Assembly: GCF_965200585.1 (NCBI RefSeq)
Contig: NZ_OZ241361.1
Length of the DNA: 64,000 nt
Reading direction: 5' to 3' (one strand)
Source of the DNA: Bacterioplanoides sp.
GTDB lineage: Bacteria > Pseudomonadota > Gammaproteobacteria > Pseudomonadales > Oceanobacteraceae
Below the pieces are notes generated by a model that did no database searches, was not told the origin of the DNA, and saw nothing but the letters and a program-made list of their open reading frames with translations. Both the position numbers and the translations under genes were made by a program. Shown here in pieces: positions 1 through 64,000 of the stretch. Numbering within the stretch: position 1 is the stretch's first letter; every line of letters starts with the position of its first letter.

Positions 1-15
1 GTTGATCTGGGGATT

Positions 16-534
16 ATGTCGGTGTCAGTTTATGAGCTGATTCCTTTCCGTATTTATGGTTCTGTTGGCAGTACCATGAGTGCACAAACTCAGCTGACGT
101 CTACGGTAAATCGCTCTCAACCGCCGGTTATTATTCATGGTGTACAACATGCCAACCAGACCCGCCTGGATGTGACCCCTGAGATGGATATGTGGTTGTC
201 TTCTCAGGCGTATGTGCGGATTACCAGTATTCTGAATTTCCTGCCGGATTTATTACAAATCGGCGCCGACTTCAAATTGTGGGTGATGGAATTATCTATG
301 CCCTATGCGCTGGAAGAAGGTGTTCGTGTTGCGGCTGAAGGAGGTTATGAAACCTATAAAACCGAAGCGCTGGAGCGTCAGCTGAATTCCGGCCGAGGTT
401 ATGTGGATACGTTCCTGAAAGTACTGGGTATTGATATTAACGCCTTTGGCGATGAAGCCGACATCGACTGGCAAGGGCGGGAAGATAACTCGGTTCTGCT
501 GGCTCGCGATGAAGCTCAGGCCATTCTTCTGTAA
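16..534 (+). CDS. hypothetical protein (172 aa), start uncertain
   Basis: Open frame with host-like composition. No motif recognised. Confidence 0.4.
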   Translation: MSVSVYELIPFRIYGSVGSTMSAQTQLTSTVNRSQPPVIIHGVQHANQTRLDVTPEMDMWLSSQAYVRITSILNFLPDLLQIGADFKLWVMELSMPYALEEGVRVAAEGGYETYKTEALERQLNSGRGYVDTFLKVLGIDINAFGDEADIDWQGREDNSVLLARDEAQAILL

Positions 535-606
535 ATAACAGACTTTGCACAAACTCTCTGGTGATATTGCCTTCATTGAGTTTGTGTATCGCTTGGTATT
601 TTTATT

Positions 607-2310
607 ATGTCGGTATTTAAGAAAATTCTGTGGCTGTTACTGATCCTGGCTGGCTTGAGTGCGGCTGTCTTGTATGGGTATATCCACTCATTACCATCCG
701 TTGCGCCACAATTTGTTACGGCCGATTCTCTGTTGCCGGAGAAAGAGTTTAAGCCACTTCAGTGTAACCAGAATACGCAGCTGAACGTGGCTTATGATGT
801 GACCGTGACCGTCAGTTCGGAATTAAATCATCAGGCGATCTACGATTCCCGGTTGCGTTTTAAAACACAATTAACTCAGGCGAATGATGACGTTGTTAAA
901 GGCATTGCCAGCAGCATTAGTATTAATGAAGGGCAGGGAAATATAAGCTTGCAGGATGTTGTATTTCTCAGTCGTATTAACGCCCCACAATATGTCGTAT
1001 TTAATGCATTTGACGATTTAGGGTTAATTGAAAAACACCCGATGGCCATTCTTTCGCAATTACTGAAAGGATTATCGGTCGGAGATGATAACACCCATTA
1101 TTTTTTCAGTTATGACCCGCTGCAAAAAACATATCGTTACCGTCATCGTACCAGCCAATCTTCAACCGGAGGCGGGTTTTTAACCGGAGACAGGTTGGTT
1201 GAACGTGCGGCGTATCCAACCACTGCCAATATCAGCTCATTTTCCGCTTCATTTGCGGATTATCAAAGTGACTGGCAAGTGCAGTTAGATCAAAACTGTT
1301 TGCCACATACATTGCGCTCGGTGGAAAAGCACGCCCTGAGTGTCGCCGGGAAACATGGCTTTATTCGTTTTAAAATCGAAGCGAAGGCCATTCCTGTCTT
1401 TACCGATATTCAGCAATATCAATTTTCACAATACGCGAATAGCGGCAATCAGTGGCATGTGGCTGGAATTAATGCGGACACACTGGCTAATCGTGTCGAG
1501 AACGAGCAACAAATGTGGGAAGTGATTCAGAGCTTTTCTGACAATAAAGATATGGCGTCATTACGTCAGGCAGCAAATTATATGCTGGATCATTTTCAGG
1601 CGGCAGATACCGCGAATCTGTTGCAACAACAAGACCTCGCTGATGCCGTAAAACGCGATCTGATTTTTGCTCTGGGAAGAACCGGGCGTGACGATGCTGA
1701 AGATTTTATGCTGCAAACCTTGATGTCAATGCCTGTTGCTGCAGGTGATGCTGCGGATTTACAAAAGGTCAGGTTGATGGTCTCTCTGGCCAGTAACGAT
1801 AAGTTGAGCGATGAATCTTTTTATGCTCTGGCGCGTTTAGCTGAACAAAATAATGAAACCCCAAATATCCGAAATAACGCGCTGATCAGTATGGGAACCA
1901 GTTTTGCCGGTTTGAGAGATTCTGGTCAGAGCGGGAGTTATCTGGAAGAGCCATTGCGCCAGCAAATTACTCAGGCGTTTATAGCGCCGGAACGCTCTGC
2001 TGCCAGTGCCATTCTGGCTGCGGGTAACGCTCGTTTAACGGGTTTAGAGCAGCCTATGTTGTCAGCGTTGCAATCGGGTACCTATAAAGAGCGTTATGCC
2101 GCAGGTAGAGTGCTAAGTCAGGATGAACGTCAGCGAGATACTCTGATTAATCATGTGGCTTCGGAATCATCAGATCAGGTGGTGTTGGCTATTTTGTCAG
2201 GCTGGGATGCTGAGGAATTAACGCCGACCCAGCAACAAAGGCTGAGTCGGATTGCAGAGCAGGCACCAGCGCAAAAAGCTCGTTTGCTCCAGCAGTTTTT
2301 AACGCGTTAA
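607..2310 (+). CDS. membrane-anchored hypothetical protein with C-terminal HEAT-like repeats
   Basis: N-terminal hydrophobic anchor (ILWLLLILAGLSAAVLYGY). The C-terminal half has repeated helical units (ALGRTGRDDAEDFM, NNALISMGTS, ILAAGNARL, RYAAGRVL). Confidence 0.5.
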   Translation: MSVFKKILWLLLILAGLSAAVLYGYIHSLPSVAPQFVTADSLLPEKEFKPLQCNQNTQLNVAYDVTVTVSSELNHQAIYDSRLRFKTQLTQANDDVVKGIASSISINEGQGNISLQDVVFLSRINAPQYVVFNAFDDLGLIEKHPMAILSQLLKGLSVGDDNTHYFFSYDPLQKTYRYRHRTSQSSTGGGFLTGDRLVERAAYPTTANISSFSASFADYQSDWQVQLDQNCLPHTLRSVEKHALSVAGKHGFIRFKIEAKAIPVFTDIQQYQFSQYANSGNQWHVAGINADTLANRVENEQQMWEVIQSFSDNKDMASLRQAANYMLDHFQAADTANLLQQQDLADAVKRDLIFALGRTGRDDAEDFMLQTLMSMPVAAGDAADLQKVRLMVSLASNDKLSDESFYALARLAEQNNETPNIRNNALISMGTSFAGLRDSGQSGSYLEEPLRQQITQAFIAPERSAASAILAAGNARLTGLEQPMLSALQSGTYKERYAAGRVLSQDERQRDTLINHVASESSDQVVLAILSGWDAEELTPTQQQRLSRIAEQAPAQKARLLQQFLTR

Positions 2311-3017
2311 GGTCGCAGGTGAACCTTAACACTCACGCCTTCCAGATTAATATCCCGTAAGGTGACATCGCCAAAGTGTGAACCAGAGGCACCGGCAACC
2401 CGTACATTTTTAAACGCAATCTGGCGGATATGGGTTGGCACTTTTACGTCCAGCGAGCCATCGGCGTTTAATGTGGTGCGTGGGCCGGGTTCATATTCAA
2501 CGCCGGAAATTTCCAGATCGGATTCCAGCAAATTGGAGCCGGGCAGGAAGGAGCCAAGCAGCGATTCCAGGGTGGTTGCTGCCAGCTCATCTTCTGAGTT
2601 AGCGTTGCCACTGATGACATCAATCAGCTGTTCATACTGTGGCCCTAACGATTGACCGGATACGTTCGCCATATCGGCTTCGTTAAGCGCCTGCATACCG
2701 GTTCGGCTGGCGAAGGTTTGCTCTGCAACCGTCTGATCATCGGTGGCAGCATTCGCTGACGCCATAAAGGGTTGTATCGGGCCCAGCAGCATGGCACTGA
2801 TCGCTGCCACCAGTCGATAACGGGATTGTTTCTTCAGTGCACGACTCAGCTGTCTGTCGGTCAGCCAGCCATTACTAACCAGTAACTCACCCAGACGCTG
2901 GCCGCTTTGAGCCTGTTGGGTTAACGCCTGATCTAATTGTTGACGAGTGATCAGTCCTTTATGAATTAACAGCGTCCCTAAGCGGGATTTCTGCTGTATC
3001 TCATGGCGTTTTTGCAT
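2307..3017 (-). CDS. single-pass membrane protein with N-terminal MshEN-type c-di-GMP-binding domain
   Basis: Two 24-aa motifs, RLGTLLIHKGLITRQQLDQALTQQ and RLGELLVSNGWLTDRQLSRALKKQ, separated by a 5-aa spacer (AQSGQ). These are followed by a TM segment (LVAAISAMLLGPIQPFMASANA) and a ~145-aa extracytoplasmic domain. Confidence 0.7.
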   Translation of the reverse strand: MQKRHEIQQKSRLGTLLIHKGLITRQQLDQALTQQAQSGQRLGELLVSNGWLTDRQLSRALKKQSRYRLVAAISAMLLGPIQPFMASANAATDDQTVAEQTFASRTGMQALNEADMANVSGQSLGPQYEQLIDVISGNANSEDELAATTLESLLGSFLPGSNLLESDLEISGVEYEPGPRTTLNADGSLDVKVPTHIRQIAFKNVRVAGASGSHFGDVTLRDINLEGVSVKVHLRP

Positions 3018-3373
3018 GATGGCGCAGCCTTTTTTTGCTTATTTTTCTGCAAAGGTCATGGTGCAACAGTTCATCGTTGCTCACAACGCAGGAAAAATGA
3101 CAGTTTTAAATAGGTTGAAAGACAGATGAGCTAACTGCATGAAAAACCGGTGTTTATTGGTCGGGCAGAAAGTTCAGCCAATTTTTGAAAATACCGGCTT
3201 TGTCTGTTGTTTGTCAGAAGCGGGTATCTCATCAGAACTGAGTATAGACACTGTACAAAAAACAGACGGGTAATAGTTCGGCTGTATCGGTGAATTAGCA
3301 TTATTAATTTAACAGGCGAAACTAATAGCGATAAGCTTTGTCCATAATCGTCTAGTACGGGCCGGTAAAGTCG

Positions 3374-3402
3374 TTGGGCTAAATCAGCATTAGCTCTATA
3401 AT
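3374..3402 (+). promoter_or_regulatory. candidate sigma70 promoter of trxB (TTGGGC-N17-TATAAT)
   Basis: -35 ttgggc at 3374-3379, a 17-nt spacer, and -10 tataat at 3397-3402. This sits about 40 nt upstream of the trxB GTG start. Confidence 0.4.
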
Positions 3403-3425
3403 GCCAGCCGATTTTACGTTTTTAG

Positions 3426-4397
<972 letters not shown>

Positions 4398-4436
4398 TAA
4401 CTGCGTTGTTGTGAAACAGCCTTGCTATAAAAAAGA

Positions 4437-4468
4437 GCGCCGCTTGCCTATGGTAAGCGGCGTTTTTT
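4437..4468. terminator. bidirectional rho-independent terminator between trxB and the M48 peptidase gene
   Basis: GC-rich hairpin (gcgccgcttgcc / ggtaagcggcg) with an A-run upstream and a T-run downstream. Confidence 0.6.
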
Positions 4469-5294
4469 ATTGAATGTTTAACAGCGTGGGAAGCGCTGTG
4501 GTGGTACCAGCCTGCATCGAACCCCGTATCGTCTGGATACGTTCATCCGTAATTGGATGAGTTTGCACAAACTCCAGCCATTCTGAGTCCTGCGGTAAGC
4601 TGCTCTCCTGCTCCAGCTGGTGGATCTGAGTAAAAAATTCATCGGCTCCGGCGGTATGTCCATAGGTGGCTGATAAACGTTGCAGGGCAAACTGATCGGC
4701 ATCTCTTTCCATATCCCGGCTAAAGGCCAGTAGCGTCAGCAGCGAGGTGCTCTGGGTCACCGTCTGAGCCATATTGTCGCTGCCCATTAAGGCCCAAAGG
4801 ACACCCAGTGATAGCTGTTCTAACAGCAGAGTCATGGGGTGGCGCAGTTGAATGTGTGCATATTCATGAGCCAGTACCATGGCTAAACCATTTTCAGACC
4901 GGATATTTTCTAACAGGCCACGGGTGATAAAAATATGGCCGCCTAACGTGGCAAAGGCATTGGGTGTTTCTTCATCGGCCAGATAATGTACCTGTACCGG
5001 TAATGCGTTATCGCCCGTCAGCTTCTGCAGTAGCTGTTGTAATGCTTGTTCTTGCTGCTCATGTGGCTCAGTTGAACCCTCGGTCGTTAGGTGAGAATCG
5101 CCTTTCCAGCTTAATTCCCACTCATACGGGATTTTAGGTGCCAGCCAGGAAGCGCTGGCCGCCAACAGCCAGGTGAATAAGGAAATCAGCAGTACAACCG
5201 CCAGTGACAGAATCAGGAAGTCCTTCAGCGGATGCTCATTTTTATTATTAATATGGTCGGGCAATATCGGATTGCCGCTTGGTCGGGTATCCAT
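4467..5294 (-). CDS. M48-family zinc metallopeptidase, membrane-anchored
   Basis: HEYAHIQLRH (HExxH) motif and an N-terminal TM segment (FLILSLAVVLLISLFTWLLAA). Confidence 0.8.
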   Translation of the reverse strand: MDTRPSGNPILPDHINNKNEHPLKDFLILSLAVVLLISLFTWLLAASASWLAPKIPYEWELSWKGDSHLTTEGSTEPHEQQEQALQQLLQKLTGDNALPVQVHYLADEETPNAFATLGGHIFITRGLLENIRSENGLAMVLAHEYAHIQLRHPMTLLLEQLSLGVLWALMGSDNMAQTVTQSTSLLTLLAFSRDMERDADQFALQRLSATYGHTAGADEFFTQIHQLEQESSLPQDSEWLEFVQTHPITDERIQTIRGSMQAGTTTALPTLLNIQ

Positions 5295-5295
5295 A

Positions 5296-5760
5296 TTAAT
5301 TGAATGCTGGTGCTGGCGTAGGAATCAGCGCTGTGCCATAGGCCAGCACCTCGACCGAACCAATGCCTTGTGCGGCGTTCTGACTGATGCGAGACGTTTC
5401 AAATTTGAGGTTATACACGGCATCCGCTCCTTTTTGGTGAGCGTCCTCCTGCAACCGTAATATCGCCTCGCGACGTGCCCGATCCAGCAGGCTTTCGTAA
5501 GCGGACACGCGACCGCCAAAAATGCTGCGTAAGCCGGCGGCAATTTTCTTAAAATAATCCACTGAGACGACAACATTGCCACTGACCAGTGCACTCTTGT
5601 GCTGAGCATATTGGATAGGAGGAGATTTCTCTGGCATGACCAGCAGTTCGCGATATTTCTGTTCACGTTGGCGGATGCGCTTATAATGCCGGGATTCGGC
5701 CCGTCGTCCGAAGAAATACCCCAACCCCAGCAGTACCAGAAACTGCAGTAAGGTTTCCAT
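5296..5760 (-). CDS. YbjQ/UPF0145-family protein with N-terminal TM helix
   Basis: The C-terminal region (GADAVYNLKFETS...VEVLAYGTALI) resembles the YbjQ fold. The stop lies 1 nt from the M48 gene start. Confidence 0.7.
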   Translation of the reverse strand: METLLQFLVLLGLGYFFGRRAESRHYKRIRQREQKYRELLVMPEKSPPIQYAQHKSALVSGNVVVSVDYFKKIAAGLRSIFGGRVSAYESLLDRARREAILRLQEDAHQKGADAVYNLKFETSRISQNAAQGIGSVEVLAYGTALIPTPAPAFN

Positions 5761-6080
5761 CAGTGATCCTCCACAATAACCGCAGTCCCATAGACAAAAA
5801 TCTCAGAAGCGCCGGCCGCGATTGAAGAAGTTGAAAAGCGCACATTAACGATGGCGTTGGCACCCAGTGCCTGAGCTTGTTCGCCGAGACGGGCGATGGC
5901 TTCATCGCGCGATTCCGACAGCAGTTCGGTATAACCTTTCAGCTCGCCACCAAAGATATTTTTCAGGCCCGCCATGATATCGCGGCCCGCGTGCTTTGCC
6001 CGTACCGTGCTGCCTTGTACCAGCCCCAGGTGTTTTACAATCTTCTTGCCCGGTACTACTTCCATATTGCTGATCAGCAT
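5760..6080 (-). CDS. YbjQ/UPF0145-family protein
   Basis: GANAIVNVRFSTSSIAAGASEIFVYGTAVIVE. The ATG at 6080 has an AGGGG Shine-Dalgarno (SD) sequence 7-8 nt upstream, although the ORF is open to 6143. Its stop overlaps the start of the downstream gene at 5760. Confidence 0.75.
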   Translation of the reverse strand: MLISNMEVVPGKKIVKHLGLVQGSTVRAKHAGRDIMAGLKNIFGGELKGYTELLSESRDEAIARLGEQAQALGANAIVNVRFSTSSIAAGASEIFVYGTAVIVEDH

Positions 6081-6243
6081 AGAACGCCCCTTTGTTAAAC
6101 CGGTTTTGAATTTAGAGGCAAAGTGGATCAGATCAACTGCCATATATCAAGCCATGACCCGGAAAGAGTGTCTGGGATCCCGGAACACAAAATATGGTCT
6201 AGACTAAGCAATGATGATAGTAAAAAGGTATGAGTTACGAATA

Positions 6244-7245
6244 ATGATTAATCTTTTATTAATTATTTTGTCATTTTTATTTCTGACAGCTCATGCTGAA
6301 GAATCCATTGAATTACAAACTTTGAAGCAGCAATACCAGCGCCCGGAGTTTATTCCGTTTCCGGCTGACAACCCTTACAGTTCCGATAAGGCTCAGCTGG
6401 GCAAGATGTTGTTCTTTGATCAGCGTTTGAGCCGTCACTTCAATATGACCTGCGCCACCTGCCACAATCCATCACTGGGTTGGGAAGACGGTGTGCCTAC
6501 GGCGGTGGGCGATATCAATGAAGCCTTACCAAGACACTCACCAACCTTGCTGAATCTGGCCTGGGGCAAGGAGTTTTTCTGGGATGGTCGCGCAGCGACA
6601 TTAGAGGAACAGGTTCGTGGGCCGGTTGAAGCGGCTGTAGAAATGAATATGTCACTTGAGGAAGTGGTCGAGCGACTGAATGATATTGAAGGTTATCGCC
6701 TGCAATTTCAGAAGGTTTTTGGCGAAGCCATTAACGAAACGAATATTCTCAAAGCCATCGCCACCTATGAGCGTACTCTGGTATCTGGCACTGCAGCCTT
6801 TGACCGCTGGGTGGATGGTGATGAACAGGCTATTTCAGAACAGGCAAAAGCAGGTTTTCAACTGTTTAACGGCAAGGCGGGCTGCAGCCGCTGCCATACT
6901 GGCTGGAATTTCACCGACAATCAGTTTCATGATATTGGCTTAAATTCGGATGATTTAGGGCGTGCTTTAATCACTGGCAATCCACAGCATAATTACGCTT
7001 TTAAAACACCGGGACTGCGTAATATCGGCCAGCGTATGCCGTATATGCACAATGGTGAATCCGCCAATATTGACGCGGTTCTGGCGCATTACATTTCGGG
7101 AGGAATTCAACGTCCGAGCTTATCACCACTAATGCAGCCTGTTCGTTTAAATCCGCAGGAACTGGCTCAGTTAAAAGCCTTTATGATCACACTCGATGGT
7201 GAAGATAAGCCTGTCAGCCTGCCGATTCTGCCCATTTCAAGGTAA
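6244..7245 (+). CDS. di-haem cytochrome c peroxidase (CCP/MauG family)
   Basis: Two CxxCH motifs (CATCHNP, CSRCHTG), PYMHNG, and a signal peptide (MINLLLIILSFLFLTAHA). The ORF is open from 6211. Confidence 0.85.
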   Translation: MINLLLIILSFLFLTAHAEESIELQTLKQQYQRPEFIPFPADNPYSSDKAQLGKMLFFDQRLSRHFNMTCATCHNPSLGWEDGVPTAVGDINEALPRHSPTLLNLAWGKEFFWDGRAATLEEQVRGPVEAAVEMNMSLEEVVERLNDIEGYRLQFQKVFGEAINETNILKAIATYERTLVSGTAAFDRWVDGDEQAISEQAKAGFQLFNGKAGCSRCHTGWNFTDNQFHDIGLNSDDLGRALITGNPQHNYAFKTPGLRNIGQRMPYMHNGESANIDAVLAHYISGGIQRPSLSPLMQPVRLNPQELAQLKAFMITLDGEDKPVSLPILPISR

Positions 7246-7252
7246 CTAAAAG

Positions 7253-8854
7253 ATGCGAATAAAACACAAATTATGGTTAGGCTTTGGCTTGATTCTGGTG
7301 CTTTTCAGCGCATTAAGCTTGTACCTGAATAGCCAGCTGGGGGTGATTGGTAATACCGTTTCCAGAGTGATGGAGCATCCGTTAAATGCGGTATACAACA
7401 GCCGTACAGCGTCTGAAATCTTTCGCGATAGCCATGATCTGGTATTGACTGAACTGGCTGCGATTCAATTCTCAGATGGGCGTCAGAGTGTAGTGCAGCT
7501 GAACAACCTGAAAAGTGATTTTCTTAAACATATTGATCAGGCCGAACAAGCGGCCATGGCCATGGGCAGTTCCTTTGATTTTGCTCATACCCGTCAGCTG
7601 GCACAGCGTTGGTATGAACTGAATGTGCAGCGTATTGGTGATGTTAATCAGGCCAAAATTCCAGATGAACGGCTATTAACACAATTAGATCGGGAACTGC
7701 AGGCGACGTTAAGCCAGCTGGTGCAACAGAACATTGCCCTGGTGCAAACAGAACGACAAAAAACCAGTGATGAAATCAGCAGTACTCAGTCAACCGCAGT
7801 GACCGTGATGTTGTTGGTGTTAGCTATTGGTATCGTGATGGCCTTTTTATTATCACTGAATATCCAGAAGCCATTGTTGCAGTTGCAACGTTCGGTGGAA
7901 AACCTGGCTAAAGGTGAAGCGGATTTAACTCAGCGTTTAAACCTGACCACCCGTGATGAAACCGGTGATCTGGCCAGAGAGCTGGATTTGTTTATTGGTC
8001 GTATTCATGAACTGCTGATCAATACCAAGGCATCGGTAACGACATCCTGTGAAGCCTTGCTGGGGTTAACTGAAATTGCATCAGGTACCCGTGAAGGAGC
8101 CATTGAGCAGAAACAAGCCATGGTCATGACCGAGTATTGTGTTAAAGATATGACCAGTGCTGTGCAGCAAATGAATGACTTCTCGCATCAGGCAAAGGAT
8201 CAGGCGGATACTGTTAATCATGATACTCAGCAGAGCATTCAGATGTTGCAGCAATCGTCCGATGGCATTGTGCAGCTGTCCGGTGAAGTTTCTGCCGCGC
8301 GTGAAGAGATTCAGTTGTTGGCAGAAGACAGCAACAGCATCTCTTCATTAATTAATGTAATTGATGAAATTGCCGAACAAACCAACCTGTTGGCCCTGAA
8401 TGCTGCGATTGAAGCGGCACGGGCGGGTGAGGCTGGGCGTGGCTTTGCGGTAGTAGCCGATGAGGTGCGGGCGCTGGCCAGTAAAACCCGGGAATCGACC
8501 GAGAATATTCGTAAAACCATTGGTGGCATTCAGGATAAGGTCTCCAGTGCCCGCAACGTAATGGAGCATGGTCGTGACCTGGCGTTACGCTGTGTTGAAC
8601 AAAGTGGTGAAGTGAATGAATCGCTGAACGCCGTAGGGACAAAGGTTCAGGAAATTTCAGATATTAACGGCACGATCGCCACCCAGAGTCATGAGCAAAC
8701 CAATACTATGCAGAATATTGGTGATCGTATGGAGCTGGTGAATACAGTGGCTTCGGAAACAGAACAGCGCACCGCTGATCTGCAGGAAGTGCGACAGCAG
8801 CTGGCGGAAGCGTTAACTTCGGTGGAAGGTTTTATGAGTGAATTCCGGTTGTAA
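7253..8854 (+). CDS. methyl-accepting chemotaxis protein
   Basis: Two TM segments, a HAMP region, and the conserved signalling hairpin ([35 protein letters not shown]). Confidence 0.9.
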
Positions 8855-8944
8855 TCACTTTCTTTTATATAGCCAATACGCGAAATAAAAATACTGAACT
8901 AGACTGGTTTGTAATAAACCCATTTTGGCTTGAGACCTTTATAC

Positions 8945-10195
8945 ATGATGGCGCAATTCTCTGGATGGACACTGGGTCTGATGGCGGTCATCGTCGTACT
9001 GACCCTGTACTTCCATATTTTCCGGTATTCCAACCGTACGGCTGAAATCGCCCCGAATATCCTCACCAGTATTGGCATCTTTGGTACGTTCTTAGGTGTG
9101 GCGCTGGGCTTATGGCATTTTGACACCGCTGATATTCAGGGCAGTGTGCCCAAGCTGATGGATGGCTTAAAAACCGCATTCTGGTCGTCGATTGTGGGTT
9201 TGTTAGGAGCGCTGACATTAAAGATTCGTGCCGCCATGTCCCAGGTTGGTCGTCGTGAAGTGACACAAACCCGGGTGGCGACCATTGATGATCTCGACAG
9301 TTCGCTGAAACACCTGGCTGACCAGTTTGATGCTGAACGCGATGAAGCACTGCCCCGCACCTTTACCCGACATCATTTACAAACCATTGATCGTCTCGAT
9401 CAGGTGATTGCCTCGCTGGATGGTTATCAGGAGCGGATGGCCGAAGCTAATGCCAAGGCACTGGTACAAGCGATTGAAACCGTCATGCGCGATTTTAATA
9501 CCCGCATTAACGAACAGTACGGTGATAACTTCAAACGTCTTAATGAAAGCGTTGGCAAGATGTTGGACTGGCAGAATAACTACCGCGATCAGCTACAGCA
9601 GCTGATTACGGAGCAGGAGCGCACGTCTGGTTCGATGAAAGAAGCCAGCCATGCGTTTGAATACATGGTGAAACACGCCAATGCCTTTAATGGCATTTCT
9701 GAATCCTTACAGGATCTGTTGAATGGCCTGGAGGCACAGCGCCAGAACCTGCAATCACAATTGGGTTCACTGGCGGATCTGGTGAATCATGCTGCTGATG
9801 GCTTACCGAAGCTGGAAGAGCGGGTAGTAGCACTGACGCAGGGCATGTCAGAAGCCGTGCAGTCTCAGCAGCGCTGGGCCGTTGAGCAATTAGGAGCAAT
9901 GCAGCGTGGTGTTGAGCAACAGCTAGAACAGCAACTGCAAGCCAGTAACGAACGCCTGCAAGAACAACAGCATCATAGTCTGCAGCAATTGCAGCGTCTG
10001 GGTGAGCGGGTTGAGCGTCAGGTTGTGGCGTTGGATGAAAGCATGGAAGAAGAGCTGAATAAAGCGCTGAAGTCCTTTGGTATGCAGCTGACGGCATTAT
10101 CTGAGAAGTTTGTAAGTGACTACACACCACTAACCAAACGCTTACAGCAGTTGGTTAAAGTCGCCGAATCTGTCACCGAAGCCGAGCATGACTGA
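8945..10195 (+). CDS. MotA/ExbB/TolQ-like proton-channel protein with long C-terminal coiled-coil tail (ZorA-like architecture)
   Basis: Three N-terminal TM helices with the channel signature APNILTSIGIFGTFLGVALGL and GLKTAFWSSIVGLLGAL. These are followed by about 310 aa of Q/L/E-rich heptad-like sequence. The ORF is open from a TTG at 8930. Confidence 0.65.
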   Translation: MMAQFSGWTLGLMAVIVVLTLYFHIFRYSNRTAEIAPNILTSIGIFGTFLGVALGLWHFDTADIQGSVPKLMDGLKTAFWSSIVGLLGALTLKIRAAMSQVGRREVTQTRVATIDDLDSSLKHLADQFDAERDEALPRTFTRHHLQTIDRLDQVIASLDGYQERMAEANAKALVQAIETVMRDFNTRINEQYGDNFKRLNESVGKMLDWQNNYRDQLQQLITEQERTSGSMKEASHAFEYMVKHANAFNGISESLQDLLNGLEAQRQNLQSQLGSLADLVNHAADGLPKLEERVVALTQGMSEAVQSQQRWAVEQLGAMQRGVEQQLEQQLQASNERLQEQQHHSLQQLQRLGERVERQVVALDESMEEELNKALKSFGMQLTALSEKFVSDYTPLTKRLQQLVKVAESVTEAEHD

Positions 10196-10205
10196 GTAGC
10201 TGCCC

Positions 10206-10913
10206 ATGAATGAAAATGAACTGGAGCAGCTGAAAGAACAGGAAGGCCATTGGGTTGCGGTATCCGACTTAATGGCGGGTCTGATGATGGTGTTTATGCT
10301 GATTTCTATTGTGTTTATGGTGAACGTTGAAACCGAGCGCAATAAAATCCGCGACATTGCTATTCTCTACGATCACCTGCGTACTCAGTTATACGACGAT
10401 CTGAATAACGAATTTGCGGCGGATATGCAGCGTTGGGGTGCGGAGCTGGATAAAGACCTGGCGTTTCGGTTTAACAATACTGATGTGTTATTTGATCAGG
10501 GCAAGGCCGAGTTAAAACCAGAGTTTGCCGCTATTCTGGCCGACTTTTTCCCTCGTTATGTGAATATTATTACTCAGCCGAAATATCGCGACGATATCCT
10601 TGAAGTACGGATTGAAGGACATACCTCCAGTGCCTGGTCCGGAGCGGCGAACGCCGACGATGCTTATATCCGTAATATGGATTTATCTCAGGAGCGTACC
10701 CGTACTACGCTGGGTTATGTGCTTGGCCTGAATAATGTGGCTGCCAATAAAGATTGGTTAAAAACGCATTTAACTGCCAATGGTTTATCTTCCGCTAAAG
10801 TCGTACGTACCGATAACGGCGACGAAAATGAAGAAAGCTCTCGTCGTGTGGAATTCCGTGTAAGAACGGATGCGGATAGTCGGATTGCCACGATCTTAGA
10901 GAAAGTGCTATGA
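10206..10913 (+). CDS. MotB-like / OmpA-family peptidoglycan-binding protein (ZorB-like architecture)
   Basis: TM segment with conserved Asp (HWVAVSDLMAGLMMVFML). OmpA-like C-terminus (FDQGKAELKPEF, RIEGHTSS, SQERTRTTLGY, RRVEFRV). Starts 10 nt after the upstream gene. Confidence 0.75.
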   Translation: MNENELEQLKEQEGHWVAVSDLMAGLMMVFMLISIVFMVNVETERNKIRDIAILYDHLRTQLYDDLNNEFAADMQRWGAELDKDLAFRFNNTDVLFDQGKAELKPEFAAILADFFPRYVNIITQPKYRDDILEVRIEGHTSSAWSGAANADDAYIRNMDLSQERTRTTLGYVLGLNNVAANKDWLKTHLTANGLSSAKVVRTDNGDENEESSRRVEFRVRTDADSRIATILEKVL

Positions 10914-11374
10914 AGTTGCCGGACTTTCTCGACGATGCCGACCTGAATACTCTGCGCCAGAAAATGGGGGCTAAACAGCTGGGAGAATTTGAGCTGTTTG
11001 ATCCACAAAAGCAGCTGACGTACTCCGAACGAGAAGCACTGGAAGAAGGTCAGTTTAAAATTAATGCTGCGGAATTACGTGCCTTAAAAGATAAAACACT
11101 GGCGTATAAAAACTCTCGTGTGTGGCTGACTCACGAACAAAAATACCATCTGGCTTACTGTCAGGAAGTACAGCAACTGCGTCACCGCCAGGTTGATGTG
11201 TTAACGGGCACGGAAGCTAATAGCGATGATGACTTATGTCTGGAGTGTCTGGCGCTACTAAAATACCAGGGTGTTGATAGCCGTCGTGTACGACGTAATG
11301 AGTTTACCGAGCATGTTCAGGAGGAGTTTGATTTGGTGGACTTTAAGAAGGTTTATCCGTTTTATCCGGTGTAG
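10910..11374 (+). CDS. hypothetical 154-aa protein with H-x3-C ... C-x2-C arrangement
   Basis: ATGA start/stop overlap with the MotB-like gene. Contains YHLAYC and CLEC. No family recognised. Confidence 0.6.
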   Translation: MKLPDFLDDADLNTLRQKMGAKQLGEFELFDPQKQLTYSEREALEEGQFKINAAELRALKDKTLAYKNSRVWLTHEQKYHLAYCQEVQQLRHRQVDVLTGTEANSDDDLCLECLALLKYQGVDSRRVRRNEFTEHVQEEFDLVDFKKVYPFYPV

Positions 11375-11438
11375 ATACATTTACAAAAAACATTCATATC
11401 AGTAATAATTGAAGCTCAAGCAGTAAAAGGATTTTTTC

Positions 11439-11858
11439 GTGGTTTCAATCTTTGTTCTTCTGGCGTTCTGCCTTCCGATTTATCTGGCTCTGGCCATTCT
11501 TAAAGTTCAGGAGCGAAAAGCTCAACAACGTCTTAATCCGTTAACTAAGGGTATTTTCAGGCCTGCGGGTTATTCTTTATATACCCAAATAGATGAACTC
11601 CGCTTGGATGTGATGGCTAAAGTGGCGGTGATTGTATTTCTGCCTCCGACTTATTTTTCGGCAATGTCATCAAGTGATGTATTGGTTGATACGCCGACAC
11701 CGATCTGAGCTACCCGTACCTGGTTATTGTGCTTGTTAATGAGCGCTGCTATTTGGTACCTGATTAAGTATGTTAAGGAAGCAGCCCGGGCAGGGCCTGG
11801 AAGACGTCGTGTATCAATGACCTTTTATGATTGTTGTGGGGAGGGCGCTGCAGTTTAA
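11439..11858 (+). pseudogene. small multi-TM ORF interrupted by an in-frame TGA at 11706-11708 (possible pseudogene)
   Basis: GTG-initiated 89-codon ORF. After the TGA the same frame stays open for 49 more codons and encodes another hydrophobic helix (TWLLCLLMSAAIWYLI) before the TAA at 11856. Confidence 0.3.
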
Positions 11859-12043
11859 CTTTTCGAATAATCAGGTTTTTGTCGCAATTTTCATAGTGAT
11901 AATTTATTAGCTTCGAAATAAATATAGCTTATCTCCTTGGAATTCTTTGTTTCGCCCATAGGTACAAATTGGCGAGGTGTGAAGGAGCACGTTGTACTCG
12001 TTTTAAATTTAATCGAAGTACCCTAGCTAGGAAATGAAACAAA

Positions 12044-12961
12044 ATGCATATTAAAGCAAAATATATTCGAAGCTTAACTAAAATTCGCTTGTTGGCATCT
12101 GAGTACGATCGGATTCGACTGGTTTATTCTGTTGATAATCGCGCAAACGATGCTTTAGCAAAAATCGGTTTCTCAGATTTGGGAATTGGTGAAGAAGCTA
12201 TTCCACAAGTTGTAGGAAGGAAAACAAGAATCAATAGTGAGGGAGAAATACTGGTCTTAAAAGATAAGCCTAAGGTTAATAAAACGAGATCTATTTATCG
12301 AACATGGAATGATTGGCACGGAAATCCTCATTCTGGCTATCAGGATATTTCGTACAAAGCATACCCTACGATCAAATGTCCTCCGAGTCTTCATGAGTTT
12401 TGTTTGATCAATATTGGTGATGATTTATGTTTTGCTAGTAAGGAGATTGTTCTTTCCAACGAAAGTGAGAAAAGTATTCTTGAAATTGCCAATATTATTC
12501 TTGAATGCTTCGGAGCTTTTAACATTATCGACTCTACAAAGAATCAGCTTGTAACAAATAAGATGAAGGTTCTTGAATGGGAGTTGTTGCCTGTTGGTGA
12601 GAATCCTTGGAAGAGACAAGGATTAACATTTTCTCGTGGATCTAAAGCTCTAAATATTGAAAGAGCTCAAGCAGTTGAACACCGAATGAATACAGTTAAA
12701 AAATTTGGACCGTCAATGATAGCTAGAGGCCGAAATGGCTTTAACGGATATTTTGTTTATGGTTTCGAATCTATTGGAATTTTCATTCTTGAAAGCGTTT
12801 ATACCAACAATGCAACTTATGTATTTAAAGATGATTGGGAAATGTTGTCTAAGTTAACGAAAAGTCAGCTCATAAATGGAGAGGCTAACTTTGAGAGGAT
12901 TATTCATAACTCTAGTTGGGATATGAGGATGAAAGCTCTTTTTCACTCAGCTAAAAAGTAA
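12044..12961 (+). CDS. hypothetical protein (305 aa) in an AT-rich islet
   Basis: Long uninterrupted ORF in markedly AT-rich DNA, followed by a strong terminator. No motif recognised. Confidence 0.7.
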   Translation: MHIKAKYIRSLTKIRLLASEYDRIRLVYSVDNRANDALAKIGFSDLGIGEEAIPQVVGRKTRINSEGEILVLKDKPKVNKTRSIYRTWNDWHGNPHSGYQDISYKAYPTIKCPPSLHEFCLINIGDDLCFASKEIVLSNESEKSILEIANIILECFGAFNIIDSTKNQLVTNKMKVLEWELLPVGENPWKRQGLTFSRGSKALNIERAQAVEHRMNTVKKFGPSMIARGRNGFNGYFVYGFESIGIFILESVYTNNATYVFKDDWEMLSKLTKSQLINGEANFERIIHNSSWDMRMKALFHSAKK

Positions 12962-12965
12962 CAAA

Positions 12966-12997
12966 AAGCCCGCTTAGTTTTCACTAAGCGGGCTTTT
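12966..12997 (+). terminator. rho-independent terminator of the 305-aa ORF
   Basis: 13-bp stem (aagcccgcttagt / actaagcgggctt), 4-nt loop, then a TTTT run. Confidence 0.75.
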
Positions 12998-13005
12998 AAA
13001 ATAAG

Positions 13006-13082
13006 TGGTAGCTATGACTGGACTTGAACCAGTGACCCCAGCATTATGAATGCTGTGCTCTAACCAGCTGAGCTACATAGCC
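13006..13082 (-). tRNA. metT: elongator tRNA-Met (anticodon CAT), 77 nt with encoded CCA
   Basis: Reverse complement is GGCTATGTAGCTCAGCTGGTTAGAGCACAGCATTCATAATGCTGGGGTCACTGGTTCAAGTCCAGTCATAGCTACCA. It folds as a cloverleaf and is very similar to E. coli elongator tRNA-Met as I recall it. Confidence 0.93.
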
Positions 13083-13134
13083 ACTTCACACATTGAGAAG
13101 AAAGATGATGACCTTGCCGTCTCAAGTGGCGCGT

Positions 13135-13162
13135 ATTATGCCACGATCTTTGCTGTCGTCAA
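13135..13162 (-). promoter_or_regulatory. candidate sigma70 promoter of tRNA-Met (TTGACG-N16-CATAAT) with GC-rich discriminator
   Basis: The minus strand reads gtgaaaaaagtaTTGACGacagcaaagatcgtggCATAATacgcgcc. There is an A/T-rich UP-like tract upstream and a CGCGCC discriminator typical of stable-RNA promoters. Confidence 0.45.
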
Positions 13163-13233
13163 TACTTTTTTCACTATGTTTTTCAATAAGTTAACCCGAA
13201 CAGTCTTTCTTGTACTCCGGCTTGGGTGTACAC

Positions 13234-13270
13234 AACAAAAAAGGCCGTATCTTCAGTGAGATACGGCCTT
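13234..13270 (-). terminator. rho-independent terminator of the suf operon
   Basis: 12-bp stem (aaggccgtatct / agatacggcctt) with a 6-nt loop. A T-run (ttttttg) follows on the minus strand. Confidence 0.7.
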
Positions 13271-13303
13271 TGTTTGTATCTTGGGGGCCATCACTTGGGG
13301 CCT

Positions 13304-13342
13304 CAGCATTATGAATGCTGTGCTCTAAAGAGATGAGTAGCC
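13304..13342 (-). pseudogene. fragment of a tRNA-Met gene (5' half through the anticodon arm)
   Basis: 25 nt identical to the functional tRNA (13304-13328, TTAGAGCACAGCATTCATAATGCTG on the tRNA strand), plus a GGCTA acceptor remnant. The T-arm and 3' half are absent. Confidence 0.55.
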
Positions 13343-13351
13343 TTCGATGCG

Positions 13352-13723
13352 CTACACCGAGAAAGACTCACCGCAGCCGCACAGGTCTTTGGCATTCGGG
13401 TTGTTGAACTTGATAGTAGAGTTCAGGCCTTCTTTGCTGAAGTCGATCTCAGTACCTTTCACAAAGTTAGCCGCATCGCCTGCGACATATAACGTCACAT
13501 CATCGGCGGCCTGAATGGCAATATCGCCATCCTGGGCTGCTTCGACAAACTCAATATCGTATTTAAAGCCCGAGCAGCCACTCTTCTTCACACCCAGGCG
13601 GATGCCCGCCATCTCGGTGTTTTTCTCCAGTTGTTTGCGCACATGTTTGATGGCCGCATCAGTCATGCTGACTTGCGGCGCTTCTGCGCTAACACTGGCT
13701 GGATCGAAGGTTTCAATCGTCAT
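13352..13723 (-). CDS. sufA: Fe-S cluster assembly scaffold/carrier, SufA/IscA family
   Basis: C-terminal CGCGESF motif and a GCSGF motif; position in the suf operon. Confidence 0.85.
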   Translation of the reverse strand: MTIETFDPASVSAEAPQVSMTDAAIKHVRKQLEKNTEMAGIRLGVKKSGCSGFKYDIEFVEAAQDGDIAIQAADDVTLYVAGDAANFVKGTEIDFSKEGLNSTIKFNNPNAKDLCGCGESFSV

Positions 13724-13743
13724 CAGTATCTCCTCCTTTGATC

Positions 13744-14964
13744 TTACAATAAGAACATTTTGGCTTTTTCCAAGCCTTTAAACAGGGTTTCGACATCTTC
13801 TAAAGTGTTATAGAAGGTGTACGACGCACGCACCGTGCCGGGAATACAGAACTGATCCATAATCGGCATCGCGCAGTGATGGCCAGTACGTACCGCAATG
13901 CCTTGCTGATCGAGCAGGGTGCCAACATCCGCCGGGTGTGCGCCTTCCAGTAGAAAGCTGAACACACTGGCTTTGTTTGCCGCCGTACCAACGGCCTGAA
14001 TACCCCCTAATTGCTCGGCCAGTTCTACCGAACGGACTAACAAGGTATCTTCATGAGCCGCCAGTGCCACACGATCTAAACCATTGAGGTATTCAATCGC
14101 CGCTGCCAAACCAATGGCTCCGGCGATGTTCGGCGTACCGGCTTCAAACTTGTATGGCAAGCTGTTGTAGGTGGTTTTGCCGAAACTGACGTGTTCGATC
14201 ATTTCACCGCCACCCTGGTACGGCGGCATGGCGTTTAGCAATGCTTCTTTGCCGTATAGCACACCAATGCCAGTTGGGCCAAACAGTTTATGACCTGAGA
14301 AGGCATAAAAGTCGGCGTCTAGTGCTTGTACGTCGATGTCCCAGTGGGCCACCGCCTGAGCGCCGTCAAGCAGCACCTTGGCACCCACGGCATGGGCCTG
14401 CTCGATAATTTCTGCCACTGGGTTAATGGTGCCCAATGCATTAGATACATGAACAACAGACACAAATTTAACGCGTTCGTTCAGTAATTCGGCGAATGCG
14501 GCCATATCCAGTTCGCCCGCTGCCGATACCGGAATCGGGATTAGCTCGGCACCGGTTTGCTCGCACAACATCTGCCACGGCACGATATTGGAGTGATGCT
14601 CCATAGCCGTAACCAGAATCTGATCACCTGCTTTGAGGTTCTGGCGCGCCCAGGTATTGGCAACGATATTGATGGATTCCGTGGTGCCGCGAGTCCAGAC
14701 AATTTCTTCCGCTTTGGCGGCATTTAAAAATGTTTGTACGGTTTTACGCGCATCTTCAAAACGCTGGGTCGCACGATCACTTAAGGTGTGTGCACCACGG
14801 TGAACATTGGAGTTATCCGTGCGGTAATAATCGCTGATGGCATCAATCACGGCTTGTGGCTTGTGAGTGGTGGCACCATTGTCGAGATACACCAGTGGTT
14901 TGCCGTTTACTTCCTGATGAAGTGCCGGAAAATCGTTGCGAATCTGGTTAATCAGGTCGGTCAT
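13744..14964 (-). CDS. sufS: cysteine desulfurase SufS
   Basis: PLP-lysine motif SGHKLFGPTGIGVLYG and active-site RTGHHCAMP, 406 aa. Confidence 0.92.
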   Translation of the reverse strand: MTDLINQIRNDFPALHQEVNGKPLVYLDNGATTHKPQAVIDAISDYYRTDNSNVHRGAHTLSDRATQRFEDARKTVQTFLNAAKAEEIVWTRGTTESINIVANTWARQNLKAGDQILVTAMEHHSNIVPWQMLCEQTGAELIPIPVSAAGELDMAAFAELLNERVKFVSVVHVSNALGTINPVAEIIEQAHAVGAKVLLDGAQAVAHWDIDVQALDADFYAFSGHKLFGPTGIGVLYGKEALLNAMPPYQGGGEMIEHVSFGKTTYNSLPYKFEAGTPNIAGAIGLAAAIEYLNGLDRVALAAHEDTLLVRSVELAEQLGGIQAVGTAANKASVFSFLLEGAHPADVGTLLDQQGIAVRTGHHCAMPIMDQFCIPGTVRASYTFYNTLEDVETLFKGLEKAKMFLL

Positions 14965-15010
14965 GCTTGTTACCTGTCTCTTTTTCTACTGCGCGTATCA
15001 AACGAGCGCA

Positions 15011-16327
15011 TTAAGCAATATGGCGGGTCAGTGATTGCTCACGACCAAAACGATGCGCCAGGATCGGACGTAAATAGTTGCCAATGGCTTCGTCCGGCAA
15101 TGCTTCTAATAATTCGTTAATAAAACCAAAGCTCAGCATCACTTCGGCTTCGCGCTTGGAAATACCACGGCTTTGCATATAAAACAGCGCTTTTTCTTCC
15201 AACTGAGCGACGGTGGCACCGTGGGCGCACTGGACGTCGTCGGCGTAAATTTCCAGCTCAGGCTTGGTATTAATTTCCGCTTCGTTGGTGAGCAGCAGGT
15301 TTTTGTTGCTCATTTCCGCCAGTGTTTTTTGCGCATCCGGGTGAATATGAATACGGCCATTAAATACCGCTTTGGCGTTGTCGTTCATAATGCCGCGGAA
15401 CACTTCGTTAGTTGTGCAACGTGGCACCTTGTGTTCAATGCAGGTGTGGAAATCCACCAGTTGTTTATTTTGAGGAACATAGACGCCGCTCATTTCCACA
15501 TGAGAGCCACCACCGTTGTGGTTAACCACCACATCGTTACGGGTCAGCTTGCTGCCCAGACCTAAATGGAATGAGTGATATTGGGCATCGCGATCCAGAT
15601 CAACATGGGTTGAGCCAATATGCAGAGCATCTTCCTGAGACATATTCAGGCGATAGTGTTGCAGCTTAGCGTTAGCGCCAATAGCCACTTCCGTCACGGC
15701 GTTGGTGAAGTTGTTTTGCTCAGCATCGGATGAGGCATAATGCTCAACTAAGGTGGCATTTGCGCCTTGCTCAACCACAACTAATAAGCGGGCATTCACG
15801 CTGAAGTTATCGGCTTGCTTGGTGGTTAACCAGCTCACCTGAATGGCTTGCTCTTGCTGAACGTTTTTACCAATGTGCAGTAACACACCGTCGGTTAATT
15901 GCGCGTTATTCAGCTCGTTAAATAAATGACGATTCTGACCAGCCACAATGCGGTCGAGTTTTTCTGCAATTAACGTTTTTTGCTCGTCGTTGGCCTGGCT
16001 GAATAAGGTCAGATTTTCCAGCGCTTCGTTGCTGGACAATTCTTTCGACAGTTGACCATTTACAAACACTAAGCGATGGCTGCCCAAGGCTGGGATTGTC
16101 GCCAGGCCATCTAAACCTGCAGCACTATGAGAGCTGGTAACACCGCCGTAGACGCCTTCGGTTAAATGACGCAGCGAGGTGTATTTCCAGGCTTCATGTT
16201 TGCGGTTTGGAATCACTGCTTGTTCAAACGCAGCACGACCGGCTGCATTTAATTCTGCAAAGGCGCTGCCGTTTTGGTTAATGGTGTCGGTCAGTGCGAG
16301 CTGGTGAGCTTGAAATTGTTCAGACAT
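15011..16327 (-). CDS. sufD: Fe-S cluster assembly protein SufD
   Basis: Position between sufC and sufS, and a SufB/D-type beta-helix C-terminal region. Confidence 0.85.
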   Translation of the reverse strand: MSEQFQAHQLALTDTINQNGSAFAELNAAGRAAFEQAVIPNRKHEAWKYTSLRHLTEGVYGGVTSSHSAAGLDGLATIPALGSHRLVFVNGQLSKELSSNEALENLTLFSQANDEQKTLIAEKLDRIVAGQNRHLFNELNNAQLTDGVLLHIGKNVQQEQAIQVSWLTTKQADNFSVNARLLVVVEQGANATLVEHYASSDAEQNNFTNAVTEVAIGANAKLQHYRLNMSQEDALHIGSTHVDLDRDAQYHSFHLGLGSKLTRNDVVVNHNGGGSHVEMSGVYVPQNKQLVDFHTCIEHKVPRCTTNEVFRGIMNDNAKAVFNGRIHIHPDAQKTLAEMSNKNLLLTNEAEINTKPELEIYADDVQCAHGATVAQLEEKALFYMQSRGISKREAEVMLSFGFINELLEALPDEAIGNYLRPILAHRFGREQSLTRHIA

Positions 16328-16337
16328 TTTCTGCTCC

Positions 16338-17087
16338 TTATTGGCCAGCTTCTTCTAACCAGCCGTAGCCTTTTTCTTCCAGCTCCAGCGCTAATTCTTT
16401 ACCGCCAGACTTCACGATTTTACCGCCGGCCAGAACGTGAACGTAGTCCGGCACAATGTAGTCCAGCAGGCGCTGATAGTGAGTCACAACAATAAAGCTA
16501 CGGTTTTCATCGCGCATGGAGTTAACGCCTTCGGCAACCACTTGCAGGGCATCAATATCTAAGCCAGAGTCTGTTTCATCCAGAATGCACAGTTGCGGCT
16601 CTAACAGCATCATCTGCATTAATTCGTTACGCTTTTTCTCACCACCGGAGAAACCTTCGCTCACGCCACGCTTCAGGAAGCTTTGGTCCAGGTTGACGGC
16701 TTTGCATTTTTCACGTGCCAGTTTTAAAAACTGAACGCTGTCTAATGGCTCTTTGCCCTGGTGTTCGCGCACGGCATCAACCGACGCTTTTAAAAATTCT
16801 AAGTTGGAAACACCCGGAATTTCGACCGGGTATTGGAACGCCAGGAATAAACCTTCACGTGCACGTTCTTCCGGATCCATATCCAGAATATCGGTGCCGT
16901 TTAACTCTGCACTGCCGCCGGTTACTTCATAACCTTCACGGCCTGCTAATACATTACCCAGGGTACTTTTACCCGCACCGTTCGGGCCCATGATGGCATG
17001 AACTTCACCGGGTTTAATGTCCAGGTTCAGACCTTTAAGGATGTCTTTTTCTTCAACTTTGGCTTGCAGGTTTTTGATGCTAATCAT
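16338..17087 (-). CDS. sufC: Fe-S cluster assembly ATPase SufC
   Basis: Walker A GPNGAGKST, signature FSGGEKKR, Walker B LCILDETDSGLD. ATG at 17087 is preferred; the ORF is open to a TTG at 17099. Confidence 0.92.
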   Translation of the reverse strand: MISIKNLQAKVEEKDILKGLNLDIKPGEVHAIMGPNGAGKSTLGNVLAGREGYEVTGGSAELNGTDILDMDPEERAREGLFLAFQYPVEIPGVSNLEFLKASVDAVREHQGKEPLDSVQFLKLAREKCKAVNLDQSFLKRGVSEGFSGGEKKRNELMQMMLLEPQLCILDETDSGLDIDALQVVAEGVNSMRDENRSFIVVTHYQRLLDYIVPDYVHVLAGGKIVKSGGKELALELEEKGYGWLEEAGQ

Positions 17088-17142
17088 GGCGTTTTCCAAA
17101 ATTTTTAATTCGTTTCTATAAGCGTTTTTTCGGCTTATTAGC

Positions 17143-17237
17143 AGGAGCTTGGTTGTTGTCTTCGGCGGGCCTTGGCGGCATGGATGCCGCGAACGAGCCT
17201 ATTGATGGCGTTCCGCAGAAGATAACAGCCAAGCTCC
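17143..17237. repeat. long imperfect hairpin repeat (about 95 nt) with central gcggc-ATGGAT-gccgc
   Basis: Outer arms aggagcttggttgttgtcttc and gaagataacagccaagctcc are near-complementary. The core hairpin lies at 17175-17190. Confidence 0.7.
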
Positions 17238-17315
17238 GTGTTGTTTCTTTTTAAAACGTAGAATTTTTTGCTAAATCGCTAAGCAATGGCATTGTTCCTT
17301 GAGACACGCTGTAAA

Positions 17316-17353
17316 TACATCCCTGTACGCTCTCTGATTTCATCCCTGAAATC
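17316..17353. repeat. two short hairpins with ATCCCT loops (AGGGAT on the suf mRNA strand)
   Basis: tac-ATCCCT-gta (17316-17327) and gatttc-ATCCCT-gaaatc (17336-17353). Confidence 0.55.
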
Positions 17354-17361
17354 AAAGGTCT

Positions 17362-17394
17362 CAAAAAACAACGCCATTACTCAGCGATGGCGTT
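17362..17394 (-). terminator. terminator-like hairpin plus T-run immediately after the sufB stop (intra-operon attenuator?)
   Basis: The minus strand reads aacgccat-cgctgagta-atggcgtt followed by gttttttgag. Confidence 0.5.
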
Positions 17395-17404
17395 TTCTAA
17401 TAAA

Positions 17405-18913
17405 TCAGCCCACAGAGCCTTCCAGCGACACTTCCAGTAATTTGCCGGCTTCTACGGCAAATTCCATCGGCAGCTCTTTAAATACCTCTTTACAGAAACC
17501 ATTCACAATCATAGAAACGGCTTTCTCGGTATCAATACCACGCTGCTGACACAGGAATAGCTGATCGTCACTCACGGTTGATGTGGTTGCTTCGTGCTCA
17601 ACCACCGCCGACGGGTGTTTGCTTTCGATATACGGGAAGGTGTGAGCGCCACATTTGTCACCAATTAACAGCGAATCACACTGGGTGAAGTTACGTGCGC
17701 CATCGGCATTCGGGCCCATACGAACCAAGCCACGATACGCGTTCTGGCTTTTGCCTGCCGAGATACCTTTGGAGATGATTGTTGAGCTGGTGTTTTTGCC
17801 CAGATGGATCATCTTGGTGCCGGTATCGGCTTGCTGATAGTTGTTCGTTAACGCAACTGAGTAAAACTCACCAACAGCGTTGTCGCCTTTTAAAATACAG
17901 CTTGGGTATTTCCAGGTTACCGCAGAACCGGTTTCGACCTGAGTCCAGGAAACCTTAGCGTTGGTATGAGCGACCGCACGCTTGGTTACAAAGTTGTAGA
18001 TACCACCTTTACCTTCGGCATCACCCGGATACCAGTTCTGTACGGTGGAGTATTTAATCTCGGCGTCGTCCAGTGCCACCAGTTCAACCACGGCAGCGTG
18101 TAACTGGTTTTCGTCACGCATGGGTGCGGTACAGCCTTCCAGATAAGAAACGTGGGAACCTTCGTCGGCAACAATTAGTGTACGCTCAAACTGACCGGTT
18201 TTGGCTTCGTTAATACGGAAGTAAGTCGACAGTTCCATTGGGCAACGCACGCCTTTTGGGATGTAGACAAACGAACCATCGGAGAACACGGCGGAGTTCA
18301 GCGCGGAGTAGAAGTTATCACGCTGTGGTACAACAGTGCCCAGGTACTTCTTCACCAGTTCCGGATGCTCGTGCACGGCTTCCGACAGTGGCATAAAGAT
18401 CACGCCTGCTTCAGCCAGGGTTTCACGGAAGGTGGTGGCAACAGAGACGGAGTCGAATACCGCATCAACGGCAACACCGGCCAGCGCCATTTGTTCGTGC
18501 AGTGGGATGCCCAGTTTCTCGTACGTTCTCAGCAGCTCTGGATCAACTTCGTCCAGCGACTTGGGCTTATCTTCCATGCTCTTTGGCGCAGAGTAATAAG
18601 ACAGCGCCTGGAAATTGGGCTTCTCGTAATTAACGTGGGCCCAATCCGGCTCTTCCATTTCCTGCCAGGCACGGAAGGCTTTTAAACGCCACTCGGTCAG
18701 CCACTCAGGTTCGCCTTTTTTGGCGGAAATCCAGCGTACAACGTCTTCATTCAGGCCCGGAGCAATGGTCTCCGATTCGACATCCGTAACAAAACCCGCT
18801 TCGTATTCGCGGTCAATACGGTTACCGATCTCGGCATCTTTACCGGTTAACTCAACGGTAGCTGATGCCGCTTCAACGGGTTCAAGCGTGGTTGTTTCTG
18901 CACTGCTGCTCAT
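17405..18913 (-). CDS. sufB: Fe-S cluster assembly protein SufB
   Basis: Strongly SufB-like throughout. The ATG at 18913 has a GGGAGA SD sequence; the ORF is open to 18988. Confidence 0.92.
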
Positions 18914-19156
18914 AGCTGTGGTTCTCCCAGTGACAGGTGATCTGTCGTTGCACGGTGTTGCAAACGTTACTGCCAGAGCATCCTGCATTGGCTTATTTAA
19001 TCCTGAGCATTTTACTCGGGTTTTGCATCTCTGCCAAGAATCTATACCAGTTTGGTATGCTTTCCTGAGCGGGCGCGAATTTTACCAAAATGAGTGAAAT
19101 ATGACCAATTGAGACAGGTTCTTATTTGGAAGGTTCTAATATGTGCTCATGAGGCA

Positions 19157-19184
19157 CAAAAAAAGCAGCCGAAGCTGCTTTTTT
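19157..19184. terminator. bidirectional terminator hairpin downstream of the SH3-domain gene
   Basis: aaaaaaagcagc-cgaa-gctgctttttt. Confidence 0.65.
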
Positions 19185-19217
19185 GAACAGGCTTAAATGC
19201 TAAGCCCAACTGCTGTG

Positions 19218-19904
19218 TTAGGCCCAGCCTCCGCCATTGCGCTTGCCGCCGCGGATCGAAGGCAGTAACAATCCAAGAACGATACCACCAATCACCAGGC
19301 CGCCACCATAAATCAGATACGTTTGCTGGCGATCATCGCGCAGCTGAGCGTTCTCTGCGGTGAGTGCTTCGACCTGAATCTCCAGCTCCTGATTACGCTT
19401 TGTCAGCTTTTTGCTTTTTTCATCCAGCGCCAATGCATTAGAAGAAATGGTTTTAATGCGATCCAGTTCTTTTTCCAGTTTATCCTGGCTGCGGCTTAAA
19501 CCTGAACGGTCGCCTTTAAGCCCTTCTACCTGAGCTTCCAACTCTGCTTTTTGGGTTTTGGTGGTTTCCAGCTCCGCCTTCAGTTTTTCCATTTCGCGGT
19601 TGGCCAGAATCAGCTTTTCTTTGGCGATGGGCTCATTAACCAGAAAGCGGGTTAATACCCAGCCTTCCAGGCCCTTATCAGTCTTAACCCGGGTGTAGCC
19701 TTTTTCAGCATCTTCTTCGATAAAAATCAGATGCTCACCACTTTTTAGCGCTTTGAGAATACGAAACTCAGAGCTTGGGCCGCTGCGTAACTGTAACCAC
19801 AGGCTGTCGGCGACATAGCGTTTTTCAACCGCGGCATAGGTGTTTGCAGAGAATGTTGTTAAGGCAAACAGCAGTGTGGTAGCGGTTAACAAAAATTTGT
19901 TCAC
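19218..19904 (-). CDS. bacterial SH3-domain protein with coiled coil and C-terminal TM anchor (YgiM-like)
   Basis: Signal peptide, an SH3b-like segment (LWLQLRSGPSSEFRILKALKSGEHL), a coiled coil, and a C-terminal TM segment. Confidence 0.7.
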   Translation of the reverse strand: MNKFLLTATTLLFALTTFSANTYAAVEKRYVADSLWLQLRSGPSSEFRILKALKSGEHLIFIEEDAEKGYTRVKTDKGLEGWVLTRFLVNEPIAKEKLILANREMEKLKAELETTKTQKAELEAQVEGLKGDRSGLSRSQDKLEKELDRIKTISSNALALDEKSKKLTKRNQELEIQVEALTAENAQLRDDRQQTYLIYGGGLVIGGIVLGLLLPSIRGGKRNGGGWA

Positions 19905-19946
19905 AATGATTTCCTTGCTTTGACTTATTATTGGAGTGTAACGGAA

Positions 19947-20246
19947 TTACGGCAGTACTTTTTTGAACGGCTTAACAATTACTTGCTGATAAACGCCAGC
20001 GGCTACATATGGGTCTGCGTCAGCCCAGCTCTGTGCGCTTTCCAGTGAATCGAACTCGGCAACCACCAAACTACCACTAAAACCGGCTTCGCCTGGGTCA
20101 TTGCTGTCAATCGCCGGATGTGGCCCGGCAATCAGTAAACGGCCGGCATCTTTTAATGCGGTCAGGCGCTCAAGATGAGCGGGGCGTGCGCTCATGCGCT
20201 TTTCTAAACTGTTTTCAATATCCTGACTGATGATGGCATACCACAT
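19947..20246 (-). CDS. yciI: YciI-family protein
   Basis: Close resemblance to E. coli YciI ([15 protein letters not shown]...DPYVAAGVY...VKPFKKV). ATG at 20246 is preferred. Confidence 0.85.
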
Positions 20247-20371
20247 GTGACTACTGCTCCTGAATTTCACGGTCGCTTAAATGACTGGCTGGATTTACAA
20301 TGAGAAGCATTATGTCGTAAGCCGCTTTCTTAAGCCAATACGCTCAGTCACAAACATGAGCCTAATCAAAT

Positions 20372-21247
20372 ATGGGCTCAGCAAACAGGGGTGTCCACGT
20401 GACCTCAGAATTTGACCTGCATTGCCATACCACCGCTTCCGACGGCAAGCTTGATCCGGCCGATCTGGTGCTGCGTGCCTGTGAGCGGGGTGTCAGAACG
20501 TTAGCCATTACTGACCATGATACCGTGGATGGTTATCGTCAGGCTTTGCCGGTGGCACAACAACAAGGGTTGCGTCTGATTCCCGGGATTGAGTTGTCGA
20601 CGGTGTGGGGAGGCATCAATGTTCATATTGTTGGTCTGAATTTTGATCCTGATAGTGAGGCCATGCGAGAAGCTGAACGTGATCAGCTCGAAGCCCGTAA
20701 GCAACGCTCTGTGATTATTGCCGACAAGCTATCGAAAAAACTGAAACACGAAATCCTTCTCGAAGATGTTCAGGCTTTGGCCGGTGGAGCAGAAGGCAGT
20801 GAGTTGGTTGGCCGTCCACACTTTGCTCAGCATTTAATTAATGAAGGCTTAGTACCGGATATGGCCACTGCCTTTAAAAAGTATCTGGGAGCAGGAAAGG
20901 CCGGGGATGTGAAAGCGAGCTGGCCGGAAACCGAACAGGCGGTGAAGTGGATTGTGGCCGCAGGCGGTACGGCGGTGATGGCACACGCACATATGTACAA
21001 GATGACCCGAACCAAGCTGCGTGCCTGCATGGATGACTTTGTTGATGCTGGTGGCGGTGCCATTGAAGTGGCTTATGGGCTGATGGATCGTGATCAGCAA
21101 GGGCAGATGTGCAGCATTGCCAAAGATTATGGCTTAAAAGGCTCCTGTGGCAGTGATTTTCATGGGCCCAATAAATTTGGCCTGGATTTAGGGGTCATGC
21201 CTCAATTTCCACAAGACATCGAACCTGTGTGGTCCGATTGGAATTAA
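20372..21247 (+). CDS. yciV: PHP-domain phosphoesterase (TrpH/YciV, RNase AM-like)
   Basis: DLHCHTTASDG and AITDHDT motifs; synteny with yciO. Start uncertain. Confidence 0.85.
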   Translation: MGSANRGVHVTSEFDLHCHTTASDGKLDPADLVLRACERGVRTLAITDHDTVDGYRQALPVAQQQGLRLIPGIELSTVWGGINVHIVGLNFDPDSEAMREAERDQLEARKQRSVIIADKLSKKLKHEILLEDVQALAGGAEGSELVGRPHFAQHLINEGLVPDMATAFKKYLGAGKAGDVKASWPETEQAVKWIVAAGGTAVMAHAHMYKMTRTKLRACMDDFVDAGGGAIEVAYGLMDRDQQGQMCSIAKDYGLKGSCGSDFHGPNKFGLDLGVMPQFPQDIEPVWSDWN

Positions 21248-21301
21248 ATTTTTTCGTTATGCAGGCAAATAAGCACTGGGCATAACGTATTGGAGTAATT
21301 A

Positions 21302-21922
21302 ATGAGTCAGTTTTTCCAGATTCACCCGGAAAACCCACAACCACGCCTGATTAAACAAGCGGCTGAAATTCTGCGCAGTGGGGGTATCGCTGTCATCCCG
21401 ACCGATTGTGCCTACGCACTGGCCTGCCGGATTGGTGATAAAAACGCGACCGAAAAGGTACGGCGCTTACGCCAGCTGGATAAACATCATAACTTCACGC
21501 TGATTTGCCGGGATTTATCCGAGTTATCGGATTTTGCCAAAGTCGATAACACGCAATACCGATTATTAAAATCCCATACGCCGGGAGCTTATACTTTTAT
21601 TCTCGAAGCAACTCGTCAGGTGCCACGCCTGTTGATGCATCCGAAAAAACGCACCATTGGCATCCGGGTGCCAGATAATCAGATTGCGATGGATTTAGCG
21701 GCAGAAATGAACGAGCCTCTGATGACTACGTCTTTGATTATGCCGGGTGATGATATGCCAATGTCTGACCCATACGATATTCGCCAGCAGTTGGAACATG
21801 AACTGGACTTGGTGATTGATGGCGGTTATTGCGGCTTTGAAGCCACCACCGTCATTGATATGACGGATGAAGTACCTGAGTTGCTGCGCCAAGGTGTTGG
21901 TGACGCATCGGCGTTTGTTTAA
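21302..21922 (+). CDS. yciO: Sua5/YciO/YrdC-family protein YciO
   Basis: 206 aa, collinear with E. coli YciO as recalled (MSQFF.IHP.NPQ.RLI.QA). Confidence 0.88.
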   Translation: MSQFFQIHPENPQPRLIKQAAEILRSGGIAVIPTDCAYALACRIGDKNATEKVRRLRQLDKHHNFTLICRDLSELSDFAKVDNTQYRLLKSHTPGAYTFILEATRQVPRLLMHPKKRTIGIRVPDNQIAMDLAAEMNEPLMTTSLIMPGDDMPMSDPYDIRQQLEHELDLVIDGGYCGFEATTVIDMTDEVPELLRQGVGDASAFV

Positions 21923-21966
21923 ATCTGAGTGCATTTGATTGATAATGAGCCAGTAGCCATTGGTTA

Positions 21967-22236
21967 CTAGCTCGTATGATGCTCTGCCAGCCAGTCTTTT
22001 AATGCATTATCAATGCGGGTTTGCCAACCTGGGCCTGCTTCTTTAAAGGCTGTTAAGACATCTTCTGATAAGCGAATACTGATTTGTTTTTTTACGGGCG
22101 ATTTTTGTTTACCCCGAACGCCTAAAGACTTTTTCAGTGATTGAGGAAGCACCTCATGCGCGGGCTTAAACATGTGTAAGTCTTCCGCTTCTAATTCTCG
22201 AACTTCTCCATTTGCATCAATGAGTGGCTTTTTCAT
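21967..22236 (-). CDS. brnA: BrnA-family antitoxin (ribbon-helix-helix)
   Basis: ISIRLSEDVLTAFKEAGPGWQTRIDNALKDWL. Overlaps the upstream brnT by 20 nt. Confidence 0.8.
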   Translation of the reverse strand: MKKPLIDANGEVRELEAEDLHMFKPAHEVLPQSLKKSLGVRGKQKSPVKKQISIRLSEDVLTAFKEAGPGWQTRIDNALKDWLAEHHTS

Positions 22237-22519
22237 AATATTTTACCTCTCTGTTATTGGCTTTGCGTAGGCTGATAACACGAATGCCGTGATCTATTTC
22301 TGTAAATACCAAAACGTGTAAGCGGGATTTGATAAAGCCCAGTGCTATGTAACGAACTTCTCCATAATCATGCCGCAAGTCCTGTTTGATTAATGCATTA
22401 TTAAAGTCAAAGAGCAGCGCCTCTCTGAAATCAATGCCTCGCGAGGTTATATTCCTCTGGTTTTTGACCCCATCAAACTCAACCTTCATCTCAATTCCCT
22501 TTGGGATGATCTTAGTCAT
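22217..22519 (-). CDS. brnT: BrnT-family (DUF497) toxin
   Basis: DUF497-like pattern (FDGVKNQRNITSRGIDFREA...IRVISLRKANNREVKYY). An alternative start is at 22489. Confidence 0.8.
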   Translation of the reverse strand: MTKIIPKGIEMKVEFDGVKNQRNITSRGIDFREALLFDFNNALIKQDLRHDYGEVRYIALGFIKSRLHVLVFTEIDHGIRVISLRKANNREVKYYEKATH

Positions 22520-22672
22520 CTGTAAGTTATGTTAGCTTACTTAAATTGTATATACAAAAAAATGCTTAAGTGTTTACTGGGAAACGATCACGTCTAGGTC
22601 TGTATGCCGCTTGTTGAAACAGGTATCATACCGCGCTTTATCTTTGACCATGTTTTTATCGAGTCCGTTTCC

Positions 22673-23692
22673 ATGAGCAAGCAGCGCGTTCTTACCGGCA
22701 TTACCACCACTGGCACACCGCATCTGGGCAACTATGTGGGTGCGATTCGCCCCGCGATTCGTGCCAGTCAGAGTGAGGATGTTGAGTCTTTCTTTTTCCT
22801 GGCCGATTACCATGCCCTGATTAAGTGTCAGGATCCAAAGCTGGTACACCAATCAACCACGGAAATTGCTGCGACCTGGCTGGCACTGGGCTTAGATACC
22901 GACAACACCATGTTCTACCGCCAGTCGGATATTCGTGAGATCCCGGAACTGACCTGGATGCTGAACTGCATTTGTGCCAAAGGCCTGATGAACCGTGCTC
23001 ACGCCTACAAAGGCGCGGTTGATGCAAACCTGGCTGAAAACGAGGATGCTGATAAAGCCATTACCATGGGTCTGTTCAGCTACCCGGTATTAATGGCGGC
23101 CGATATTCTGATGTTTGGTGCTCACAAAGTGCCAGTGGGTAAAGATCAGATTCAACACGTGGAAATGGCACGTGATATGGCGCAGCGTTTTAACCATATT
23201 TATTCCAGCAAAAAGAACCCGCTGTTAACCCTGCCGCAATATGTTGTGGATGACGATGTTGCCATTCTGCAAGGTCTCGATGGCCGTAAAATGAGTAAGA
23301 GCTATGGCAATACCATTCCTCTGTTCCTGACTGAAAAACAACTGCAGAAACACATCAACAAAATCAAGACCAACCTGCTGGAGCCGGGTGAAGCAAAAGA
23401 TCCGGATACCTCCACGGTATTCCAGATCTGGCAAGCCTTCGCTAACGAAGAGCAGGTTGCTGAGATGCGTGAAGATTTTGCCAACGGCATTGGCTGGGGT
23501 GACGCGAAGAAAAAGCTGCTTGCTTTAATTAATGCTGAAATTGGTGAAGCACGCGAAACCTATAATGAGCTGCTGACTCGTCCGCAGGATATCGAAGCGG
23601 AACTGCAAAAAGGCGCTGAAAAAGCTCGCAAGCTAAGCGCCCCTCTGATGGAGCAGGTGCGCGAAGCCGTGGGTATTTTTGGTTTGAAGTAA
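22673..23692 (+). CDS. trpS: tryptophan--tRNA ligase
   Basis: [14 protein letters not shown] (HIGH-type) and KMSKS motifs. ATG at 22673 is preferred; the ORF is open from 22604. Confidence 0.93.
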
Positions 23693-23732
23693 AAATTTGA
23701 TAATAAGAGGAGCTATTGCTTCGTAAAATTTA

Positions 23733-23760
23733 AAAAGCCGATCCTGATGATCGGCTTTTT
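23733..23760. terminator. bidirectional terminator (trpS / coiled-coil ORF)
   Basis: aaaaagccgatc-ctgat-gatcggcttttt. Confidence 0.7.
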
Positions 23761-23764
23761 TACT

Positions 23765-24226
23765 TTAGTAGGCACCACGCCAATCATCCGTAGATGAAAA
23801 TGCTACTGAAGAGGGTGAAACATATGTAGAATCTGTATAGTTTGATTTGCAAACTTTACAGCTCCAGTAGCCTTCTCCATTTCCTTGTAATCGTATTAGC
23901 TTTTTATTGTCATCAAAACACTTTTGGCAAAAAGGACCATTCTGATCAGTTTTTTCTCCTAGCCAGTAGTATGGGGAATCCCAAATCATTTTTGATTCGG
24001 TATTCAAACGACTTTCAAGATCTGAAATCTGGTTTTGCTTTTCTAATATTTCAGTTTGTATATTAGCTATCTCAATCTTTGCATCTGCAAGGGAGCTGAT
24101 TAGCTCGGCTAGCTTGAGTTTAAGCTCAGCATCTTGTAGTGATAACTCGCTATTTTTAATTAATTTAGCAAGATCAGTTGCCGTTTTTATACTTCCAAGA
24201 GCTGTTGATATAGACGTTATATCCAT
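23765..24226 (-). CDS. hypothetical protein: N-terminal coiled coil plus C-terminal CxxC...CxxC zinc-ribbon-like module
   Basis: AT-rich ORF. Contains CQKCFDD...CKVCKSNY and a heptad-rich N-terminal half. Confidence 0.6.
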   Translation of the reverse strand: MDITSISTALGSIKTATDLAKLIKNSELSLQDAELKLKLAELISSLADAKIEIANIQTEILEKQNQISDLESRLNTESKMIWDSPYYWLGEKTDQNGPFCQKCFDDNKKLIRLQGNGEGYWSCKVCKSNYTDSTYVSPSSVAFSSTDDWRGAY

Positions 24227-24339
24227 TATTGATACTCCTGTGTCTCGTCATAGATTGTATGAACGATACAATATCATCAATGTTGTGATTCTTGAAAATA
24301 TCGGATCAAGTTATTGAAACTAGATCGTTTATTTACACC

Positions 24340-24702
24340 CTTAACAAAACACTGGTCTCGTAAAGATTTCAGCATTTTTACTAAGCTCTCGTCCTCATTT
24401 AGCTGGTGAGCTGGCAGGCGAATGGTCATTGATGATGTCGGTATTACCGGGGCAGATGATGTTTCATATTATCACCCGGAGAGGATTCTGGCTGGTATTG
24501 AGTGATCGTGAGCCGGTTTGGCTGTCGGCCGGGTGGTGAAACAATTATCAGCAATCTGGCCGATATTATTGTTATCCAGCAGCATAAACAGATACCGCTG
24601 ATCACTCTAGCGCAAGAGCTGGGTTACAGCTCAGAAGCGGCGTTCAGCCGCGCCTTTAAGCGCGTAATGGAAGTGATAACCCGGTATCAGAAGATCGCTT
24701 AA
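24340..24702 (+). pseudogene. decayed AraC/XylS-family regulator (cupin fragment plus terminal HTH fragment)
   Basis: One frame reads AGEWSLMMSVLPGQMMFHIITRRGFWLVLSDREPVWLSAGW-stop, which is cupin-like. A second frame reads PLITLAQELGYSSEAAFSRAFKRV, the AraC HTH tail. Most of the roughly 300-aa gene is missing. Confidence 0.65.
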
Positions 24703-24709
24703 GCCCTGT

Positions 24710-25864
24710 TTAATGTAGCTGGTAGTGCAGCATTAATTGCTGCTTTTTTTGTGGATCAAAATTAATTCGCTTGCCGTCATGCTTAACAAAAGCCAATAGC
24801 CGTTTATCCATTACCCGTCGCCATAGTGGCGGAATTATAGAAATAAACATCATCAATGGATAACCAGCTGGTAACAAAGGCACTTGCTGATGATCTCGTA
24901 AAATCTGATATTCTCGCGTTGCATTAGCATGATGATCTGAATGCCGCTGTAATTGTAGTGTCAGATAATTACTGAATTTATTATTGCAGTTCCATGAGTG
25001 CTGAGGCTGACATTTTTCATAGCGGCCATTTTCTTTCTTTTGTCTTAATAAGCCGTAGTGTTCCAGATAATTTGCCATCGTTAATTGAAAATACCCCATT
25101 GCACAGGCGGCAATTAAAAAGGGTAGTGTGGACCAACCAAAACTGGCGATCATTACCCCGTGTATGACCAGAGTAATCATTGCAGTTTGTAGAATATCGT
25201 TTTTCCAACTCCAGAAGTTAAGTCCCAAACGTTGCAAGCGAAGCGTCTCAAGTTGCATTGCCCGTTTAAAGGTTCCGGGAAGTTCACGTCGGGCAAACTG
25301 GTAAATATTTTCTCCCATGCGGGATGACGCTGGGTCTTCTGGTGTGGATACATGGACATGGTGACCACGGTTATGTTCTATATGGAAATGACAATAACCG
25401 AACATCGCGATGGAGGCTTTTGCGCCCCAGCGCAGTAAAGGAGTAGTGCGATGCCCCAGTTCATGGCTCACACAAAAGACGCCGGCAAACATAGCACCCA
25501 AACCAATCAGAGCGCCCAGCTGGTGATACCAGGGCAAAGAAATAGCGACATAAGTAACGGCAGCAAACGCCAGCCAATATAATGGAATAACGGCAAGCAA
25601 CAGAGCGTTATAAAACCCATTGTTTTGTAACTGCTGTTGTTGCTCGCTATTGGGGTTAATCGTATCTTTGCCTGTCAGCAGATCCAGCAGAGCAATGCCA
25701 AAATAGAAAATAGCCAGCATTCCCCAGAATATAAAACCATGGCTGGTTTGATAAACATACCAGGCTGTTGCTAATGGCAAACACGGCCCAATAATTGTGG
25801 CCAGGTAATAATATTTTTTACGCTCGAACCAGCTGCCGTCAGCTTCTGTCGTCGGGTCAGACAT
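24710..25864 (-). CDS. alkB: alkane 1-monooxygenase (AlkB-type integral-membrane di-iron hydroxylase)
   Basis: His boxes HELGHR, EHNRGHH, LQRHSDHHA, plus NYLEHYGL. The ATG at 25864 has a GAGG SD sequence; the ORF is open to 25912. Confidence 0.9.
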   Translation of the reverse strand: MSDPTTEADGSWFERKKYYYLATIIGPCLPLATAWYVYQTSHGFIFWGMLAIFYFGIALLDLLTGKDTINPNSEQQQQLQNNGFYNALLLAVIPLYWLAFAAVTYVAISLPWYHQLGALIGLGAMFAGVFCVSHELGHRTTPLLRWGAKASIAMFGYCHFHIEHNRGHHVHVSTPEDPASSRMGENIYQFARRELPGTFKRAMQLETLRLQRLGLNFWSWKNDILQTAMITLVIHGVMIASFGWSTLPFLIAACAMGYFQLTMANYLEHYGLLRQKKENGRYEKCQPQHSWNCNNKFSNYLTLQLQRHSDHHANATREYQILRDHQQVPLLPAGYPLMMFISIIPPLWRRVMDKRLLAFVKHDGKRINFDPQKKQQLMLHYQLH

Positions 25865-25901
25865 ATAGATTACCTCAGTTGTTTTATTGTTATTATGAGA
25901 G

Positions 25902-25940
25902 TCTGTGAACACACTCAGAGCATTTGAGCGTGTTCACAGA
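25902..25940. promoter_or_regulatory. 39-bp near-perfect palindrome upstream of alkB
   Basis: tctgtgaacacactca-gagcatt-tgagcgtgttcacaga, with 15 of 16 arm positions complementary. It lies 38-76 nt upstream of the alkB ATG. Confidence 0.5.
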
Positions 25941-26023
25941 TCACATGAACAATAGACCCGGACTGAAGTGAAAGATAGGTCGATAATTGCCACTTATGGC
26001 TGCTAACGGACCCTTGGGGCTGC

Positions 26024-26908
26024 TTATTGGTTATCCTCAAGCGGAGCAATATCCGCTTCGGTTTCAATCGGTATCACTTTAACCACCATGCCCAGCATTG
26101 GGTGATCAATATAGTGCAGCTCATTACTGCGCATACGTCGGCTTTGTTGAATATGAGCAGAACGAATCGGGATAATTTTCTGCTCAGTTAAAGACAGTGA
26201 CTCCTGTGAATACAGCTCTTCGCGATAATCCGTCTGTGCTGACTGCGACGAGGGCAAGTTCAGGGCGGCCAGTTCCGGCGACTCTTCCAACTGATAATGC
26301 TGTACGGTTAAGTCGCTGTTAATGTGCAGATAACGGCTGACGTAAAGTTGTAATGTGCCGCGCAGCTGTATGGTAAACGGGCCGCTCAGTTCAACATCAA
26401 TAGGGTGCTGAATAGCATGCTTTTCATCCTGAATCGGCTCTACCCAGGCTTGATGCCAGATCACCTGCATATCGCGGCGGCGGTTAATTTTTTCTGCTTT
26501 ATCAGCAAACAGTTTATGTTCCAACGGAGTGAGTGCGGTGGGCAAGCTGGCGGTTGGTACCTGTGAGAAGTCAAACTCAGCCAGTGCTTTGGTTTCTTTT
26601 GTGCTGGTGCTGTTTGTCCACCAGTTGTAGTGATCTTCTGCGTCAGCGTATTGCTGATAGACCTCGGCGCTGGGTGGCTGAGTATTGATAGCATCCGGCC
26701 AGAGTTCGTTGTCAATGGTTTCTTCATTCTGATAAGCGACCAGCATCACTTCGACACGGTACCAGGGAGCGGCCTTTAAGCTGCTGGCCTGAACTGGCAT
26801 AGCAACAGCCAGGCTACACACTAAACCAAAAAATAAGCCACAAACAGCGGTCAATAAAGCGCGGTGTGAGTGTGTGCACAAACGATTCAATACAGAAAAA
26901 ATACTCAC
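26024..26908 (-). CDS. exported protein downstream of mfd, possibly CsiV family
   Basis: Signal peptide and a 4-nt overlap with the mfd stop. The CsiV call rests only on my recollection of the mfd-csiV neighbourhood in Vibrio. Confidence 0.45.
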   Translation of the reverse strand: MSIFSVLNRLCTHSHRALLTAVCGLFFGLVCSLAVAMPVQASSLKAAPWYRVEVMLVAYQNEETIDNELWPDAINTQPPSAEVYQQYADAEDHYNWWTNSTSTKETKALAEFDFSQVPTASLPTALTPLEHKLFADKAEKINRRRDMQVIWHQAWVEPIQDEKHAIQHPIDVELSGPFTIQLRGTLQLYVSRYLHINSDLTVQHYQLEESPELAALNLPSSQSAQTDYREELYSQESLSLTEQKIIPIRSAHIQQSRRMRSNELHYIDHPMLGMVVKVIPIETEADIAPLEDNQ

Positions 26909-29900
26909 GAATTAGGGTCCTTTTGTAGCTCGGTCACCACCTGATCGATGATATTAAAGCGTTGGTCGATGGTTCGCATATTAAAGAAAAAGCGCAAGGT
27001 GTGCCCACCTTCGAGCTTGTAACTGGCGGGTTGGGTTTGTACCAGTTTGACCAGTGTGAATGGGTCGATCTGTGTTTCGGCGGCAAACTCAATACGGCCG
27101 GATTCTTCGGCGGCATCCAGTTTGGCAATGCCGAGCGGGGTTAACTTTAATTTTAATCCGGTTTGGCGGAATAAATTTTTCACCGCGTCGGGTAGTAACC
27201 CAAAGCGGTCAATCATTTCGATTTGTAAGTCTTTTAATTCAGCTTCGTCACGCGCGCTGGCAATTCGTTTATACAAGGTTAAACGGCCATTTACATCGAG
27301 CAAATAATCGGCCGGAATTAAGGCCGGAACGTGTAGGTTAACTTCAGTGCCTTGGTTCAGCACCAGATCATCACCCGGTTGTTTGCCGGATTTAATGGCA
27401 TTAACCGCTTGTTCCAGCATTTCCATATACAAGGTAAAACCAATGGTTTCGATCTGGCCGCTTTGTTCGTCACCCAATAATTCACCGGCACCACGGATCT
27501 CAAGGTCGTGGGTGGCCAGCATAAAGCCTGCGCCCAGATCCTGAGCAGAAGAAATCGCCTCCAGGCGTTTCTCGGCATCTTTGGTCATGGTTTTTGGTGG
27601 CGGCGTTAATAAGTAGGCATAAGCCTGGTGATGGGAACGACCCACACGGCCACGTAATTGGTGCAACTGAGCTAAACCAAATTTATCGGCACGCTCGATA
27701 ATCATGGTGTTGGCGGATGGAATATCAATACCGGTTTCGACGATGGTGGTACACACCAGTACGTTGGCGCGTTTATGGTAGAAGTCGCTCATCACGCCTT
27801 CTAATTCGCGCTCGGTCATCTGGCCATGAGCAAAGGCAATACGTGCTTCGGGAATTTTTTCACCCAGTTCGCGCGCCACCTTCTCAATGCTTTTTACTTC
27901 GTTGTGCAGGTAATACACCTGACCACCACGTAAAATTTCCCGCAGAATGGCTTCTTTAATGGTGGCATCGTCGTGTTGGCGAATAAAGGTTTTAACACTT
28001 AAACGCTTAGCTGGTGGCGTGGCAATAATGGATAAATCACGAATGCTGGCCATGGCCATATTCAGCGTACGCGGAATCGGGGTGGCGGTGAGGGTAAGAA
28101 TATCGACGTTGGAACGCAGTGATTTAATGCGCTCTTTTTGTGTCACACCAAAACGGTGTTCTTCGTCGATAATTAATAATCCCAGCTGGTCAAACTTCAC
28201 ATCTTTTTGCAGCAATTTATGGGTGCCGACCACGATGTCAGTTTGGCCTTCTAACATTTTATCCAGCGAGGCCTGAGTTTCTTTCGCCGATTTAAAGCGT
28301 GATAACACATCTACTTTTACTGGCCATTCGGCAAAGCGGTCAGCAAAGTTTTGATAATGCTGTTGCGCCAGCAAGGTGGTCGGCACTAATACCGCTACTT
28401 GTTTACCACTTTGTACTGCCATAAACGCCGCGCGCATGGCCACTTCGGTTTTACCAAAGCCCACATCACCACAAACCAAGCGATCCATGGGTCGCTTGGC
28501 GGTCATGTCGCCAATCACGGCTTCAATAGCGGCTTGTTGATCAGGAGTTTCCTCAAATGGGAAGCCAGCAGAGAAGCGCGCGTAGTCGTCATCGGGTTTA
28601 TCAAATGCAAAGCCTTTTTTCGCTTCACGGCGAGCATAAATATCCAGCAGTTCCGCTGCGGTATCACGAATTTTTTCCGCCGCTTTACGCTTCGCCGCTG
28701 CCCATTTTTCGCTGCCTAATTTATTTAATGGTGCCGTGCTTTCATCACCGCCGCCATAACGAGAAATTAAATGCAGCGATGACACCGGAACGTATAATTT
28801 AGATCCGGTGGCGTATTCCAACATTAAAAACTCGTTGACCTGACCGCCTGCGTCCAGCGTCTCTAGCCCTAAATAACGGCCAACCCCATGATCCAGATGC
28901 ACCACCGGAGAGCCCGGTTGTAATTCGGATAAATCGCGGATCATTAAATCCGCATCCGTCGTCTTTTTACTACGACGGCGGCGTTGCTGAATCCGCTGAC
29001 CGAATAATTCATTTTCGGTGATGATCACCAGTTGATCGCTGGTCAGCTGAACACTGCGCTCAAGCGGGCCGATAATAATGCCAGGAATATTGTCGCTGCT
29101 TGATAATGTCAGAAACTCACCCCAGCTCTCCACTTCTTGCGGGCGAATATCAATACGGCGTAATAAATCTTTTAAAGCTTCACGACGGCCTGCGGATTCG
29201 GCACAAAATAAAACCCGCTGCTGTTGGCCTTGATCCTGCAGCCAGGTTTGTAAGCGCTGTGAGGGTTGCTCCAGACGGGAATCAACACTGATATCGACCA
29301 TCGCTTCCGTGGCATAAGCAGTTGCTCCGGCACGGCTGGGCAGTTCATTGTCGTGCCATTGAGCACGGGGATACTGATTTAAGCGGCTGAAGAGCTGATC
29401 GGCGGCCAGGAATAAATGGCTTGGAGCCAGAATTGGACGCTGAATATCGTAGCGGCGACTTTCGTAACGCTCTTCCACATCGTTGCGGAAATGATCAACG
29501 GAGGTCTCTAATTCGCTATCGTGAATGACCAGGGTATTTTTCGGTAGATGATCGAAAAAATCGCCTAAATCATCTTCAAAAAACAGCGGTAAGTAATATT
29601 CGATACCGGCCGGAGCAATGCCACCGGCAATGTCGGTATACAATGGGCACTGTTTGCCGTCTTGTTCAAAAAAGTCGTACCAGCGACCTTTAAAAGTACG
29701 AATTGCGCTGGTATTTAGCGGGAATTCCCGGGCGGGCAAAATACGGATCGAATCGACTTTATCGACGGTGCGTTGGCTATCCGGCTCGAAGGTGCGCAAG
29801 GTTTCGATTTCATCGTCGAATAACTCAATACGAAACGGCATCTCCTGACCCATCGGGAAGATGTCCATAATGGCACCACGCACGGCAAACTCACCGTGCT

Positions 29901-30375
29901 CATACACGGTATCGACGCAGTGATAGCCTGCTGCTTCGAGTTTTAGCCGGGTGGCAGCGACATCAAAATTCGCCCCGACATCCAGCGCAAAACTCTGGCC
30001 CTGATAGAAGTGCGCAGGTGGCAGGCGATGCAACAGTGTGCTGATCGGCAGAATTAACACGCCTTGTTTTAAGTCGCTGAGCTGGCTCAGCGTAGCAATC
30101 CGCTGGGAGACAATATCCTGATGCGGAGAAAACACGTCGTAAGGCAGGATTTCCCAATCCGGGAAGTGCAGTACCGGAAGTTGGCTGGCAAAGAAGCGGA
30201 TTTCTTCTTCTAAGCGCAACGCCGTGTTCGGATCTTTGGTAACAACTAAGGTCAGGCCTTTCTGCTGGCTGGCCGCATTGGCAATGGCAAGCGCCTGGCT
30301 GGCTCCGTGCAGGTTCCCCCAAAAACGGCGTTCTGCGGCCTTACTCGGGCAATCGGGCTGTAACGGGCTGACCAT
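26905..30375 (-). CDS. mfd: transcription-repair coupling factor
   Basis: Superfamily-2 helicase motifs (GDVGFGKTEVA, DEEHRFGV), Mfd length and order. ATG at 30375 is preferred. Confidence 0.95.
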   Translation of the reverse strand: MVSPLQPDCPSKAAERRFWGNLHGASQALAIANAASQQKGLTLVVTKDPNTALRLEEEIRFFASQLPVLHFPDWEILPYDVFSPHQDIVSQRIATLSQLSDLKQGVLILPISTLLHRLPPAHFYQGQSFALDVGANFDVAATRLKLEAAGYHCVDTVYEHGEFAVRGAIMDIFPMGQEMPFRIELFDDEIETLRTFEPDSQRTVDKVDSIRILPAREFPLNTSAIRTFKGRWYDFFEQDGKQCPLYTDIAGGIAPAGIEYYLPLFFEDDLGDFFDHLPKNTLVIHDSELETSVDHFRNDVEERYESRRYDIQRPILAPSHLFLAADQLFSRLNQYPRAQWHDNELPSRAGATAYATEAMVDISVDSRLEQPSQRLQTWLQDQGQQQRVLFCAESAGRREALKDLLRRIDIRPQEVESWGEFLTLSSSDNIPGIIIGPLERSVQLTSDQLVIITENELFGQRIQQRRRRSKKTTDADLMIRDLSELQPGSPVVHLDHGVGRYLGLETLDAGGQVNEFLMLEYATGSKLYVPVSSLHLISRYGGGDESTAPLNKLGSEKWAAAKRKAAEKIRDTAAELLDIYARREAKKGFAFDKPDDDYARFSAGFPFEETPDQQAAIEAVIGDMTAKRPMDRLVCGDVGFGKTEVAMRAAFMAVQSGKQVAVLVPTTLLAQQHYQNFADRFAEWPVKVDVLSRFKSAKETQASLDKMLEGQTDIVVGTHKLLQKDVKFDQLGLLIIDEEHRFGVTQKERIKSLRSNVDILTLTATPIPRTLNMAMASIRDLSIIATPPAKRLSVKTFIRQHDDATIKEAILREILRGGQVYYLHNEVKSIEKVARELGEKIPEARIAFAHGQMTERELEGVMSDFYHKRANVLVCTTIVETGIDIPSANTMIIERADKFGLAQLHQLRGRVGRSHHQAYAYLLTPPPKTMTKDAEKRLEAISSAQDLGAGFMLATHDLEIRGAGELLGDEQSGQIETIGFTLYMEMLEQAVNAIKSGKQPGDDLVLNQGTEVNLHVPALIPADYLLDVNGRLTLYKRIASARDEAELKDLQIEMIDRFGLLPDAVKNLFRQTGLKLKLTPLGIAKLDAAEESGRIEFAAETQIDPFTLVKLVQTQPASYKLEGGHTLRFFFNMRTIDQRFNIIDQVVTELQKDPNS

Positions 30376-30507
30376 GCACTGACTCCATAGGGTTACCAAA
30401 CCATTGTGCTAGCAAACAATAGCGGTATCAAAAAGCGAATAAAAACAGCGCGCTAGTGTATCTAAATGGGAAGGGAAAGTTGAGGGCGAAAGGAAAAGAA
30501 GCGTGGT

Positions 30508-30720
30508 TTATTCAGGCGAGAAGCCACAAGACGACGCATGTATGCCTAATGCACCGACCTGAGGTAATTCATCCAGCGTGATATCAATATGCTGAATGGC
30601 CGGTGGTGGTACCAGACCGGAGTAGGTTGCTAGGCAGACGCAGGAGAGCATCATCACCAAACCTGCGACAACAACGGCCGGGGCTACTTTGTGGAGGTTA
30701 TACGACATATTTAACTGCAT
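30508..30720 (-). CDS. possible small membrane protein (70 aa)
   Basis: One hydrophobic helix only. No other support. Confidence 0.2.
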   Translation of the reverse strand: MQLNMSYNLHKVAPAVVVAGLVMMLSCVCLATYSGLVPPPAIQHIDITLDELPQVGALGIHASSCGFSPE

Positions 30721-31105
30721 TACGTCTTAGTTTTTCTGATTATGTGGTGAGGTCGTTAAATAACCTAGCTCATCAGTCAGGAATTGAACAGTAATAAATT
30801 GATAAAGCGTTAAGATGTCAGGAATGTGACCTGAATAGATGTCTAACTTGCTGATTTTGTTAATTTTTGTGACTCGTTGTTTAGTTTTTAGACAAATTGC
30901 TGACGAAATTTCAGGCACTGTTTTTGACGCTTTGATGGAAGTATTCTGGCCGCGCAGAGGGTTACTTTGTTGGTGTGTATGGAACAAACGGTCAAAAAAT
31001 GTAGGTTTTTTGTCGTTCAGGGATATTCACCTTTCTATGATTAGGCTACTATCCGCCTGAAACGTTTTATGTCAGCAACTGATGGCTGGCAACAGGATAA
31101 GTATA

Positions 31106-31582
31106 ATGAAATGGATAGCACTCTTTTCTATGATCGCACTGATCGGGTGTTTCGATACCTCGGTTGGCTCTCCTCCTGAGGCAAACTCTGACAAAACCAC
31201 ACCGGTGCTGCGTTCTGACGTCGCTTCGCTGGCTTCTGAACGCAATAGTGGTAAGCGTTTAGGCAATTTTATCCCGGCCAACCGGTTTGAGCAGTGGAAA
31301 GCTGAAGCAGCGGTTAATTTTTTCCGTGCCTTAGCAGAGAAAGATTATGCTTTGGCCTCATCTTATTCAACCCAGCCACAGCTGATTCTGGATCTGGAGC
31401 AGGAAGCTGATCTGCCATTGGCTATTTCGACCAAAGCGCTAGATGTGATCGACGTGGTGGATAATGGCGTGACCATCCGTTTTTTGCTGGCGGATGACAC
31501 GCCCCGTGAACTGACCCTGTTTGTTCAGCAGCAACCACAGGGCTTTCTGGTTGACTGGCTGAAAACTTTACAGGGGCAGTAG
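31106..31582 (+). CDS. putative lipoprotein
   Basis: Lipobox in MKWIALFSMIALIGC. Confidence 0.55.
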   Translation: MKWIALFSMIALIGCFDTSVGSPPEANSDKTTPVLRSDVASLASERNSGKRLGNFIPANRFEQWKAEAAVNFFRALAEKDYALASSYSTQPQLILDLEQEADLPLAISTKALDVIDVVDNGVTIRFLLADDTPRELTLFVQQQPQGFLVDWLKTLQGQ

Positions 31583-31597
31583 TATTTCAGGTTTTTT

Positions 31598-32854
31598 TTA
31601 CTCCAAAACCTCAAAGGTCAGGCCGGCATGATCCTGAAGCCGTTGAATATAGCGTTCGTCAAAGATGGATGCCGGTGTCCAGAAGCCGCCTTTTTTACCT
31701 TTTTTGCGGGTACCGTTATGAAAATCCAGTGCCAGACTGACGGCGGCCTGACCTAAAATCTTAGCGGTGGAGCCGTAGCCCGGGTCCCGGTCGCCGGTTA
31801 CCCGGGTTGTGATGGAGTGGCCGTCGTCTGAATAGCCCTGAAAACGAATATCATAAAAACCGTCCAGTTGTTGCTGCGGCGTTGGGCCTTCACCGGGTTT
31901 GGGTAGCAGGTAGTTCTCCAGCAACCAGCGTGTGGGCTTGATCGCTGCGGCCACCATAAAGGCGGCTAATCCGCTAACAATCGCAATGGCAGTCATCCGG
32001 CCTTTAAAATCGCTGCTGGTTAACATGGCCTCATCGTAAATAAATGACTCGCCATAAGCCTTGTCACGTAAGGCGTTAGAGCGGTGTACCACCCGGGTAT
32101 TGATAGCCGCCATGATAAAAGGCGCGCTCCAGCTGTTGAAATCTTTATCGAACACGGCACCTTTGACGTTAGGCTGTCGAACATAAAAGCCAGCGTCTGA
32201 TGGGCTGATTGAATACGGGTTAGCCAGTTCTTTGCGCAACGCCGGGTTGGCAATGGCTTCTTTGGTAAGATGAATAATGCTGGCGATGGTGCCGCCAGAC
32301 ATACCACCTTTGGCCGCTTTAACCCGCATTTTAATACGCTCAACCATCGATCCCAGTGACTGCTCGGCGTGTTGTTGCAGAAAATACACCCCCATATCCG
32401 ATGGCACAGAGTCAAAACCGCAGCAATGAACGATGCGCGCGCCAGATTCCCGGGCGCTGTCTTCGTACTTATCCAGCATCCGTTTAATCCACTGGTTTTC
32501 ACCGGTTAAATCGCAATAATCAATGCCATTTTCAGCGCAGACTTTTACTAACGGTTCGCCATAAAGTGCATAAGGGCCAACAGTGGAGACGATCACCTTG
32601 GTTTTGCTGGTTAACTCTTTTAACTGGCTTTCGTTGTCGGCATCGGCCAGCAAAATGGGCAGATCATTGGTGTGCTCTTTCAGGAATGGGGTCAAAGTAT
32701 CGCGCACGGCGTGCAGTTTACGCTCGCTGCGACCGGCGATGGCCCAGTGCAGCTCACCACCGATACCGAAGGTTTCTGCCAGATAACGGGTCAGAATTTC
32801 ACCAACAAAACTGGTGGCACCAAATACAATTAAGTCGAACTTTTTTGCAGGCAT
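31598..32854 (-). CDS. saccharopine dehydrogenase-family NAD(P)-binding oxidoreductase
   Basis: N-terminal Rossmann motif FDLIVFGATSFVGEILTRYL and family-typical length. Confidence 0.7.
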   Translation of the reverse strand: MPAKKFDLIVFGATSFVGEILTRYLAETFGIGGELHWAIAGRSERKLHAVRDTLTPFLKEHTNDLPILLADADNESQLKELTSKTKVIVSTVGPYALYGEPLVKVCAENGIDYCDLTGENQWIKRMLDKYEDSARESGARIVHCCGFDSVPSDMGVYFLQQHAEQSLGSMVERIKMRVKAAKGGMSGGTIASIIHLTKEAIANPALRKELANPYSISPSDAGFYVRQPNVKGAVFDKDFNSWSAPFIMAAINTRVVHRSNALRDKAYGESFIYDEAMLTSSDFKGRMTAIAIVSGLAAFMVAAAIKPTRWLLENYLLPKPGEGPTPQQQLDGFYDIRFQGYSDDGHSITTRVTGDRDPGYGSTAKILGQAAVSLALDFHNGTRKKGKKGGFWTPASIFDERYIQRLQDHAGLTFEVLE

Positions 32855-32971
32855 GGTTATTTCCATTGAATTGTTTTTATTGCAATAACGGCAAGTTAGC
32901 AGTGTTTATTTCGCTTATTAAGGGCCAATGATGCCGTTTAAAAGCAACTGCAGAAGACAATGACCGCTCTG

Positions 32972-33556
32972 TCAGTTGCTCTCTTTACGCCAATCAAATT
33001 CCATCTGTCGGGCTGTTTTTTCGGCCAGAGTCAGGTTGGTTAAACGTTCAACCAGATGCAGGCTCATATCAATACCAGCCGAGATACCGCCAGAAGAAAT
33101 AATTTTTCCCTGATCAACCCAGCGACGGCCATCAACCACAGTCAGACCCGGGTAGTTCTGCTGCAGTTCACCGATATCTTCCCAGTGGGTGGTGACCGTC
33201 TGATTCGTGACTACTCCGGCTTCGGCCAGAATAAAAACTCCCGTGCATACTGAAGCAACATAAGTGGTATTGGCCGCTGTATTGGCTACCCAGGAGATGA
33301 CTTCCGGTTTGGTCAGCACTTCGGTATGGACACCACCGACAACAATCAGCACATCAATATCCGGATGGTTTTGAAAACTGTAATGTGGAACGACGCTCAG
33401 GCCGCCCCGGGCGTTGATTGTTTGTGCTTGTTCGGCTACCAGAAAGACATTAAAGGGGGTAGGCGTTGCCAGGCGATTGGCGGTGGAAAACACTTCAAAC
33501 GGGCCTGCGAAGTCCAGTACTTCGGCCTGGTCGTAGATAAAAATCCCAACATTCAT
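32972..33556 (-). CDS. DJ-1/PfpI-family protein
   Basis: Nucleophile-elbow context (YVASVCTGVFILAEAG), 194 aa. Confidence 0.75.
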   Translation of the reverse strand: MNVGIFIYDQAEVLDFAGPFEVFSTANRLATPTPFNVFLVAEQAQTINARGGLSVVPHYSFQNHPDIDVLIVVGGVHTEVLTKPEVISWVANTAANTTYVASVCTGVFILAEAGVVTNQTVTTHWEDIGELQQNYPGLTVVDGRRWVDQGKIISSGGISAGIDMSLHLVERLTNLTLAEKTARQMEFDWRKESN

Positions 33557-33687
33557 ACGGCATTCTCTTATTAACTTCCGCGGAATTGGCGGTCAGCTTA
33601 AAGCAGATGAGTTGTTTTTGCTTGAATATATGAAAAAACGTATATATGATTTTTCATATATTATGATTAAGACGTTGAGAGAGCAAA

Positions 33688-34032
33688 GTGCAACCGCAAG
33701 TTCTGTTTAAGTGTATGAGTGAAGAGACACGCCTGTCGTTATTGTTGCTGTTGGAGCAGCATGGCGAGTTGTGTGTGTGTGAGCTGACAGAAGCACTGCA
33801 GTTAAGCCAACCCAAAGTTTCTCGTCATTTGGCTCAGTTGCGCGAATGTGAGCTGGTGGTTGGAGAGAAGCGTGGCCAGTGGGTGCATTATTCGTTACAT
33901 CCACAATTATGTGGCTGGGCGCAAGAACTGATTGCTCATACGCTGAAGCATAATGCTGAGTTTCTTGCCGATATTAATCAACGTTTATGTAAGGTCAGTC
34001 CGCTGCGTGCGGAGGAAACTGATTGTTGTTAA
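33688..34032 (+). CDS. arsR: ArsR-family metalloregulator
   Basis: ELCVCEL metal-binding motif and a winged HTH. Start uncertain (GTG at 33688 or ATG at 33715). Confidence 0.85.
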   Translation: MQPQVLFKCMSEETRLSLLLLLEQHGELCVCELTEALQLSQPKVSRHLAQLRECELVVGEKRGQWVHYSLHPQLCGWAQELIAHTLKHNAEFLADINQRLCKVSPLRAEETDCC

Positions 34033-34075
34033 ACCGCCAGTGTGAACAGCATTAGCGGCATTAGAGCAGAAAAAC

Positions 34076-34166
34076 TCAGATTCTTTTTTAAAGCAGCAAC
34101 AGGATGTTGCGTGCACGTCGCAGGCACATGGATGTGCCTTACGACGTGTGCGACTAAAAAGAATGT
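34076..34166. repeat. hairpin repeat element, orientation A: gcaac-AGGAT-gttgc plus cacgtcg.aggcac-ATGGAT-gtgcct.cgacgtg
   Basis: Nested inverted repeats in the arsR-arsC spacer, with outer arms attctttttta and taaaaagaat. Confidence 0.75.
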
Positions 34167-34205
34167 GTGGTTTTCTGATGTAATGAATCTGAAGAGATCA
34201 AGCTC

Positions 34206-34697
34206 GTGAAATTACTATTTATCTGCACCCATAATCGCTGCCGCAGTATTCTGGCAGAAGCCATCACCCGAGATGTGATCGCGAAAGAAAACTCCGATTG
34301 GCAAGTCCGCAGTGCAGGCAGCCAGCCAGCCGGTGTGGTCTATCCGGGTACATTAAATTTCCTGCAGCAGCAGGGAATCAGTACCGAGGGTTTACAAAGC
34401 CAGAGCTGGGATGAGTTTGAAGATTACTTTTCTGATTCCGAAAGCGGCCCGGTGATTGCAATTACTGTATGTGATAGCGCAGCGGGCGAAACCTGCCCGG
34501 TCTGGTTTGGTAAAGGCATCAAAGCACATTGGGGTTTACCAGACCCTTCCAAATTAGAAGACGAAGCAGAGCAAGCGGCACTATTTAAAAAGGTTGCTGC
34601 GACTTTAACAACGCGTATTCAGACTTTATTAACCACTGATATTAAAGACGATGCACAACTGCGTCAGTTATTAACCGATTTGAGCGAAGTGGGCTGA
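34206..34697 (+). CDS. arsC: arsenate reductase, LMW-PTPase type
   Basis: CTHNRCRS (CX5R) P-loop. GTG start. Confidence 0.88.
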
Positions 34698-34701
34698 TAC
34701 C

Positions 34702-35721
34702 ATGGGTATTTTTGAACGTTATTTATCCGTCTGGATTGCTGCTGGCATTATTGGTGGCGTGGCTGCTGGTCTGATTATTCCGGACTTATTTACAGCCATT
34801 GCGGGCTACGAGTTTGCACACGTTAATCTGGTTGTTGCGGTATTAATCTGGCTGATGATTTACCCCATGATGGTACAGGTTGATTTCTCAGCAATTAAAG
34901 ATGTGGGTAAAAAACCGCAAGGACTGGTGCTGACGCTGGTAATTAACTGGCTGATCAAACCTTTCTCGATGGCGGCGATTGGCTGGTTATTTTTTCACGG
35001 CTTATTTGCGGATTGGGTTGATCCACAAACGGCCAGCGAATATATCGCCGGTATGATTTTATTAGGTGTTGCGCCTTGTACGGCGATGGTCTTTGTCTGG
35101 AGTCAGCTGACTAAGGGCGATGCTAACTACACCTTGGTTCAGGTGTCGGTTAACGACATTATTATGATCTTTGCTTTTGCACCAATTACCGCCTTTTTGC
35201 TCAGCGTTACCGATGTAGAAGTGCCGTGGGAAACCTTGCTGTTATCCGTTGTTTTGTACGTTGTACTACCGCTGGTTGCTGGTGCAGTAACGCGCAAATT
35301 GTTAGAAAGCAAACATGAAGTACATGCGATTGAGCACTTCACCAGTAAGTTAAAACCCTGGTCGATTATTGGCTTAATCAGTACGGTGGTGATTCTGTTT
35401 GGTTTACAGGCACCAACGATTGTCGAAAAACCACAGGACATTGTGCTAATTGCTATTCCGCTGATGATTCAGACCTACGGTATTTTCTTTATCGCCTATT
35501 TTGCCGCACTGAAAATGAAGCTGGCTCATAACATTGCGGCACCGGCTTGTATGATTGGTACCAGCAACTTTTTTGAACTGGCCGTTGCGGTTGCGATTTC
35601 TTTATTTGGTTTGCACTCCGGTGCCGCTTTGGCAACCGTGGTGGGAGTGCTGGTGGAAGTACCCGTGATGTTATCGTTGGTATGGTTTGCTAATCGTACG
35701 CGTGGTTGGTTCGCCAGTTAA
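34702..35721 (+). CDS. arsB: ACR3-family arsenite efflux transporter
   Basis: About 10 TM segments and the ACR3-type pattern ([11 protein letters not shown]). Confidence 0.88.
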
Positions 35722-35772
35722 GGATTATTCAAAACTGACTAGATCAAGATGATAAGTAGCTTACTTGATCTT

Positions 35773-35838
35773 TCAGCCGCACCCATCACAAGGCGCATCC
35801 CTGCGCCTGTTATGGGCACGCAACATCCTTGTTGCTGC
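35773..35838. repeat. hairpin repeat element, orientation B (reverse complement of the 34093-34158 element)
   Basis: Contains aggcgc-ATCCCT-gcgcct and gcaac-ATCCTT-gttgc. Its reverse complement aligns with the arsR-arsC copy over about 65 nt. Confidence 0.75.
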
Positions 35839-35894
35839 TATTGAAAGTTCAACCAAGCTGCTTATCTAATTCTGAAGTTGATGAAAAAATTGTT

Positions 35895-36620
35895 ATGACA
35901 GATTTAAATAACCAAGAACCAGCTAATTTAGTCGAAGACTGTTTTCAGGTTCCGACACCAGAAAATGTATTCGCAGATTCCGCGAGCGAACATAAACCTC
36001 GTATCTTGCTGTTATATGGTTCCCTGCGTGAACGTTCTTTCTCGCGTTTAGTCGTGGAAGAAAGCGCTCGTATTTTAGAAAAAATGGGCGCAGAAACCCG
36101 TATTTTTAATCCATCTGGTTTGCCTCTGCCTGACGACGCCGATGTTGAACATGAAAAAGTTCAGGAACTGCGTGATCTGGTGCAGTGGAGCGAAGGCATG
36201 GTGTGGTGTTCTCCGGAGCGTCATGGCTCTATGACGGGTATTATGAAATCTCAGATTGACTGGATTCCGCTATCGCTGGGCGCGGTACGCCCGACTCAGG
36301 GTAAAACTCTGGCGGTGATGCAGGTGTGCGGCGGCTCACAATCGTTTAATGTGGTCAATCAATTGCGGGTGTTAGGACGCTGGATGCGCATGTTAACCAT
36401 CCCAAATCAGTCTTCGGTAGCTAAAGCCTGGGCGGAGTTTGATGATAACGATCGTATGAAACCTTCCGGTTATTACGATCGTATTGTCGATGTTCTGGAA
36501 GAGTTGATGAAGTTCACCTATCTGGTGCGTGACCGCAGTGATTATCTGGTAGACCGTTACTCTGAGCGCAAAGAAAGCGCTGAAGAACTGATGAAGCGAG
36601 TTAATCAACGCTCGATTTAA
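35895..36620 (+). CDS. arsH: arsenical resistance protein ArsH (NADPH-dependent FMN reductase)
   Basis: [14 protein letters not shown] motif, ars operon context, ATG at 35895. Confidence 0.88.
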
Positions 36621-36685
36621 GTGGTTTGTTTCAGTCGTGTAGTTAAGGCGAGTAGTTAAGACATGTTTGAGCTTCCGGGCCAGGT

Positions 36686-37297
36686 TTAAAACCCTGACCC
36701 CGGTTGTTTTAAAAACTCTGTTTCTTCCTCGCTGCTTTCCCGGCCAAGAATGGCATTGCGGTGGGGAAAATGCCCAAAGCGATCAATAATCACTTGATGC
36801 TTTTGCGCAAACTGCACAAAGTTTTCGGCAGTGTCCTGAAACGAGTCCGGTGCATCGGCTTTAAGCTGCTGGAATTTATTCAGACATAACGCCTGCATTT
36901 GTGGGCTTTCGGCGTGCTCCAGCGGCATATAAAAGAATACCCGCTCGATGGGGCGTAACTGTTTATCCTGATCCAGTCGCAGTCCTTCAAGGCACCAGTG
37001 CAGGGCCAGACTGTCCTGAGTGAAGGATAACGCGCTGTTGCGGTACATATTGCGACTGAACTGATCCAACACAATAATCGCAGCCAATCGTCCGTGGGCA
37101 TCCTGTAGCCAGTGGCTGTGTTCTCCGCGTAACAGTGCTTTGAGGGTTGGTTCAAAACGCTGGCGAATAGTGACATCGGTATGTGGGTCTTTTTTCCACC
37201 ATAACGCCGTTTGCTGCTGGTTAATTTCAAGATCGCTGAGTTGCTGCTCGCCTTGCGCTGCATCAAACCAGAAGTTGAGAATATTGTCTTTGTCCAT
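36686..37297 (-). CDS. DUF924-family protein
   Basis: LAAIIVLDQFSRNMYR and FFYMPLEHAE motifs. Confidence 0.7.
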   Translation of the reverse strand: MDKDNILNFWFDAAQGEQQLSDLEINQQQTALWWKKDPHTDVTIRQRFEPTLKALLRGEHSHWLQDAHGRLAAIIVLDQFSRNMYRNSALSFTQDSLALHWCLEGLRLDQDKQLRPIERVFFYMPLEHAESPQMQALCLNKFQQLKADAPDSFQDTAENFVQFAQKHQVIIDRFGHFPHRNAILGRESSEEETEFLKQPGSGF

Positions 37298-37373
37298 TTC
37301 TTCTCTGCCGTTAATCAGGTTGCTGCGATACTATACGTCCATCTGTTATTAAATACTGTGTTATCTGAACGTT

Positions 37374-38936
37374 ATGGATTTTATCTGGATTCTGGTTGCC
37401 TTTCTGTGCGGCTTTATAGTGAAGCAGTTAGGTATGCCGCCGCTGGTGGGCTATTTAGCCGCAGGATTTGGCTTGCATGCGGCGGGGGTTGAGCCCGCTG
37501 AAAGCCTCGATACACTGGCCACCATGGGCATCACTCTGATGCTGTTCACCATTGGTCTGAAAATCAATTTTAAAGCACTGATTAAACCGGAGGTGTGGGC
37601 CAGCTCCGCCTTACATACCGGATTGTGGGTCGGGGTACTGGTGGCTGTACTGGCGATGTGTGGCTGGTTGGGAATCAGTCATTATTTTGATGTACCGCTG
37701 CATACTCAGGCGTTGATTGGCTTTTCACTGAGTTTTTCCTCCACCGTGTGTGTGGTCAAGATGCTGGAAGAAGCCTCCGAACTTAAAGTGCGTCACGGTA
37801 AATTGGCGCTCGGTATTCTGATTATTCAGGATATTGTGGCGGTGGTTTTTCTGGTGGTATCCACCGGCAAATTGCCCTCGGTTTGGGCGCTGGCGCTGTT
37901 GGGCCTGTGGCTGGTAAAACCGTTACTGAATCAGATTTTAAGCCGCTCCGGGCACGGTGAAATTTTATCTCTATCCGGTTTCTTTCTGGCATTAGGCGGG
38001 GCGGAATTATTTAACCTGGTCGATATGAAAGGCGACTTAGGTGCGCTGATTATTGGCATGTTGCTGGCTTCACATTCCAAAGCGGCTGAGCTGTATAAAT
38101 CTCTGATGAGTTTTAAAGACTTATTCCTGATTGGTTTCTTTTTATCGATTGGCTTTACCGCTTTGCCAACGCTGGATATGGCGCTGACGGCAGCCGTTTT
38201 AATGGCATTATTAGCGCTGAAGTTTTTATTATTTTTCTTCTTATTGCTGATGTTTCATGTGTCTGGCCGATCGGCTTATCTGGCGGCACTGGCGCTGACC
38301 AACTTCTCGGAATTCGGATTAATTGTTGCCAGCCTGAGTGTGGAAAACGGCTGGATGTCGCAGGACTGGCTGGTGATTATTGCGCTGGTTATGTCCATCT
38401 CCTTTATTCTGTCGAGCTTTATGTATCGCAAAGCACACCATTATTACGCTTTGTATAACGTCGTTATTAATCGCTTTGAGCGTAAAGGCGCACACCAGAG
38501 CTTTAGCCGCCCTGTCGGAGCTGAAGTGCTGGTGTTGGGTATGGGCCGGGTGGGTAAAGGGGCTTACAGCGCGTTGCAGCCAGAATATGGCGATAAAGTC
38601 TGGGGTATTGAGTCTGATCCGGAGCGGGTACAAGCGCTGAAAGATCAGGGCTTTTCGATTGTGCTGGGCGACTCCGATGATATGGAATTCTGGCAGCGGG
38701 TGTGTACTCAGAATATCCGTTTGGTGATGTTGGCGTTGCCATCGCAACAGGAAATTCTTAGCACGCTGGAAATGCTGAAACTGGCGAATTATCAGGGCAA
38801 GGTGGCTACGGTTGCGCGTTATGAAGACGAACGTGAGCAGCTATTGTCGCTGGGTGTGGATGTGGTGTTTAACTACTACGCCGAAGTAGGCTCGGGCTTT
38901 GCTGCTGAAAGTCGCCATTTATTGGCGGCGGATTAA
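37374..38936 (+). CDS. cation:proton antiporter (Kef-type) with C-terminal RCK/TrkA-N domain
   Basis: Multi-TM N-terminal domain and a Rossmann-type segment (VLVLGMGRVGKGAY). Confidence 0.8.
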   Translation: MDFIWILVAFLCGFIVKQLGMPPLVGYLAAGFGLHAAGVEPAESLDTLATMGITLMLFTIGLKINFKALIKPEVWASSALHTGLWVGVLVAVLAMCGWLGISHYFDVPLHTQALIGFSLSFSSTVCVVKMLEEASELKVRHGKLALGILIIQDIVAVVFLVVSTGKLPSVWALALLGLWLVKPLLNQILSRSGHGEILSLSGFFLALGGAELFNLVDMKGDLGALIIGMLLASHSKAAELYKSLMSFKDLFLIGFFLSIGFTALPTLDMALTAAVLMALLALKFLLFFFLLLMFHVSGRSAYLAALALTNFSEFGLIVASLSVENGWMSQDWLVIIALVMSISFILSSFMYRKAHHYYALYNVVINRFERKGAHQSFSRPVGAEVLVLGMGRVGKGAYSALQPEYGDKVWGIESDPERVQALKDQGFSIVLGDSDDMEFWQRVCTQNIRLVMLALPSQQEILSTLEMLKLANYQGKVATVARYEDEREQLLSLGVDVVFNYYAEVGSGFAAESRHLLAAD

Positions 38937-38960
38937 TTCGCTTGTCAGATGAGTTCCAGT

Positions 38961-39117
38961 GATTATCTTTCGAAGCAGTCATACAAAAATGCAGGAGAGT
39001 ATTTTTGCACAGCGAAGCTGCCCGAAGGGTGATGCACATGGATGTGCTGAATGAGCATGTGACGGTAGGATCGAAGGCACATGGAAGTGCCTCCGATCCG
39101 GCGAGAGAAAGATAATC
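38961..39117. repeat. composite hairpin repeat (about 157 nt) bounded by an 11-bp inverted repeat
   Basis: gattatctttc (38961-38971) pairs with gaaagataatc (39107-39117). Inside are gcac-ATGGAT-gtgc (39034-39047) and ggatcg.aggcac-ATGGAA-gtgcct.cgatcc (39068-39099). Confidence 0.7.
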
Positions 39118-39153
39118 ATTGGAGCTCATCTTAACTCGGTTGGAATTCCTGAA

Positions 39154-39711
39154 TTATTTCAAAGCAAATAATTCGGCCAGCTCATCGGTATTTTTCACCC
39201 GCAGCATCGGCTTCTGATGATGTGAAAAACCCGTCTTTTGCACGTGCTGTAATAAGTCAAAAAACGGCTGCCAGAACTCATTAATATCAAAACAGATCAC
39301 TGGTTTATCGTGATCACCAATACCTGACCAACACCAGATTTCGATTAACTCATCCAGTGTGCCAATGCCACCCGGCAGGGCAATAAAAGCATCCGCCAGC
39401 TCAGCCATACGCGCTTTGCGGTCGTGCATACTGTCGGCGTGCTCCAGGCGAGTCAGCTCTTGATGAGCGGTTTCGCGGATGTACATATTGTCAGGCATCA
39501 CCCCAATCACTTCACCACCGGCTTCCAGCGCGGCATCAGCAATCACTCCCATTAAACCGTTACGGCCACCACCATACACAACGCCAATGCCCTGTTGTGC
39601 TAACCAGCTGGCTAATGCTTTGGCGCCTTGTTCAAACGCCGGGTTATTGCCGTGTTTAGCGCCACAATAAATAGCGACTCGCTTTGGGGTCTTTTGTGTC
39701 ATTGCTGTCAT
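39154..39711 (-). CDS. LOG-family (TIGR00730) nucleotide phosphoribohydrolase
   Basis: GGGRNGLMG and PGGIGTLDEL motifs. Confidence 0.85.
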   Translation of the reverse strand: MTAMTQKTPKRVAIYCGAKHGNNPAFEQGAKALASWLAQQGIGVVYGGGRNGLMGVIADAALEAGGEVIGVMPDNMYIRETAHQELTRLEHADSMHDRKARMAELADAFIALPGGIGTLDELIEIWCWSGIGDHDKPVICFDINEFWQPFFDLLQHVQKTGFSHHQKPMLRVKNTDELAELFALK

Positions 39712-39870
39712 CTCTCTCGCACTTTTGGGCTCAGCTTATATCAGCTGAGTATTTATGGCGAAATTATTAGTTTTAGTCATGCTAAAACTACGATTTTAAC
39801 GGCGTTTCTGAGTGCTCTGCTCTAGCATCGGAAACAGGTTCTTAAATCCTGACTGAAAAACGGTACGCCG

Positions 39871-40131
39871 TTGAGGAGTTCGATTATGGCTAAGATGTCA
39901 TTTCGTTTTATGACCGAAGTAGAAGTTGAGTTAAAAGGCGACAGCTACGAAGAAATTTATCTGATGCTGAAAGATATGATGCATGGCGATCGTGCGATCA
40001 GCAGCCAGAGTAATGTGAAGGTTTTCCCGCCGGAAGACAGCGCCATGTTTTTCAGCATGGAAGGGGAGCAGGACTTACATCAGATTCCTCATTTTAAAGG
40101 CGATTTTAAACGGGATATTCTTGAGCATTAA
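39871..40131 (+). CDS. hypothetical small protein
   Basis: ORF only. Start uncertain. Confidence 0.35.
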   Translation: MRSSIMAKMSFRFMTEVEVELKGDSYEEIYLMLKDMMHGDRAISSQSNVKVFPPEDSAMFFSMEGEQDLHQIPHFKGDFKRDILEH

Positions 40132-40144
40132 TGGTTTATCATAG

Positions 40145-40705
<561 letters not shown>

Positions 40706-40798
40706 TATTGGCGAAGACTGGTATTAAGGTCTGTTAACACGAAACAGTATCAACGAGTGGGTGTCGAATAATAACAATCATCACTCAGGGTACTCACC

Positions 40799-41776
40799 AT
40801 GCTCAAACTGCTCCGCTTGCCAGTGATTCTGGCATTATTGTGTTTAACTGGCTGTGCCAGCACTCAGGATTCTCTTTTTAACCTCGGCCTGAAAGCCGAA
40901 CGATCCATGTCCGATCTGACGCTGAAACGCATACGGGTTGCTGATCACGATTGGGTCTATCTGGACTCTGAAGTTAAACAAAAGCCCACCATCTTATTGT
41001 TGCACGGCTTTGCCGTTGATAAAGATAACTGGCTGCGTTTTGCCCGTTACTTTGACGATTACCGCGTGATTGCTCCGGATCTGCCAGGCCATGGAGAAAC
41101 CAGCTTTAACCCAGAATATACCTACGATTTTGCCCAGCAAGCGGCGTGGTTGGCGGAGTTTGTTGAAGCGCTGGAATTAAACGAACTGCATCTGGTGGGT
41201 AACTCCATGGGGGGTGGTATTGCACTGCTGTACAGCCACTCACAGCCGGAGCGGGTGCGCTCTATTACGCTGGTCGATGCCGCTGGTGTATTGCCACCCA
41301 ATAAATCAGAATTTCAGACCATTATTGATAATGGTGGCAAGAATCCACTGATTGTGAACAGCAAAGACGATTTTATTCACTTGAGTGAATTCGCCATGGA
41401 GCAACAGCCGTTTCTGCCCTGGCCGGCAACCAATGTGTTATCCCGTCGTGCGCAGTTACGTAATGATATTAATCACCAGATTTTCGCTGATATTCAGGCC
41501 GTTGCCGAAGAAGCCAAGCGCAGTGATGACAACCTGAAAATGCTACAACAAATTAAAGAGCCGGTACTGATTATCTGGGGTGAAGAAGACCGGGTGCTGG
41601 ATGTCAGCAGTGTGCAGGTGTTTGAGCAATATCTGCCAGATAGCCGCAGCGTGATCTTTCCGGAAGTAGGCCATGCTCCGATGTTAGAAATTCCACAGGA
41701 AAGTGCGGAAGTGGTATTGGAATTTGTTGAGGAAGTTGAAGCACGCTCGTCGTCAGCACTGGCTGGCAGCGAATAA
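40799..41776 (+). CDS. alpha/beta-hydrolase lipoprotein
   Basis: Lipobox LTGC, oxyanion motif HGF, nucleophile elbow GNSMGG. Confidence 0.75.
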   Translation: MLKLLRLPVILALLCLTGCASTQDSLFNLGLKAERSMSDLTLKRIRVADHDWVYLDSEVKQKPTILLLHGFAVDKDNWLRFARYFDDYRVIAPDLPGHGETSFNPEYTYDFAQQAAWLAEFVEALELNELHLVGNSMGGGIALLYSHSQPERVRSITLVDAAGVLPPNKSEFQTIIDNGGKNPLIVNSKDDFIHLSEFAMEQQPFLPWPATNVLSRRAQLRNDINHQIFADIQAVAEEAKRSDDNLKMLQQIKEPVLIIWGEEDRVLDVSSVQVFEQYLPDSRSVIFPEVGHAPMLEIPQESAEVVLEFVEEVEARSSSALAGSE

Positions 41777-41791
41777 CCAGATGTTAACAAT

Positions 41792-41823
41792 AAAAAAAGA
41801 GCTCTGAACCTGTGATTCAGAGC
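41792..41823 (-). terminator. rho-independent terminator of mltF
   Basis: gctctgaa / ttcagagc stem, followed by a T7 run on the minus strand. Confidence 0.65.
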
Positions 41824-41858
41824 CCGAAAACTCGTTTAATGCCATTCAAAAACGGTAC

Positions 41859-43295
41859 TTAAAGGAGTGGAGGAATCACCGTCACGGTTGAAGAAGACAA
41901 CATGATTGACTCCTCCTCCTGTGGGAAAACAGGGTGCTGTTCATCTTGCCACACCAGAACATCATAATAACGACGAATGTTCTGCACATAGTCCACAGGC
42001 TCCTGCCCGCGTGCATAACCATGGGTGGTTTTACGGTAATAGCGTTTCTGGCTTAACAACGGCAATGTTTCCATTACGTCGTGCCATAAATTCGGGTCGC
42101 CGCCCATTTTAAGGGTCAGCTTGCGGGCGTCACGTAAGTGACCAAAACCCACGTTATAAGCGGCCATCGCCATCCAGGTACGATCCGGCTCCTGAACATC
42201 GCTGCCTAAACGCTTACGCAATTTAGCCAGGTAACGGCTGCCACCTTCGATACTTTGTTTCGGGTCCAGGCGGTTTTTAATGCCCAGTTCTCTGGCAGTA
42301 TTACGGGTTAACATCATCAGGCCGCGTACACCGGTAAAACTTTTGGCGCGTGGATTCCAGTGGCTTTCCTGATAGCCCATCGCCGCTAATAAGCGCCAGT
42401 CAAATTCATGTTGATCAGCTGCTTTCTGAAACTCACTTTTATACCGATCCAGCTTCTTCTCGGTTTGTTTCAGGAAGCGTTTGGCACCGACATAATTAAG
42501 CTGATCCAGATGACCATAAAAACGTTCAGAGAGACGCAGTAACTTAGCCTGAGTTTGTGGCAGGTTAAAAAACTCTTCTGCCGCCAGATGCAGGCTGTTG
42601 TCGCGCGAATGTTCAAAAGCCCAGGCCACGTTTTGTTTTTCAGTCAGGTCAAATGCAATCGCCAGATTCGGGAAATAAGCCTGCAGCATTCTGAACTCGT
42701 TTGAGTCCACCACGGTGAAGTCGATATTGCCGGTTGCTACCATTTGCAGCAGGTCGCTGACTTCCAGATCGGCACCTTCACTCCAGGTCAGTTCGGGCAA
42801 TTCATTAGCCTGTAATGCACGCAACCGTTGAGAGTGACTGGATTGTGCTGATACCACCAGTTGTCCCTGGCTCAGATCAGCGATGGCTTTGGGTTTGAGG
42901 CCACCACGACGATAAATAATCTGACCGCTACTCGTCAGGTAAGATGGAGCAAAATGTACCCGGCGTTGACGCTTCTCGGTAACGGTTAAACCTGCTGCGG
43001 CAAAGGCTGCCTGACCTTTATCTAATATCGGAAAAATATCCGCAGTGGAATCTGCCAGTACAACCTTTAATTCCACACCCAGATAATCAGCAAAGCTTTT
43101 TGCTAACTCGTACTCATAACCCGTAACACCACTGCGATCTTCATAATAAGTGGTTGGGCTGTTACGGCTGACCATGGTGATATCACCACGCATCAGAGTT
43201 TCCTGCAGGTTTGACGGGCGCACGCTCCCCGTTAGTACCAAAATGCACATAACGGAGAGTAGCGATTTGATAATCAGACTAAATGAGCCGGACAT
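41859..43295 (-). CDS. mltF: membrane-bound lytic murein transglycosylase F
   Basis: N-terminal solute-binding-like domain plus an SLT domain (YQESHWNPRAKSFTGVRGLMMLT); gamma-type synteny. Confidence 0.88.
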   Translation of the reverse strand: MSGSFSLIIKSLLSVMCILVLTGSVRPSNLQETLMRGDITMVSRNSPTTYYEDRSGVTGYEYELAKSFADYLGVELKVVLADSTADIFPILDKGQAAFAAAGLTVTEKRQRRVHFAPSYLTSSGQIIYRRGGLKPKAIADLSQGQLVVSAQSSHSQRLRALQANELPELTWSEGADLEVSDLLQMVATGNIDFTVVDSNEFRMLQAYFPNLAIAFDLTEKQNVAWAFEHSRDNSLHLAAEEFFNLPQTQAKLLRLSERFYGHLDQLNYVGAKRFLKQTEKKLDRYKSEFQKAADQHEFDWRLLAAMGYQESHWNPRAKSFTGVRGLMMLTRNTARELGIKNRLDPKQSIEGGSRYLAKLRKRLGSDVQEPDRTWMAMAAYNVGFGHLRDARKLTLKMGGDPNLWHDVMETLPLLSQKRYYRKTTHGYARGQEPVDYVQNIRRYYDVLVWQDEQHPVFPQEEESIMLSSSTVTVIPPLL

Positions 43296-43789
43296 CCCGA
43301 TAAAACCTTTATTTTTGCACTTATTTGGTGCATTTCGTAAATTGATGAGCCATTTTATCTTGTCGATTGCTTAAAAAACAACCGACTAACTGTGTAATCT
43401 TGCAAAATGACTGTAGGTTCTCGTAAGGAATGTGACGCAAGTCCTTGAAAATCAGTGGTTTTCAGCGATGTGGGAAAATTTGTCTTATTTTGTTAATAAA
43501 AATGGAACAAATCTGGTTTCATGAATGTTTTTATCAGTAAAAATCAAAGATTTCAGGCCCTGGTTGACCAAGTTCTGGGCGGCTTATATCGGATGAGTCG
43601 GTGCTGAAAGATTGTCTCTCTGGTCAGCTTTGATTGCCTGATAACCAATCCTTTGCTGGTGTTTCTTAAAAGAGCAGAAAATACGTAGTTATACCAAGTG
43701 AAAGCCGGGTTCTGATCTGGTGCCACAAACACCTCTCCGGTATTATTCGCGCTTCGTTTTTGCCTCACTCTTCGTGGAGTTATCCCGCA

Positions 43790-46700
43790 ATGCTAGAGCT
43801 GCGTGGCGCGCCAGCGCTTTCTGAATTCCGTCAGAATAAAGTCCTGTCAAAACTGCAATCGGTTGTACCGGCTGTTACTTCTGTTTATGCCGAATTTGTG
43901 CATTTTGCTGATACCAGCGCCGAGCTGGATGGCAATGAATTACAGGTTCTGGCCCGTTTGCTGAAATATGGCCCTAAAGCTGACGTTAAAGAAGGCAGTG
44001 GCGAAGAGTTTTTGGTGGTACCACTTTTTGGCACCATTTCGCCGTGGTCTTCTAAAGCATCGGATATCGCCCACAACTGTGGTTTAGATAAAGTACTGCG
44101 TTTAGAACGTGGCATCGTTTATTACGTTGAAGGCGCTCAAGAGAGTGATCGTGACGCCATCGCTGCTGCTCTGCACGACCGCATGGTTGAAACCGTACTG
44201 GCTGATAGTGGTGATGCTGAAAATCTGTTCTCCCACGCTGAACCTGCGCCATTAGATACCGTTGATATTCTGGCCGGCGGTCGCGACGCTTTGGTTGCAG
44301 CGGATAAGAGCTTAGGTTTAGCTCTGGCCGAAGATGAAATTGATTATCTGGTTGATAACTACAAGATTCTCGACCGTAACCCGACGGATGTGGAACTGAT
44401 GATGTTCGCCCAAGCGAACTCTGAGCACTGCCGTCACAAGATCTTTAATGCCAGCTGGACCATTGACGGCGAAGATCAGGACAAGTCACTGTTCCAGATG
44501 ATTAAGAACACCTACGAGTGTTACAACGAGAACATTCTGTCGGCTTATAAAGACAACGCTTCTGTGATTACTGGCCACAAAGCCGGTCGTTTCTTCCCCA
44601 ATCCTTCTAATAAAGGTTATGCATACCACGAAGAAGATATGCATATCCTGATGAAGGTTGAAACCCATAACCACCCAACCGCAATTGCACCACACTCCGG
44701 TGCGGCGACCGGTTCTGGTGGTGAGATCCGTGACGAAGGGGCAACCGGCCGTGGTTCCAAGCCAAAAGCAGGTCTAACCGGTTTTACTGTATCCGACTTA
44801 AAAATCCCGGGCTTCGAACAGCCATGGGAAAGCCAGTATGGCAAGCCAGACCGCATTGTGTCTGCTCTGGATATTATGCTGGAAGGCCCGATTGGTGGGG
44901 CGGCATTTAACAACGAATTTGGTCGTCCGGCGTTGAACGGTTACTTCCGTACTTTCGAGCTGCAACACGACGGTGAAGTTCGTGGTTACCACAAGCCAAT
45001 TATGATTGCCGGTGGTTACGGCAACATCCGTGACGAGCACGTACAAAAAGGTGATATCCCGGTTGGCGCTCGCCTGATCGCACTGGGTGGCCCGGCGATG
45101 CAAATTGGCCTGGGTGGCGGTGCAGCGTCTTCTATGTCGTCCGGTCAATCGAACGCCGACCTGGACTTTGCTTCTGTTCAGCGTGAAAACCCGGAAATGG
45201 AACGTCGTTGTCAGGAAGTGATCGACCGCTGCTGGCAGCTGGGTGATGAAAACCCAATTGCCTTTATTCACGATGTAGGTGCCGGTGGTTTATCTAACGC
45301 CTTCCCTGAGCTGGTTGGCGACGGTGGTCGTGGTGGTAACTTCGAGCTGCGTAACGTGCCCAATGACGAACCGGGCATGAGTCCGCTGGCGATCTGGTCG
45401 AACGAATCTCAGGAACGCTATGTAATGGCGGTTGCTGAAGAAGATATGGATACGTTCGATGCCATCTGTGAGCGTGAGCGCTGCCCATACGCAGTTGTAG
45501 GTTACGCCACCGAAGAAGAACACCTGACCGTTACCGACAGCCACTTCGACAATAAACCGGTTGATCTGCCATTACAGGTTCTGCTGGGCAAACCGCCACG
45601 TATGCACCGTGATGTGAAGTCTCGCGAGGTGAAAGCCGAGAACTTCGAAAGCGCCGGTATCAAGCTGGCAGAAGCAGCTGAGCGTGTTCTGAAATTACCA
45701 ACCGTTGCTTCCAAAAGCTTCCTGATCACCATTGGTGACCGTTCCATTACTGGTACCGTGGCACGAGATCAGTTTGTTGGCCCATGGCAGGTGCCGGTGG
45801 CTGACGTGGCGGTGACAACGTCTTCTTACGATAACTACGCGGGCGAAGCGATGGCGATGGGTGAGCGTACTCCGGTTGCTCTGCTGGATAGCCCAGCGTC
45901 TGGTCGTTTAGCGGTAGCCGAAGCGATTACTAACCTAGCGGCTGCGCCAATTGCCAAACTGGCTGATGTAAAAATGTCGGCTAACTGGATGTGTGCCGCA
46001 GGCCACGACGGTGAAGATCAGAAGTTATACGAAACAGTAAAAGCGGTAGGTATGGAGCTGTGCCCAGAACTGCAGGTAACCATCCCTGTGGGTAAAGACT
46101 CCATGTCGATGAAGACTCGCTGGCAAGAAGACGGAACCGACAAAGCCGTTACCGCGCCCATGTCGCTGATTATCACCGGCTTTGCACCCGTGACCGACGC
46201 GCGCAAAGTACTGACGCCTCAACTGCGTGCTGACCAAGGCGAGACAGATTTATTACTGATCGACCTGGGTCGTGGTCAGAACCGTTTAGGTGCTTCCTGT
46301 CTGGCACAGGTTTACGGTGAAGTGGGTAGCGTACCGGCAGATTTAGATGATGCCGAAGACCTGAAAGCTTTCTTCGCCGTGATGCAGGGCTTAAACGCCG
46401 ACAACAAACTGCTGGCTTACCACGACCGTTCCGACGGTGGTTTATTCGCCACCCTGACCGAAATGTCCTTCGCCGGTCATGTCGGTATGGATATTAAGAT
46501 GGATCTGCTGGCGGAATCTGAAGACGATCTTGCCGCTGCGCTGTTCGCAGAAGAGCTGGGTGGTGTGATTCAGGTTCGTCGTGACGATCTTGAAGAAGTA
46601 CTGGCTCAGTTCGAAGCAGCTGGCCTGGGTGACTGTACTCAGGTGATTGGTAGCGTGAACGAAGACGACCAGATTACCTTCAGCTTCCAGGATGAAGAAT

Positions 46701-47677
46701 TCCTGACTGAATCCCGTGTGAATTGGCAGCGTATCTGGTCGCAAACCAGCTACGAAATGCAAGCACTGCGTGACAACGCAGATTGCGCGAAACAAGAATT
46801 CGACACCCTGCTGGATGCCGAAGATCCGGGCTTAAATGCTGAGCTGTCTTTTGATATCAACGAAGATATTACTTCTGATTTGCCAGCCGCAGGTTCTGAA
46901 GATGCTCCAAAAGTCGCGATTCTGCGTGAGCAGGGTGTGAACGGCCAGATCGAAATGGCCGCCGCCTTTGATCGTGCTGGCTTCACCACCATCGACGTAC
47001 ATATGAGTGACGTACTGTCGGGTGCCGTAACGCTGGATCAGTTCCGTGGTTTAGTGGCCTGTGGCGGCTTCTCCTACGGTGACGTATTAGGTGCGGGTGA
47101 AGGTTGGGCCAAGTCCATCCTGTTTAACGAACAGGCGCGCAGCCAGTTTGCCGCTTTCTTCGAGCGTGCTGATACCTTCGCACTGGGTGTGTGTAATGGC
47201 TGTCAGATGCTGTCGAACCTACACGAACTGATTCCGGGTGCCGAGCACTGGCCACACTTTGTTCGCAATATGAGCGAACAGTTTGAAGCGCGTGTTTCTA
47301 TGGTAGAAATTCAGGAATCGGATTCGGTATTCCTGGCAGGCATGGCTGGCTCACAAATGCCAATCGCTGTGGCACACGGTGAGGGTCGTGCGGAATTTGC
47401 TGACGAAGCGGATATCGATGAGCTGGCGGGCCAGATTGCCCTGCGTTATGTGAATAACTACGGCGAAACCACTGAGCAATACCCGGCGAACCCGAACGGC
47501 TCTCCACAAGGTATTACTGGCCTGACCGCGAATGATGGTCGAGTAACCATTATGATGCCGCACCCAGAGCGTGTATTCCGTGCGGTTCAGAACAGCTGGG
47601 CACCGGATCACTGGGATGAAGACGGCGCCTGGATGCGTATGTTCCGTAACGCGCGTGTGTGGTGTGAGGAGAACTAA
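43790..47677 (+). CDS. purL: phosphoribosylformylglycinamidine synthase (large single-chain form)
   Basis: About 1295 aa, with a C-terminal GATase domain (GVCNGCQM) and [14 protein letters not shown] at the N-terminus. Confidence 0.96.
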
Positions 47678-47713
47678 GGCTTTTTATTAAAGCTTTGGTT
47701 TAAAGGAAAAAGA

Positions 47714-47762
47714 AAACCCGCTGTTTGTCTTGTGGAAATAAGATAGGCAGCGGGTTTTTTGT
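47714..47762 (+). terminator. rho-independent terminator of purL
   Basis: aaacccgctg ... cagcgggttt stem, followed by a T-run. Confidence 0.65.
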
Positions 47763-47832
47763 GGTTTTCTTTTTTATGCTAGTTTTTTCGGTTTTGCGTC
47801 AATTATTATTAGAGGTGATTTGAGGGAAAAAT

Positions 47833-48390
47833 ATGGATCAAGGAAGAAAGTTGACTCAGCTAATTGAGCTTTGTAGAAATTTTTGTTGCCAATACTCTTG
47901 CTATGCTCTTGCAAAAGATAGCTGGCATGACTCCCCCGGAACCTTGCCAATCATTATTCATAATAACTTTTATGATATGGCTGTTTTAGATTTTATGAAA
48001 ATATTTGGCGATACAAATAATGACGATTTTCATTATCGAAAAGTATTATCAAATGTCGATACTGTGTATGAGGAGCTATTGAAAAATCTTGTTATTTCCC
48101 AGGAGCTTTGGAAAGCATATCGAGATGAGATAAAGGGATTTAGGGATAAAAGAATTGCTCACTGTGATAAAGAACGGCACATCGATGAACCCTGCTTAGA
48201 TATTGCATATTCAGCTATATCTACAATTTATGAAGCTGCAACTAAGGAGAAAAAGGAGGCTGGTCGACTTGTCTATGAGGATACATTGGATACTTATCGT
48301 GAAAGGAATTTAGTGTATTGGATTGTCTACGCTGAAGAATTAGCGAAGGCGTTTTTGAATGTAGAGCGGCAATGCCAGAAAAATAATTGA
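47833..48390 (+). CDS. hypothetical protein with HEPN-like Rx5H motif (FRDKRIAH)
   Basis: AT-rich ORF directly after the purL terminator. All-helical-looking sequence with a single R-x5-H motif. Confidence 0.6.
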   Translation: MDQGRKLTQLIELCRNFCCQYSCYALAKDSWHDSPGTLPIIIHNNFYDMAVLDFMKIFGDTNNDDFHYRKVLSNVDTVYEELLKNLVISQELWKAYRDEIKGFRDKRIAHCDKERHIDEPCLDIAYSAISTIYEAATKEKKEAGRLVYEDTLDTYRERNLVYWIVYAEELAKAFLNVERQCQKNN

Positions 48391-48475
48391 TCTTTTACTT
48401 TAACGGCGAGGTACCGTTATGCTGAGCTGAGCCCCGCGATACCCATAGATGCTCTGTAAGCCTGGAATTACCACC

Positions 48476-48625
48476 CTACGATTTTTTATGAACCGTAGTT
48501 CGGATAAGCGAAGCGCCCTTCGGCAATTTAATCTCAGCCGTTTGCTCAGCTTTCTGTTTATTCTTAAGAATATCGTCAGCCTGTTGGACACTTTGCATCA
48601 GAGATTCAAATAATTCGTCTTTCAT
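48476..48625 (-). pseudogene. truncated remnant resembling the N-terminus of an XRE/NadS-type antitoxin
   Basis: MKDELFESLMQSVQQADDILKNKQKAEQT matches the usual N-terminal leader of such antitoxins. The HTH part is missing. Confidence 0.3.
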
Positions 48626-48626
48626 A

Positions 48627-48929
48627 TCAGCTTCCCTCCCTCTCCAAAAAGGTCTCAACCTGAACCGCCAGCTTTAAGCCAAAAACCCCCAGTACTTTGC
48701 TAATGGTTTCCAATTTTGGATTGGCACCTTCCTCTAAGGATTTATACAAACTGGCGCGGGTCACTCCGGCTTTTTTAGCAACTTCCGTCATTCCTTTGGC
48801 ACGTGCCGCTACACCAAGGCAATAGACCAGATGTTGGGCGTTACCATCCTGAGCTGCTAGGCGCAGGTACTCCTGAATATCGGCTTCGGTTTCCAGATAA
48901 TCAGCGGCATCAAATGTTGTGGTATTCAT
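48627..48929 (-). CDS. addiction-module antidote protein (HTH, HigA-like; usual partner of a RelE/ParE-fold killer)
   Basis: FDAADYLETEADIQEYL...ARAKGMTEVAKKAGVTRASLYKSLEEGANPKLETISKVLGVFGLKL. Strong AGGAGG SD sequence before the ATG at 48929. Confidence 0.75.
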   Translation of the reverse strand: MNTTTFDAADYLETEADIQEYLRLAAQDGNAQHLVYCLGVAARAKGMTEVAKKAGVTRASLYKSLEEGANPKLETISKVLGVFGLKLAVQVETFLEREGS

Positions 48930-49369
48930 TTTATTCCTCCTGGCAACCAAGGTTGTATCTTGTCGGATACATATTTGGTTTGCAACTCAAGATAGCTCTA
49001 AAGACAGGAATGTCAGATAACGCTGCGTTTATCTATCCTACATAGTAAGAATCACGCACTTTGTTGATGAGGCGCCTCTAACACAGCTGCTGAATTCTTT
49101 TTAACCACTAATAATAGCAAGCGCTCCGGGCCTTATAGCGTACAGCGCTTCAATTTCAGTGAAGCGTAGCGCTTGTTTTGAGCCCAGTTAAATATTCAGC
49201 CTATTGCTTAGGTTTGTTATTATAGAGGTGTTTTATATTGTGTTTTTGACCGGTTCATTTCCGGTGCTAATGTATCCGTTTATTCGGATTTACCAGTGGC
49301 TGATGCGAGTTAAAAAACGGTGATATTAAAGTACAACATTTCAGGTAAATAACCAGCAAAGACCATATT

Positions 49370-49642
49370 ATGAAAACCTCCAAATCCCTTATCTATATCC
49401 TTGCCCTAGCTCTGTTTTCCTACGGTGCCATTGAACTAACCCTGCTGTTAGAGCAGCACCCGGGTGGTATTGCCGGAGCATTTGCCGACATGGGGACGTT
49501 TAATGTCATCGTTCTGTTCTGTCTGCCCCTGCTGGCGGTGGTATTTTCGGTGTATCCACCCTTGATGTACCCGTTTGTGGTGATGGGTTATCCGCTGATG
49601 TGGCTGTGGCGTAAGATCAGGAAGCCTGCAGCTAAGCACTAA
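49370..49642 (+). CDS. small membrane protein (90 aa)
   Basis: Three hydrophobic helices. The C-terminal motif LMYPF...W..K is repeated in a mini-ORF upstream. Confidence 0.35.
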   Translation: MKTSKSLIYILALALFSYGAIELTLLLEQHPGGIAGAFADMGTFNVIVLFCLPLLAVVFSVYPPLMYPFVVMGYPLMWLWRKIRKPAAKH

Positions 49643-49931
49643 ACCTAAGTATCAATAAGCCCAATTATGGGGCGCTAATAATAAATATCCCTTTAATGGT
49701 GCATAAAAATAAGACGCATTCCTATTAGATCTTCAATGCTGAGGATTCTTCTCTCCTGATTTCTCTTACGTGACAATTGTGACAATTCCTGCAGCGCCTG
49801 CAATAGCAGGGTTTATGAGTCAGCTGTGGCTGAGTAAAGGATTAATTACCAACTCTGATAACGATCGCTGGCACACTAGCTGCTCTGTCCGGTATTACCA
49901 AAACTAAAAATAGTAATACCGGGAGTGACCT

Positions 49932-50903
49932 ATGAAAATCCGTAAGCATTTGTTCGGTTCTTTATTTGCGGGCCTGTTAATGGCTGGCAGTGCAGTGGCT
50001 GAACCTCTGAAAATCGGCTACAGCGATTGGCCAGGTTGGGTGGCCTGGGAAATCGCCATCGAAAAAGATATGTTTGATAAAGCGGGCGTTGAAGTCGAGT
50101 TCGAGTGGTTCGATTATGTCGCCAGTATGGATGCCTTTGCTGCGGGTAAGCTGGATGCGGTTGCAATGACCAATGGTGACGCACTGGTAACCGGTTCAAC
50201 CGGTGCTCAGAATGTGATGATTCTTGTGAACGATTACAGTAACGGCAACGATATGATTGTTGCTGCACCAGGCATCACCTCCGTTAAAGAATTAAAAGGC
50301 AAAAAAATTGGTGTTGAAATCGGCTTTGTCGGTCACCTGTTATTGCTGAATGCACTGGAAAAAAATGGCCTGACCGAAGCGGATGTTGAACTGGTAAATG
50401 TACCAACCAACGAAACGCCTCAGGTTCTGGCATCGGGTCAGGTTGATGCGGTTGTGGCATGGCAGCCAAACTCTGGTCAGGCATTGGAACTGGTACCGGG
50501 CTCAACCCGTGTTTACTCCAGTGCCGATGAGCCGGGCCTGATTTATGACGTACTGGCTGTTTCTCCGGAAAGTCTGGCCGCTAACCGTGATGAGTGGAAA
50601 AAAGTTCTGGAAGCCTGGTACATGGCAGTGGATTACCTGAACGATCCAAAAACCCGTGAAGAAGCGATCAGCATTATGTCTGCCCGTGTGGGCCTGGAGC
50701 CTGAAGTGTATAAAGGCTTTATTGATGGCACTCAGATTCTGACGCTGGAACAGGCTAAGCCAATTCTGAAAAAAGCCAACGGCTTTAAGTCTCTGTACGG
50801 CTCCAGCAAAATTGCCGATGACTTTAATGTTGATAATAAAGTCTATGAAACTGCTCAGCCATTGGACAGCTATATCGACACTTCTCTGATGGAATCACTG
50901 TGA
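49932..50903 (+). CDS. ABC transporter substrate-binding protein (NMT1/sulfonate-nitrate-taurine-like)
   Basis: Signal peptide, family-like fold length, and operon context with a permease and ATPase. Confidence 0.75.
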
Positions 50904-51059
50904 TTTAACACTCAGTGATATAAGCCCGGCCCTCTTGATTGTTAATAGCTGACTGTTAATAACTTGCAGTTAATTTGCCTGCTATTAAAAAAGAGGGCCA
51001 CGGGCTCTGAAATAATCTCTTTTTGTTTTTAATATATTCTTTACCGAGAAGGCGCAGTT

Positions 51060-52007
51060 ATGTCCTGGTTTTACATCAATAAACCGCTGCCAGCCCGCCG
51101 CCGCAGTACGGTTACGGTTATGAGTTTCCTGTTGCCGTTAGCCATCTGGTGTCTGGTCAGTTATGTTCCGGTGTTGTGGCATCCATTGGTGGAAGTCAGC
51201 GATAAAGGCTCCGTCTCTTATTTCCGTGAAGGCATGCGTGTTAAAGAGGATGTCTTTGCCAAAGAGCTGGCGAAAGCCGAAGCAGCTGGTACTGCATTAC
51301 CCGTTGGTGAGCCTGCCAACCCAGTGTATTTACCCGCACCTCATGAAGTCGCTACTGCGTTTTATACGGCCTTTACCACTGAGCCAAAACGCCGCAGCGA
51401 GAGTTGGCTGCATGAAAGTTTATGGAGCAGTTTGCAGGTTATTTTCTGGGGATTTATTCTGTCATCGATTATTGGTATCCCGCTGGGTATTCTCGCCGGT
51501 ACCTATGATTTTTTCTCCCGCTTGTTTGAACCCTTTATTGAATTCTTCCGTTATTTACCTGCTCCGGCATTTGGTGCGCTGGCCGTCGCGATTCTTGGGA
51601 TTTATCAAGCCCCAAAAATTGCCATTATTTTTATTGGTACATTTTTTCAACAGGTACTCGTGGTGGCCAATACCACCCGTAAACTGGACCCGGCATTATT
51701 AGAAGCCGGACAAACTTTAGGTGCCGGTAACCGTTCGATGTTATTCCGTATTGTGGTGCCAGGCATTTTGCCGGATTTATACCGCGATACCCGTATTTTA
51801 TTAGGCTGGGCCTGGACCTATTTAATTGTGGCCGAATTAATTGGCAGCAGCTCTGGTATTACCTGGTTTATTACCCAGCAAGCACGTTATAAAAATTTCG
51901 ACAATGTATTCGCCGCTATCATGATGATTGGCATTATGGGATTGGTTATTGACCTGATTCTGGCCTGGATCGGCCGACGTTTATTCCCATGGCAAAAGAA
52001 ACAATAA
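51060..52007 (+). CDS. ABC transporter permease
   Basis: Multi-TM protein with an EAA-like loop (LEAGQTLGAGNRSMLFRIVVP). Confidence 0.85.
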   Translation: MSWFYINKPLPARRRSTVTVMSFLLPLAIWCLVSYVPVLWHPLVEVSDKGSVSYFREGMRVKEDVFAKELAKAEAAGTALPVGEPANPVYLPAPHEVATAFYTAFTTEPKRRSESWLHESLWSSLQVIFWGFILSSIIGIPLGILAGTYDFFSRLFEPFIEFFRYLPAPAFGALAVAILGIYQAPKIAIIFIGTFFQQVLVVANTTRKLDPALLEAGQTLGAGNRSMLFRIVVPGILPDLYRDTRILLGWAWTYLIVAELIGSSSGITWFITQQARYKNFDNVFAAIMMIGIMGLVIDLILAWIGRRLFPWQKKQ

Positions 52008-52016
52008 GAGGTAGTT

Positions 52017-52931
52017 ATGTCTGACGTAAGCAATAACCAGGTACCTGACTACCAGCAACAAAGTGCTGCTGTTAAAGATCGTTTTGATCGCTTAAAGCAG
52101 CGTCCGGTAACGATGGAAGTGAAAGGCTTGAGTAAAACCTTTAACAGCCATCAGGGCGAAGTCACTGCATTAAAAAATATTGATCTGAAAATTCATAAAC
52201 GCGAATTTGTGTGTGTGATTGGCCCGTCTGGTTGTGGTAAATCGACATTAATCCGCATTTTAGCCGGGCTGGAGCAGGCCAGTAGCGGTCAGGTATTACT
52301 GGACGGTGAGGCCGTTTCACGCCCGGGGCCGGAACGTGGCATGGTCTTTCAGGGCTATACCTTATTCCCCTGGTTAACGGTTAAACGCAATGTGATGTTT
52401 GGCTTGCTGGAAGCCGGTATGGATAAAGATACGGCGGAGGCAGAAGCTCGTCAATGGATTGAGCTGATTGGTTTATCACGCTTTGAAAACAGTTATCCGC
52501 ATCAGTTATCCGGTGGTATGAAGCAGCGGGTTGCCATTGCCCGGGCGTTAGCCAATAAACCCAAAGTATTATTAATGGATGAACCTTTTGGGGCACTTGA
52601 TGCCCAGACCCGGGCCAAAATGCAGGCCTATTTGCTGGAAATCTGGAAGAACATTGATATCACCGTGTTTTTTATTACCCATGATCTCGATGAAGCCGTT
52701 TACCTGGCGGATCGTATTCTGGTGTTAAAAGCTAACCCTGGTGAAGTACAGGAACTGGTTGAAGTACCTGTGCCGCACCCTCGCTCGCCGGAACAATTTT
52801 TATCGCCGGAGTTTCTGGCCACTAAGCAGCATATTGAAAATCTGATTCATCCACCTTCCGAAGATGATGACGACCATTTAAATCTGGTACGTATGGTGCC
52901 CGTCGATGACGAAGTGGGCAGTGTTTTTTGA
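52017..52931 (+). CDS. ABC transporter ATP-binding protein
   Basis: Walker [10 protein letters not shown], signature LSGGMKQR, Walker [12 protein letters not shown]. Confidence 0.92.
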
Positions 52932-52966
52932 TGACCAAGCGTATTGTTTAATGGAGGGCCAGGCAG

Positions 52967-53752
52967 ATGTATGAACTCGCTAATATGACCTGGGAAGAAG
53001 TGGCCAGCGCCGTCAGTCAGGGTATTACCACGGCTGTATTGCCCATTGGTGCCACCGAGCAACATGGCCCACATATGGGTTGTGGTATGGACAGTGCCAT
53101 TGCTCAAACCTTATGTCATACCGTTGCCAAAGATTGTGATGTGATTTTATTACCGACCTTGCCATACGGTTGTTCCCTCGGGCACTCGCATCGCTGGCCT
53201 GGCACGCTGGCTTTAAACCCGAAAACCCTGATTGATGTGATCAGTGATTTAGGTGATTGGGCTGTGGCCTCTGGAATTGATCGCCTGGTGCTGGTGAATG
53301 GTCATGTCACCAATGCCGCACCTTTGCGCTGTGCGTTGGAAATACTGCGCAGCCGTCACGATAATCTGATGATTGCTCTGGTGCATACGGCACAGATTTC
53401 TCAGCGGGTTAAAGAGGCACACCATCAGGATGCCGAAGACTGGCACGCCAATCATGCTGAAACCGCATTAATGATGGCATTACACCCGGAGCTGGTACGT
53501 AACGATAAACTGGCCGAAGCCGACGACCCTGATCGCACGGAAGGCTGTATTTTCAGCCACCCGGTCAACCGCACCAGTTTAAATGGTGTAACGGGTTATC
53601 CTTCTAAAGCCAGTGCAGCCGATGGTGAACAATTATTTGATTGGATGTGCGCCGACCTGCGTGAATTATTAATAAAAGCCAGCAATGAAAAACCACCGCT
53701 AGCGCACAGCTATTCTCACAGTGTTTTACAGCAGGGGGATATGGAACTCTGA
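52967..53752 (+). CDS. creatininase-family amidohydrolase
   Basis: GATEQHGPHM motif, 261 aa. Confidence 0.75.
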   Translation: MYELANMTWEEVASAVSQGITTAVLPIGATEQHGPHMGCGMDSAIAQTLCHTVAKDCDVILLPTLPYGCSLGHSHRWPGTLALNPKTLIDVISDLGDWAVASGIDRLVLVNGHVTNAAPLRCALEILRSRHDNLMIALVHTAQISQRVKEAHHQDAEDWHANHAETALMMALHPELVRNDKLAEADDPDRTEGCIFSHPVNRTSLNGVTGYPSKASAADGEQLFDWMCADLRELLIKASNEKPPLAHSYSHSVLQQGDMEL

Positions 53753-53954
53753 TGTAAAGCAGCAACCCCGGGGTTTTAAAAGCCCTGATAACCCTCCCGG
53801 CAAAAATATGTCATTAAACGGCTCTGTTATAAAAGACGGTTTTAACAAACTGTTATAAAAAGCGGGTCGTCAGACGATTAAGGCTAGCCGCCCTAACGGC
53901 TCAGTCGGGTCAATATCATTAACGGCTACTTTAAACAGCCAAGAGGTAAATAAT

Positions 53955-55325
53955 ATGATTGAGACCAAAAGCGATACAGAAATCAGCGCGATTCAGGATG
54001 ACCTGAAACATAAAGGGGTCAAATACTGTATGGGCACTTATGTGGATATTCATGGAGTGCCTAAAGGGAAAATTGTTCCGATTAACCACCTGCACCATAT
54101 GGCTCATGGTTCGGAGTTGTATACCGGTTATGCGCTGGATGGTTTAGGGCAGGCACCTAACGACGATGAAATCGCTTCTGTACCGGATTTAGACCACATT
54201 ATTCAGCTGCCCTGGCAGCCCGAAATTGCCTGGATGCCGGCCGACAATACCTTGTACGGTAAACCGTACGAACTGAATACCCGGGTGTTATTAAAGAAAA
54301 TTCTGCAGCAGGCAAATGCCATGGGATTTGGTATGAACCTGGGTATTGAAGCAGAAGTGTATTTATTAAAGAAAAATGAAGACGGCAGTTTAGATATTCC
54401 TGATCCAGACGATAAACTGAAAAAACCATGTTACGACACTCGTGCATTTCTGAGTAATTTCAGCTGGGTCGATAAAATGGTAACCAGCATGAACGATCTG
54501 GGCTGGGATGTGTATTCTTTCGACCATGAAGACGCCAATGGTCAGTTTGAATTTGATTTCCAGTATGCCGATGCGCTGACGACCTGTGATCGCTTCACCT
54601 TTTTAAAAATGATGGCAAAAGAATACGCGAAACAGGAAGATTTATTAGCGACCTTTATGCCGAAACCTTTTTCTAACCGTACTGGTAATGGCGCGCACTT
54701 TAATATGTCGTTATACGATCTGGAAAGTGGTGGAAATCTATTCCAGTGCAAGCCGGAAGATGATCCCCATGGTTTAGGGTTAACCAGATTGGGGTATCAG
54801 TTTATCGCCGGTATTCTGAAACATGGCCCGGCATTGTGTGCAGTATTTGCACCAACGGTTAATTCTTATAAGCGTTTGGTGCGTCAGGGGGATATGCCAT
54901 ATTTCACCTGGGCACCGGTGTTTAACTCCTTTGGTTCTAATAACCGCACAAATTCCGTTCGTGTCCCCATGGGCGGTGGGCGTTGTGAATCACGTAATGC
55001 CGATGGTGCTGTTAACCCTTATCTGGCTGCGGCATTAGTGCTGGCAGCCGGACTGGAAGGCATTAAAGAAAATTTGGACCCGGGCACACCACAGGAAAGC
55101 AATTTATACGAATTAACCGAAGCCCAGCGCGAGGAATTGGGAATCGGCTTTTTACCCCGTACCTTAGCCGAAGCCGTTGATGCTTTTGCTGCTGATCCAT
55201 TTGTGGAAGAAGTATTGGGCAGTGAATTGCGTAACGAGTTTATTCGTTATAAACAGGCAGAGTGGAATGAATATCACACCGCGGTGAGTGCCTGGGAAAC
55301 GGAGCGTTACAGCCACTTGTTCTGA
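53955..55325 (+). CDS. glutamine synthetase-family (type III-like / gamma-glutamyl ligase) protein
   Basis: GS catalytic-domain pattern ([25 protein letters not shown]...ESR), 456 aa. Confidence 0.8.
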
Positions 55326-55343
55326 TCGGCTGCCGGAGTGACT

Positions 55344-55784
55344 ATGAGTAAAGAAAAAATCAGTCGTATCAGTATTTCAATGCCCGAGTCCTTGCTGGAA
55401 GGTCTGGATCAGATGGTGAATGAGCGCGGTTTTGAAAGTCGCTCTCAGGCCATTGGCGACATGATTAATAATCAGATTAATGAACACCGTGCCAAACAGG
55501 GCAGTGAGGTCATGACGGGCACGGTGAATCTGGTTTACAACCATTCCACTCCAGGGTTAACCAAACGGCTGCACGATCTACAGTATCAGTATCTCGACGA
55601 GGTGATCAGTAACCTTAACGTTAACCTGACCAATACCAGTACTTTGTCGGTTATTTTAATTCAGGGGCCGGCGGATAAACTGAATATGATTGCCGATCAG
55701 ATGATCACTCTGCGGGGTGTTGTGTATGGTCGGTTATTATTAAATTCTTATATTATTCCGCCCATTCATCCATTCCCCGGTTAA
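55344..55784 (+). CDS. NikR-like ribbon-helix-helix regulator lacking the Ni-binding residues
   Basis: RHH N-terminus (ISRISISMPESLLEGLDQMV...RSQAIGDMI) and a NikR_C-like ACT domain. GGAG SD sequence before the ATG at 55344. Confidence 0.65.
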   Translation: MSKEKISRISISMPESLLEGLDQMVNERGFESRSQAIGDMINNQINEHRAKQGSEVMTGTVNLVYNHSTPGLTKRLHDLQYQYLDEVISNLNVNLTNTSTLSVILIQGPADKLNMIADQMITLRGVVYGRLLLNSYIIPPIHPFPG

Positions 55785-55829
55785 CTGTGTAATCGTTTAA
55801 CTGTTTAAAGGGTGTTAATTAGCCCTAAT

Positions 55830-55870
55830 AAAAAATGCCGCATGTCGTTGACGACATACGGCATTTTTTA
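55830..55870. terminator. bidirectional terminator between the NikR-like and DUF349 genes
   Basis: aaaaaatgccgcatgtcgt-tg-acgacatacggcatttttt. Confidence 0.7.
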
Positions 55871-55891
55871 TTTTTACCTGAAACCGGTTTA

Positions 55892-58648
55892 TTAGAGGCT
55901 GGCTTTTAATGCTTCAATAAAGCGCGTATTTAATGCGGCATCTGCGGTATTAACCACCTCTAACCATTGCTCAACCAGTTGTTGGCGTTCGGCATCTTTA
56001 CCAAGGCCCTGGCCTAATCCCTGAGCCAGTTTCTGCACCTGCAATTCCATACGGCGGCCTTTATCAGCTTCTGGTGACTCAATATCTGCCAGCACTTCCA
56101 GCGAAATCACAATAGCCTGGGCGTCGTTGTTGTTTGTGTTGTCAGGTTGAGTCAGTTCACCTTTCAAGGCCTGTTCAAACAGGGTAGCGTTATAGCCAGC
56201 CGGTAACTCGGCGGCGGCTGCAAAGGCATCGTTATCCTGTGTCGCAATCGCCTGTAAACGATCAATCAGGCCGTTCCAGCGAGCACGCTCTTTTGCTTGT
56301 TTTATGGTTTGTTGCTGGCTTTGCAGCGCGTTGTCGATGCCTTGTAATTGTTTAACCAAGCGCTGGTGAGCGCTGCGCGGTAATTCAATCGCAGAGAATT
56401 GCTGGCGCAGTTCTGCCAGCTGGTTTTGCGCCTCGTTAACTGCGGCGGCATCGGTGTATGTGTTGTCAGCTAGCGCCTGAGCTTGTGCAACCAGACTTTC
56501 TGCCTGAGTGACGGCATCGTTAATCTGAGCTTTGCGTTGCGCTTTTTCACTGTCTAAGCGGGAGAAGACGCCGTCACAGGCCGTGCGGAATTGTTTCCAC
56601 AATTTCTGATCCGGGTTGCGTGGCGTTACACCAATGTTTTTCCATTCCTGTTGCAGTGATTTCACACGATCAATGGCCGCCGACAGGTCTTCCTGCTCAA
56701 CCAGCGCTTCGGCTTGTGTCACCAACTCGGCCTTGGCCGCGAGGTTACGGTCGTATTCTTGTTTTAAATGGGCATAAATGGCGTCGCAGGCATCCTGGAA
56801 GGCTTTTTGAGTGTCTTTATGCGCAGCACGATCAACCGGTGAGTAACTGCGGAAGGCTTCGCGCGCAGCATCCAGTGTTTTTTGTACGACTTTCCAGTCG
56901 GCGCTTTGCCAATCCAGTTGCTGTTCGTAGCTGATTAATTCAGCGGTTAATGCCTGACGAGCGGCCACAAATTGCTGGCGTTTTTCTGCCAGTTGGGCGA
57001 AATATTCACGGCATGGCTCAAATGCTTTATCACCCGCCGCCTGAAAGCGCTGCCACAGATCGCGGTCTGGCTGAGCACTGCCCAGTGTTTTCCACTCTTC
57101 CTGTAATTCATGAATTTTATCGGCCAGTACATCGGCACTGATGTCGGCATCAACTAGCGCTTCCATCGCGGTACACAGGGCTTCTTTTTTCGGAGTAATG
57201 GCATACCCCTGCCAGTCGCGCATTTCGTTCAGCTGCGCATTTAAGCTTTTTGCTTTGCGTTGCTGATCCTGGCTGACTTTGTTATCGACCTGACGCAGAT
57301 TTTGTTGCACCTGCTGATTCAGTTTGCTGGCGTCTTTGGCATGGCCTTCAGCCAAAGCCTGTTCCAGTTTAGCCAGCTGTTCATCAATGGTTTGCAGACG
57401 GCTTTTTTGTTGTTTTGCCATCTCATCCAATGCGGCATTAGCCTGATCCAGTTTTTCCTGAATCTGACTGACCCAGCCTGGCTGTTGTACATTGTCTTGA
57501 GCCTTCAGCGGCCAGTGCAATTGTTTTTGCCACTGTTGTGCTTGTTTTTGGGTGTTGGTCAGGCCACGTAAATCCGTTGCCAATGGCTTCGCCAGCCATT
57601 CATTCAGCTCGTCTTGTTTTTCTGCAAAGTGGCTGAGTGCAGTTTGAATGGCGAATAACTGCTGTAATTGATTTTCAAACTGACGGTTTTCTTCCGCGCT
57701 GGCTTTGTGGGCCTGATTGGCATCACGCCAGTTGGCTTCCAGCGTTTCAATTTGCTGATGCAACTGCTGAATACCTTCGGCATCTGGGCGCGTAGCCAGG
57801 GTATCGGCTAACAGGGTTTCCAGTGTTTGCAGTAACCCGGCCTGTTGCGATTGCGCTTGTTGTGCTGCTTGTTGCTGCTGCGCCTGACGGGCTTCTTCTT
57901 CAGCGTGTTGCGTTAAGGTGGCTTGTGCCTGATCTAGCTGCTGTTGCATGGCTGTTTGCAGCTCGCTGGATGCCTGCTCACTCAGCGTTTGCCACTCTTT
58001 GCTGATCACCTGATAGCGGCCATTAAACTCCGGGTTATAACCCAGGCGGTTTAACTGCTCGGCATTGGCCAGCAGAGTCTGAATACGGGTTTGCAGTGCT
58101 TGTTGCGCATCACGCTCGGCTTTGCTGGCATTCAGGCGGTCTTTACACAACCGATATACCGCTTTGTCTTTGCCCTGAGCATAAGCCATCAGTTGTTGCA
58201 GTTTATCGCTGTCGTTGATGCCTTCGGCGGCTGCCAGTCGCACCTTGGCAACCGGGTTGTTCATCGCCAGCTGCAGGCGCTCGTTCTGATCGGTGATGCG
58301 TGATACCGCTTCCAGACGTTGCTGCTGATCGTTGGTTAACGAGGCAATACGGATCAGCGTCTGGTTATCGTGGATGGCGGATAATGACTGCTGGCCGTTC
58401 AACAAACGCTCCAGCCAGGTTTGGCGAGCCGTGTCACGTACATCCTGATGGTTATGCGACAGCAGCTTCTCCAGCTCCTGTTCAGACTGCACCTGAGCGA
58501 CCGCCAGCTGGCGCAGTTCAGCAACGGATTCGGCCTGAATAAAGGTGATACGTTGTTCGTCGGTTTTCAGATCGGTGATGGCCTGACGGCGTACATCCGG
58601 GTTCGCGTGTTGCCACTTGGGCTTAAAAAACTTGCTCAGTAAAGCCAT
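55892..58648 (-). CDS. DUF349 repeat protein
   Basis: Repeated about 70-aa helical units with W..L/W..F motifs (EEWKTLG...LWQRFQAA, QEWKNIG...LWKQFRTA). ATG at 58648 is preferred. Confidence 0.75.
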   Translation of the reverse strand: MALLSKFFKPKWQHANPDVRRQAITDLKTDEQRITFIQAESVAELRQLAVAQVQSEQELEKLLSHNHQDVRDTARQTWLERLLNGQQSLSAIHDNQTLIRIASLTNDQQQRLEAVSRITDQNERLQLAMNNPVAKVRLAAAEGINDSDKLQQLMAYAQGKDKAVYRLCKDRLNASKAERDAQQALQTRIQTLLANAEQLNRLGYNPEFNGRYQVISKEWQTLSEQASSELQTAMQQQLDQAQATLTQHAEEEARQAQQQQAAQQAQSQQAGLLQTLETLLADTLATRPDAEGIQQLHQQIETLEANWRDANQAHKASAEENRQFENQLQQLFAIQTALSHFAEKQDELNEWLAKPLATDLRGLTNTQKQAQQWQKQLHWPLKAQDNVQQPGWVSQIQEKLDQANAALDEMAKQQKSRLQTIDEQLAKLEQALAEGHAKDASKLNQQVQQNLRQVDNKVSQDQQRKAKSLNAQLNEMRDWQGYAITPKKEALCTAMEALVDADISADVLADKIHELQEEWKTLGSAQPDRDLWQRFQAAGDKAFEPCREYFAQLAEKRQQFVAARQALTAELISYEQQLDWQSADWKVVQKTLDAAREAFRSYSPVDRAAHKDTQKAFQDACDAIYAHLKQEYDRNLAAKAELVTQAEALVEQEDLSAAIDRVKSLQQEWKNIGVTPRNPDQKLWKQFRTACDGVFSRLDSEKAQRKAQINDAVTQAESLVAQAQALADNTYTDAAAVNEAQNQLAELRQQFSAIELPRSAHQRLVKQLQGIDNALQSQQQTIKQAKERARWNGLIDRLQAIATQDNDAFAAAAELPAGYNATLFEQALKGELTQPDNTNNNDAQAIVISLEVLADIESPEADKGRRMELQVQKLAQGLGQGLGKDAERQQLVEQWLEVVNTADAALNTRFIEALKASL

Positions 58649-58831
58649 CAAACAGATTCCGTTACAGGTGTCACAAAAATGCGCCACATTTTACAGAGGC
58701 GTGACGAAAGGGAAAGGGGCAGATCATCGGCAAGGAAGTGGCAGAGCAGGCATACACACATCGCCAATGAAATATGCTAGAGTCGCTGCTCTATTTGCTC
58801 ACCCATTAAAAATAATAAGACTGAGGCTTAT

Positions 58832-59782
58832 ATGAAAACCATCCGATTTGTGATGCTGCTGAGCAGTGCCATGCTGGCCATAACGTTGCTGAGCGGTTGC
58901 GCGTCGATGGGCGTTGGCTCGCGTCCACTGTCTGAACTGACCCAAAACTACGCCAATAATGAATCGCAGTTTTTAGCGGTTGATGATCTGGTGATTCACT
59001 ACCGCGACGAAGGCTTAAAGAATGGCCCGGTGCTGGTGTTACTGCACGGTGTGGCGTCGTCACTGCATACCTGGGATGGCTGGGTCGAGCAGCTGGGCGA
59101 TCGCTATCGTATTATCCGTATCGACTTGCCTGCCCATGGTCTGACGGGCCCCGACCCGGAGCTGGATCGTTATGAAATCAATTATATGGTCGATAAGTTG
59201 GATAAGTTCCTGAACCGGCTGAACATTGATGAAATGTATCTGGCGGGCAATTCGCTGGGAGGCTATATCTCCTGGAATTATGCGTTGCACCGGCCAGACC
59301 GGGTGAAAAAGCTGGTTCTGATCGACTCCGCCGGTTACCCACAAGACATGCCTTTTATCATGAGTTTTACCGCCACGCCGGTGATTGGTGAAATCAGCAC
59401 ATTAGTATTCCCACGCTTTATGCTGGCTAGCAATCTTGAAGAAGCCTACGGCGATGATGACAAAGTCAGCGACGAACTGGTGAAGCGTTATCACGACTTA
59501 ACACTGCGCCCGGGGAATCGTGAAGGCCTGGTGGCGGTGTTCCGTACCATGGCTGAGCAGAGTGAGAATCCGAACCTGGCTGACCGGGTAAAAGAACTGC
59601 AACCGCCGGTTTTATTGATGTGGGGCGAAGAAGATCTGTGGGTACCTCTTGAGATTATGGAGAAATTCCGTGAAGATCTGCCATCCGCTCAGGTAGTTAC
59701 TTATGAAGGTGTTGGTCATATGCCAATGGAAGAGCTGCCGGTGCAAAGTGCCCGGGATGCTTCTGGCTTCCTGCTGCAATAA
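58832..59782 (+). CDS. alpha/beta-hydrolase lipoprotein
   Basis: Lipobox LSGC, oxyanion motif HGV, nucleophile elbow GNSLGG. Confidence 0.75.
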   Translation: MKTIRFVMLLSSAMLAITLLSGCASMGVGSRPLSELTQNYANNESQFLAVDDLVIHYRDEGLKNGPVLVLLHGVASSLHTWDGWVEQLGDRYRIIRIDLPAHGLTGPDPELDRYEINYMVDKLDKFLNRLNIDEMYLAGNSLGGYISWNYALHRPDRVKKLVLIDSAGYPQDMPFIMSFTATPVIGEISTLVFPRFMLASNLEEAYGDDDKVSDELVKRYHDLTLRPGNREGLVAVFRTMAEQSENPNLADRVKELQPPVLLMWGEEDLWVPLEIMEKFREDLPSAQVVTYEGVGHMPMEELPVQSARDASGFLLQ

Positions 59783-59846
59783 ATGATCAAACAACAGGTG
59801 CATCCCATCATGCGGTGTACCTGTTAAACCTCAGAGGAAAAACCCG

Positions 59847-61289
59847 GTGAGCAGTATCGTCTGGTACGACTATGAAACATTTGGTGCCAGCCCCGCCTGG
59901 GACCGTCCGGCACAATTTGCCGCCATTCGCACCGATGAAAATCTGAACGAAATAGAAGCGCCGATTGAGCTGTTCTGCAAGCCCTCTGATGACTACCTGC
60001 CGCATCCTCAGGCGGTATTAATTACCGGCATCACCCCACAAGACTGCCAGCAAAAAGGCATTCCGGAAACCGACTTTATTCGCCAGATTAACGAGGTGTT
60101 CAGTGTGCCTGGCACTTGCAGTGCCGGTTATAACAGCATCCGTTTCGACGATGAAGTCACACGTTATAGCCTGTACCGTAACTTTTATGACCCTTATGCC
60201 CGTGAATGGCAGGGTGGTAACAGCCGCTGGGATTTACTCGATGTGGTGCGTTGTGCTTATGCTTTGCGCCCGGATGGTATCGAGTGGCCCAAACACGAAG
60301 ATGGTCGTACCAGTTTTAAACTGGAACATTTAACCGCGGCCAATGGCCTTGATCATGGCAGTGCTCACGATGCGGTATCGGATGTGCGTGCCACCATTGC
60401 ACTGGCACGACTGGTCAAAGAAAAACAACCTAAGTTATTCGATTATTTATTTCATCAACGCAGCAAACAACGTATTGCTGAACTGATTGATGTACAAAAC
60501 CATAAACCTCTGATGCATGTGTCGGGCATGTTTCCGGTAGAGCAGGGGTGTATGGCGGTGGTGGTGCCTTTGTGCTGGCACCCAAGCAATAAAAACAGCG
60601 TGATTGTGTACGATTTACATCAGGACCCAACGCCACTGTTTGAGTTAACCCCGGAGCAGATTCAGCAACGGGTATTTGTGAAAAATGATGAACTCCCCGA
60701 AGGTGTTACCCGCTTACCACTAAAAGAAATTCATATTAATAAATCCCCGGTACTGGCTCCGGCAAAAACCTTAACGCCGGATCAGGCTGAACGCTGGAAT
60801 TTATCCGGTGATACATTACGCCAGCACCTGGGGCTGATTAAAAATGGCGCAGATTTAACCGCAAAATTGCATCAGGTATTTTCCGGTAAGGAATTTGCGG
60901 CTGCTAAAGATGTGGATGCACGTTTATACGATGGCTTTTTCTCGGCTCAGGATAAGAGCGCGATGAACGATCTGCACCGGTTATCCGATTGGGATTTAGC
61001 CGACTGGCCAGCCCCTTTTGCGGATGCCCGTGGTGAAGAAATGTTGTTCCGTTATCGTGCCCGAAATTACCCGGATACGCTGAATGAAGATGAACGCGAA
61101 CGCTGGGAGCAACACCGCCAGGCACGCTTATTACAAGGTATTCCCGATTCACCATTATTAAATTACGAACAGTTCGCGCGTGAATTACAACAAGCAGCAC
61201 AACAGGTGATGGATGATCCGGTTAAATTGCAGTGGGTTCAGGATCTGCAGCTGTATGCCGAGTCGATTTACCCGTATAGCGATTATTGA
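59847..61289 (+). CDS. sbcB: exodeoxyribonuclease I
   Basis: YDYETFGASPAWDRPAQFAAIRTD and the DnaQ-like exonuclease motif HDAVSD. GTG start. Confidence 0.92.
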   Translation: MSSIVWYDYETFGASPAWDRPAQFAAIRTDENLNEIEAPIELFCKPSDDYLPHPQAVLITGITPQDCQQKGIPETDFIRQINEVFSVPGTCSAGYNSIRFDDEVTRYSLYRNFYDPYAREWQGGNSRWDLLDVVRCAYALRPDGIEWPKHEDGRTSFKLEHLTAANGLDHGSAHDAVSDVRATIALARLVKEKQPKLFDYLFHQRSKQRIAELIDVQNHKPLMHVSGMFPVEQGCMAVVVPLCWHPSNKNSVIVYDLHQDPTPLFELTPEQIQQRVFVKNDELPEGVTRLPLKEIHINKSPVLAPAKTLTPDQAERWNLSGDTLRQHLGLIKNGADLTAKLHQVFSGKEFAAAKDVDARLYDGFFSAQDKSAMNDLHRLSDWDLADWPAPFADARGEEMLFRYRARNYPDTLNEDERERWEQHRQARLLQGIPDSPLLNYEQFARELQQAAQQVMDDPVKLQWVQDLQLYAESIYPYSDY

Positions 61290-62326
61290 TGTTTTTCAGC
61301 TAATTTATTAGCCCGATATTCACCCGGGGTCATGCCATGCCATTTGCGGAAGGCGCGGTGAAAGGTGCTGGCTTCGGTAAAGCCCAGGCGCTCGGCAATA
61401 TCACGAATGCTGGCATCGGGTTGTGCCAGCATCAGGCTGGCTTCTTCCATACGGCATTCATCTTTTAATTTCTGATATGAGGTTTGTTCATCACTTAAGC
61501 GGCGACGCAGGGTGGCACCGGAGACCGTGAGTAATTCGGCGGCATCGTTCAGCGATGGCAAATCTTCCATCGCATATTGGCGAAACAACTGACGCAAGCG
61601 CCCGGTCATGCTCTCGTGCGGATTCGGGCGAGCTAGAAAATCAGCCGGTGAGGTCTGTAAAAATGCATACAGCGAAGCCGGTGTCTGACTCACGGGCAGG
61701 GACAACACCCGGGTTGGGATTTGCAGGTAAGTTTCGTTTTGAGAAAACTTAACCGGGGTGGCAAACAGCACCTGATACAGTTCAGCGTGTAGCGGTGGTG
61801 GGTAACTGCAATTAACCGATAACAGCGGAATGCCCTGACCGACCAGCCAGCTGAAGAGCCGGTGCCAGATGGCTAATAAGGATTCACATAAAAAATGATC
61901 GGGGTCGTATTCCGGGCGATGTTCGATATAGATATTGCTGAGGCGTTTGCCTTTTTCCAGACGGATATTCGGAGCGCCATCAAATAACGCATAAAACGCC
62001 TGAGCGCGATGCAGGGCATGCTCCAGCGACGAGCAGTTAATGATGGCTTTGCACATCATACTGAAGGTGCCAAAGTGTGAGCGTACCGGAGCCAGCCCCA
62101 TAAATTCATCGTCACAGCGACGCCAGATGCAGGAGAGTAGACGGGCGTAATCATCGCCGTTAATGGCGTATTGCCCGGAATTTAATTCCTCCGGGTCAAG
62201 ACCCGCACTGAGCCAGAGGTCCCGACGGTTAAACCCCAGAGATTCAACACCGCGCAACGGTGCTTCGATAAAGGCAACAGGAATGGTAGGGCGGGGTGAT
62301 GACATGGGTGACCAATTTGCGAACAA
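61283..62326 (-). CDS. AraC-family transcriptional regulator
   Basis: C-terminal double HTH (IRDIAERLGFTEASTFHRAFRKWHGMTPGEYR). Confidence 0.85.
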   Translation of the reverse strand: MFANWSPMSSPRPTIPVAFIEAPLRGVESLGFNRRDLWLSAGLDPEELNSGQYAINGDDYARLLSCIWRRCDDEFMGLAPVRSHFGTFSMMCKAIINCSSLEHALHRAQAFYALFDGAPNIRLEKGKRLSNIYIEHRPEYDPDHFLCESLLAIWHRLFSWLVGQGIPLLSVNCSYPPPLHAELYQVLFATPVKFSQNETYLQIPTRVLSLPVSQTPASLYAFLQTSPADFLARPNPHESMTGRLRQLFRQYAMEDLPSLNDAAELLTVSGATLRRRLSDEQTSYQKLKDECRMEEASLMLAQPDASIRDIAERLGFTEASTFHRAFRKWHGMTPGEYRANKLAEKHQ

Positions 62327-62367
62327 CTTAGTCTAAATTGTCAGCGAAAAGGTCACTCAAATCAAGG

Positions 62368-63342
62368 TCAGGATTTACGCATGCTGGGGTGGTAGAGGGT
62401 GGTTTGATTACCGCCTTGTTGTTTGGCATGTAGCAGTGCTTTATTCGCCGCCAGTAGCCAGTCGGTTTCGGTACTGAAATCCGCATCAAAGGCGGCCAGG
62501 CCAATGCTGGTGGTAATCTGAATCGGCTGATCTCCCTGGCGTACAATCAAGCCGTGAATAATGGTGCGGATGCGCTCGGCAAATTCCATGGCACTTTGGG
62601 CATCCGTATCCACCAGTAATACCGCAAATAAATCGCCACCAAAGCGACACGGTAAATCAGTTTGGCGCATGGTTTGTTGCAGTGAATCCGAAACGGTTTT
62701 TAACACCCGATCGCCTACCCGGTGACCATGTTGAGCATTGATGGCAGCCAGATTATCAATATCAAAAATAGCGATGCTGGATGGGTTACCCGAGCGTTTG
62801 CAACGTGCATGTTCACGCCGTACATCCTGCTCCCAGATCACCCGGTTGGGCAGTTCGGTCAGCTGGTCGACACTGTTCAGTTCCAGTAACGACTCATTGG
62901 CTGAGCGGGCATCTTCATGGTTCACCGCGACATCGGTCACGTCGTAAACAATGATGCAGATATGATCGACGGTTTTATCCACCGACTCCAGCGGGATAAT
63001 GCTGGTGTTCTGATACATCATCGCAGTGCGCCCGGTAATTGGCCGGTAATTTTTGAATTTAAATAAATAAGGGCGCTGTTCCCAAATGGTGAAGGTACGG
63101 GTTTTTAGCTGAAAAACCGCTTCGGACTTTTGTTTAAACCAGTCTTGAGGAATTTCCGGGCATAGCTGAAATAAATTCTGATCTTTGGCATTTTGTGGGC
63201 TGACACCGCTGTGGCTTTCCATAAAGCCATTCCATAACTGGATGTTGTAGTTACGATCCAGCACCACCAGGCCGACATCGATATTCTGCAGAATATCCAT
63301 TAACCAGTGAATGTCACCTATTCCGATATTGGCGTCGCTCAT
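62368..63342 (-). CDS. PAS-GGDEF protein with degenerate active site (GGDLF) and intact RxxD I-site
   Basis: The sequence reads MRQTDLPCRFGGDLFAVLL. RQTD lies exactly 5 residues before GGDLF. There is a PAS-like N-terminus. Confidence 0.85.
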   Translation of the reverse strand: MSDANIGIGDIHWLMDILQNIDVGLVVLDRNYNIQLWNGFMESHSGVSPQNAKDQNLFQLCPEIPQDWFKQKSEAVFQLKTRTFTIWEQRPYLFKFKNYRPITGRTAMMYQNTSIIPLESVDKTVDHICIIVYDVTDVAVNHEDARSANESLLELNSVDQLTELPNRVIWEQDVRREHARCKRSGNPSSIAIFDIDNLAAINAQHGHRVGDRVLKTVSDSLQQTMRQTDLPCRFGGDLFAVLLVDTDAQSAMEFAERIRTIIHGLIVRQGDQPIQITTSIGLAAFDADFSTETDWLLAANKALLHAKQQGGNQTTLYHPSMRKS

Positions 63343-63345
63343 AAA

Positions 63346-63969
63346 TTAATCCAGCAAAAAGTCGATCACGTTGTTGAGTTTTTCAACGGAATCTTCAGTG
63401 AATAACAGTAATAAATCACAGTCGATATTGACGTGTTCAAGGGTGTAGTGAATCTCAATGGCAAGGGTTTTGGTCCACTGATGATTACCACTTTTGAGAA
63501 TATCGCTGGCCAGGCAATGTTGCCCTAACACCACCGGGTGTCCCTGATTAAAGTGGATTTCCAGTTGCTCACCAATGCCTTGAATACAGGCGCCGATTAA
63601 TAACGAGCTGACGTCCATCAGCAATTCCAGCTCGGCTTCACGATCAAGGGCTTCTGGATTGTTCATGCCCGGATAATTCATCAGGGTGGCTAAATCAGCG
63701 AAGCTGGTGTCGTTGAACAGCAGCATGGCTTCACCAGCAATCCCGGCACCAATAAATCCCTGGCATACAGCGGATACGGCGGCGTCTGCTTCAGCATCCT
63801 GAATCGCCATATGTAATTCGCTATTTTCAATCAGATTCACTTTTGGTACTGGTAAAACAACGTAGGCATCCAGCAAACGAGCCAGACGATCTGCCGCCTG
63901 GCCCATGGCCACATTGGTCAGTTCCTGATAACAATCGCGTTGATCTTCGTTTAACGAAACAGAACTCAT
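63346..63969 (-). CDS. CheC/CheX-like chemotaxis phosphatase-family protein
   Basis: YQELTNVAMGQAADRLARLL matches the CheC-type E..N...G.AA motif. The stop lies 3 nt before the GGDLF gene. Confidence 0.5.
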   Translation of the reverse strand: MSSVSLNEDQRDCYQELTNVAMGQAADRLARLLDAYVVLPVPKVNLIENSELHMAIQDAEADAAVSAVCQGFIGAGIAGEAMLLFNDTSFADLATLMNYPGMNNPEALDREAELELLMDVSSLLIGACIQGIGEQLEIHFNQGHPVVLGQHCLASDILKSGNHQWTKTLAIEIHYTLEHVNIDCDLLLLFTEDSVEKLNNVIDFLLD

Positions 63970-64000
63970 ATCAGGCCTCAGTCAGAATGCCGTATTCGGC

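What the first reader, a model, noticed from the sequence alone, without database searches (positions are those of the whole stretch)
8945..11374. Zorya-like ZorA/ZorB pair with a novel coupled third gene and no ZorC/D/E effector
Seen in sequence:
- ORF 8945-10195 is a three-TM MotA/ExbB-type channel (APNILTSIGIFGTFLGVALGL; GLKTAFWSSIVGLLGAL). It is followed by about 310 aa of uninterrupted Q/L/E-rich heptad-like sequence (for example QLQQLITEQ and QQLEQQLQASNERLQEQQHHSLQQLQRL) with no other domain.
- Ten nt downstream is a MotB-type protein with the conserved TM aspartate (HWVAVSD21LMAGLMMVFML) and an OmpA-like peptidoglycan anchor.
- A 154-aa ORF overlaps this by ATGA and carries YHLAYC ... 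CLEC (an H-x3-C ... C-x2-C arrangement).

Established: a proton channel with a long coiled-coil tail plus a MotB/OmpA partner is the architecture of ZorA/ZorB in Zorya anti-phage systems. Those normally continue with ZorC and ZorD, or with the HNH protein ZorE.

Inference: none of these effectors is present. The locus may therefore be a minimal or new Zorya-type system whose effector is the small His/Cys protein and/or the downstream genes. Alternatively it is an unrelated envelope-energised machine. The operon has host-like base composition, so it is not obviously recently acquired.
Basis: partly seen in the sequence, partly recalled or inferred. Interest (0 to 1): 0.75.

Follow-up and report, generated by a model that had tools for sequence, protein, structure and literature searches.

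The report
Zorya II variant lacking its nuclease
This three-gene operon is a type II Zorya anti-phage motor (ZorA/ZorB) whose third protein keeps only the zinc-binding front domain of the usual ZorE effector and has no DNA-cutting domain; the form is conserved in a group of marine bacteria, so the known "sense the breach, then nick DNA" mechanism cannot be how it works.

Summary
All three ORFs and every quoted motif are present as described. ORF1 and ORF2 are type II ZorA and ZorB: they give full-length PADLOC matches (1e-109, 1e-94) and match the solved S. kujiense ZorA5B2 motor 8VVI (about 1e-51 each). The third gene is not new. It is the N-terminal DUF8245 (PF26739) domain of ZorE, including the Zn-site histidine (H80, equivalent to E. 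coli H90, which is essential for defence). It ends exactly where canonical ZorE continues into its HNH nuclease. No ZorE-type HNH is encoded anywhere in the 64-kb window, nor within about 10 kb in 42 related loci. The short form is not decay: it sits in a 97-leaf HNH-less clade, is always coupled to ZorAB in the trio loci, is under purifying selection, and has its own conserved residues. The trio occupies the same chromosomal slot across several genera (Bacterioplanoides, Bacterioplanes, Thalassolituus, Oceanobacter). It was not found among plasmid or viral sequences, whereas canonical Zorya II is plasmid-borne. One relative has an empty slot. This is a new variant of a known system. Its output is unknown, and defence versus a domesticated envelope sensor remains open.

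The parts
8945..10195 (+). zorA (type II lineage), 416 aa: N-terminal MotA/ExbB-like membrane core (about residues 1-100) plus a 316-aa helical cytoplasmic tail with a conserved tip (about 351-410)
   Evidence: PADLOC ZorA2 PDLC00637 1e-109, residues 8-409 against profile 16-418 of 420. PDB 8VVI_F (S. kujiense type II ZorA) 1.8e-51 across residues 15-407. 38% identity end to end with the ZorA of a canonical HNH-bearing system, L037. Against L037 the tip is 48% identical, the core 49% and residues 301-350 only 8%.
10206..10913 (+). zorB (type II lineage), 235 aa: single TM helix with Asp21 (codon 10266-10268) and a C-terminal OmpA-like peptidoglycan-binding domain
   Evidence: PADLOC ZorB2 PDLC00641 1e-94, full length. 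Pfam OmpA 1.2e-6, above the cut-off. 8VVI_A 2.8e-52, with the SD(L/M)M Asp aligned. 54% identity to L037 ZorB and 49.5% to the annotated E. coli plasmid zorB2.
10910..11374 (+). Stand-alone DUF8245 gene (the ZorE N-terminal domain with no HNH), 154 aa, translationally coupled to zorB by an ATGA overlap
   Evidence: All homologues carry PF26739/DUF8245. PADLOC ZorE2 matches only the N-terminal part. The protein ends at YPFYPV, where long ZorEs continue into CxxC..HHxNG..NLxxLCxxCH. It has no hit to an HMM of the HNH module. dN/dS is about 0.06-0.24. AF2 model pLDDT 88.6.
11147..11248 (+). Codons of the invariant Zn-site residues of the DUF8245 protein: H80 (11147-11149), C84 (11159-11161), C110 (11237-11239), C113 (11246-11248)
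   Evidence: Invariant in alignments A1, A2 and A3 and in both the short and long clades. H80 aligns with E. coli ZorE H90, whose H90A mutant abolishes defence (bioRxiv 10.64898/2026.05.12.724681).

Best explanation
The locus is a chromosomally resident derivative of type II Zorya that lacks the nuclease. What is shown: ZorA and ZorB belong to the type II lineage whose S. kujiense member is a solved ZorA5B2 motor, with the ion-coupling Asp, the OmpA-like peptidoglycan anchor, a full-length tail and a conserved tail tip. The third protein is the DUF8245 zinc domain of ZorE with no HNH. The trio is a conserved unit under purifying selection in a distinct clade. What is inferred: as in characterised Zorya systems, envelope perturbation lets ZorB bind peptidoglycan, ion flow turns ZorA and its tail, and the tail tip engages the DUF8245 protein. 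On this reading DUF8245 is the module of ZorE that couples to ZorAB. Because no nuclease is attached, the output must be something other than HNH nicking in cis. It is most likely either (a) DUF8245 acting as an adaptor that brings in or licenses a nuclease or another system encoded elsewhere, or (b) a non-cleaving interaction of its own through the clade-specific basic patch (D123, R126, R128). I consider an anti-phage role somewhat more likely than not. I am about 95% sure of the identity and architecture, and about 50% sure of the defence function.
For: Identity: (ZorA2/ZorB2 profiles, 8VVI, the canonical comparator L037, the annotated E. coli zorB2). DUF8245-only: PF26739; the ZorE domain map from the literature; the alignment stops before the HNH; HNH-positive proteins are all at least 237 aa; HNH-negative ones are at most 230 aa apart from three exceptions of 246, 279 and 1487 aa; the best six-frame hit in the window has E = 1.1; the HNH HMM hits only the three canonical control loci and none of 42 short-type loci. 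Not decay: the trio is intact in every trio locus; a pure clade of 97 HNH-less leaves; dN far below a saturated dS; clade-specific conserved residues F30, D31, N68, Y119, D123, R128, Y152, P153 in addition to the shared core. Coupling to the tail: the tip is as conserved as the TM core between short-type and canonical systems; in type I the tail tip and rotation are required for effector recruitment. DUF8245 matters for function: (H90A abolishes defence; E99A selectively abolishes synergy with Druantia III). Defence association: (PDC-S11, AbiD, PDC-S31 and a BrxH/DrmD-like helicase lie a few kb downstream in L001 and L010).
Against: There is no phenotype and no effector activity that can be named. 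The DUF8245 fold has no solved or viral structural relative. The residues predicted to face DNA in E. coli ZorE are not kept: E99 aligns with Q89, and Y109 lies in a segment the short clade lacks. The locus behaves unlike typical defence cargo: it holds the same slot across several genera, is as conserved as housekeeping neighbours, mostly has ordinary chromosomal neighbours, and was not found among plasmid or viral sequences. That DUF8245 binds the ZorA tail is an inference and has not been tested.
Confidence: 0.55

Rival explanations
1. The trio is a domesticated Zorya. An ancestral type II system lost its nuclease and was retained as a housekeeping, ion-driven envelope sensor (for envelope stress, or linked to motility), with the DUF8245 protein as a cytoplasmic signalling partner. 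It is no longer an immune system.
For: The trio holds the same slot (Pyr_redox gene, M48, YbjQ, YbjQ, trio) in Bacterioplanoides, Bacterioplanes, Thalassolituus, Oceanobacter and related MAGs. ZorA and ZorB are 75-95% identical across genera, similar to YbjQ (89-92%) and the Pyr_redox gene (87-88%), with dN/dS of 0.02-0.10. It was not found among plasmid or viral sequences, whereas canonical zorB2 sits on mobilizable and conjugative plasmids. Neighbours are mostly metabolic or regulatory. In at least eight distinct loci the trio abuts the PilZ-FlgN-FlgM-FlgA-CheV edge of a flagellar cluster. The toxic nickase is gone.
Against: There is no positive evidence for any housekeeping function. The slot is empty in Bermanella sp. 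WJH001, so the trio is dispensable. Defence genes lie next to it in two lineages. Conserved synteny among relatives is expected from vertical descent whatever the function. The trio is not co-oriented with the flagellar genes, and the window has no match to the five flagellar-cluster proteins tested within 64 kb.
Confidence: 0.3
2. The effector is supplied by the window's own downstream genes (the 89-aa ORF at 11439-11708 and/or the low-GC 305-aa ORF at 12044-12961).
For: They are adjacent and on the same strand. No terminator-like site was found directly after ORF3. The 305-aa protein belongs to an uncharacterised family with a patchy distribution in marine gammaproteobacteria, as accessory genes often have.
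Against: Neither ORF has a homologue in any other trio locus. They give no Pfam, PADLOC, NCBIfam or PHROG hit. GC content falls to 0.39 there, and the segment abuts the 3' end of tRNA-Met, which points to a separate insertion. A promoter-like site lies between ORF3 and the 89-aa ORF.
Confidence: 0.05
3. The third gene is a decaying remnant of ZorE (a truncated pseudogene), and the system is dead or dying.
For: It is shorter than canonical ZorE and lacks the catalytic domain.
Against: Lengths of about 150-230 aa are conserved across a 97-leaf clade. The Zn ligands are invariant and there are clade-specific conserved residues. dN is far below dS. The stop always falls at the domain boundary. No HNH remnant is found downstream in any frame. 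ZorA and ZorB are intact everywhere.
Confidence: 0.03
4. The pair is an ordinary TolQR, ExbBD or flagellar MotAB-type stator, and the resemblance to Zorya is superficial.
For: A weak Pfam MotA_ExbB match (E = 0.01, below the cut-off) and weak MotB-family NCBIfam matches. The trio lies near flagellar genes in some relatives.
Against: The ZorA2 and ZorB2 profiles score about 100 orders of magnitude better. The full-length match to 8VVI includes the tail. TolQ, ExbB and MotA have no 316-aa tail.
Confidence: 0.02

Closest known systems
Type II Zorya (ZorA2-ZorB2-ZorE), e.g. E. coli ATCC 8739 and plasmid systems, and S. kujiense ZorA5B2 (PDB 8VVI)
   Same: ZorA and ZorB are homologous over their full length: 38% and 54% identity to a canonical system with ZorA of nearly the same size (417 vs 416 aa), and about 1e-51 to 8VVI. 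Gene order and tight coupling are the same. The third gene shares ZorE's N-terminal DUF8245 domain, including the essential Zn-site histidine.
   Different: The central HNH nickase domain, and any C-terminal nuclease-like extension, are missing. So is the 'RFxRYVxxTRxDGxF' segment that carries E. coli Y109. The trio is chromosomal, syntenic and vertically inherited rather than carried on plasmids or islands. It also has its own conserved residues (F30, D31, N68, Y119, D123, R128, and YP at the C-terminus).
Type I Zorya (ZorA-ZorB-ZorC-ZorD)
   Same: The same sensor principle: a 5:2 peptidoglycan-anchored ion-driven motor with a cytoplasmic tail whose tip recruits soluble partners.
   Different: There is no ZorC or ZorD. 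ZorA1 profiles match only weakly (1e-14 or worse). The tail is much shorter (316 aa, against about 500 aa in type I).
Flagellar stator MotAB, and TolQR / ExbBD
   Same: A distantly related membrane core, with the conserved Asp in the B-subunit TM helix and an OmpA-like anchor.
   Different: Those families have no long coiled tail and no DUF8245 partner. The profile matches to them are below their curated cut-offs.

Membership tests
Zorya type II | ZorA: a MotA/ExbB-like membrane core followed by a long helical cytoplasmic tail | tested here: met
   PADLOC ZorA2 PDLC00637 1e-109, full length. 8VVI_F 1.8e-51 across residues 15-407. Tail of 316 aa that is rich in Q, L and E.
Zorya type II | ZorB: a TM helix with a conserved Asp plus an OmpA-like peptidoglycan-binding domain | tested here: met
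   PADLOC ZorB2 1e-94. Pfam OmpA above the cut-off. D21 aligns with the Asp of 8VVI ZorB.
Zorya type II | ZorE carries an HNH endonuclease (nickase) domain | tested here: not met
   The protein ends before the HNH module. It gives no hit to an HNH HMM built from canonical ZorEs, and nothing in the six-frame translation of the window matches either. Across all fetched loci, only the three canonical control loci hit.
Zorya type II | ZorE N-terminal DUF8245 domain with its Zn site (E. coli H90) | tested here: met
   PF26739 on all homologues. H80, C84, C110 and C113 are invariant. H80 aligns with H90.
Zorya type II | NCBIfam equivalog cut-offs for ZorA2, ZorB2 and ZorE | tested here: not met
   145.8 bits against a cut-off of 700, 240.6 against 400, and 18.9 against 600. 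The models are built on enterobacterial-type sequences, so this reflects divergence and is not exclusion.
Zorya type II | ZorA5B2 stoichiometry and recruitment of the third protein by the ZorA tail | not testable with these tools
   No multimer prediction is available. The inference rests only on homology to 8VVI and on conservation of the tail tip.
Zorya (any type) | Protection against phage infection | not testable with these tools
   This needs an experiment. The only indirect evidence is defence genes nearby in two lineages, set against housekeeping contexts elsewhere.
Zorya type I / type III | ZorC plus ZorD (type I), or ZorF (DUF3348) plus ZorG (DUF2894) (type III), adjacent to ZorAB | tested here: not met
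   The flanking ORFs gave no such PADLOC or Pfam hits. No conserved fourth gene was found in 34 loci.
MotAB / TolQR / ExbBD | Match to the MotA_ExbB and MotB family models at curated thresholds, with no long tail | tested here: not met
   MotA_ExbB scores 16 bits against a cut-off of 22.9. The MotB-family NCBIfam models score 18-24 bits against cut-offs of 259-300. A 316-aa tail is present.

The most novel reading that the evidence does not exclude
A whole lineage of Zorya has dispensed with its nuclease, and the DUF8245 domain alone is the output. That would identify DUF8245 as the module that docks on the ZorA tail and receives its signal. It would also mean one of two things: either ZorAB immunity can act without a dedicated nuclease (through an adaptor to effectors encoded elsewhere, or through non-cleaving interference), or a phage-defence motor has been domesticated into a vertically inherited housekeeping envelope sensor.
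Probability: 0.4. Interest if true: 0.75.

Novelty: new variant of a known kind. Interest (0 to 1): 0.58.

Why it matters
How the ZorA tail recognises and activates its soluble effectors is an open question. For type II, membrane recruitment of ZorE on infection has been shown, but the interacting domain has not been identified. A natural, conserved system in which only the DUF8245 domain accompanies ZorAB is a minimal case. It predicts that DUF8245 is the coupling module and gives a small 154-aa partner for binding and structural work. It also shows that automated "Zorya II" calls can include systems that cannot nick DNA; the 2026 preprint filtered such variants out without studying them. If the trio still defends, it reveals a nuclease-independent or trans-effector mode. 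If it does not, it is an example of an immune sensor retained for a cellular role.

Tried and rejected
1. Frameshifted or split ZorE: I read the DNA downstream of ORF3 and listed all ORFs of at least 20 aa. I also scanned the six-frame translations of the window and of all loci with an HNH HMM. There is no remnant.

2. Fold assignment of DUF8245: there were two AF2 models (pLDDT 72.6 and 88.6). Foldseek against the PDB (twice) and BFVD, and a profile search of PDB sequences, gave nothing meaningful.

3. A conserved fourth gene: clustering the ORFs downstream of the trio across 34 loci found only a convergent LEA_2 lipoprotein gene and lineage-specific genes.

4. The 305-aa and 89-aa ORFs as partners: rejected.

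5. Pfam detection of the HNH in long ZorEs was nearly blind, and my first regex under-called it. Both were replaced by a purpose-built HMM.

6. dN/dS: synonymous sites are saturated, and several NG86 estimates are undefined. Only the qualitative conclusion (dN far below dS) is used.

7. Presence/absence: the T. hydrocarboniclasticus flank protein was not on record, so only two further genomes could be examined. The genome scan used a narrow peptide pattern and missed Oceanobacter, so its 29 loci are a lower bound.

8. The NJ tree is crude, and its sampling is biased: the top 150 hits come from a profile built from short forms.
Full report
OBSERVATION. ORF1 and ORF2 are separated by a 10-nt gap, and ORF2 and ORF3 overlap by ATGA. 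All quoted peptide strings are present, the ZorB Asp is residue 21, and the 154-aa protein has H80-x3-C84 and C110-x2-C113. The tail of ORF1 is 316 aa, with Q 12%, L 12%, E 10% and three prolines. GC content of the operon (0.49) matches its surroundings, whereas 11-13 kb falls to 0.39.

WHAT ORF1 AND ORF2 ARE. PADLOC profiles place them in type II Zorya over their full length: ZorA2 PDLC00637 at 1e-109 (residues 8-409 against profile 16-418 of 420) and ZorB2 PDLC00641 at 1e-94. Pfam MotA_ExbB is only a sub-threshold match (E = 0.01), and OmpA just passes its cut-off. The NCBIfam Zorya equivalogs match but fall well below their cut-offs, which reflects divergence from the enterobacterial type. 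The nearest solved structure is 8VVI, at 1.8e-51 for ZorA across residues 15-407 including the tail, and 2.8e-52 for ZorB with the TM Asp aligned. 8VVI is the S. kujiense type II ZorA5B2 motor (PMC11890865). A canonical metagenomic system, L037 (ZorA 417 aa, ZorB 237 aa, ZorE 288 aa), aligns end to end at 38% and 54% identity. An annotated E. coli IncY plasmid zorB2 is 49.5% identical to the window's ZorB. TolQR, ExbBD and MotAB are therefore excluded.

WHAT ORF3 IS. It is not a new protein. PADLOC ZorE2 profiles match it at 9.6e-16, but only across profile positions 3-106 of 282. About 50 homologues of 154-160 aa all carry PF26739, which is DUF8245. A 2026 preprint describes E. coli ZorE as an N-terminal DUF8245 domain with a predicted Zn site at H90, a central HNHc domain, and an optional C-terminal nuclease-like domain. 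It reports that H90A abolishes defence (bioRxiv 10.64898/2026.05.12.724681). Aligning the annotated E. coli ZorE puts H90 (RFHIAWC) on window H80 (KYHLAYC). In an alignment with ten long ZorEs, the window protein and the other short forms stop at the 'YPxYP' end of DUF8245. The long forms continue into CxxC...HHxNGxK...NLxxLCxxCHA...HxH.

An HMM of that HNH module separates the 197 collected proteins cleanly. All 55 HNH-positive proteins are at least 237 aa. HNH-negative proteins are at most 230 aa, apart from three exceptions of 246, 279 and 1487 aa. The same HMM finds nothing in the six-frame translation of the whole 64-kb window (best E = 1.1). Across all 46 fetched loci it hits only the three canonical controls (L037, L038, L044) and none of the 42 short-type loci, each covering up to 10 kb either side.

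IS THE SHORT FORM REAL BIOLOGY? An exhaustive profile search of 1.84 billion representative proteins gave 394 hits. The best 55 or so (E from 1e-66 to 1e-25) are almost all 150-230 aa. Forms of 270-380 aa appear from about 1e-23 onwards and match only over their first 180 or so residues. A neighbour-joining tree of the domain puts the window inside a pure clade of 97 HNH-less leaves. This tree is crude and its sampling is biased towards short forms. Every short-type locus with enough flank carries ZorA (about 410-440 aa), ZorB (about 235 aa) and DUF8245 (152-205 aa) as a tight unit. No fourth same-strand gene recurs.

dN is far below a saturated dS for all three genes: ZorA about 0.03-0.10, ZorB about 0.02-0.08 and DUF8245 about 0.06-0.24. 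The short and long clades share a core (M1, L3, F6, L15, R16, M19, L44, D61, T63, K67, R70, H80, C84, C110, C113, L114, F140, Y149). The short clade has extra conserved positions of its own (F30, D31, N68, Y119, D123, R128, Y152, P153). It lacks the long-clade 'IRD' motif and the 'RFxRYV..T..DG.F' segment that holds E. coli Y109. This is specialisation and not decay.

EVOLUTIONARY SETTING. The nearest named relatives are Bacterioplanoides at 79-80% identity for ORF3 and 92-95% for ZorA and ZorB. In Bacterioplanoides, Bacterioplanes, Thalassolituus, Oceanobacter and related MAGs the trio sits in the same slot: a Pyr_redox (TrxB-like) gene, M48 peptidase, YbjQ, YbjQ, then the trio on the opposite strand. 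Lineage-specific insertions occur, such as the cytochrome c peroxidase and MCP genes in the window and in L006. Divergence of ZorA and ZorB tracks that of the housekeeping neighbours. The right flank is variable. It holds LEA_2 and then a PilZ-FlgN-FlgM-FlgA-CheV flagellar edge in at least eight distinct loci. It holds metabolic genes in Thalassolituus LLYu03 and a defence island (PDC-S11, AbiD, PDC-S31 and a BrxH/DrmD-like helicase) in L001 and L010. In the window it holds a low-GC insertion next to tRNA-Met.

The short form was not found among viral contigs or plasmids (one weak partial hit on a 2.4-Mb Burkholderia replicon). Canonical zorB2 is on mobilizable and conjugative plasmids. Bermanella sp. 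WJH001 has the YbjQ-YbjQ-M48 flank but no trio within 10 kb either side. The trio is therefore not an invariant fixture, although it could lie elsewhere in that genome.

MECHANISM. Established for Zorya: ZorAB is a peptidoglycan-anchored, ion-driven 5:2 motor. In type I, rotation and the tail tip are required to recruit ZorC and ZorD (PMC11946911). In type II, ZorE is a nickase that ZorAB brings to the membrane on infection (PMC11890865). In the window, ZorB keeps the Asp and the OmpA-like motifs. The ZorA tail tip (residues 351-410) is 48% identical to that of a nuclease-bearing system, as conserved as the TM core (49%), while residues 301-350 are only 8% identical. My inference is that the tip docks the DUF8245 domain, which is what the short and long systems have in common.

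The output cannot be HNH nicking in cis. I favour an adaptor or licensing role towards effectors encoded elsewhere. The preprint's finding that DUF8245 residue E99 is selectively needed for synergy with Druantia III shows that this domain can take part in functional coupling. The alternative is a non-cleaving interaction through the basic D123/R126/R128 patch. DUF8245 has no recognisable structural relative, even with a confident model (pLDDT 88.6), so its fold gives no further clue. The main rival is domestication into a non-immune envelope or motility-linked sensor. That reading is supported by the syntenic vertical inheritance, the absence from the mobile-element collections searched and the loss of the toxic nuclease. 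I rate defence at about 0.5, domestication at about 0.3 and other explanations as small.

NOVELTY. Searches of the held literature for Zorya, ZorE, DUF8245 and 'type IV' found no description of a nuclease-less ZorE lineage. [quoted passage not shown] That wording suggests such variants appear in PADLOC calls and were set aside. This is a new variant of a known kind.

LIMITS. There is no experiment and no multimer modelling. dS is saturated. The genome scan used a narrow peptide pattern and gives a lower bound. Only two extra genomes were checked for an empty slot. Phylogenetic sampling is biased towards short forms.

Noticed in passing
window 12044-12961 (+): A low-GC (about 0.39) 305-aa ORF between the Zorya trio and tRNA-Met. 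It belongs to an uncharacterised family of about 300-aa proteins with no Pfam domain, scattered in Photobacterium, Pseudoalteromonas, Vibrio, Colwellia and Shewanella. It gives no PADLOC, PHROG or NCBIfam hit and is absent from all related trio loci. It is probably a separately acquired accessory gene.
   Followed up: partly
window 13006-13082 (-) and 13301-13337: A tRNA-Met (CAT) gene, with an 89%-identical 37-nt partial copy of its anticodon-arm region 265 nt away. The low-GC segment abuts the tRNA's 3' end. This looks like the scar of integration events, but no integrase is present.
   Followed up: partly
L011, L013, L014/L041, L020, L021, L023, L024, L025 (downstream of the trio): In Thalassolituus-type genomes the trio lies at the edge of a flagellar cluster: a PilZN/PilZ (YcgR/FlgZ-like) gene, FlgN, FlgM, FlgA and CheV. 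In L020 only 111 bp separate it from the PilZ gene. The window has no match to these five proteins within 64 kb. This could be ancestral synteny only, or a hint of a motility link for this stator homologue.
   Followed up: partly
L001 10839-16474 and L010 11660-15870: A defence island 1-3 kb downstream of the trio in two MAG lineages: PDC-S11 (6e-147), AbiD (3e-60), PDC-S31 (7e-31) and a BrxH/DrmD-like SNF2 helicase (4e-101).
   Followed up: partly
L035 2-4117: A 230-aa DUF8245 protein (P0080) that is not next to ZorAB. It follows a 1119-aa ORF with no PADLOC hit and precedes mnmE. This may be a different partner for the domain.
   Followed up: partly
P0125, P0127 (long ZorE, 369-382 aa): The C-terminal extension of some long ZorEs matches the C-terminal 100 or so residues of ZorC profiles (PDLC00613, 7e-13 and 2e-10). 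This suggests a module shared between type I ZorC and extended type II ZorE.
   Followed up: no
P0192 (1487 aa): A large protein with 11 separate matches to positions 16-61 of the DUF8245 profile, that is, a repeated sub-motif of the domain in an unrelated architecture.
   Followed up: no
window 11439-11708 (+): An 89-aa hydrophobic ORF (GTG start) just after the trio, preceded by a promoter-like site at 11380-11409. It has no homologue in related loci and no family hit. It may not be a real gene.
   Followed up: partly
window 6211-8854 (+): A di-haem cytochrome c peroxidase (1.7e-56) and a methyl-accepting chemotaxis protein (4.6e-39) lie between the YbjQ genes and zorA. This insertion is shared with the Bacterioplanoides MAG L006 but not with most other genera.
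   Followed up: partly
window 13352-18988 (-): Judging by eye from the translations (an IscA/SufA-like ...CGCGESFSV C-terminus and a 406-aa aminotransferase-like ORF), this looks like a suf Fe-S assembly operon immediately after the tRNA. It was not tested with any profile.
   Followed up: no
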